A DNA stretch of 35,124 nucleotides from an uncultured Erysipelotrichaceae bacterium (GTDB lineage Bacteria > Bacillota_I > Bacilli_A > RFN20 > CAG-288): positions 1 through 35,124 of the forward strand of contig CACXYG010000003.1 of the NCBI GenBank assembly GCA_902771745.1. The letters run 5' to 3'. Positions 1-35,124 of this stretch are shown here, piece after piece. Position numbers and translations under genes: made by a program. Position 1 is the first letter of the stretch, and every line of letters begins with the position of its first letter. The notes under the pieces are model-generated. The model worked only from the letters and a program-made list of their open reading frames with translations, made no database searches and was not told the DNA's origin.

Positions 1-34
1 CGGTACAGACAATACCGATTCTTGGTTTTCTCAT
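1..34 (-). CDS. 5' end of an unidentified gene running off the left edge (MRKPRIGIVCT...)
   Basis: ATG at 32-34 on the minus strand, 3 nt after the TAG stop (38-40) of the upstream gene. Only 11 codons are visible, so no product can be assigned. Confidence 0.3.
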   Translation of the reverse strand, partial: MRKPRIGIVCT

Positions 35-37
35 ATG

Positions 38-880
38 CTACTTGCTCCATTCATGATTGACAATCTTATAGGTGGCAGAGAAATCTTCCTTTTCCAAGCC
101 TTTTTCCATCGCCTGTTCATAGACGATTACCACTCTTCTTAAGGATGGGACTTCCTTACCCATATCGTCAGCAACCTCTTTGGCAAAGTGAACATCCTTG
201 TTCATGTTCGCCACAGAGAAAGCAGTTGGGTATTCACCAGCGATGATATTCTTGGCTTTGCCATCTAAATAGAAGTTCTGTGCACCACCATAAGAGAAGG
301 CAGTGACGACCTGATTGAGATCAAGACCACAGGACTTGGCTAAACCTAAGATTTCATTAACACCATTTTGGATTTCACCAACCAAAGCGTTATGCAAAAT
401 CTTCATCAAATTACCAGCACCATGGTCACCCATATAGATGATATTCTTACCCATGCATTGTAAGATTTCTTCCACCTTGTGATAGACTTCTTCCTTACCG
501 CCGACATAGATACCAAGTTCGCCTTTGACGGCAGCTGGTTGACTCTTGACGACGGGACAATCTAATAAATCAACACCCATCGCTTCTAACTTCTTGGCGA
601 CCGTTCTGTTGGTGTCTGGAGAAATGGTCGACATATCAATACAGATCTGACCTGGCTTGAGGTATTTGCTTAACTCCTCATATAAAGCCAGCATATGTTC
701 ATTCTTGGGAACCATAGAGATGATGACGTCTCTATCCTTGATGGCTTCTTCATAAGAGGAAGCAAATGGAAATGGGGTTTCTTTTTTGACGATATCATAA
801 CCGATAAGGTCATACTTCTTAGCAATATTGGTAGCCATTGGCATACCCATAATGCCAAGGCCGATAAACGCGACTTTCAT
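38..880 (-). CDS. NAD(P)-dependent beta-hydroxyacid dehydrogenase (3-hydroxyisobutyrate / tartronate-semialdehyde reductase family); candidate sulfolactaldehyde-type reductase (YihU-like)
   Basis: 280-aa ORF with Rossmann motif FIGLGIMGMPMA at the N-terminus and family-typical catalytic Lys context (LMKILHN). It has PVVKSQPAA where the family usually has PVSGG; from memory, YihU also carries a basic residue there. Only 2 nt separate it from the upstream transaldolase gene. Confidence 0.8.
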   Translation of the reverse strand: MKVAFIGLGIMGMPMATNIAKKYDLIGYDIVKKETPFPFASSYEEAIKDRDVIISMVPKNEHMLALYEELSKYLKPGQICIDMSTISPDTNRTVAKKLEAMGVDLLDCPVVKSQPAAVKGELGIYVGGKEEVYHKVEEILQCMGKNIIYMGDHGAGNLMKILHNALVGEIQNGVNEILGLAKSCGLDLNQVVTAFSYGGAQNFYLDGKAKNIIAGEYPTAFSVANMNKDVHFAKEVADDMGKEVPSLRRVVIVYEQAMEKGLEKEDFSATYKIVNHEWSK

Positions 881-882
881 GA

Positions 883-1563
883 TTAATTACCTTTGGTATG
901 ATCCCAAGCATCACAGAAGACACCAAGACCATAGTTGGTGAATGGATGCTTAAAGGATTCTTCATAAACGGATAAACCAGCCGTGACAATATCACAACCA
1001 AGTTCGGCCATATCCGCAATCTGCTTACCGTTTCTGACCGCGGCAGCGATGATTTCCGTTTCATAGCCTTTCTCTTTATAGATATTGACCAACTGAGCCA
1101 TGTAGGCATAAGTGTCTTCACCAGAATTTTCCTTCCAACCTAAGAATGGTGAGACAAACTTAGCATGGATTCTACCAGCCTGGATAGCCTGAGATGGGGA
1201 GAAGACCAAGGTGACATTGGTTCTGACACCCTGTTCTTCTAATAACTTAGCGGCTTTGACACCTTCTAAATTGCAAGGAATCTTGATGACAAAGTTCTCG
1301 CATAAAGCAGAGATCTTCTTTGCCTGTTGAATGATTTCTTCCGCAGTTTCTAAATGTGGATTGATTTCCACAGAGACTGGGAACTTATCCATACCTTCTA
1401 GATGATTATCTTTAATCCAATTGGCGATATCCGTAATCGCAACCATGAATTCCTTGCCGGAGTTCATGATGTGCTTTGGATTGGTGGTCACACCATCAAT
1501 GCCATAGCACTTATAAGCCTTATCAATTTCATCTAACTTAGCAGAATCCAAGAAAAATCTCAT
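883..1563 (-). CDS. Short transaldolase / fructose-6-phosphate aldolase family protein; candidate 6-deoxy-6-sulfofructose-type transaldolase
   Basis: 226 aa. It has the MRFFLDSA...GVTTNP N-terminus and the VIKIP Schiff-base lysine segment typical of the FSA/TalC subfamily. The SD AAGGAGA lies inside the last codons of the upstream GH31 gene. Confidence 0.85.
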   Translation of the reverse strand: MRFFLDSAKLDEIDKAYKCYGIDGVTTNPKHIMNSGKEFMVAITDIANWIKDNHLEGMDKFPVSVEINPHLETAEEIIQQAKKISALCENFVIKIPCNLEGVKAAKLLEEQGVRTNVTLVFSPSQAIQAGRIHAKFVSPFLGWKENSGEDTYAYMAQLVNIYKEKGYETEIIAAAVRNGKQIADMAELGCDIVTAGLSVYEESFKHPFTNYGLGVFCDAWDHTKGN

Positions 1564-1569
1564 AATTCA

Positions 1570-3540
1570 TTATTCTCCTTTCTTAATGGATAGTGTCTCA
1601 AACAGTGGAGCAAAAGCAGAGCTCTTACGATAGAAAGCAATCGGCATTCCTAATGGAGCATCTACTTTGATTTTTCCACCCTGGTATTCCTTACCAGTGA
1701 AGAACTGCACCCAGTCCTCCTTTGGCAAATAGACTTCATGTTCTCTTTCTTTTTCTCTTAACACTGGAGAAACAAGAACATCTCGACCAAAGAGGTATTC
1801 TCTTTGGTTGACATAAGCTTCTTCTTCCGCAAAGTGGAAGAATAAAGGTCTCATACAAGGAAGATTATCTTCATAATACTGACGCAAGACTTCCTTACGA
1901 TATGGTTTCAACTGATAGAAGAGCTGAGAATTTCTTGCAAACTCTTCTTTCACTTCTTCATGATCGAACTGAACATTATCTTTTGGTCTATTACCCTCAT
2001 GTGTTCTAAACACAGGGCTGAAGACATTCATCTCCGACCATCGATTCATCAGTTCACTACCTCTTGTCATCATCATGACCGTGGTATAACCTCCGATATC
2101 CGAATGGACAACACCACAACCAGAGCAGGCAAGTGACAATGAAGCAGGAATAACGGATCCAAGACCATATTCATCCGAATAGTCGACATGCTGGTCACCA
2201 TTCCACATGGAGTTGGTGAAATGTAAGGTATGACCATAAGCAGCTCTGTTGAAGAAGAAGATTTCATCTTCCTTATGGCATTCCATGACAGCATCATGAC
2301 AGCACTTTGCCCACAAGGTAGGCCAACGGTTATGTAACTTCTTAGGATCGCCACCATAACAGACACAATCGGTTGGTAAATATTCGCCAAAGTCAGCCAT
2401 CCAACCCGACAAGCCATAGCCGATCATATTCTCTTTGATGATATTCTTATACCATTCATAGGCAGTGGGGTTGGTAAGATCAACAACACCGGCATCAAAG
2501 GTGGTGGATTTGATGTGGTAGACTTCACCATTTTTTCTTCTGACAAGGAAACTGTTTTCCTTGGCATAGTTATATTGTGGACTACCTTCTTTGACAAAGG
2601 TATTGATATAACCAAGGAATCTAACACCATCCTTGTTCAGCTCTTGAATAAACTCTTTTAAACCGTGATACAGCTCTTCATCCGCCTGCCAGTTCCAATA
2701 GACCTGATAACCGAAACTAGTAACCACATGACCGCACCAGTCCTGAGCCCATAAGGCAGCGACTTTTACGCCATCCTTTTTGGCTTGCTCATACTTTTCT
2801 CTTAAGACATCAATACCACCTTGTATGGCAAGAATAGCACCATCATTGACCCAATCCGGAACTTCTGGAGAAATGCCGACCAAACGGCATAAGGAAGCAG
2901 ATAATTCTCTGGTGTTATTTGCCGTTAGCAAGGTGATGGACTGAGGGAACTGACGGAAGGCAATGATGACTTCATCTTCATGGAAGGAAATCTTTCCATA
3001 ACTATCTTCATGGCAATAGAAGGCGTAATGTTTAGAAGAGATGAAGCTTGGAACAGAACAATAAGTCTGATGATTCTTGTATTTAGATACTCTATCGGGT
3101 TCGGGTTTGCCTTTGAATTTCCAGCGGAGTAACTTTTTAGCGATTTTTAATAAAGCTTGGTGTTCGCTGACCCAGATAGGAACATTCTTACCTTTCAAGT
3201 TCAGGGTTGTATATTGTTCACCACAACCATAGATTTTTTCATCCTGGAAGGTTTTAAAGCGAATGGCAAAATAGTCATAACCATAATCGACATGGAAGTG
3301 GAACTTCAAATTTTCACCTTCTTCGACGATGATTTCAGCAAAGACTTTGCCATCGCTGAAGATATAGCGATTGTTCTCCACATGATTAAATGTCAGATGA
3401 TGTCTTTCAATCTGCACATTCTTAGTCTTGAAAGAACCTCTTTTCATCTTATAGGTACTATGTTCCTTGGCCACCGTCAAATAACACTGGCCATCACTCA
3501 ACTGTCCTAAGAAGTAATCCCTCAGCTCTTGTTTGTCCAT
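1570..3540 (-). CDS. Glycoside hydrolase family 31, YihQ (sulfoquinovosidase)-like
   Basis: 656 aa with GH31 motifs GWMADFGEYLP (nucleophile Asp), WNGD (acid/base), HSDIGGYT and FRTHEGNRP. It is collinear with E. coli YihQ as I recall it, at a constant 22-23 residue offset. SD AAGGAG lies 5 nt upstream of the ATG. Confidence 0.85.
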   Translation of the reverse strand: MDKQELRDYFLGQLSDGQCYLTVAKEHSTYKMKRGSFKTKNVQIERHHLTFNHVENNRYIFSDGKVFAEIIVEEGENLKFHFHVDYGYDYFAIRFKTFQDEKIYGCGEQYTTLNLKGKNVPIWVSEHQALLKIAKKLLRWKFKGKPEPDRVSKYKNHQTYCSVPSFISSKHYAFYCHEDSYGKISFHEDEVIIAFRQFPQSITLLTANNTRELSASLCRLVGISPEVPDWVNDGAILAIQGGIDVLREKYEQAKKDGVKVAALWAQDWCGHVVTSFGYQVYWNWQADEELYHGLKEFIQELNKDGVRFLGYINTFVKEGSPQYNYAKENSFLVRRKNGEVYHIKSTTFDAGVVDLTNPTAYEWYKNIIKENMIGYGLSGWMADFGEYLPTDCVCYGGDPKKLHNRWPTLWAKCCHDAVMECHKEDEIFFFNRAAYGHTLHFTNSMWNGDQHVDYSDEYGLGSVIPASLSLACSGCGVVHSDIGGYTTVMMMTRGSELMNRWSEMNVFSPVFRTHEGNRPKDNVQFDHEEVKEEFARNSQLFYQLKPYRKEVLRQYYEDNLPCMRPLFFHFAEEEAYVNQREYLFGRDVLVSPVLREKEREHEVYLPKEDWVQFFTGKEYQGGKIKVDAPLGMPIAFYRKSSAFAPLFETLSIKKGE

Positions 3541-3554
3541 ACCAACTCCTTTAA

Positions 3555-3575
3555 TAATTAAGCGCCTTAATTATT
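3555..3575. promoter_or_regulatory. Palindromic box 1 (TAATTAAGCGCCTTAATTATT), candidate operator
   Basis: Arms AATAATTAAG / CTTAATTATT (3553-3575) are exact reverse complements around CGC. The box lies directly upstream of the SD of the GH31 operon and is 19/21 identical to box 2. Confidence 0.5.
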
Positions 3576-3666
3576 GATATGTTACCCCTTTCTTATGCAA
3601 CTTTCAATCAATAGTGGATATATTTTTAACAAATTGAGACTTTTGCGAAGAAATATCAACAATATT

Positions 3667-3687
3667 TAATTAAGCCCTTTAATTATT
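3667..3687. promoter_or_regulatory. Palindromic box 2 (TAATTAAGCCCTTTAATTATT), candidate operator
   Basis: 19/21 identical to box 1 and 112 bp away. It overlaps the likely -35 region upstream of a TATACT -10 (3701-3706) for the transporter gene. Confidence 0.5.
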
Positions 3688-3750
3688 TGATTGATTGAAT
3701 TATACTAATCTCAGTTTTATGGTCGATAATACATAAGGAGAGAGCTTTTT

Positions 3751-5274
3751 ATGGAAGAAAACAAAGAAGTTTCTGCCTCCCTCGAGGCAGAGAAGCAAGT
3801 TTCCAAGACCAGTGGTTTAAAACCAAAAGATTACTTCGGTTACGCCCTTGGTGACTTTGCCGGTTGTATGGCCTTTGCCAGTGTCACGACTCTTCTGCAG
3901 CGTTACTACACTGACGTCTTTGGTCTATCCCCTCTGTTCATCTTGATCATGTTCATGGTCGCCAGAGTCTGGGATGCCATCAATGACCCAATGATGGGTC
4001 GTATCGTCGATAAGAAGAAACCTGGTAAACAAGGTAGATATCGTATCTGGATGAAGATCGCCGCTATTCCATTAGCGGTGGCTACCATTCTCTTATTCTT
4101 ACCTTGGCCAGGTTTGATCAGTAACATGGGTAAGATCGGTATCATGGTCTATGCGACCATCACCTACATCTTCTTCGGTATGGTCTACACGATGCATCAG
4201 ATTCCTTATGGTTCTCTTGCTAGTGTCGTCACCACCGATGATAAGGAAAGAAATGGTCTTTCCGTCTATCGTTCTATCGGTGCCGCTTTAGGTAATATCC
4301 CGATTCTTCTCATCACCATGCTTTGGACGGTGAAGAAGGATGTCGATGGTGCAACAGTCGAAATGGTCGACTACACCAGAACCATCATCGGTATTGCTAT
4401 AGTTGCTGTCTTAGTCGGTGTCTTATTATTCTTCGGCTATAAGCTGAACAAGGAGAGAGTCGTTGCGAAAGCAACGGAAAACAAGGAAAAAGCGAAATTA
4501 TCTGTTATTCTTTCTAATTTATTGAAGAACAGATCCTTTGTTGCGATTTCTTTAGTCGGTATGCTCCTTCTTGCCGGTCAGATGTTCACTCAGTCCTTCT
4601 ATACCTATTTATTCTCTTATAAGTTCGAAAAAGGTTGGATGAACTTAGTCTCAATGGCTATGACCTACTTACCAATGGTCATCTTGATGCCATTCATGGG
4701 TAAGTTGATCCGTAAGTTCGGTAAAAAAGAAATCTGCGCCTTTGGCGCTTTCTTGGCCGCCGCTGCTAACCTCGCACTATTTGCCATGAGAGGTGTTACT
4801 AACCTCGACTTGTTATCCTTCATCTTCTTAGCCTTCTGCTTCATCTCCGGCTTTGGTCTTTCTATCATCACTCTTGAAATCTGGGCTGTTGCCACTGATG
4901 CTATTGATGATGTTGAAGTCAAGACTGGTATGAGAAATGACGGCTCTGCCTACTCCATCTTCATGTTCTTCAGAAAGTTAGGTCAGGTCTTAGCTGCTAT
5001 TGTTGTCAACGTCGCTCTTCTTTCCATCCACTACCTAACCGAGGATGGTGCCATCAACAAGGTCGCCATCACTGAAAATGTCGGTATGTTCTATGATCTT
5101 GCCACAATCATTCCTGCTGTCATCTTTGGTGCGATGGGCTTAATCATGCTTCTCTTATATGGTTTGAATAAGAAGAAGACAGATGAACTCCAGGTCGCCA
5201 AGAAAGAAATGCTCGCCAAACAGATTGAAAATGATGAAATCGCCGTTGGCGAAGAAGCTACTACAGATAATTAA
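3751..5274 (+). CDS. Glycoside-pentoside-hexuronide (GPH):cation symporter family transporter (YihO/YihP/MelB-like)
   Basis: 507 aa with about 12 hydrophobic segments. The GPH signature region is ARVWDAINDPMMGRIVDKK...GRYR. SD AAGGAGAG lies upstream. Confidence 0.85.
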   Translation: MEENKEVSASLEAEKQVSKTSGLKPKDYFGYALGDFAGCMAFASVTTLLQRYYTDVFGLSPLFILIMFMVARVWDAINDPMMGRIVDKKKPGKQGRYRIWMKIAAIPLAVATILLFLPWPGLISNMGKIGIMVYATITYIFFGMVYTMHQIPYGSLASVVTTDDKERNGLSVYRSIGAALGNIPILLITMLWTVKKDVDGATVEMVDYTRTIIGIAIVAVLVGVLLFFGYKLNKERVVAKATENKEKAKLSVILSNLLKNRSFVAISLVGMLLLAGQMFTQSFYTYLFSYKFEKGWMNLVSMAMTYLPMVILMPFMGKLIRKFGKKEICAFGAFLAAAANLALFAMRGVTNLDLLSFIFLAFCFISGFGLSIITLEIWAVATDAIDDVEVKTGMRNDGSAYSIFMFFRKLGQVLAAIVVNVALLSIHYLTEDGAINKVAITENVGMFYDLATIIPAVIFGAMGLIMLLLYGLNKKKTDELQVAKKEMLAKQIENDEIAVGEEATTDN

Positions 5275-5298
5275 TTGACCCTTCCAAATATATCAACA

Positions 5299-5329
5299 AG
5301 AGATTCCTTCACCCGGGAATCTCTTTTTT
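5299..5329 (+). terminator. Rho-independent terminator after the transporter gene
   Basis: 9-bp stem AGAGATTCC / GGAATCTCT with an 8-nt loop, followed by TTTTT. Confidence 0.8.
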
Positions 5330-5363
5330 AATGAAAACATCGATAAACACAAGTGTTTTACTG

Positions 5364-5403
5364 GTTTTGTGTTTGTGCTGTCAGCACTTTGTGATAAAAA
5401 GTC
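5364..5403. repeat. Composite intergenic motif, copy A (GTTTTGTGT..TGTCAGCAC..TGTGATAAAAAGTC)
   Basis: Shares GTTTTGTGT, TGTCAGCAC and a 14-mer with 15190-15219; the 14-mer is reverse-complemented between copies. It contains the 13-nt palindrome GTGCTGTCAGCAC (5375-5387). Confidence 0.6.
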
Positions 5404-5518
5404 CATTGAAAAATTGGCAAGACTCGTTTTCGTAAACCATAAAACAACAATTAATCTTATTGCTTTTATTTACAATTTTCATTATTCTAAAACGATATAC
5501 CCACCAGGGAGAAAAGGC

Positions 5519-7288
5519 ATGTTCAAGTTACTCCGTTACATGAAAAGTCGCTGGTATTTTGCCCTACTTGCCCCACTATGCATGATCGGTGAAGTCAGTA
5601 TGGATTTCCTTCTTGTCACCTACATGGAGAAAATCGTCGACTTCGGCATCAACAGTGACCCTATCAATGTCGATAACATCATTCATTATGGTCTTATTAT
5701 GATGGCCATTGTTTTTGCTGGTGTCATCCTTGGTGTTTTAGGAGGTGTGTTCACCTCCCTTGTCGCTCATGACTTTGCCAACAACTTACGTAAGGATTTA
5801 TATAAAAAAATCATGACTCTTTCCTATCATCAGGCAGATAGTTTCTCTACATCTACATTAATCACCCGAGTCACCAATGATGTCACTCAGGTAAGATTCA
5901 TGATTGCTATGTCCTTAAGAAGTCTCGTTAGAGCCTTAAGTTTCTTTGTTCTAGGTATCTTCTTCACCCTTCAGATCAGTTCTAACTTCGGCATTCTTTT
6001 AACCATCATGCTGCCATTAGAAATAGCCTTTTTATCAATCTTCATAATAATCATCTTCCCAGTCTATAAAGTCATTCAGAAAAAACTAGATAGACTCAAT
6101 CTCGTCATGCACGAGAATGTCTCTGGTGCAAGAGTCATCAAAGCCTTCAACCAAGAAGATTACGAAAATAATAGATTCCAAAAGTCGAATGACGAATATA
6201 CCCAGACCACATTGAAAGTCGCTCGTATCAGCGCCTTATTAACACCGGTCTTAAACATCATCATCTTTGCCACCCAAATATTGATTTACTATATCGGTGG
6301 CACTTCGATTTTAGATTTCTTTAGCCTGGGATCTCAATTTGAAGGTGACATGATCAAAATTGGTGAAATCTCTCAAGCAGTCACCTATATCAACATGATT
6401 TCCATGGCGATTATGATCTTTGGTACAACCTTCTTGAATTTCGCTAGAGCATTTGCTTCAAGTTCTCGTATCAATGAAGTATTAGATTGTAAGTCGGAAA
6501 TCAAAGATGGAGATAAAAACTTAGAAGATACGGTAGAACATGGAACCATTCGTTTTGAAGATGTTTCCTTTCAGTATCCCGGTGCAAAAGAACCAGTATT
6601 CTCTCATATCAGCTTTGAAGTCAAACAAGGAGAGACAATTGCTATAGTCGGTGCCACCGGTTGTGGTAAATCCTCTTTGGTAAATCTTCTTCCTCGCTTT
6701 TATGATGTCACCAGCGGTAGTGTTTTTGTCGATGGCTACAACATCAAAGATTATAAATTAAATGATTTGAGAGATAAGATTTCTCTATGTCTACAAAAGT
6801 CCGAATTATTCAAAGGAACCATCAGAGAAAATGTTCTCTGGGGTAAACCAGAAGCGAGTAATGATGAAGTAAAAACCGCACTAGATATCGCGCAGGCCAG
6901 CGAGTTTGTCTTCCAAAAAGAAGCGGGTATGGATGAATGGGTAGAAGAAAAAGGCACCTCTCTTTCTGGTGGTCAAAAGCAACGTCTATCCATCGCTAGA
7001 GCCATCATCAAGAAACCAGAGATCATCATCTTTGATGATTCCACTTCCGCATTGGATTTGTTGACGGAAGCCAGATTACACACCAGTTTAAAAGAATACT
7101 TACCTGATACCACAAAGATCATCGTTGCTCAAAGAATCGCTACTGCCAAGAACGCAACCCGTATCATGGTCTTAGACCAAGGTCATATCGTCGCTTTTGA
7201 TAAACATGAAAACTTATTAAAAGATTGTTCGGTCTATCTTGATATCTACAATTCCCAGTTGAAAGATGAGGATAAGTTCTATGAGTGA
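5519..7288 (+). CDS. ABC exporter subunit (fused permease + ATPase), degenerate-site partner of a heterodimer
   Basis: The ATG at 5519 is preceded by GGGAGAAAAGG; the GTG at 5369 in the ORF track adds an implausible 50-aa extension. It has a six-helix TMD, Walker A GATGCGKSS and signature LSGGQKQR. Walker B is IIIFDD, with Asp in place of the catalytic Glu. Confidence 0.9.
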   Translation: MFKLLRYMKSRWYFALLAPLCMIGEVSMDFLLVTYMEKIVDFGINSDPINVDNIIHYGLIMMAIVFAGVILGVLGGVFTSLVAHDFANNLRKDLYKKIMTLSYHQADSFSTSTLITRVTNDVTQVRFMIAMSLRSLVRALSFFVLGIFFTLQISSNFGILLTIMLPLEIAFLSIFIIIIFPVYKVIQKKLDRLNLVMHENVSGARVIKAFNQEDYENNRFQKSNDEYTQTTLKVARISALLTPVLNIIIFATQILIYYIGGTSILDFFSLGSQFEGDMIKIGEISQAVTYINMISMAIMIFGTTFLNFARAFASSSRINEVLDCKSEIKDGDKNLEDTVEHGTIRFEDVSFQYPGAKEPVFSHISFEVKQGETIAIVGATGCGKSSLVNLLPRFYDVTSGSVFVDGYNIKDYKLNDLRDKISLCLQKSELFKGTIRENVLWGKPEASNDEVKTALDIAQASEFVFQKEAGMDEWVEEKGTSLSGGQKQRLSIARAIIKKPEIIIFDDSTSALDLLTEARLHTSLKEYLPDTTKIIVAQRIATAKNATRIMVLDQGHIVAFDKHENLLKDCSVYLDIYNSQLKDEDKFYE

Positions 7289-9176
7289 GGAAAGAAAGAA
7301 TACCACCCAGCAGAACACCCCGCTTTCCTTACCGGGAAGAAGAGGTGGTGGACGCTTGATGAGACAAACAGAAAAGCCGAAAGACGCAAAGAAATCTTTT
7401 GCTCGACTTTTCCGTTATATCTCTTCCTTTAAACTGCTCTTCTTCACTTTGATCATGGTTGTCATCCTATATACACTTGCCAATGTCTCAACCAACGTTG
7501 CCGTAAAAAATGTCGTTTCTTCTTTAGGTACCTTTATCAGTGATACCAACAGTTTCAAAGAAGGTTTAGAACCAAACAAAGAAGATTTCATCCTCTGGTT
7601 ATCTATCCTTGCTGGATTGCGATTGATCTATTGTGTCTTGCAATACTTGTCTTCACTCTTAGGTGCTTACTTATCTGCTAAGACTGTCAAAAAGATGAGA
7701 AACGATCTCTTTGAGAAGATTGTTCATCTTCCGATCTCCTATACTGATTCCCATCGTCATGGTGACCTGATGAGTCGTATGACCAATGATGTTGATAATA
7801 TCTCCAATACCATCTCATCTTCTATCACTTCCCTAATCAGCGGTATTCTCACCCTGATTGGTTGTCTTGCTATCATGCTCTTCTACTCACCATTACTCAC
7901 CCTGATATCTATTCTCATCCTAGGAATCACCTTAGTCGTCTCCTACCTGATATCCAAATACATCAAACCACTGTTCAAGAAACAACAAGCCGTCTTAGGT
8001 GTTCTAAACTCCGAAACAGAAGAGATGATCACTGGTTATAGAACCGTCATGGCCTATAACCATCAAGAAGCGACCATGAAGAGTTTTAATCAAACCAGTG
8101 ATGAATTGACTGCTGTTGCTATAAAAGCTCAGATTATCGCCGGTTCTATGGGACCGATCATGAACTTCATCTCCAATCTAGGCTACTTCTTGGTCTGTCT
8201 CTTTGGTGCTTTATGTGTCTATCAGAATATCGGTGGTGGTATGGCAGGTCCACTAGATGCTGCGATTGTCATCATGTTCTTAACGACAACCAAGCAGTTC
8301 AGTAGACCGATCAATGAAATCGCTCAGCTCTACGCCTCTATTCTTACCGCTTTAGCTGGTGCAGAACGTGTTTTTGCTATCTTAGACGAAAAGAGTGAAG
8401 ACTTCTCTAGCAAAGAAGAATTCAACGCTGATCAAATTCAAGGTGATATCGACTTTGAACACATCAAATTCGGTTATGAGAAAGATCGACCAGTCTTAAA
8501 AGACTTCCATGTCGATATCCACTCAGGTCATAAAATCGCCTTAGTCGGTTCTACCGGCTCTGGTAAGACGACCATCGTCAACCTCCTTCTTCGTTATTAC
8601 GATATTGATGGTGGAAGAATTCTTATCGACGGTCATGATATCTTTAATATCAGCAAAAAAGATTTACGTAGTTCTATTTCCATCGTTTTACAAGACCCAG
8701 TGTTATTCTCTGATACCATTGAAAACAACGTTCGCTATGCTAGGAAAGATGCCAGTGATGAAGAAGTAGATAAAGCGCTGAGTCTAGCAAACTGTACCGG
8801 ATTTATAAACCGTCTCCCAGACGGGAAAAAGACGCTTTTAAGCGAGGGGGCTGAAAACATCTCTCAGGGTCAAAGACAATTGATCACCATCGCCAGAGCT
8901 ATTCTCGCTGATCCGAAGATTTTAATTCTTGATGAAGCGACATCTAGCGTTGATACGAGAACCGAAAAACATATCCAGGACGCCCTTGTCGAGCTGATGA
9001 AAAATAGAACCAGCATCATCATCGCCCACCGTCTATCTACCATTGAGGATGCCGATTTGATCATCGTCTTAGACCAAGGAACGATTGTAGAGATGGGCAA
9101 CCATCAAGAACTATTAGAAAAGAAAGGTGTTTATCACTCTTTGTATCAAACGCAATTTAAAGGGTTGAAGACATAA
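7281..9176 (+). CDS. ABC exporter subunit (fused permease + ATPase), consensus-site partner of a heterodimer
   Basis: The ATG at 7281 overlaps the upstream stop by 8 nt. It has Walker A GSTGSGKTT and Walker B ILILDEATS. The signature ISQGQRQL is non-canonical, the pattern known from LmrCD/TM287-288-type heterodimers. Confidence 0.9.
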   Translation: MSEERKNTTQQNTPLSLPGRRGGGRLMRQTEKPKDAKKSFARLFRYISSFKLLFFTLIMVVILYTLANVSTNVAVKNVVSSLGTFISDTNSFKEGLEPNKEDFILWLSILAGLRLIYCVLQYLSSLLGAYLSAKTVKKMRNDLFEKIVHLPISYTDSHRHGDLMSRMTNDVDNISNTISSSITSLISGILTLIGCLAIMLFYSPLLTLISILILGITLVVSYLISKYIKPLFKKQQAVLGVLNSETEEMITGYRTVMAYNHQEATMKSFNQTSDELTAVAIKAQIIAGSMGPIMNFISNLGYFLVCLFGALCVYQNIGGGMAGPLDAAIVIMFLTTTKQFSRPINEIAQLYASILTALAGAERVFAILDEKSEDFSSKEEFNADQIQGDIDFEHIKFGYEKDRPVLKDFHVDIHSGHKIALVGSTGSGKTTIVNLLLRYYDIDGGRILIDGHDIFNISKKDLRSSISIVLQDPVLFSDTIENNVRYARKDASDEEVDKALSLANCTGFINRLPDGKKTLLSEGAENISQGQRQLITIARAILADPKILILDEATSSVDTRTEKHIQDALVELMKNRTSIIIAHRLSTIEDADLIIVLDQGTIVEMGNHQELLEKKGVYHSLYQTQFKGLKT

Positions 9177-9196
9177 GGTTTTCAACCCTTTTATTG
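9160..9196 (+). terminator. Rho-independent terminator overlapping the ABC stop codon
   Basis: 10-bp stem AAGGGTTGAA / TTCAACCCTT followed by TTATTG. Confidence 0.7.
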
Positions 9197-9288
9197 TCAA
9201 ACCATGGATAATAAAAGGCTTTCTTTCATTTTGCTGACCTATTGGGTCGACATTAGTTATATAATGATTCCGTTCAAGAGATTTTAAT

Positions 9289-10464
9289 ATGCAGAATATT
9301 ATTAAAAAGCGTTCTAACGCTCAAGATATCGTCAAAGGCTTCCTCATGATTTCGGTTGTCTTTTTCCACTCTCATTTTTTTACAGCCGAGAATCCAAATA
9401 CCTTAATAGATTCCTTTAATCTACTTTATTGTTTCTTCCCCTATTTAATGGTTGTGTTCTTCTTCTATTGTGGTTACAACTACAGACCGGGAAAAAGAAC
9501 ACCAAAAGAGAATATCATTCGTCGAAGTAAACAATTGTTGATTCCTTTATTAATTCTTTATACCGTTGGTAACTTATTACAAGCTATCATCGTCCTTGCT
9601 AGTGGTGTATCCACCATGGAAGGTGTCACCAACGCTCTTCTATATAACCTGATGTCAGAACCTCTTGCTCATATCATCGGCTTTCCTGCCAATGGTGTGA
9701 TCAATATCCATATGTTGATGACCGGTGGTATTGGCTGGTATCTATACGCTTTATGGATTACCTCTGTCATCTTCTATCTCATCGTCGATAAAGTCATTAA
9801 GAAACCAGCTACTTTAATCAGTGTCATCCTTCTATTATTGGTTATAGCCTTCTGTATGGCTCAGTTCATCGGACCTTATCTACCCTATGCTGTCAACTCT
9901 TATCCATTGATTCTAGCAATCATGCTTCTGGCAAGTTATCTTAAGCAGCATAACTTCTTGGAATTAAAAGATAACAGCAAGAGAACCATCGCCTTCAGAA
10001 TCATCAACAGCGTGATTGGTGAAGCTATCATCGTTGCTGTCTCTCTTATTTGTTACTATCAGTTCAACGCCACCCTTGTCGGTGTCTTAGCTGGTGGACA
10101 ATACAGCGATGTCATCAAAGGATTTGATGTCTTCATCGCCTTTATCTTCTGTATTCTTGGCACCTATGCAATCCATTCTCTAGCCTTAATCATCAACAAA
10201 ATTCCTGTTGTCTCTTATGTCTTAGGCTGGTTTGGCAAGAGAACTGGTGCGCTTTATATCTCTCATACGCTTCTTCTCAGTTTTATTCATATCATCATCT
10301 TTGGTAGCAATACCTTCTGGGGAGAAGGGCAAAACTTCCTCTATCTATTTATCACTTTAGCCATCTTTGCGATTATCGCTATGACAGTAGATGCTATCAA
10401 AAATAGAATCAAAAAGCCCAAAGCAGAAGAAGTGAAAAACGAAGCAAACCAAATCTCAAATTAA
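9289..10464 (+). CDS. Acyltransferase family 3 (OafA/YrhL-like) integral membrane protein
   Basis: 391 aa with about 10 TM segments. The N-terminal DIVKGFLMISVVFFHS motif is typical of acyltransferase_3. Confidence 0.75.
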   Translation: MQNIIKKRSNAQDIVKGFLMISVVFFHSHFFTAENPNTLIDSFNLLYCFFPYLMVVFFFYCGYNYRPGKRTPKENIIRRSKQLLIPLLILYTVGNLLQAIIVLASGVSTMEGVTNALLYNLMSEPLAHIIGFPANGVINIHMLMTGGIGWYLYALWITSVIFYLIVDKVIKKPATLISVILLLLVIAFCMAQFIGPYLPYAVNSYPLILAIMLLASYLKQHNFLELKDNSKRTIAFRIINSVIGEAIIVAVSLICYYQFNATLVGVLAGGQYSDVIKGFDVFIAFIFCILGTYAIHSLALIINKIPVVSYVLGWFGKRTGALYISHTLLLSFIHIIIFGSNTFWGEGQNFLYLFITLAIFAIIAMTVDAIKNRIKKPKAEEVKNEANQISN

Positions 10465-10465
10465 C

Positions 10466-10499
10466 AAAAAATCCCATTGCAAAAGGCAAGGGGATTTTT
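10466..10499. terminator. Bidirectional terminator between convergent genes
   Basis: AAAAAATCCC...GGGATTTTT with inner TTGC/GCAA pairing. There are A-runs and T-runs on both sides. Confidence 0.75.
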
Positions 10500-10530
10500 A
10501 ACATTTCTTTTAATTCTAGAACAAGTTGTC

Positions 10531-11157
10531 TTATCTGGCAGCTGTTCTTTCAAAGTTCTCATCGTTCTTGCGGATGAAGATGAAATTACATTCATCATCC
10601 CCATAACATAAGGTTTTGGTTCTCTGGAAATCGATCTTATGTAACTGACCATAGTTGATGACATCGCACTGACAGAAGAGAGGACCGAGTTTGGTGAGAT
10701 TTCTCTTCTTGAAGATCTTGGCATAGATACATTCATTGGTTTCAAAACGGAACTCATCTTTTGGTGTGTCTTTATGCCAGGTATAACGCCAGCCGATACC
10801 GCTCTTCTTTTTAAAGCCGATAGGAACAATCTTTTTGATCAGAGACCAGAACCAACCTTTTTTCGATAATTTCTGGAATTTTTCTTTGTAAGGCTGAACA
10901 AATTTGTGCATCTCGCTACCCACAGTCGTGAAGGCTTCTTCTTCGCTCATACCATGTTTTTGAAGAACTTCATAGATGGCTAACAGACAGAGAATATTGC
11001 ACATGTGTTCATAGTTACCTTTGTCACAATACTCTTGTTCTTCTTTGACCAGTTCATCTACGCGAATAAGGACTTCTTCCTGAACATTATTGTCTAATGT
11101 ATTGAAATAGGTAATCATTCTGCTTTTTGGCATCATTTTCTTTGCGACATAGTTCAT
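10531..11157 (-). CDS. L-2-amino-thiazoline-4-carboxylic acid hydrolase-like family protein (tentative)
   Basis: 208 aa. The C-terminal Cys-rich pattern FCQCDVINYG...RTKTLCYGDDECNF is remembered from ATC-hydrolase-like (Pfam-type) proteins of Firmicutes. Confidence 0.55.
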   Translation of the reverse strand: MNYVAKKMMPKSRMITYFNTLDNNVQEEVLIRVDELVKEEQEYCDKGNYEHMCNILCLLAIYEVLQKHGMSEEEAFTTVGSEMHKFVQPYKEKFQKLSKKGWFWSLIKKIVPIGFKKKSGIGWRYTWHKDTPKDEFRFETNECIYAKIFKKRNLTKLGPLFCQCDVINYGQLHKIDFQRTKTLCYGDDECNFIFIRKNDENFERTAAR

Positions 11158-11374
11158 ATAAAACGTTATCTCCCTAAATTAGATGGTTAAATTGTACTAC
11201 GTTTACATTTGTTACAGTTATAGATAACTAACTATTTTTGAATTTTTTTGCAATGTCATCATTGAATTCCGTAATGGTTGAAAGAAGGTTACAAAATTAA
11301 AATTTAGGCACATGAAAGCGCTATTAGCCCTTTAAACACATTCAAATTGTTTATTTAGGGCAGAAAGGAAAAAC

Positions 11375-11803
11375 ATGAAAAAGCTATTTCAGAACAAGGG
11401 AATCGGCTTCTATCTTGAAGCTGTTCTCGCACTACTTTCCATCGTTACAGCCATCATCTATGCTGTCAGCTATGGTAATTTCGTCAATCAGGCCACCAAT
11501 AATAAGCCTTGCATCTCGTGGGTAGGCTTCGTCTTCTTATTCGCCTGGATCGTTCTTGCCGTCGTCTTGAAGTTTACCAAGTTTGGTAAATACACTCCCT
11601 ATCTGGATATCGTCTTTATCGAATTGGCTCTCTTCTTCTATGTCTATCGCATCTACTACTATGTTTCCGTTATGGCTGCTGGTATTGATGCCTCCTTCAA
11701 CTTCACCTTCTTCTTCATCACCATCTTATTTGTTATCTTAGCCGCTATCGCTATCGCTAACTGCTTCCTTCCACAGGAAAAAGCCTCCAAGGAGAATGAC
11801 TAA
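11375..11803 (+). CDS. Small integral membrane protein, unknown function
   Basis: 142 aa with four hydrophobic segments. SD GAAAGGAAA lies upstream. Confidence 0.7.
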   Translation: MKKLFQNKGIGFYLEAVLALLSIVTAIIYAVSYGNFVNQATNNKPCISWVGFVFLFAWIVLAVVLKFTKFGKYTPYLDIVFIELALFFYVYRIYYYVSVMAAGIDASFNFTFFFITILFVILAAIAIANCFLPQEKASKEND

Positions 11804-11810
11804 TTAGAAC

Positions 11811-12035
11811 ATAATGCGTTTTCGTCACCGAAAACACATCATGCAGCATAGCTGCAGTATTTAGTTTGCTCCAGGAAGGTTGAGAACATTGATTCATGAA
11901 TATACCTGGAGACGCTTAGGCACTGTTACGCCCATACACCTCATCAGTCTCTGCCACAGACGGCAACTCTATTGTAAGTCGCCGCATATCCCATGGGATA
12001 TGCCTATGGCAGTAACCAAGGAATCATCCTGGTAT
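11811..12035. ncRNA. Candidate structured RNA element, unclassified (strand unresolved, minus slightly favoured)
   Basis: No plausible ORF. By hand count it is 45% GC, against 32% in the rest of the same intergenic region. It contains a dense set of hairpins, including a perfect 20-nt palindrome and a three-way junction. A minus-strand -35 TTCACT / 16 nt / -10 TATGAT lies at 12038-12065. Confidence 0.3.
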
Positions 12036-12324
12036 TAATCATATGAAAAGTAAATTCCTAGTGAACACAAAATGACGATGATCTTAAAACCATCGCCAAT
12101 TTTATCAATGGAAATCGAGAAAGCTATCTTCGCTTCAAAAAAATGAATTCATCTCATTTTGATGTGACGACAGGTATCATCAACTGTTGGATGAAAAACT
12201 ATCCGGAAGAATCGAGAATCGCTTTAATTCCTCAACCATTCAGGAAAAAATACAATCGATCATTCAAAACATTCAAAAGGCATTAAACCTCTTCAGTTCT
12301 TCCAATTAATATATAAAAGAATCA

Positions 12325-14208
12325 TCAGTCTTGTTGGTTTTGTCTTTCACTCGTCAACCAAGAAATTACATCTTGCGTTCGATAACCTGCGTACTCAGTA
12401 GATAAGTGATTATCAATTAAATAGAAACATGTTCCTGGAAGAAGAGAATTAAAGATATCACCTAAGATAGGGACCTGAATTTTTTGACTGATCATAACAC
12501 CAAGTTTTTGAATCTCATTACTATCCGATTCGACAGTTAAGGATCGGATATTTTTTGGTGCATAGGTAAAATAACAATCCACACCCATAATTCCTAACTC
12601 CAAATAGATAGCATTCAGAGAATCAAACATCACTTGGGTAAAGACAGTGGTAGTATATGGTGTTTCTGGTTGAGAGATTCTTTCATCTGCATCATTGTTT
12701 GGACGATAGAGAATCAAATCACCATTGATGTTATATATTTCATCATCATAATAGACATTATCATCATCGTAATGATACGCGTTATAGGAATAATCTTTGG
12801 TCGGTAAAAGATTTCTTTCTCCCTGAAAACTTCTGAATGAATTAAAGAAATCGTCATATTTAGAAATATCGATATATTGAAGACAATTAAAGTTTCCCTC
12901 AAAGAAGTAGAAGAGATTCTTTTCAAACTGAGTATCACTTCCAAACTGACAATCCAGACACCAATAATCAAACTCAGGAGAATTGATGAAGATATCCCCT
13001 GACTTGAGATAATGCTTGATGACTTCAATCTGCGGTTTGATATTCACATAGGCAAATACACCCATGTTGACGACCTTATAATCTGGATAAGCTGCTTCCA
13101 TCAAAGTAGAGTCATATCCATAACGAGTCGAAGAACCAGAAAAAAGAATGATTTTCTTTTCGTCTTTCACCATATCTAGATAATCGATCTTATTGGTAAA
13201 CGTATCATAGTATGTTCCACTGCCGACGGGTTTTCTGATGGCGTTGATATGGACTGTCTTTATATTAGAACCAGTAAAGGAAGTATCAAAGATATTCTCA
13301 AGATTATCGACAAAAGTGATCTCTTCTAAAGAAGAATTCAAAAACGCATTCGGTTTAATAAAACCGATATTCTTTGATAAATGAATCTTCTTGACACTCT
13401 TATTTTCAAACGATTGATAACCGATAGAAACAACGGGTTGTCCTTCATAAGTAGCGGGAATTACAACCTCTGTGTCATTTCCTACATAACTGGTGATCTC
13501 ATACCCTTTATGTTTCAGACTAAAAGTGAAATCCGAACTTGGACTCTCTTCAAGATACACAGGATAAAGGTCAGTGGTGTCATAAGGAACTTTGGAACCG
13601 AAGTACACATTCTCACCACTACCATCCGCTTTGGTATTCCAGCAATCGAACTGATAACCTGTCTTTTCTTTTAGATATTCATAACCATTTAACGCGTTGG
13701 TACGAAGGTGTTCACCCTTATAAGAAACCGCGATACTCTCTTCGCTTGTAGAGATAAATGAACTTGTACCAGCATGATAATTCAAGTCGATTTCTGTTAA
13801 CGGTCTTCCACTGCTGACAATAGATGATTCTTCGATAGTAGAACTGTTGTTAATAGAAGAGGATGGATGAGAAGAAGAACTATTTGGATTATCCTTTTTG
13901 TTCTCCTTCTTGGTATAGATAGAAACCACCATGGAATACTTCACATCCATAAATGTTAATGAGATATCTTGTGTTCCGCTGTTTATCACTTGATAGTTTT
14001 CATAAGAACAGGCATCAAAAAGATATCCCTCGTTCATCCTCACATGAAAGGTGGCATCACTTCCTCGTTCAATCTTCAACAGCGGTGTATCAACAACATA
14101 GCTGTCATCCGGTTCAATCATAACCTTGATTTGATCAAGAGAAGGTGATGGCTTCTGACAAGAGACCAACAATAACGGTAAGACGAAAAGAGTTCCTTTT
14201 GATTTCAT
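12325..14208 (-). CDS. Surface lipoprotein with a Listeria-Bacteroides repeat, BspA-type leucine-rich repeats and a C-terminal SGNH/DltD/AlgX-like domain (last domain tentative)
   Basis: 627 aa. The lipobox is LLLVSC, followed by a Ser-rich linker. GYQFDCWNTKADGSGENVYF is a Flg_new-type repeat and VVIPATYEGQPVVSIGYQSFEN...FIKPNAF is an LRR_5-type repeat. The C-terminal roughly 290 aa carry ILFSGSS and a late IDNHL motif. Confidence 0.7.
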   Translation of the reverse strand: MKSKGTLFVLPLLLVSCQKPSPSLDQIKVMIEPDDSYVVDTPLLKIERGSDATFHVRMNEGYLFDACSYENYQVINSGTQDISLTFMDVKYSMVVSIYTKKENKKDNPNSSSSHPSSSINNSSTIEESSIVSSGRPLTEIDLNYHAGTSSFISTSEESIAVSYKGEHLRTNALNGYEYLKEKTGYQFDCWNTKADGSGENVYFGSKVPYDTTDLYPVYLEESPSSDFTFSLKHKGYEITSYVGNDTEVVIPATYEGQPVVSIGYQSFENKSVKKIHLSKNIGFIKPNAFLNSSLEEITFVDNLENIFDTSFTGSNIKTVHINAIRKPVGSGTYYDTFTNKIDYLDMVKDEKKIILFSGSSTRYGYDSTLMEAAYPDYKVVNMGVFAYVNIKPQIEVIKHYLKSGDIFINSPEFDYWCLDCQFGSDTQFEKNLFYFFEGNFNCLQYIDISKYDDFFNSFRSFQGERNLLPTKDYSYNAYHYDDDNVYYDDEIYNINGDLILYRPNNDADERISQPETPYTTTVFTQVMFDSLNAIYLELGIMGVDCYFTYAPKNIRSLTVESDSNEIQKLGVMISQKIQVPILGDIFNSLLPGTCFYLIDNHLSTEYAGYRTQDVISWLTSERQNQQD

Positions 14209-14548
14209 TTAGAAACAATCGCTATCGTGATTATCAAATAGTGATATCCGTACTTATCTTATAATACAATGAAAGAGTTTACAATAGACAAAGACAAGGA
14301 AAGAAAACTCATTTCATAAATATAAATATTTAGATTAAATATCTATAAAAAATCCGTAATTATCGATGTTTTTTATAAAACTACAGTCATGGAAAAGAAC
14401 ATTAATCGTACTTTCATTATATGTTTTCCTAAAAATGGAGCAAAACCGTATGAAAGCCCTTTTTGTCATATAAAATGTACTTTTCGCCAAACGATTTGTT
14501 TCTCAAAGATGATTGGGTTACAATTCCATGCAAGGAGGGATTAATTCG

Positions 14549-15121
14549 ATGAGTGGTTTTTCAGGGCCAGCTAAAAAAACACGCCAGTGCATCATGAATT
14601 CTTTGGTCATTCTTATGGAAGACAAAGACTTCTCAAAGATTGCCACCGTGGATATCATTTCCAAGAGCGATGTTTCCAAAAGCACATTCTATAAGTATTT
14701 CTTTGATAAATATAACTTAGTCAATCAAATGCTTGATGATTTCATGGAACAACTCAAACTGATATTCAAAAGAGCTTATGAATCCAGATCCATCAAAAAT
14801 TTCTATTACGATTTCAGTCAATATCTCAATCACAACTACGAAAGAATCAGATGTATCTTCAAGACCAGAGATGACAATATCGACCTCAAGCAAAAGTTCC
14901 AGGATCTTGTCAGACAAGAATACCTCACTTTGAACTGTGATCGAGAATTTGATGCCGATTACTTCGCTTTGACATTCCAATGGTCTTTAGATTATCTGAT
15001 TCATCAAGAGCGTTTCATCACCATGGAAGACATAAAAAAGATTGATGAAAAGATTAATCTGTCAGGATTATTTGTCCTCAACAAGAGAAGAAACGTATTT
15101 CTTGAGCCAGCTGTTTGCTAA
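14549..15121 (+). CDS. TetR/AcrR family transcriptional regulator
   Basis: The ATG at 14549 lies 9 nt after AAGGAGGG. The N-terminal HTH is FSKIATVDIISKSDVSKSTFYKYFFDKYNL. Confidence 0.85.
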   Translation: MSGFSGPAKKTRQCIMNSLVILMEDKDFSKIATVDIISKSDVSKSTFYKYFFDKYNLVNQMLDDFMEQLKLIFKRAYESRSIKNFYYDFSQYLNHNYERIRCIFKTRDDNIDLKQKFQDLVRQEYLTLNCDREFDADYFALTFQWSLDYLIHQERFITMEDIKKIDEKINLSGLFVLNKRRNVFLEPAVC

Positions 15122-15158
15122 AAATAATGAGTGGTAAGCTCATTATTTTTTTGTTTTT
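15122..15158 (+). terminator. Rho-independent terminator of the TetR gene
   Basis: 10-bp stem AAATAATGAG / CTCATTATTT followed by a T-run. Confidence 0.8.
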
Positions 15159-15189
15159 AAATTAAACGAGAAATATCTAAATGAACGAT

Positions 15190-15219
15190 GTTTTGTGTCA
15201 GCACTGACTTTTTATCACA
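15190..15219. repeat. Composite intergenic motif, copy B (GTTTTGTGTCAGCAC-T-GACTTTTTATCACA)
   Basis: Matches copy A at 5364-5403: GTTTTGTGT and TGTCAGCAC are direct, and the 14-mer is inverted. It sits between two convergent terminators. Confidence 0.6.
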
Positions 15220-15255
15220 TCTAGCCTCTTAAAAGCTCCGAACACTCTCAGAATT

Positions 15256-15280
15256 TAAAAAGCACCTATAACAGGTGCTC
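15256..15280 (-). terminator. Rho-independent terminator of the LURP-one-like gene
   Basis: Minus strand reads AGCACCT-GTTAT-AGGTGCT followed by TTTTT. Confidence 0.8.
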
Positions 15281-15295
15281 TTATAAGTATGATCT

Positions 15296-15811
15296 TTAAT
15301 CAGAAGAACCAAAGGAAATGGATGAGCTTTCACTATCTTTTCTATCAGTAATATTATCAATAGCAATGACTAAGGCAACAAACATTGCTGGATCATAATC
15401 ATCATCCAATGTTAAAACAAAGGAATCTCTTAAAGATATTCTTCTTGCCACATGGCCGATTTCCTTACCATTTAAAGTAATAGAATAATCGAACTGTAAA
15501 ATGTTACCTCTGATCTGTAAATCACCTAAGGAAGAAGTTACAAAATAATGATCGTGCAAAGAGAAGATTTTTCTTCTGACCATGGCAACTTGTTTGCCAT
15601 CAGCATCATAAATCAACGCTTTTCTTTGGAATATTCTCCAAAACTTATTTCTGATAACAAATTTTGTTACATGGTCTAAACCTTCTAAAAACTTCTTTCT
15701 GGTAAAGGAAAAAACTCTTCCTTTCACAAAAAATACATCGTTACCATTTACATCCTGAACTGTTGATGAACCACCAAAGGATATCCACTTATTCTTAATT
15801 AAAAGCTCCAT
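15296..15811 (-). CDS. LURP-one-related / YxjI (tubby C-terminal-like) family protein
   Basis: The ATG at 15811 lies 4 nt after AGGAGGAATT; the longer ORF-track start at 15880 lacks an SD. The sequence LLIKNKWISFGGSSTVQDVNGNDVFFVKGRVFSFTRK matches the LURP-one/DUF567 pattern. Confidence 0.8.
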   Translation of the reverse strand: MELLIKNKWISFGGSSTVQDVNGNDVFFVKGRVFSFTRKKFLEGLDHVTKFVIRNKFWRIFQRKALIYDADGKQVAMVRRKIFSLHDHYFVTSSLGDLQIRGNILQFDYSITLNGKEIGHVARRISLRDSFVLTLDDDYDPAMFVALVIAIDNITDRKDSESSSISFGSSD

Positions 15812-15996
15812 AATTCCTCCTGTAACATTTTGCTTTCTTTGATTATAGAACATAAGCGTTTTTTTACAAAGCTTTTCCAATTTGTTAACTCAAAATTATC
15901 ATTTTATCCAGAACACTTTAGAAACACAGAATAACAAAGGCTTCAAAAAACGCTCCTTATATACCCCAAAGTGCATAACAAGAAGCGTTTAGCTAT

Positions 15997-16206
15997 CTAG
16001 ATGGAAATCTTTGATGGATACGAAATATCCTGATCTAAGTATAGAAAAAAGCCACCCAAAGGCAGCTCTTTATCATACGTCATCGCAGGAAGATCATTTT
16101 TGTCCAACTGAGGAAAAACGACTTTGTCCAACGACACAAATTGTTGACGTTGGACAGTTGGATCCATCCATTTTTGAATGTCTTCAGTTATCTTTCGAAG
16201 GAGCAT
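15997..16206 (-). CDS. Small hypothetical protein (69 aa), orphan
   Basis: The ATG is preceded by GGAGGTG plus a 5-nt spacer and a TAATAT -10 (16226-16231). No recognisable family. A weak terminator-like hairpin plus T6 lies downstream at about 15940-15985. Confidence 0.4.
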   Translation of the reverse strand: MLLRKITEDIQKWMDPTVQRQQFVSLDKVVFPQLDKNDLPAMTYDKELPLGGFFLYLDQDISYPSKISI

Positions 16207-16238
16207 ATCAACACCTCCATCATGAATATTACAACACT

Positions 16239-16320
16239 ATTTGCGTTTTTCTAACCAAAATTTACTTGATATTTGCATTTTTCTAACCTAAATTCCTATT
16301 AAAATTGCATTTTTCCAACA
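16239..16320 (-). repeat. Three direct repeats with exact 32-bp period (minus strand GGTTAGAAAAA[T/C]GCAAAT)
   Basis: Copies are 16239-16256, 16271-16288 (17/18 identical to the first) and 16303-16320 (15/18 identical to the second). The promoter-proximal copy overlaps the -35 position of the small-ORF promoter. Confidence 0.7.
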
Positions 16321-16344
16321 AAAAAAAGGCCTTCGAGGAGGCCT
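16320..16344 (-). terminator. Rho-independent terminator downstream of tRNA-Ala
   Basis: Minus strand reads AGGCC-TCCTCG-AAGGCCT followed by T8. Confidence 0.8.
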
Positions 16345-16414
16345 GATCTATATTAGATAAATCATTCATACAAAGTCGGATAAATGACTTTGGTCAATGA
16401 CAATTCTACTATAC

Positions 16415-16490
16415 TGGTGGAGCCAACCGGGATCGAACCGGCGACCTCCTCGTTGCGAACGAGGCGCTCTCCCAACTGAGCTATAGCCCC
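16415..16490 (-). tRNA. tRNA-Ala, anticodon CGC, with encoded CCA
   Basis: The 76-nt sequence GGGGCTATAGCTCAGTTGGGAGAGCGCCTCGTTCGCAACGAGGAGGTCGCCGGTTCGATCCCGGTTGGCTCCACCA folds as a cloverleaf. It has the G3:U70 pair, A73 discriminator, anticodon loop TTCGCAA and T-loop GGTTCGATCC. Confidence 0.95.
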
Positions 16491-16501
16491 AAAGCGAAAA
16501 G

Positions 16502-16530
16502 ATTATAGTTTATTTTGAAGAAATTATCAA
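16502..16530 (-). promoter_or_regulatory. Sigma-A-type promoter for tRNA-Ala
   Basis: Minus strand has -35 TTGATA (16525-16530), a 17-nt spacer and -10 TATAAT (16502-16507), about 12 nt upstream of the tRNA 5' end. The -35 overlaps the stop codon of the glycosylase gene. Confidence 0.6.
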
Positions 16531-17036
16531 TCGTTGATGTAATCGAGAATCACTCGATAGGCATCTATTAATCTTTCTAAAGACATCGCGGCATTGGCTG
16601 CGCTTGGAGAAGGTAGAGCAATGTTATCATTACCGATATATTTACGATAGACATCATAAGAGGCTTTACCAGTGGTAAAAACAGCCTTGATCTCATGTTC
16701 TTTTCTGATGGCATCTAAAATAGGTTTCGAAGAGACGACGTTCTTGATACTAGCATCGCTAGAGGCGTGAATATCACACTCATAGATAGAATCATATAAG
16801 GCGATATGATGTCTGGTTAAGAAGTCTTTTCTCGCTTCAGTACCTATCGGTTCTTCTTCCTGAAAAACACCCGCCAAAGCTTTATAGAAGCGATTGGTTT
16901 TATGGGCGTAATAAAAGTTGGCTGCTCTAGTCGCAATGCTTGGTAAAGAACCTAGAATCAGAATCTTACAGCCTTCTGGTACAAAAGGTACTAAACTCTC
17001 ATGAGTGACGTGATTATATTGGTATTCCATGGGCAT
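16527..17036 (-). CDS. DNA-deoxyinosine (hypoxanthine) glycosylase, uracil-DNA glycosylase superfamily
   Basis: 169 aa. ILILGSLPSIATRAANFYYAHKTNRFYKALAGVF and HHIALYDSIYECDIHASSDASIKNVV match the hypoxanthine-DNA glycosylase subfamily pattern. Confidence 0.8.
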   Translation of the reverse strand: MPMEYQYNHVTHESLVPFVPEGCKILILGSLPSIATRAANFYYAHKTNRFYKALAGVFQEEEPIGTEARKDFLTRHHIALYDSIYECDIHASSDASIKNVVSSKPILDAIRKEHEIKAVFTTGKASYDVYRKYIGNDNIALPSPSAANAAMSLERLIDAYRVILDYIND

Positions 17037-17051
17037 ATTCTAACATAAATC

Positions 17052-17094
17052 AAAAAGAAAAATGGTCTTCCCGCCCACTGAAGGAGAGAAGACC
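17052..17094 (-). terminator. Terminator-like hairpin after the membrane-protein gene
   Basis: 7-bp stem GGTCTTC / GAAGACC with a 17-nt loop, followed on the minus strand by ATTTTTCTTTTT. Confidence 0.5.
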
Positions 17095-17107
17095 AAGGTT
17101 TTGCTTT

Positions 17108-17644
17108 TTACTTCTTGACGATCGTGACAGATTCAACCAGGTTCTTACCAGTTAAACCAGAGACGAGGAGAAGAACAGCGTAGATGATTAAGACAATACC
17201 TAAGATGAGAGAGGCAAATCTTCTTAAGTCACCAACGTTGAACCATAAGAGCATACCGAAGGTGAATAAGATAGCGCCAGTGATCAAGATGACAAGGCAA
17301 CCAGCCATGTTGCGCTTGTTAGCAAGACCGAGAACACCATCTAAGATGAATAAGCTGCCGATGACGATCATCAATAAGGAGATGAGTTCGAAATAGGCGC
17401 CAAATAAGGCAATCGGTGGAAGTAAGGCTAAACCGATTGTAAGTAAGATACCACCGGTCATACCGAAGCTGCTTAACACACCTTTGGTCTTGATCAAACT
17501 AGCGACAATCAAGCAGCCGCCAGCTACCAATAACGTGATGGAGAAGATCCAGCCGATGATGGCGTTACCGCTGACACCGACACAAAGGAGGATACCAATC
17601 ACGAGGTAAATAATACCGTTGATAATCAAATCGTTCTTTTTCAT
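17108..17644 (-). CDS. Integral membrane protein (HdeD/DUF308-like, tentative)
   Basis: 178 aa, almost entirely hydrophobic with about 6 TM segments. SD AAAGGAAA lies upstream. Confidence 0.7.
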   Translation of the reverse strand: MKKNDLIINGIIYLVIGILLCVGVSGNAIIGWIFSITLLVAGGCLIVASLIKTKGVLSSFGMTGGILLTIGLALLPPIALFGAYFELISLLMIVIGSLFILDGVLGLANKRNMAGCLVILITGAILFTFGMLLWFNVGDLRRFASLILGIVLIIYAVLLLVSGLTGKNLVESVTIVKK

Positions 17645-17710
17645 TTCTATTTTCCTTTCTTTTTTGCAAGATTTAATATAGTCTTTTCCTATAATATTTA
17701 AAAGCCCAAA

Positions 17711-18805
17711 ATGAAAATTTTATTGATTCCTGATTCCTTTAAAGGAACTCTTACATCACAAGAAGTAATCAACATCATCAAGATGGAACTCTCTATAAAG
17801 TATCCCTCAGCTTGTATTGTTGGTTACCCTTTTGCGGATGGTGGAGAAGGTAGTCTAGCCTGTCTGAAAGAAGTCTTATCCGACTATCAGGAATTTCATA
17901 AAGAAGTCATCGCTTGTGAACTAGATAACACCAGAGATGCCTCTTATTTAATCAGTAATAATAAAGCCATCATCGATTCCTCGCTTGTCATGGGTTTGCC
18001 TTATAGCAAGAAGAATCCTTTTATCACCACGACTTATGGCGTTGGTCAACTGATTTTAGATGCGCTTGATAAAGGCAGTCGAAAATTCATCATCACCATC
18101 GGTGGCTCTTCTACCAATGATGGTGGTGCTGGTATGTTATCTGCTTTAGGTGTTACTTTCTATCATCAAAACAAACCGTTCATTCCTACTGGTGGGACGT
18201 TAAATGATATCGATATGGTTGATACTTCTAATCTGGATAAAAGATTAAAAGACTGTGAGTTCAAAATCTTATCCGATGTTACCAACCCACTTCTTGGAAG
18301 TCAGGGTGCTACTTATACTTACGCCTTACAAAAAGGTGCTTCAAAACATGATTTACCTTTGTTAGAAGAAGGAATGAAGCATTATGCTTCTTTGTTAAAT
18401 AATCATAAAGAAGAGATTCCTGGAAGTGGTGCTGCTGGTGGTTTAGGGTATGGATTTTTATCCTTCTTGAACAGTAGGATTGTCTCAGGTGCACAAGAGA
18501 TTTTAAATCTTTATCATTTTGATGAAAGAATTGCGGATATTGATATTGTTATCACCGGAGAAGGAAAGACCGATGCTTCTTCTTTACAGGGAAAATGTAT
18601 TTCTGTTGTTGCAAAGCACTGTCAAAACAAGAGACTTATTCTTCTTTCTGGTTATGTGGATCCCCGTGTCTATGATTCTTTAAAAGAAATCGGGTTTTCT
18701 GAGATATATTCCATTCAACAAGACACAAAGAAATCTTTTGAAGAAATAAAAGCACATGCTGAGGATGATTTAAAGGCGAGTGTAGTAAAATATATATCAT
18801 GTTAG
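17711..18805 (+). CDS. glxK: Glycerate kinase
   Basis: 364 aa. MKILLIPDSFKGTLTSQEV, PFADGGEGS and ITGEGKTDASSLQGK are typical of the GlxK/GarK family. Confidence 0.9.
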   Translation: MKILLIPDSFKGTLTSQEVINIIKMELSIKYPSACIVGYPFADGGEGSLACLKEVLSDYQEFHKEVIACELDNTRDASYLISNNKAIIDSSLVMGLPYSKKNPFITTTYGVGQLILDALDKGSRKFIITIGGSSTNDGGAGMLSALGVTFYHQNKPFIPTGGTLNDIDMVDTSNLDKRLKDCEFKILSDVTNPLLGSQGATYTYALQKGASKHDLPLLEEGMKHYASLLNNHKEEIPGSGAAGGLGYGFLSFLNSRIVSGAQEILNLYHFDERIADIDIVITGEGKTDASSLQGKCISVVAKHCQNKRLILLSGYVDPRVYDSLKEIGFSEIYSIQQDTKKSFEEIKAHAEDDLKASVVKYISC

Positions 18806-19596
18806 AAAAAGATCATTCCCCTCGTTCTATCCGTGTTCGTTTCACTGGGATTATGACCCTGGTCTTTTTGCTTGGCTTCATCATCTCTTTGATCATCACC
18901 ATTCAAACGGGAACAAAAGATGATAGTGGTAATGTCATTTATTCTTCTGTTGGCCTAGGTTTTAATTTCTTCTTCACTATCGGATTTGGTCTCTTCTTCC
19001 TCTTATTTATCCTCTTCTACATCGTCCGCTTTGTCAAACAGGTCAAAGGACCAGCCTTAAAGATGACACCCAAAGAAGAATTCAAAGATGAATATGATCT
19101 CGGTCAACATATCGCTGATGTCGAGACATCCAAGATTCCTTATCTACCATTCTTCCAGCTGTCTTTTTATAACTATAAGAAAGATATCTTAGTCTTATTT
19201 CCCGTCTCTATCTTCTCTTTGATTCTCGGTTTATACCTGACCTTAGCAAAAGTGGAGACAAGAGTCGGTATCACCTTAATCGTCTTATTTGCTGTCGCTT
19301 TTCTGATCTCGATGATCCTCCTCTTTATCCTTCCTTGGATCGATATGTTAAAACAAGATACCACGTTGCAAAAGAAGCTTTCTATCTATCAAGATAAACT
19401 CTATTTTGAAGTAGACACCTTCCCTCAGGAATTCACCTTCTCCATGTGTCATAAATCTATGGAAAACAAGGATGTTTTGATCTTTATCTTCTATCGTGAC
19501 GGACAGAAGAGATTCTTCTTCCAGAAAAAAGATATGGATGAAAAGACATTTGCATTCTTGCAATTAAAAGCTCAACAGGTAAATAATAACAACTGA
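18799..19596 (+). CDS. Membrane protein with a C-terminal YcxB-like domain (tentative)
   Basis: 265 aa. The start overlaps the glxK stop (ATGTTAG). Four hydrophobic segments are followed by a soluble beta-rich C-terminus. Confidence 0.6.
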   Translation: MLEKDHSPRSIRVRFTGIMTLVFLLGFIISLIITIQTGTKDDSGNVIYSSVGLGFNFFFTIGFGLFFLLFILFYIVRFVKQVKGPALKMTPKEEFKDEYDLGQHIADVETSKIPYLPFFQLSFYNYKKDILVLFPVSIFSLILGLYLTLAKVETRVGITLIVLFAVAFLISMILLFILPWIDMLKQDTTLQKKLSIYQDKLYFEVDTFPQEFTFSMCHKSMENKDVLIFIFYRDGQKRFFFQKKDMDEKTFAFLQLKAQQVNNNN

Positions 19597-19597
19597 T

Positions 19598-21814
19598 ATG
19601 TTCTATCTTGTAAAGGTATTGATCGGCCGTGCTATCGTCGCATTAGATAGACCCTTTTCCTACTATAGTGAGGATGAAACCATCACCCAGGGAATGAGAG
19701 TCATGGTTTCTTTTGGTTCTTCCAAAGAAACCATCGGTTTTGTCGTTGAGAAGCCTCAGATGATCAACATGACCTTAGAAGAATACGAAAAAGAACACGA
19801 TATCCATCTAGCTAAGATCATCCGCAAAGTCGATGATGAACCATTATTAGATGATTCTTTACTCTTATTAGCCAAGAATATCGCTAGCTATTATCACTCT
19901 GACCTGATCAGAGTCTTCAACAGCATGTTGCCACCAAGTCTCAAGCCGAAGAATTCTGCGTTAAACAAACCTCAGGGTAAGTTTGTCGACTTCTTCTTTG
20001 CTAACGATTATGACTATTCTTTACTCTCTAAGAATGAAAAGACGCTCTATTTCAAAATCAAAGAGAGTGAAAATGGTATCCGTGCTAGTAAAATCACCGC
20101 GAAAAAATCATTAGAAAATCTATTAGAAAAGAATGCCTTACGTAAAGAATCCATTCCAGTTTCTCGCATTCCTGAAATTGAAGCTTCCGAGCTAGTTCCT
20201 TTTGATTTGACCAAAGAACAAAACGACGCTTATGAAGCTATCTATCAGGGAAAAGACAAAGAAACCTTCCTTTTACAAGGTGTCACCGGTTCTGGTAAAA
20301 CGGAAATCTATATCCGCTTAGCTGAGACCTATTTAAAAGAAAACAAAGGTGTCTTGATCCTGATTCCCGAAATCGCCCTGACCGACCATATGGCTAACGT
20401 CTTTGCATCCCACTTCAAAGACACCATCTCCATCTTGAATTCTTCTTTAGGAGATAGCCGAAAGTATGATGAATACAAACGCATTCTCTCTGGAGAAAGC
20501 AAGGTTGTTTTAGGAACAAGAAGTGCAGTTTTTGCTCCGATTAGAGATTTAGGTATCATCATCATTGATGAAGAGCACTCTAATTCCTACAAACAGGATA
20601 ACGTCCCTTATTATGATGCGATCAAAGTCGCTCAGATGAGAGCCCAGATCGAAAGTTGTAAAGTTGTACTAGGTTCGGCAACCCCGCGTGTCATCGATAA
20701 AGCCAGAGCAAGCCATCATCTTTACACTCCCGTCTATCTCAACACGCGTTATTCCAAGAACCAGGAAAAAGAACTCATCATCGTCGATATGAATCATTCC
20801 GATGTCTTGGATGCCAAAGTATCTAGTTTGATCTCCATTCCTTTACAAGATGAAATCAGCAAGACCTTAGCAAGACACGAACAAGTCATGATTTTAATCA
20901 ATCGTCGTGGCTATGCACCAACTTATACCTGTCGAAAATGTCACGACACTGCCAAATGTCCAAACTGTGGTATTCCTTTAAGTCTGCATAAAAGAGATAA
21001 CTCTCTTCGCTGTCATCATTGCGGATATCATATCAACACGTATGACTATAAGTGTGAATGTGGTAGTCGTGACTTCTCTAGTCTTGGTTATGGAACTGAG
21101 AGAGCCTATGAAGAATTAAAGATGCTCTATCCACTAGCCAAGATTACCAGATTAGATAGCGATATCTCTTCAAATGAAGTACGTCATGAAGTCTTACAGT
21201 CCTTTGCGGATGGTGAGACGGATATCATCGTCGGTACACAAGTCATCGCCAAAGGTCATGATTTTCCTCGTGTCACTCTAGCAGCTATGCTAGATGCGGA
21301 TAGTTCTTTACGTCTTCCTACCTATCTTGCCAACGAAGAAACCTTTGATTTGATCTCCCAATTTGTTGGAAGAGTAGGTAGAAAAGATTTGCAAGGCAGA
21401 GTATTACTGCAAACCTATGTCCCTGATAACCAGGTGATTCAACTTGCTGCCAAGCAAGATTATGAAGCCTTCTATCAGTTAGAGATGGAAGAGAGAAAGA
21501 GATATCAATATCCACCCTATACCTATCTTGCCCAGATCACCATCAAAGCCATGGATTCTTCCTACGCTCAAAAGGTCGGTGATAAGGTCAGAGAATACCT
21601 TCTTTCGGCCATTGGAAACAAGCGATTTAACGTCTATGGACCAACAGCTCCATATATTCCTCACATTAATGGAAGATATTATCGAAACATTTTGATAAAA
21701 TATAAATCTCCTGAAGAGGCAAATGAAATCTTCAGGGGTCTCAAGACCATTCGTCTTGCGAATAAAGATGCCGAAATCCTGATCAACATCGACCCGGGTA
21801 ATGAAGGTATCTAG
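19598..21814 (+). CDS. priA: Primosomal protein N' (replication-restart helicase PriA)
   Basis: 738 aa with Walker A GVTGSGKTEIY, DEEH, a Cys4-type zinc cluster (CRKCHDTAKCPNCG...CHHCG) and helicase C motifs. Confidence 0.95.
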   Translation: MFYLVKVLIGRAIVALDRPFSYYSEDETITQGMRVMVSFGSSKETIGFVVEKPQMINMTLEEYEKEHDIHLAKIIRKVDDEPLLDDSLLLLAKNIASYYHSDLIRVFNSMLPPSLKPKNSALNKPQGKFVDFFFANDYDYSLLSKNEKTLYFKIKESENGIRASKITAKKSLENLLEKNALRKESIPVSRIPEIEASELVPFDLTKEQNDAYEAIYQGKDKETFLLQGVTGSGKTEIYIRLAETYLKENKGVLILIPEIALTDHMANVFASHFKDTISILNSSLGDSRKYDEYKRILSGESKVVLGTRSAVFAPIRDLGIIIIDEEHSNSYKQDNVPYYDAIKVAQMRAQIESCKVVLGSATPRVIDKARASHHLYTPVYLNTRYSKNQEKELIIVDMNHSDVLDAKVSSLISIPLQDEISKTLARHEQVMILINRRGYAPTYTCRKCHDTAKCPNCGIPLSLHKRDNSLRCHHCGYHINTYDYKCECGSRDFSSLGYGTERAYEELKMLYPLAKITRLDSDISSNEVRHEVLQSFADGETDIIVGTQVIAKGHDFPRVTLAAMLDADSSLRLPTYLANEETFDLISQFVGRVGRKDLQGRVLLQTYVPDNQVIQLAAKQDYEAFYQLEMEERKRYQYPPYTYLAQITIKAMDSSYAQKVGDKVREYLLSAIGNKRFNVYGPTAPYIPHINGRYYRNILIKYKSPEEANEIFRGLKTIRLANKDAEILINIDPGNEGI

Positions 21815-21829
21815 AAAGGAAAACCCTAT

Positions 21830-22423
21830 ATGATTACAGTCTCTTTATTAGGTATGGACTACTATGAGGCAATCAACCAGACCAAGTTACTTCACAAGAA
21901 GTTAAAGGAAGCTTATGGTGTTGAAGATAACGAGTTAGAATTCTTCGCTCCTGATTCTTTCATCATCCATGATGGCTTTGAACAGACTTCTTTCCGTTTA
22001 AATGTCAAAGTCGAAGCTCCTTATGATGAACAGGACAAGGAAGAAATGGTCAGAGATATCATCTTTGAATCCTTGAAGAATGTCGCCATTCATATCCGTG
22101 TTGTCTTCAACTACTTTGATCCTGAACACGAATACATCAAGATTGATCCAGATTATCCAGAATACATGAATGACAAGAACACCGTCAAAGCTGATGATCA
22201 TGATCATGAAGATGACTTCGATCCAGCCGAATATGATGAAATCCATGATGAACCATACATGGGCGACATCATCTCTGAATTTGATGATTACATCAAAGAA
22301 AATCCAGATGCTTCCAACGAAGAAGTCTATGCTGCTTTAGCTGGTATCAGAGATAAGGTCACCGCTTCTCATCATGAAACTGATGAAGACCAACAGGCTT
22401 TCGAAGACGCCGAAGCGGACTAA
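21830..22423 (+). CDS. Hypothetical acidic protein (possible DUF1904/tautomerase-like N-domain plus Asp/Glu/His-rich tail)
   Basis: 197 aa, 15 nt after priA. The C-terminal half is strongly acidic and contains DDHDHEDDFD. Confidence 0.6.
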   Translation: MITVSLLGMDYYEAINQTKLLHKKLKEAYGVEDNELEFFAPDSFIIHDGFEQTSFRLNVKVEAPYDEQDKEEMVRDIIFESLKNVAIHIRVVFNYFDPEHEYIKIDPDYPEYMNDKNTVKADDHDHEDDFDPAEYDEIHDEPYMGDIISEFDDYIKENPDASNEEVYAALAGIRDKVTASHHETDEDQQAFEDAEAD

Positions 22424-22436
22424 TCTTTCCAAAGTA

Positions 22437-22505
22437 TAAAATAAGGGATATCCAGAAATAGATCATAAGTCTATTATGGATATCCCGTTTTGATTATTTT
22501 GATTT
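22437..22505. terminator. Bidirectional terminator between convergent genes
   Basis: 10-bp stem GGGATATCCA / TGGATATCCC with an inner ATAGA/TCTAT stem. A T-rich run follows and an A-rich run precedes it. Confidence 0.8.
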
Positions 22506-22901
22506 TTAAGCGTCTGGTCCTTCAATCTCACCCTTATCAGCAACGATGAAGCTTTCAAAGCTGAAACTGATGGTTAATGGATTACCATCGCTGGTGAAAT
22601 TAAAGCCTTCTAATTCTAAAGAGAGATGATCGGCACTATGTTCTACCTTGATGGTCTTATAGTTATCGCATTCTTCACCAGTGATGGTAAAGTTTTTCAC
22701 TCCCTTAAAGGTCAATAAGAAGAGATGACCGTTCAAGCCGTCACAACAATCATGGCCATCTTCATCATCATGATGATCATGAGCGGAATCTTCTTCGTTG
22801 TCACCGACAACAAGAAGCGTTAAAACATCCTCTTTTAAAGTGTGACGAATAATTTCCGTATGTTGAAGATTTGATAAATCAAGAAGATCACTTTTCAGCA
22901 T
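22506..22901 (-). CDS. Hypothetical protein with an internal His/Asp/Cys-rich tract
   Basis: 131 aa. The start overlaps the upstream gene by 14 nt. The tract is DSAHDHHDDEDGHDCCDGLNGH. Confidence 0.6.
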   Translation of the reverse strand: MLKSDLLDLSNLQHTEIIRHTLKEDVLTLLVVGDNEEDSAHDHHDDEDGHDCCDGLNGHLFLLTFKGVKNFTITGEECDNYKTIKVEHSADHLSLELEGFNFTSDGNPLTISFSFESFIVADKGEIEGPDA

Positions 22902-23265
22902 TGTTGTTGTCCTTTTCTTCAGTGATGATCACCGTCTTACCATCGACGATTTCTTTTTTGACTGGTTTCTTATCACTTGGTTTCTTGAAGAAGATATAGA
23001 AGATATCTAAAGCGAGAACCAAAGCGGTCAAGACCCAATAAAGAATCAAGACGATGATATCCGCACTCGTTGGACCAGCAGTCTCAACCACATCATTGGT
23101 GTACTTTGTACTATCGCCAAACAAGGTTAAACCATTGGCAAGAGAAACGGTAAAACCGATGCACATATACAGAGCAAAAATAGCAATCGCTGACATAAAA
23201 CCGATGATAATCCAATCGGCGATGGAGATCTTTTTGAAACGATCAAAATAATTATTGTTTTTCAT
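22888..23265 (-). CDS. Small membrane protein, unknown function
   Basis: 125 aa with two or three TM segments and a Lys-rich C-terminal tail. Confidence 0.6.
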   Translation of the reverse strand: MKNNNYFDRFKKISIADWIIIGFMSAIAIFALYMCIGFTVSLANGLTLFGDSTKYTNDVVETAGPTSADIIVLILYWVLTALVLALDIFYIFFKKPSDKKPVKKEIVDGKTVIITEEKDNNNAEK

Positions 23266-23295
23266 AGGCCTTATTGTAACACATTCTCAAAACAT

Positions 23296-23328
23296 TCAAA
23301 TAGAAGAAATGCCCTTCTTTCGAAGGGC
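23296..23328 (-). terminator. Terminator-like hairpin after yebC
   Basis: 8-bp stem TGCCCTTC / GAAGGGCA with a 4-nt loop. The minus strand follows with TTTCTTCTATTT. Confidence 0.6.
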
Positions 23329-23342
23329 ACATAAATTTTTGA

Positions 23343-24071
23343 TTAGAGATTACCGTTGTGATAAACGCCCTGGACGTCTTCACATTCATCTAAATCATCG
23401 ATGAGCTTTTGAAGCTTATCCTTGTCATCATCGCTGATGTTATCAACAGTGACGGATGGGACATAGGTGACTTCGCAAGTGGAGAAGTCATCTTCACCGA
23501 CAGCGAATTCAGACATACAGACTTCACGAGCGTGATTTAAAGCTTCTGGAGTGACCTGGATGACGACAGTGCTTTCATCCTTGTCGACGTTCTGAAGATC
23601 GACATCGTTCATGATGAGGCTTTCTTCGATTTCTTCGTTGGACTTGTCGCTATCGAAGGAGATGACACCCATCTTCTGGAAGTTGAAAGCAGCGCAACCG
23701 GAGTTACCGACGTTACCGCCATGATGTGTGAAGCAAGCTCTGACAGCAGAGAAAGCTCTCTTTTCGTTGTCGCTTAAAGTATCGACCATGATGGCGACAC
23801 CAGCAGGACCGAAGCCTTCATATCTACCTGGAATGAAGTCGGCGGAATCCTTGGACTTAGCCTTGGCAACAGCTCTATCGATAACATCTCTGGTGACGTG
23901 CTGAGCTTTCCACTTTTCAATCGCAGATCTTAAAGCGAGGTTTTCTTTTGGATCAGGAACACCAGACTTAGCAGCAAGATAAATTTCCTTACTAGCTCTG
24001 TTGAATAACGCGGACTTAGCGGCGTTTGTTTGAGCCATTCTCTTAGCTCTGACTTCATGTGCTCTACCCAT
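23343..24071 (-). CDS. yebC: YebC/PmpR family DNA-binding transcriptional regulator
   Basis: The start at MGRAHEVRAKRMAQTNAAKS (ATG 24071) is preceded by AAAGAGGTAAAA. The family-typical N-terminus and length (242 aa) are present. Confidence 0.9.
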   Translation of the reverse strand: MGRAHEVRAKRMAQTNAAKSALFNRASKEIYLAAKSGVPDPKENLALRSAIEKWKAQHVTRDVIDRAVAKAKSKDSADFIPGRYEGFGPAGVAIMVDTLSDNEKRAFSAVRACFTHHGGNVGNSGCAAFNFQKMGVISFDSDKSNEEIEESLIMNDVDLQNVDKDESTVVIQVTPEALNHAREVCMSEFAVGEDDFSTCEVTYVPSVTVDNISDDDKDKLQKLIDDLDECEDVQGVYHNGNL

Positions 24072-24172
24072 AGTTTTTACCTCTTTTTTGTTATATTTTT
24101 CTATTTTCATGCATTTTAAAACTGCATGACCTACTTATTATAGATATATATATGTTTATCTTCAAGAAAAAA

Positions 24173-26998
24173 TTATTCGCTGCGCAGTGTCTCAACTGGG
24201 TTTTGACGACTTGCTTTTAAGGCTGGAATCAGCGCAGAAACGAATCCGATGACCACAGAAATACTTGTGATAATCAAAGCATGCCACCAGGTAAAGTGGC
24301 AAATATTACCGACGTTGTAATAAGAAATCGTGGAAGCGGAATTGATCAAGACATTTAACGGGAAGGATAAACCAAAAGTCATCAAGGAACCGACAACACC
24401 TGCCAAAAGACCGATGATGATGGCTTCCATTTCAAATAGTCGACTGACATCACTCTTACGAGAACCAAGAGAACGAAGTAAGCCAATCTCTTTCTTTCTC
24501 TCAAGAACGTTATTTGAAGTTAACGAAGCTGTCATCGCACTAGAGACCAGTAAGGAAATTGTCGCAAAGGCGATAAGAATCGTTGATACGAGGGTGATCA
24601 TCTCACCGACTTCCTCAATCAATTGATTGGCGTCAGAAGCAACATAATGGACCTTCTCTTCATCGGTGGTCGCATAGCTGCTATTTTGTTGTTCGGCATC
24701 ATCGTTGAAGTTATTAAAGACATCCAAGAGTTGAAGCAAAGTAGCTCTGGATGGCAAATCAACCGGGAATAAGACAATACCAGTAATCTTAGAATAAGCG
24801 TTAGCATAAGCAACTAAGGAGATAATCTCATTATAGACCGTCTGGTAATCCGGTTCGCCTTGTTCAGGCATACCAGCCTTAATAATTTTATCCATTTGTT
24901 CTTCTAAGACGGATTGCTCGGATAAATCTCGACCCAATAATTCATCGGATACTAGAGTCGCACCATGGTTAGCAGCATCACTTAAGAAACTGGAGAAACC
25001 AAGGTACATATAACCGGTTGCTTCATAAGGATAGTAATAGAAATAGCGGTTGAAGATATCATTCAAATCATCCGTTGGTAAGACATTGGACGCGGAATTG
25101 AAATAGTTATTAATTACAGCATAGACCTCGGAACAGAAGGAGGTTAAAGCATTTACTTTTTCTACACCAGCGGGTGCATGGAAGAGAATATTGTCTTTTA
25201 AATTAGTAGCCAAAGCACTCTGTTCATTCTTTGGCATCAATTCTTCTTGTAAAGAAGGTAGATAGCATAAAGCTGGCGAAAGAATAGTGAATGGAGAAGT
25301 CTGTTTTGGTCTGATGATACCGACAATCTTTAAACTTTCACCATGATTATCATAGAAGTCTTTGTTCAAAGTATTCTTGGTGTAATGATGAATGGTTCTG
25401 GTGTAATCATTAGCATCTTTTAATTCTTCCGTACTCGTCTCCGTATACAATTCATCATTATCAAAGACTTTATATTCTTTACCGAGAATATCGCTAAACG
25501 AGATTGGCTTTACCTTACTCTTCAAGGTTTCATCTTCGACATCCTCTTGTTCGTCTTGGCTGTTATAAAAACCTAACTGCTGTAAGATTCTGAAACTGAC
25601 CGCGTTATAGTTGTTGACGACCAAGACGACTTCATTCTTAGTCGTGGGTAAGTGACTCTTTTCTTCGGTTCCTGGAATCGTGAAACCTTCGGTAATCAGA
25701 TCATATTGAGAGATATCACCATAAAGGACATGGAAGATGTTGTAAGGAAGTTTGGCACTATAAGCGTAGTAGTTATAACTGGTAACAGTGGTATTCACTA
25801 GTCCTAAACCACCCTTAGAAGAACCATCTAAGGAATCTGGATAGGTGGTAGTGAGATTATAAGAATAACTATTGCTATAACTGGTGATGTACTCTCTTAA
25901 GATGCCTTCTTCTTGTAACTGGTTGAGATAAGCCATGTATTTCGGAGTGAAGTTATTATAGGTATAGGAATAGGAAGTAGAAGTATCAACCGATGGATAG
26001 ATTTCATCCACATCAGGGTAAGAGACGGATGCATTTTTGGAAGAGAAGGATTCCGTTTGACTCTTACGGTTATAAGCGGTAACGACAACTGGTAAAGAAG
26101 TCGCTGAGGCTGTAGAGAGATTATTAGAGTAATTATTAAAACCAAAGTTAATGGCAAAGAAGAAACCAATTCCAATAATACCAAATGAGTTTGCAATACT
26201 GGTTAAAATGGTTTTCGTCTTTCTGGAAAGCAAATTCTTCCAGACAAGCTTCATGCTCATCTTAAAAGATAGCTTACTCTTTTTCAGTTCTTTCTCTTCA
26301 ACTTTATTCTCTTGTTCCACCTTGTTGACTAAAACATCGGAAATCAATCTACCATCCTTGAGATTGATGATTCTATCCGCGTATTTACTAGCCAAATCCT
26401 CATTATGGGTAACCATGATGACGAGATGGTCTTTGGATAATTCTTTTAATAAATCCATGATAGAGATAGAAGTATGACTATCTAAAGCACCAGTAGGTTC
26501 ATCAGCCAGGATGATTTTTGGTGAAGTGACAAGACATCTAGCAATCGCAACACGTTGGGCCTGACCACCAGATAATTGATTTGGTTTCTTGTCTTTTAAG
26601 TCTTCAATGCCGATTTTTCTTAAGGCTTCTAACGACTTCTGATTGATTTCTTCTTCGCTGTAGTCTCTTACTGCTAACGCGACCTTGATATTATCAAGAA
26701 CACTCAATTGAGGAATCAGATAATAGTTTTGAAAGATAAAACCAATATAGTTATTTCGATAACTATCTAACTGCTCCTCACTCATGCTGGATAAGGATTT
26801 ATCATCGATGGTGATATCACCCTCTGTGATCTTATCTAATCCACCAATGCAGTTTAAAAGGGTGGTCTTACCACAACCAGAAGGGCCTAAAACAGCGACA
26901 AATTGAACCTCAGGAAAAGATAGTGAGATATCACTTAAAGCAGTAAATGGTTTGTCATCGGTGAGATAGTCTTTTCTGAGTTTCTTTATTTCTAGCAT
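24173..26998 (-). CDS. Fused ABC ATPase + FtsX-type permease (MacB-like) with a very large extracytoplasmic domain
   Basis: 941 aa. The N-terminal ATPase has GPSGCGKTT, LSGGQAQR and IILADEPTGALD. One TM at about residue 265 is followed by roughly 520 aa of soluble sequence. The C-terminal FtsX module (KKEIGLLRSLGSRKSDVSRLF) carries three TMs. Confidence 0.85.
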   Translation of the reverse strand: MLEIKKLRKDYLTDDKPFTALSDISLSFPEVQFVAVLGPSGCGKTTLLNCIGGLDKITEGDITIDDKSLSSMSEEQLDSYRNNYIGFIFQNYYLIPQLSVLDNIKVALAVRDYSEEEINQKSLEALRKIGIEDLKDKKPNQLSGGQAQRVAIARCLVTSPKIILADEPTGALDSHTSISIMDLLKELSKDHLVIMVTHNEDLASKYADRIINLKDGRLISDVLVNKVEQENKVEEKELKKSKLSFKMSMKLVWKNLLSRKTKTILTSIANSFGIIGIGFFFAINFGFNNYSNNLSTASATSLPVVVTAYNRKSQTESFSSKNASVSYPDVDEIYPSVDTSTSYSYTYNNFTPKYMAYLNQLQEEGILREYITSYSNSYSYNLTTTYPDSLDGSSKGGLGLVNTTVTSYNYYAYSAKLPYNIFHVLYGDISQYDLITEGFTIPGTEEKSHLPTTKNEVVLVVNNYNAVSFRILQQLGFYNSQDEQEDVEDETLKSKVKPISFSDILGKEYKVFDNDELYTETSTEELKDANDYTRTIHHYTKNTLNKDFYDNHGESLKIVGIIRPKQTSPFTILSPALCYLPSLQEELMPKNEQSALATNLKDNILFHAPAGVEKVNALTSFCSEVYAVINNYFNSASNVLPTDDLNDIFNRYFYYYPYEATGYMYLGFSSFLSDAANHGATLVSDELLGRDLSEQSVLEEQMDKIIKAGMPEQGEPDYQTVYNEIISLVAYANAYSKITGIVLFPVDLPSRATLLQLLDVFNNFNDDAEQQNSSYATTDEEKVHYVASDANQLIEEVGEMITLVSTILIAFATISLLVSSAMTASLTSNNVLERKKEIGLLRSLGSRKSDVSRLFEMEAIIIGLLAGVVGSLMTFGLSFPLNVLINSASTISYYNVGNICHFTWWHALIITSISVVIGFVSALIPALKASRQNPVETLRSE

Positions 26999-27642
26999 GG
27001 TAAAAGTTCAATTCTCTTGTTCAATTCATGACAAGTGATCTTGTTGGATCTTGCCAAATGAAGCATTCTCTTATAAAGTTTTTCGTTCTCATCTTCAATT
27101 TCCATCTTGGGAAGAAGATAATCTTTCGCCTTCTTGGTTGGAATCGGGATATCAAAGAAGCCTGCCTTTTCAAAGAAAGTGCAAGTCTTAACAAAATACA
27201 TGCCGCTGAGACCAGATTCCTTACGGAAGTTCTTTAAATAAGTCAAGGTAGTATCTTCATCGACACAAGTTACATAGACCTCTTTTCTAAACGCTTCAAA
27301 GGAATCATAGTGAGATAAATACTTAGCAGTTAGAAATACAGCTTGAGTAAACTTCTTATATGGAGATGGGTTTTGTGGTTTGAAGTGATCTAAGATGCGG
27401 TTAAGCTGAGCAAGGTATTGACCATGCTTCAACAAAGGACGTGGATAATAATTCTCAAACAAAGCTTTGAACTCGTCTTTATGTTCTTCAAAATGAATCT
27501 GATCTAAGGTTTCTTTGGTAACCTGAAGACTTGCTAAAAGGAAGCAGAGTTCAGAGATATTGAAAATACCTTTTCTCTTCTCTGGTTTATAGGAAGAAGT
27601 CTTGGAAATTAAATCCTGGAAGATCTCTAAATGTGTCATCAT
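26992..27642 (-). CDS. Hypothetical protein with a weak helix-hairpin-helix (Tag/HhH-GPD-like) segment
   Basis: The start at ATG 27642 is preceded by GATGAGGT. The stop overlaps the ABC gene start (ATGCTAG). GLSGMYFVKTCTFFEKAGFFDIPIP resembles the HhH region of DNA glycosylases, but no catalytic motif was recognised. Confidence 0.55.
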   Translation of the reverse strand: MMTHLEIFQDLISKTSSYKPEKRKGIFNISELCFLLASLQVTKETLDQIHFEEHKDEFKALFENYYPRPLLKHGQYLAQLNRILDHFKPQNPSPYKKFTQAVFLTAKYLSHYDSFEAFRKEVYVTCVDEDTTLTYLKNFRKESGLSGMYFVKTCTFFEKAGFFDIPIPTKKAKDYLLPKMEIEDENEKLYKRMLHLARSNKITCHELNKRIELLPC

Positions 27643-27655
27643 AATATGTACCTCA

Positions 27656-28543
27656 TCAATCCGTAGCATTTAAGAACGATAATAGTTCTTTCGCATATTT
27701 ATCATATTCTTCATAGTAAGACATGTGACGAGAGTGAGCAAAGATTACCCACTTCTTTTCACAGGTCAAAGCATCATACATCATCTTATTCTGTAGTGGT
27801 GTAGATTCATCATTAGCACCATCGGTTAAAAGGATTGGACATTTGATCATATGGAGTTTATCGAGATATTCGTAGTCCTTTAATGAACCCAATGGAGAAT
27901 ATTCACAAGGGCCCCAGGCAGATAGATAAGCCTCATCACCTCTAACTTTACTTCTGGTTAAACAATCTGGTGCCTCCTTAGGCCATGGGCCACCGACAAA
28001 ATGATGCATATAGTCTTCATCCGCCATTCTGGATTCTAAAGAATCAAATTCGTTTTTCTCTTCCGCTTTTAAAATTGCTTCTTGTTCAAACTTTGGAAGT
28101 AAACCGATTAAACGATGCGTTTCTTGTCTCCATAAACTTGCACTGGCAAGCGTAGAGGAAAAGACACAAGACTTGATTCCCTGCGGATGATAATCACAAA
28201 GATAGATGATTTCTAACATGCCACCCCAGGAGTGACCAAGGAGATGAATTTCATCTAAATGAAGTTCCTTACGAAGATTATCTAACTCTTCTACCCAGAC
28301 TTCCTTATTGAACAATTCATCATGTTTACCTTCTACAAAAGATAAACCACAACCTAATTGATCATACATGATAAAAGGACGGTCATCTTCTTGCGCCAGA
28401 TGATCTAAAAGTTCATAGGAATTATGCGTAGAGCCAGGTCCACCATGAAGGATGACAAGCGGAGTCTTCTTTCCTGTTGGATTGACGATTCGATAATATG
28501 TCTGATATCCCTTAAAAGGAAGGTAACCTTCTTTGATGTCCAT
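27656..28543 (-). CDS. pip: Proline iminopeptidase-family alpha/beta hydrolase
   Basis: 295 aa with HGGPGSTH, the nucleophile elbow GHSWGG and a late His (AHSRHM). These are typical of PepI/Pip. Confidence 0.85.
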   Translation of the reverse strand: MDIKEGYLPFKGYQTYYRIVNPTGKKTPLVILHGGPGSTHNSYELLDHLAQEDDRPFIMYDQLGCGLSFVEGKHDELFNKEVWVEELDNLRKELHLDEIHLLGHSWGGMLEIIYLCDYHPQGIKSCVFSSTLASASLWRQETHRLIGLLPKFEQEAILKAEEKNEFDSLESRMADEDYMHHFVGGPWPKEAPDCLTRSKVRGDEAYLSAWGPCEYSPLGSLKDYEYLDKLHMIKCPILLTDGANDESTPLQNKMMYDALTCEKKWVIFAHSRHMSYYEEYDKYAKELLSFLNATD

Positions 28544-28556
28544 ATGTGTTAATCCT

Positions 28557-29360
28557 CTAATGTTGAATAATGGTATCTAAGCGATCGACCACGATCAAAT
28601 CGTGCTCTTTGATGAATTCCACCGCTGCATATTCAGCTGCCTCATCCCCAATCTGTAATGGAGAATGGGCATCTGCGCCGATGATGCATTTGGCTTTGTA
28701 TTTGGATACCATCTTGAAGAAGTCATCGGTTGGATACCACCAACGTTTCTTCTTACCGACTTGTTTCTCACCCGTACGAATGCCTGCTAAATTGATTTCT
28801 AGTGGTACATCATAGGCGATACAGGCTTCAATCATTTCTCGCGAAGCCTTCTTACAATCCGAATCAAAGTTCTCGATATTTGAAAGGAAGTAATCTGGAT
28901 GGGCAAAGATTTTGAACATGCCAGAAGAGATGGCCTTGATAGCCAAATCTTTATATAAATAAATCTGAGATGGAGAAGTGATATTAGAAAAACGAGCATA
29001 GATTTCATGGTTATCATTCATCGCACAATGATTACCAAGAATCATATAATCCAAAACACCATTATCCAGCATCTCTTTATAGAAGGTGTAATAGCAAGGG
29101 AAAGATTCCGCTTCATAACCAAGATAGATGGTAATCTGATCTTTATATTTTTCTTTTAAAGAATTGATAGATGAGACATAATCATCAAACAATTCAAATT
29201 CCCCACGTTTATAAGGTTCCGAAAAACCAGGAAGCATGGCATGGTCAGAAAAACCAAGATATCTTAAACCATGTCCTAGGGCTTCTAAGATATAATCTTC
29301 ATCTTCTCCGGTGGCGTGACCACATCTTTTCGTGTGGGTATGATAATTAGCAAGAAACAT
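28557..29360 (-). CDS. PHP-family histidinol-phosphatase-like hydrolase (HisJ/HisK type)
   Basis: 267 aa with YHTHTKRCGHA at the N-terminus, FSDHA, and later HPD and ADAHS metal-ligand motifs. Confidence 0.8.
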   Translation of the reverse strand: MFLANYHTHTKRCGHATGEDEDYILEALGHGLRYLGFSDHAMLPGFSEPYKRGEFELFDDYVSSINSLKEKYKDQITIYLGYEAESFPCYYTFYKEMLDNGVLDYMILGNHCAMNDNHEIYARFSNITSPSQIYLYKDLAIKAISSGMFKIFAHPDYFLSNIENFDSDCKKASREMIEACIAYDVPLEINLAGIRTGEKQVGKKKRWWYPTDDFFKMVSKYKAKCIIGADAHSPLQIGDEAAEYAAVEFIKEHDLIVVDRLDTIIQH

Positions 29361-29396
29361 ATTGGAAATATTTTACCACTAGCCTATTTATTATTT

Positions 29397-29424
29397 GAAA
29401 TGTTGTTGTGGAAATGTTGTTATT
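29397..29424. repeat. Tandem 14-nt repeat GAAATGTTGTTGTG / GAAATGTTGTTATT in a divergent promoter region
   Basis: Two adjacent copies identical at 12 of 14 positions, with the first 11 nt (GAAATGTTGTT) identical. They lie 50 nt upstream of the macrodomain gene. Confidence 0.5.
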
Positions 29425-29474
29425 TACTATATCACAAATTGTTCTACCCACTCTTTTAGTGCTATGATTAATTT

Positions 29475-30395
29475 ATGCCATTCCTAATTATTAAAGAAGA
29501 TATCACCACACTTGATGTGGATGTCATCGTCAACGCTGCTAACACTGGTTTATATGCAGGTGGTGGTGTTTGTGGTGCTATTTTTAAAGCGGCTGGTTAT
29601 CAGCAATTAAAAGAAGCCTGTGATAAACTTTCTCCGATTTCTACAGGAGAAGCGGTGATCACTCCTGGTTTTCATCTTCCTGCAAAATACATCATTCATA
29701 CCGCTGGACCTATCTACCAAGGTGATATGAATCATGAAGACAAACTATTAAAAGCCTGCTATCAAAACAGTTTACAACTCGCTTATGATCAAGGCTTAGA
29801 AAGTATCGCCTTTCCTTTGATTTCTTCAGGTATCTATGGCTATCCCAAAGAAGAAGCTTATCAAATAGCGAAAAACACCATTGTAGAATTCCTTCAAAAT
29901 CATGAAATGATGGTGTATCTCTGTCTTTTCAAGAAGATCGAAATACCCCATGATGATTTTGACCGCTATTTAAAAATCACCCAGATATCACCTATCCATC
30001 CGATGCGTATCTATGGTGCACCAAGAGCGCTCGACGCCAGAAAAGAAATCATTCCTGAAGAATCTTTCTCAACCAAACTATTAAAACTCATCGATCAATC
30101 CAAGATGAGTGATAGTCAGTTCTATCACAAAGCCAATATGGATCGAAGACTATTTTCCAAACTGAGAAAAGAAGATTACCAGCCAAGCAAGATGACAGCC
30201 ATCTCTTGTTGTATCGCATTATCACTATCCTTAGAAGAAAGTGAAGACTTACTTGCCAGCGCAGGCTATTCCTTAAGTAAAAGCATTCTCTTTGATTGCA
30301 TCATCCGATATTGTATCCAAAATCAACAATACGATATCTTTGCCATCAACGATATGCTTCTCTTCTATGATCAGAATCTCTTAGGCCAGAATTAA
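29475..30395 (+). CDS. Macrodomain (ADP-ribose binding/hydrolase) protein fused to a C-terminal XRE-like HTH domain
   Basis: 306 aa. VDVIVNAANTGLYAGGGVCGAIFKAAG and FPLISSGIYGYP are macro motifs. The C-terminal part, FSTKLLKLIDQSKMSDSQFYHKANMDRRLFSKLRKEDYQPSK...LASAGYSL, is HTH-like. Confidence 0.8.
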   Translation: MPFLIIKEDITTLDVDVIVNAANTGLYAGGGVCGAIFKAAGYQQLKEACDKLSPISTGEAVITPGFHLPAKYIIHTAGPIYQGDMNHEDKLLKACYQNSLQLAYDQGLESIAFPLISSGIYGYPKEEAYQIAKNTIVEFLQNHEMMVYLCLFKKIEIPHDDFDRYLKITQISPIHPMRIYGAPRALDARKEIIPEESFSTKLLKLIDQSKMSDSQFYHKANMDRRLFSKLRKEDYQPSKMTAISCCIALSLSLEESEDLLASAGYSLSKSILFDCIIRYCIQNQQYDIFAINDMLLFYDQNLLGQN

Positions 30396-30396
30396 T

Positions 30397-30435
30397 GTCG
30401 CTTACCAAGCGACCATTCTGGTCTTTTTCTTTTTT
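30397..30435 (+). terminator. Terminator after the macrodomain gene (two overlapping hairpins plus T-run)
   Basis: GTCGCTT-ACC-AAGCGAC overlaps GACCA-TTC-TGGTC, which is followed by TTTTTCTTTTTT. Confidence 0.65.
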
Positions 30436-30468
30436 AAAATGATGTCAGTAACAAAGGAGAACATCATC

Positions 30469-31107
30469 ATGAAAGAAAAGAAAACAGAAGTCGTCTTCAT
30501 CTTAGACAAATCCGGTAGCATGCACGGATTAGAAAAGGATACCATCGGTGGATTCAATGCCATGCTAGAAAAGCAAAAGAAAGAAGAAGGAGAATGCTAC
30601 ATCTCTACCATTCTCTTTTCTAGCCGCAGTCAATCCTTATATCAGCACCAGGAAATCAGCACAGTAAAACCATTGACCCATAACGATTATCAAGTCGGCG
30701 GTTGTACTGCCCTTCTTGATGCGATCGGTTATGCCATTGACGATATGAAAGACTATCTCAAGATTCAAAAAGAAAAGAGAAACGTCCTTTTTATCATCAT
30801 CACCGATGGTATGGAAAACGCCTCGCATGAATATAGCAGTCGAATCATCAAGCGCATGGTCGAAGAGCAACAGGAAAAAGAAGATTGGTCCTTTACTTTC
30901 CTCGGGGCAAATATCGACGCCATTCAAACCGCTAGCGATATCGGCATCAAAAAAGAATTTGCAGCAAACTACCATAATGATTCTCTTGGCGTTCAGGAGA
31001 ACTTCAGAGCCGTATCCAATATGGTAAGACGCTACCGCGCTTGTGGCAAAATGGATGCCGACTGGAAGAAAGAAATTGATCAAGACTTTAAAAACAGAGC
31101 TCATTGA
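30469..31107 (+). CDS. von Willebrand factor type A (vWA) domain protein
   Basis: The ATG at 30469 lies 8 nt after AAGGAGA. The MIDAS motif is ILDKSGSM, followed later by ITDGMEN. Length is 212 aa. Confidence 0.8.
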   Translation: MKEKKTEVVFILDKSGSMHGLEKDTIGGFNAMLEKQKKEEGECYISTILFSSRSQSLYQHQEISTVKPLTHNDYQVGGCTALLDAIGYAIDDMKDYLKIQKEKRNVLFIIITDGMENASHEYSSRIIKRMVEEQQEKEDWSFTFLGANIDAIQTASDIGIKKEFAANYHNDSLGVQENFRAVSNMVRRYRACGKMDADWKKEIDQDFKNRAH

Positions 31108-31125
31108 CGAGCTCTGTTTTCTTTC
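31091..31125. terminator. Bidirectional terminator (vWA gene / Cof-HAD gene)
   Basis: 12-bp stem AAAACAGAGCTC / GAGCTCTGTTTT enclosing the TGA stop, with T-rich sequence on both strands. Confidence 0.8.
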
Positions 31126-31147
31126 CATAATTTAAAGTTGTTTATGA

Positions 31148-31930
31148 TTAAATAGTTCTTAATATCTTCATAACACCATCATCGTCATTACTAGAAGTTA
31201 AGAAGTTTGCTTTCTTTTTGACTTCTGGATGGGCGTTTTCCATGGCGTAGGAATATTTGCACTGCTGGAGCATTTCCACATCATTGAAATAATCACCAAA
31301 AGCCATACTTTCTTCCTGCGATATATGATATTGCTGCTGAATGGATTTTAAAGCAGCACCCTTATTGGCATCACAATTGGCAACATCAATCCAGCTGACA
31401 TCCGAGACAACCGCTGCTAAATGCTTTGGTAGATCATCAAAATAATGAGCGCTGGCTTCTGCCATCTGCTTTTTGAAATAGATAGCGAACTTCACAATAT
31501 TCTCTTCTAAGGCAACCTTGGTCAAATCATCTTCGTGATTTAATCTGGCATAGTATTGCGTCGCGTTGGCAAGTTCTTCCTCTTGAGTAGATTGCATATA
31601 ACCACCCTTGATACCACAAAGAAGAGGCGTTGCATAAGGAACATGTTCTAATAATCGTAAGGTGTTGACGACATCTTCTTTCTTCAAGACGTTCTTATAG
31701 ATGATCTCCCCACGATAAAAACATAACGTTCCATTTTCCGCAATGAAAACAAGACGATCAGCAATTTCATGAAACATTCTCTCTAATGTGTAGTATTGTC
31801 TGCCAGAGGCGATAGCAACTTTCACCTGTGGATGACTCTTAACCCAAGGAATAAAATCCTCTGGTAATCTTTTTTTACTATCGAGTAATGTTCCATCCAT
31901 GTCGACGGCAACGAGTTTTATATTCATCAT
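31148..31930 (-). CDS. Cof-type HAD-IIB family sugar-phosphate phosphatase
   Basis: The start is at the MMNIKLVAVDMDGTLL region, preceded by AAAGGAA. It has DxDGT motif I, SGR motif II and GDYFND motif IV. Confidence 0.85.
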   Translation of the reverse strand: MMNIKLVAVDMDGTLLDSKKRLPEDFIPWVKSHPQVKVAIASGRQYYTLERMFHEIADRLVFIAENGTLCFYRGEIIYKNVLKKEDVVNTLRLLEHVPYATPLLCGIKGGYMQSTQEEELANATQYYARLNHEDDLTKVALEENIVKFAIYFKKQMAEASAHYFDDLPKHLAAVVSDVSWIDVANCDANKGAALKSIQQQYHISQEESMAFGDYFNDVEMLQQCKYSYAMENAHPEVKKKANFLTSSNDDDGVMKILRTI

Positions 31931-31974
31931 GAGTTCCTTTTTGATAGTTAGATTATATACTTTTTTACATCCCC

Positions 31975-32014
31975 AAAAAATTATAAAAAGCAATAGATGA
32001 AATATCTACTGCTT
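31975..32014 (-). terminator. Rho-independent terminator of guaA
   Basis: Minus strand reads AAGCAGTAGAT-ATTTC-ATCTATTGCTT, with one G-U pair, followed by TTTATAATTTTTT. Confidence 0.75.
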
Positions 32015-32039
32015 TTTGAATTCTGATTTTATCAGATAA

Positions 32040-33581
32040 TTATTCAAGTTCGATTGTTGATGGTGGTTTAGAGGTGAAGTCATACATGACTCTGTTGACA
32101 CCCTTGACCTCATTGACGATACGATCGACAATCGTGGTCATGACATCAGCAGGAATCATCACTGGTTTGGCAGTCATGAAGTCGTCCGTCTGAACAGCTC
32201 TTAAGACAATGGCGTAATCATAGGTTCTGCTATCACCCATGACACCGACAGATCTCATATTGGATAAGGCGGCAAAGTACTGAGAAATCTCTTTATCTAA
32301 ACCAGCCTTAGCAATCTCTTCTCTGTAGATCCAATCCGCTTCCTGAACAATCTTGACCTTTTCAGCAGTGACATCACCGATGATACGGATACCAAGACCT
32401 GGGCCTGGGAATGGCTGACGATGAACGATGAAATCTGGTAAACCAAGAAGAGTACCGACCTCTCTGACTTCATCCTTGAAGAGATTCTGTAAAGGTTCGA
32501 CCAAACCTTTGAACTTCATGTTCTTTGGTAAACCACCGACATTGTGGTGGGATTTGATCTTAGCGGAGATACCTAAACCAGATTCGATTCTATCAGGATA
32601 GATGGTACCCTGAGCAAGGAATTCAACATCGCTAAGCTTATTGGTTTCTTCTTCGAAGACTTCCAAGAAGGTAGCACCGATGATCTTACGCTTCTGTTCT
32701 GGTTCAACGACGCCTTCTAACTTCTTATAGAACAAGTCTTTGGCATCGGCGCGGATGAAGTTGAGATCATACTTACCTTTTGGACCGAAGACAGCTTCGA
32801 CTTCTTCCGCTTCATTTTTTCTTAAAAGTCCGTGATCGACAAAGACACAATATAAGTTCTTACCGATGGCTTTGGATAACAAAGCGGCGACAACCGCAGA
32901 GTCAACACCGCCAGAAAGACCTAAAAGAACCTTCTTATCTCCGACCTGCTTGCGAACAAGCTCAATCTGTTCATCGATGAAAGATTCGGATTTCCAGGTA
33001 GGTTCACACTTACAGATGTTTAAAACGAAGTTTTCAATCGACTTCTGACCTTCAATGGTGTGTCTTACTTCTGGATGGAACTGAGTAGCGTAAATATTTC
33101 TTTCCTTAGATTCATAGGAGGCAATTGGACAATTATCGGTTTTAGAAGTGACGACAAAGCCTTCTGGTACTTCACTGATTCTATCAGTGTGAGACATGAA
33201 GACTTCGGTATGCTTGCTGAAACGATCCAATAAAAGAGAATCCGCTATGATATCGACATCAGTCTTACCATATTCGCTGATATCCGCGTGAATGACCTTA
33301 CCACCTAACTGATGGGCGATCATCTGAGCGCCATAGCAAATACCGAAAATCGGTTTGCCTAAGGCATAGATTTCCTTGCTGATGAGTGGAGAATTTTCTA
33401 AATAGCAGCTGTTTGGACCACCAGTAAAGATGAATCCTTTGACTGTTGGATCCTTTAACTTTTCGATATCGATAGTATAAGGAACAACTTCAGAATAAAC
33501 ATGACATTGACGGACACGTCTAGCGATGAGTTGATTGTACTGACCGCCAAAATCAATTACGAGAATTTTATCTTGGTTCAT
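32040..33581 (-). CDS. guaA: GMP synthase (glutamine-hydrolysing)
   Basis: 513 aa. The N-terminal GATase has GICYGAQ, the ATP-PPase P-loop is GLSGGVDS, and the C-terminus is the conserved PPSTIELE. Confidence 0.97.
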   Translation of the reverse strand: MNQDKILVIDFGGQYNQLIARRVRQCHVYSEVVPYTIDIEKLKDPTVKGFIFTGGPNSCYLENSPLISKEIYALGKPIFGICYGAQMIAHQLGGKVIHADISEYGKTDVDIIADSLLLDRFSKHTEVFMSHTDRISEVPEGFVVTSKTDNCPIASYESKERNIYATQFHPEVRHTIEGQKSIENFVLNICKCEPTWKSESFIDEQIELVRKQVGDKKVLLGLSGGVDSAVVAALLSKAIGKNLYCVFVDHGLLRKNEAEEVEAVFGPKGKYDLNFIRADAKDLFYKKLEGVVEPEQKRKIIGATFLEVFEEETNKLSDVEFLAQGTIYPDRIESGLGISAKIKSHHNVGGLPKNMKFKGLVEPLQNLFKDEVREVGTLLGLPDFIVHRQPFPGPGLGIRIIGDVTAEKVKIVQEADWIYREEIAKAGLDKEISQYFAALSNMRSVGVMGDSRTYDYAIVLRAVQTDDFMTAKPVMIPADVMTTIVDRIVNEVKGVNRVMYDFTSKPPSTIELE

Positions 33582-33797
33582 AGCACGCTCCTTGTGTAAT
33601 GACTTATCAATTATAGACTAATTAGCCTCGGGTTAAAAGCAACAATTCACTTATTGAAACGTTTAAGTGCTTCCTTTGTTAACAAAGCGCTTTTGTGATT
33701 TTCTTTCCATAGAAAAAGAAAGGGGATTCTTCTCCTGAAATTTGTCCTAACAAACCAATTTCTCTTTCCTTCTATTTTTAGAAGACTAAACTAGATG

Positions 33798-33821
33798 TAT
33801 TGTATCTACTTTGATACAATA
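33798..33821. promoter_or_regulatory. 9-bp inverted repeat TATTGTATC-N6-GATACAATA upstream of the HAD lipoprotein gene
   Basis: Perfect arms, extended by AGACT/AGTCT across a bulge (33783-33825). It ends 28 nt before the ATG. Confidence 0.4.
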
Positions 33822-33849
33822 GTCTAAAAAGAGACTGAAGGAGAATAAT

Positions 33850-34944
33850 ATGAAAAAGAAAATCAATACTGTTGTCGTCAGTGTGATGATGTGTTTATCC
33901 ATGGTATCCTGTGGTGAAAACAAAACCGAAAAGACCTACTTCACCAACTGGAACGAATGCACCTCATTAACCACCTTAAAAGAATTTGTTGCTGATGTCA
34001 CCGATGAGAAATCCAAAAACTTTATCCCCGTCGAAGACCGTATTGCCACCTTCGATATGGATGGTACCTTCGTTGGTGAATTGATGCCTTCCTACTTCGA
34101 ATACAATATCTTAGAATACCGTGTCTTAGAAGATCCTACCTATAAGGATATCGCTCCCGATGATGTGAAAGAAACTGCCCAGAACATCCGTGACTTTGTC
34201 CGTGAAGGAACTGCCTTGCCACGTTATAACGATGAATATGGTTTTGATCTCAAGCACGCTTATGCGGCAGCCAAAGCCTATTCCGGTATGACCTTGGAAG
34301 AATTTGATACCTATGTGAAAGACTATGGCGAAAAACCAGCCAATGGTTTTACCAACTTGAAATGTGGTCACGCCTTCTACAAACCGATGTTAGATGTCTT
34401 TGAATATCTTAACGACAACCAGTTTACCAACTATGTCGTCTCCGGTTCTGACCGTTTCATCTGCCGTGCTTTGGTCGATGCAATCGACTTTGATCCTGCT
34501 CATGTCATCGGTATGGATGTCGTCTTAGAAAGTGATAACCAGGGTGAAACCGATGGTGTTAACTATACCTACACCAAGAACGATACTTTAAAGAGAACTG
34601 ATGAGTTGATCATCAAGAACCTCAAGACCAACAAGGTCAAACAAATCGCTCAGGAAATCGGTAAGACTCCTGTCTTATCCTTTGGTAACAGCGGTGGTGA
34701 TTCCGCTATGCATAACTATTGCTTACAAAATGAAAAATATAAATCCGCAGCTTTCATGTTAGTCGCTGACGATGATGAAAGAGATCATGCCAAAAAACGC
34801 GGTGAAGATGATGCTGCCTTCCAGGCTCGTATCGCCAAACTCAATTCTGATTGGACCAACAATCAGTATAACGTCATCTCTATGAAGAATGACTTTGCCA
34901 CCATCTATGGTAAAGATGTTCAGAAGGTCGACTTTACTTTCTAA
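33850..34944 (+). CDS. Secreted lipoprotein of the HAD hydrolase superfamily (subfamily IB-like phosphatase)
   Basis: 364 aa. The lipobox is LSMVSC. Motifs are FDMDGTFVGE (I), VVSGSDR (II) and FGNSGGDSAM (IV). SD GAAGGAGA lies upstream. Confidence 0.8.
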   Translation: MKKKINTVVVSVMMCLSMVSCGENKTEKTYFTNWNECTSLTTLKEFVADVTDEKSKNFIPVEDRIATFDMDGTFVGELMPSYFEYNILEYRVLEDPTYKDIAPDDVKETAQNIRDFVREGTALPRYNDEYGFDLKHAYAAAKAYSGMTLEEFDTYVKDYGEKPANGFTNLKCGHAFYKPMLDVFEYLNDNQFTNYVVSGSDRFICRALVDAIDFDPAHVIGMDVVLESDNQGETDGVNYTYTKNDTLKRTDELIIKNLKTNKVKQIAQEIGKTPVLSFGNSGGDSAMHNYCLQNEKYKSAAFMLVADDDERDHAKKRGEDDAAFQARIAKLNSDWTNNQYNVISMKNDFATIYGKDVQKVDFTF

Positions 34945-34963
34945 CTTTAAAACAGCATAACAG

Positions 34964-35002
34964 ATAAGAGGCAATCCTAAGGAGGGATTGTCTCTTATTT
35001 TT
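34964..35002 (+). terminator. Rho-independent terminator of the HAD lipoprotein gene
   Basis: 14-bp stem ATAAGAGGCAATCC / GGATTGTCTCTTAT with one G-U pair, followed by TTTT. Confidence 0.85.
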
Positions 35003-35086
35003 CATCAGCAAAAAAAGAAATCAAACCTGAATTGCAAGTCGAAGTGATAATTGTTTAGACGTACATCCATGTTCTTGGTATTCCCT

Positions 35087-35110
35087 GCTTCTCCAAGGCC
35101 TTGGAGAAGC
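35087..35110. repeat. Perfect 24-nt palindrome GCTTCTCCAAGGCCTTGGAGAAGC at the window edge
   Basis: Exact reverse-complement symmetry in a locally GC-rich stretch, with no adjacent T-run on either strand. Confidence 0.6.
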
Positions 35111-35124
35111 ACGCCTCGGCTGAT

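Follow-up and report, generated by a model that had tools for sequence, protein, structure and literature searches.

A structured element in a long convergent gap of an uncultured Erysipelotrichaceae genome is very probably a truncated IS110-family left end

The window analyzed here is a stretch of 35,124 nucleotides from an uncultured Erysipelotrichaceae bacterium (contig CACXYG010000003.1, positions 1 to 35,124). Between two convergent genes it carries a hairpin-dense, GC-enriched element, which a preliminary description had taken for a stand-alone structured RNA of an unclassified kind. Our analysis indicates that this feature is very probably the truncated left end of an IS110-family insertion sequence (IS), fused to pseudogene-bearing debris at a deletion junction, and not a functional RNA gene. 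The 5' 108 nt of the supposed RNA correspond to the 5' stem-loop of a bridge RNA. The idea of a structured RNA therefore survives in part: the core of the fold, with its three-way junction and palindrome, does derive from an RNA gene, but that gene neither stood alone nor belongs to an unclassified family.

The element lies between a 142-aa ORF (11375-11803, plus strand) and a 627-aa LRR_5 ORF (12325-14208, minus strand; the LRR gene), which converge across 521 bp, as against about 40-175 bp for the other convergent gaps within the window. In 100-nt windows the GC content is 0.39-0.51 over 11800-12050 and 0.32-0.38 over 12050-12300, and only two short ORFs overlap the region, one of 52 aa (plus strand) and one of 46 aa (minus strand), both lacking a Pfam match. 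The unusual length of the gap, the GC enrichment of its first part, the lack of a credible ORF and all the pairings listed in the preliminary description were thus borne out, and the coordinates are collected in Table 1. When folded on the minus strand, the region 11807-12045 reaches -91.5 kcal/mol (z -5.7), and none of 200 shuffles was as stable; the plus strand reaches -68.9 kcal/mol (z -3.2 against shuffles). The minus-strand fold is the better one because it holds many G-U pairs, and this difference between the strands favours an RNA encoded on the minus strand, as had been proposed. Folded alone on the same strand, 11933-12040 gave z -6.7 and 11807-11932 gave z -4.8. A promoter scan located a promoter-like site, TTCACT-16-TATGAT, at 12065-12038 on the minus strand, with 9/12 positions matching, and the count of such sites in the region was not above that expected from shuffles.

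Table 1. Features of the intergenic region, in window coordinates.
Feature	Position	Strand	Basis or remark
Junction of the ~15.3-kb deletion	11806/11807	.	Identity breaks; L007 10432-20429 and L020 5317-14743 overlap
Start of a remnant of the 3' coding end of an LRR-gene paralogue	11807-11823	-	Rest removed by deletion in this strain
Structured non-IS stretch; may be decayed LRR-paralogue coding sequence	11824-11937	-	
Hairpin, 14 bp on the minus strand, GUGA loop (GNRA-capped)	around 11810-11843	-	Non-IS part
Hairpin, 6-bp stem, 3-nt loop	11842-11856		Within non-IS part
Stem	11869-11875 with 11905-11911		Non-IS part; fold
Relic of IS110-family left end, left-end nt 1-108	11938-12045	-	96-100% identity to full copies and solo relics
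Helix P2a, closing the three-way junction	12004-12012 with 11951-11959	-	Fold
Hairpin P4 of the 5' stem-loop	11962-11983	-	Fold
Hairpin P3 of the 5' stem-loop (perfect 20-nt palindrome)	11984-12003	-	Present in sequence and fold
-10 box TATGAT, left-end half of the predicted circle-junction promoter	12038-12043	-	Left-end nt 3-8 in all copies
TTCACT, chance -35-like hexamer in host flank, non-IS	12060-12065	-	Within 27-nt host stretch
Intrinsic terminator of the LRR gene, 11-bp stem and T-run	12073-12098	-	

The assignment to an IS rests on homology. The minus strand of the relic aligns with the left end of the full copies L059-L066 and with that of the solo relics L046-L048; the similarity spans left-end nt 1 to about 108 (12045-11938) and then ends, left-end nt n corresponding to window position 12046-n. 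A covariance model built from the IS copies found a single match in the window, at 11924-12045 on the minus strand, with 110.6 bits, as compared with 137-147 bits for intact copies. A 21-mer from the core also matched in three other GTDB species, where about 108-168 nt are common to the window at 96-99% identity in unrelated contexts, next to a histidine kinase and AAA_14, mnmG and DUF3825, or upp. All three start at CATATGATTAATACC, directly after a T-run. The relics end at other points, L046 after about 125 nt and L048 after about 168 nt.

A gapped-pattern metagenome scan found the module at 100% identity in contig L059, 345 nt upstream of a 396-aa ORF with the Pfam domains DEDD_Tnp_IS110 (8e-15) and Transposase_20 (2.5e-24). 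Seven of the 11 matches of that scan (L049-L052 and L054-L056) were discarded as chance matches, having neither BLAST nor covariance-model similarity. Via recombinase homologues, seven full copies (L059-L066) were retrieved from metagenome contigs, with recombinases 57-100% identical. The module forms the extreme left end of all seven, the right terminus reads ...TTGACAnnnCTTATCTAATTT, and the length is 1.59-1.67 kb, comprising a 345-nt left end with a bridge RNA of about 290 nt, the gene for the 396-aa DEDD recombinase and a 127-nt right end. The recombinase is about 30% identical to annotated plasmid IS110 transposases, and the IS appears to be an undescribed member of the known IS110 family. 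Joining the sequence of the right end TTGACAnnnCTTATCTAATTT to the left-end start CATATGAT creates TTGACA-17 nt-TATGAT; the predicted promoter is complete only on circularization, with its -35 TTGACA in the right end and its -10 in the left end. The full copies are mostly on contigs of about 1.6-1.8 kb, as would be expected of a multi-copy repeat that breaks assemblies.

By inspection, a terminator-like hairpin and a T-run directly precede most insertion sites. In L060 (854-3400), a full copy interrupts an Amidoligase_2 gene in a phage-like contig with TerL and ParB_N/methylase neighbours, so the element also enters genes and travels on phage-like DNA. The copy in L062 (485-2150) is a mosaic, 88% identical to L059 through the left end and into the recombinase gene (first ~330 nt) and about 70% identical beyond, with recombinases 57% identical in amino acids, which suggests recombination between IS relatives. 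L063 and L064 share the same IS copy and right flank and differ in their left flanks, which would fit either a rearrangement associated with the IS or a chimeric assembly.

In the bridge RNAs of the IS110 family, one internal loop pairs with the target DNA and another with the ends of the IS. The transcribed left end of the element described here is predicted to fold in a comparable manner. Its first ~105 transcribed nt form a 5' stem-loop composed of P1, P2, P2a and a three-way junction with P3 and P4, followed by a U-run end (-58 kcal/mol, z -7.4). Among nine distinct copies, 96.8% of cells are paired, three pairs are compensatory, and the covariation exceeds that of all 500 shuffles; the covariation backing is modest, coming from few and close sequences. 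In P3, a U-A pair is replaced by C-G in L063-L066 and L046, a compensatory change, and P4 shows compensatory and one-sided changes in L061, L047 and L062. For left-end nt 123-336 of five distinct copies, RNAalifold returned two stem-loops with internal loops and six compensatory pairs; the stem of the first (target) loop has three compensatory pairs in L061.

The right guide, on the 3' side of the target loop, is reverse-complementary to the DNA across the insertion point, and the guides vary between copies together with the site. These assignments were made from sequence only, on six full copies with both flanks and five distinct right-flank sites. The right guide fits its own flank over 7-9 nt in five of the six copies, the exception being L062: the targets are TTTTCTGTT in L059, TTTTTTGTT in L060 and TTTTTTAAT in L063 (9 nt, 9/9 in each), TTTTTAAT in L064 (8 nt) and TTCTATT in L061 (7 nt). 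The left guide, on the 5' side of this loop (AGGGGCUUUU and variants), reads in the same sense as the left flank and matches it over 7-10 nt in two of the six copies (L062, 10 nt; L060, 7 nt) and partially in the others, including L059 and L063. In the second (donor) loop, partial and discontinuous correspondences were seen by eye between CUAAUU and the right-end terminus CTAATTT, and between AUCA...AUGAA and the left-end start. The full element is predicted to encode a bridge RNA that would bind the recombinase and guide recombination.

The copy in the window lacks the 3' strand of P1 and both the target-binding and the donor-binding loops. No recombinase was found in the window by tblastn, and there is no convincing match to the IS right end; a right-end-like match at 15863-15883 (plus strand) was rejected, having two mismatches and the wrong strand and position, and being equalled in 15% of shuffles. 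In the absence of a recombinase, guide loops and a right end, the window copy is a derivative and not an intact member. Since the surviving 5' stem-loop carries no guide, by comparison with IS621, we infer that the relic cannot guide recombination and is inert at present. If it is transcribed at all, read-through or the chance host -35 would be responsible. The promoter proposed earlier proves to be a hybrid: its -10 box is a genuine part of the IS, and its -35 hexamer is host flank. The 27-nt host stretch with TTCACT is found also in the IS-free L028 and in L030, and unrelated sequence takes the position of the hexamer at other insertion sites. Likewise, the competing pairing 11871-11876/12027-12032, considered as a possible pseudoknot or alternative fold, involves the orphaned 5' strand of P1 with a chance partner; the native partner UCCUGGU was lost in the truncation.

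Comparison of related contigs reveals how the gap became abnormally long. The independent assemblies L002, L003 and L006 match the window across the junction 11806/11807. L001 and L007-L016 are 96-99% identical to the window up to 11806 and then run directly into a 1025-aa GH3 gene. The LRR-gene contigs L020-L029 match the window from 14300 down to 11804-11807 and continue past the junction with 60 nt, an intrinsic terminator, a 338-aa DUF7064 gene, a 779-aa PEP-utilising enzyme, PMT_2, AraC regulators and an ABC ATPase; these are the genes beyond GH3 in L007, in reverse order. The junction thus marks a deletion of about 15.3 kb, to which the abnormal 521-bp gap is due. It removed GH3, two ABC ATPases, AraC regulators, PMT_2, a 244-aa ORF, the PEP-utilising enzyme and DUF7064, and is blunt, with 0-1 nt of microhomology. 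The segment is present or absent among near-identical strains. In the DUF7064/PEP-utilising operon (L020 5400-5446; L030 3957-4001; L031 255-292), a conserved TAAAAT box ends about 9 nt before the ATG and no ribosome-binding site is visible, which suggests that the mRNA may be leaderless.

A third arrangement, haplotype C (L028), follows the window to ...TTTACTTTT (12046) and then continues with unrelated sequence containing a small zinc-ribbon ORF. The IS relic is missing from L028 4519-4729, where ...ACTTTT is followed by GCATTATT... and a 54-aa zinc-ribbon ORF on the opposite strand. ACTTTTGCAT in L028 resembles the target predicted from an L062-type right guide (TTTTTGCAT), and the site may be an empty insertion site. 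The 27 nt that follow the LRR-gene terminator (12046-12072, TTTTGTGTTCACTAGGAATTTACTTTT) are about 93% conserved at L030 252-278, in a related species, where they lie downstream of a non-homologous 178-aa gene and between differing flanks. Considered as a recombination site, this stretch turned out to be plain conserved host flank, common to L028 and L030. In addition, a 52-nt segment beyond the LRR stop in L020 (4821-4872) and L028 is missing from the window at about 12221/12222; a 72-aa ORF on the opposite strand occupies this place in L020 (4759-4977, minus strand) and is a gene call in L028, and in the window it has shrunk to a 47-aa ORF (12143-12286, plus strand).

The order of events that we infer has three steps. 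An IS110-family IS of about 1.67 kb would have inserted after ...ACTTTT, 27 nt past the LRR-gene terminator. Later, a deletion would have removed all sequence past left-end nt ~108, with the final strand of the 5' stem-loop, the two guide loops, the recombinase gene and the right end, and fused the relic to sequence ending in the decayed 3' end of an LRR paralogue. In the window lineage, the further deletion of about 15.3 kb would then have joined this composite to the stop codon of the 142-aa gene.

The 3' half of the element has another origin than the relic. It shows no similarity to the remaining IS left end, 54 of 300 shuffles scoring as well. At its far edge, L020 5300-5376, where L020 5300 equals window 11823, can be aligned to the final ~80 nt of the LRR gene with a score of 27 (shuffle mean 10.1; 0/500 shuffles as high). 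The translation of this remnant, QDVIS*LMSERQNTQ, matches QDVISWLTSERQNQQ of the LRR protein, and its own terminator follows. From L020 5300 onward, including the part retained at window 11807-11823, the sequence is the decayed 3' end of an LRR paralogue. Alignment to a decayed coding gene in relatives, which the preliminary description had named as evidence against its reading, was thus found at the 3' edge and in the haplotype A continuation. For 11824-11937 the picture is less clear. There is no similarity to the LRR gene at the DNA level, and the protein-level similarity to the LRR C-terminus is weak (11/500 shuffles); the stretch may be decayed LRR-paralogue coding sequence. Its fold (z -4.8), unexpected for such sequence, comes chiefly from the 14-bp GUGA hairpin, of which 11824-11937 holds the 5' arm. 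This GNRA-capped hairpin, together with the end of DNA-level similarity to the LRR gene upstream of 11823, could be read as a second mobile-element remnant or another structured RNA. We consider that unlikely: neither the window nor the 66 fetched loci nor the phage and plasmid collections yielded a second copy or homologue, and the stretch joins the pseudogene remnant directly, in the same reading frame, with a protein similarity that is weak but collinear.

The different origins of the two halves bear also on whether the composite as a whole could be a working small RNA, the IS 5' domain and the new 3' hairpins having been domesticated together and transcribed from the hybrid site TTCACT-16-TATGAT. 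Such an RNA would account for the strength of the minus-strand fold, both in the window (z -5.7) and in haplotype A, where a 323-nt version reaches z -7.0 and ends at an intrinsic terminator; a promoter-like site is at hand, and the orphaned P1 strand is able to pair with a downstream UCCUGG. However, only the 5' half recurs elsewhere, and both the related species L030-L033 and haplotype C lack the unit. The terminator in haplotype A belongs to the pseudogene remnant, and the window copy has lost it. The promoter-like site matches at 9/12 positions and is of a kind no commoner in the region than in shuffles, and no Rfam family matches. A domesticated small RNA is therefore very unlikely in our view. 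The transcript of about 220 nt proposed earlier, with its end at the hairpin 11816-11837, finds no support; that hairpin sits in non-IS sequence, and undeleted sister strains continue from it through the pseudogene remnant to another terminator.

The order of elements in L020, namely a promoter-like site, a structured RNA of about 300 nt, an intrinsic terminator, 53 nt and the start of the 338-aa gene, would fit a riboswitch or attenuator that served as cis-regulatory leader of the DUF7064/PEP-utilising-enzyme operon in haplotype A and was orphaned in the window by the deletion. But the orthologous operons in L030-L033 (61-80% protein identity) do not have the element upstream and keep only about 45 nt before the ATG, with a -10-like box of their own, and the IS-derived 5' part lies beside unrelated genes elsewhere. 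We have rejected a leader, since the element is missing upstream of these orthologous operons, and regard it as extremely unlikely. The 5' stem-loop might also have been kept for an activity of its own. It retains at least 96% identity in three independent relics (the window species, L046 and L048), which could hint at retention and not chance. In at least three species (window/L020, L046 and L048) it would then act alone as a decoy, which might titrate the recombinase of incoming IS copies, or as a terminator or insulator after the upstream gene, and the window fragment would be domesticated and not junk. We judge this highly improbable, and favour an inert, truncated left end.

No Rfam family matches the region. 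At gathering thresholds, Rfam 15, whose classes include raiA, ROOL, GOLLD, OLE, 6S, SRP, ribozymes and RsaE, gave nothing in the window except a tRNA at 16418-16490 (minus strand), and neither gathering nor permissive scans found a family on L020 (the intact haplotype) or on the full L059 left end. In a permissive scan of the region the sole match was RsaE with 24 bits against a threshold of 79, rejected as it falls on the LRR terminator hairpin. The motifs CUGAUGAG and GGAUGAUU were considered as parts of a hammerhead or of a C/D box or k-turn, but CUGA is paired in helix P2 and no GAAA core follows, and no Rfam ribozyme matches the region. BLASTN in distant mode against phage and plasmid collections found no match to the region, and scans of viral contigs, two with 17-mers and one with the transposase, gave chance matches or nothing.

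The full element resembles IS621 and the IS110 group in several respects (PMC11208160, PMC11208158). Its RNA is encoded within a long left end, ahead of the gene for a DEDD/IS110 recombinase, and its modules follow the same order, with a 5' stem-loop, a target-binding stem-loop and a putative donor-binding stem-loop. The target loop is likewise divided into a 5' side in the sense of the left target and a 3' side complementary to the right target across the core. Excision of an IS110 element as a circle brings a -35 from its right end next to a -10 from its left end and creates a promoter (Durrant et al. 2024, PMC11208160), and the predicted promoter here is split in the same manner. In contrast, the RNA is about 290 nt here and 177 nt in IS621, and the 5' stem-loop is a branched three-way junction of about 105 nt with a U-run end instead of about 31 nt. 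The cryo-EM map of IS621 does not show that stem-loop, and deleting it does no more than weaken the binding of the recombinase (Hiraizumi et al. 2024, PMC11208158). The targets also differ from those of the IS110 group in being T-runs, mostly just after intrinsic terminators, and the window copy differs in being a truncated relic that has lost both guide loops and the recombinase. The seekRNA/bridge RNA elements of the IS1111 group have the recombinase superfamily and the RNA-guided logic in common with the element. In IS1111 elements, however, the RNA is encoded at the right end, which is the long one, and there are long subterminal inverted repeats (PMC11208160); the present element has a long left end (345 nt) and a short right end (127 nt), the arrangement of the IS110 group. 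As a structured, GC-enriched and ORF-free piece of a mobile-element RNA gene stranded between genes, the relic is like other solo IS ends, such as orphan IS200/IS605 ends with omega-RNA scaffolds; those represent another IS family and RNA, and here only the non-guide 5' domain is left. Such solo ends are easily taken for novel ncRNA.

A seemingly convincing orphan structured RNA can thus be resolved into a truncated IS end and pseudogene debris, which guards against the naming of a spurious ncRNA class. Meanwhile, the locus documents a strain polymorphism of about 15.3 kb, by which a GH3 glycosidase, two ABC ATPases and a PEP-utilising-enzyme operon have been removed. The full IS represents an IS110-family element of rumen and gut Firmicutes with an unusually large, branched 5' stem-loop and a putative bridge RNA of about 290 nt, whose natural guide variants track T-run (terminator-proximal) insertion sites, and it adds a divergent example to a family under development for programmable recombination.
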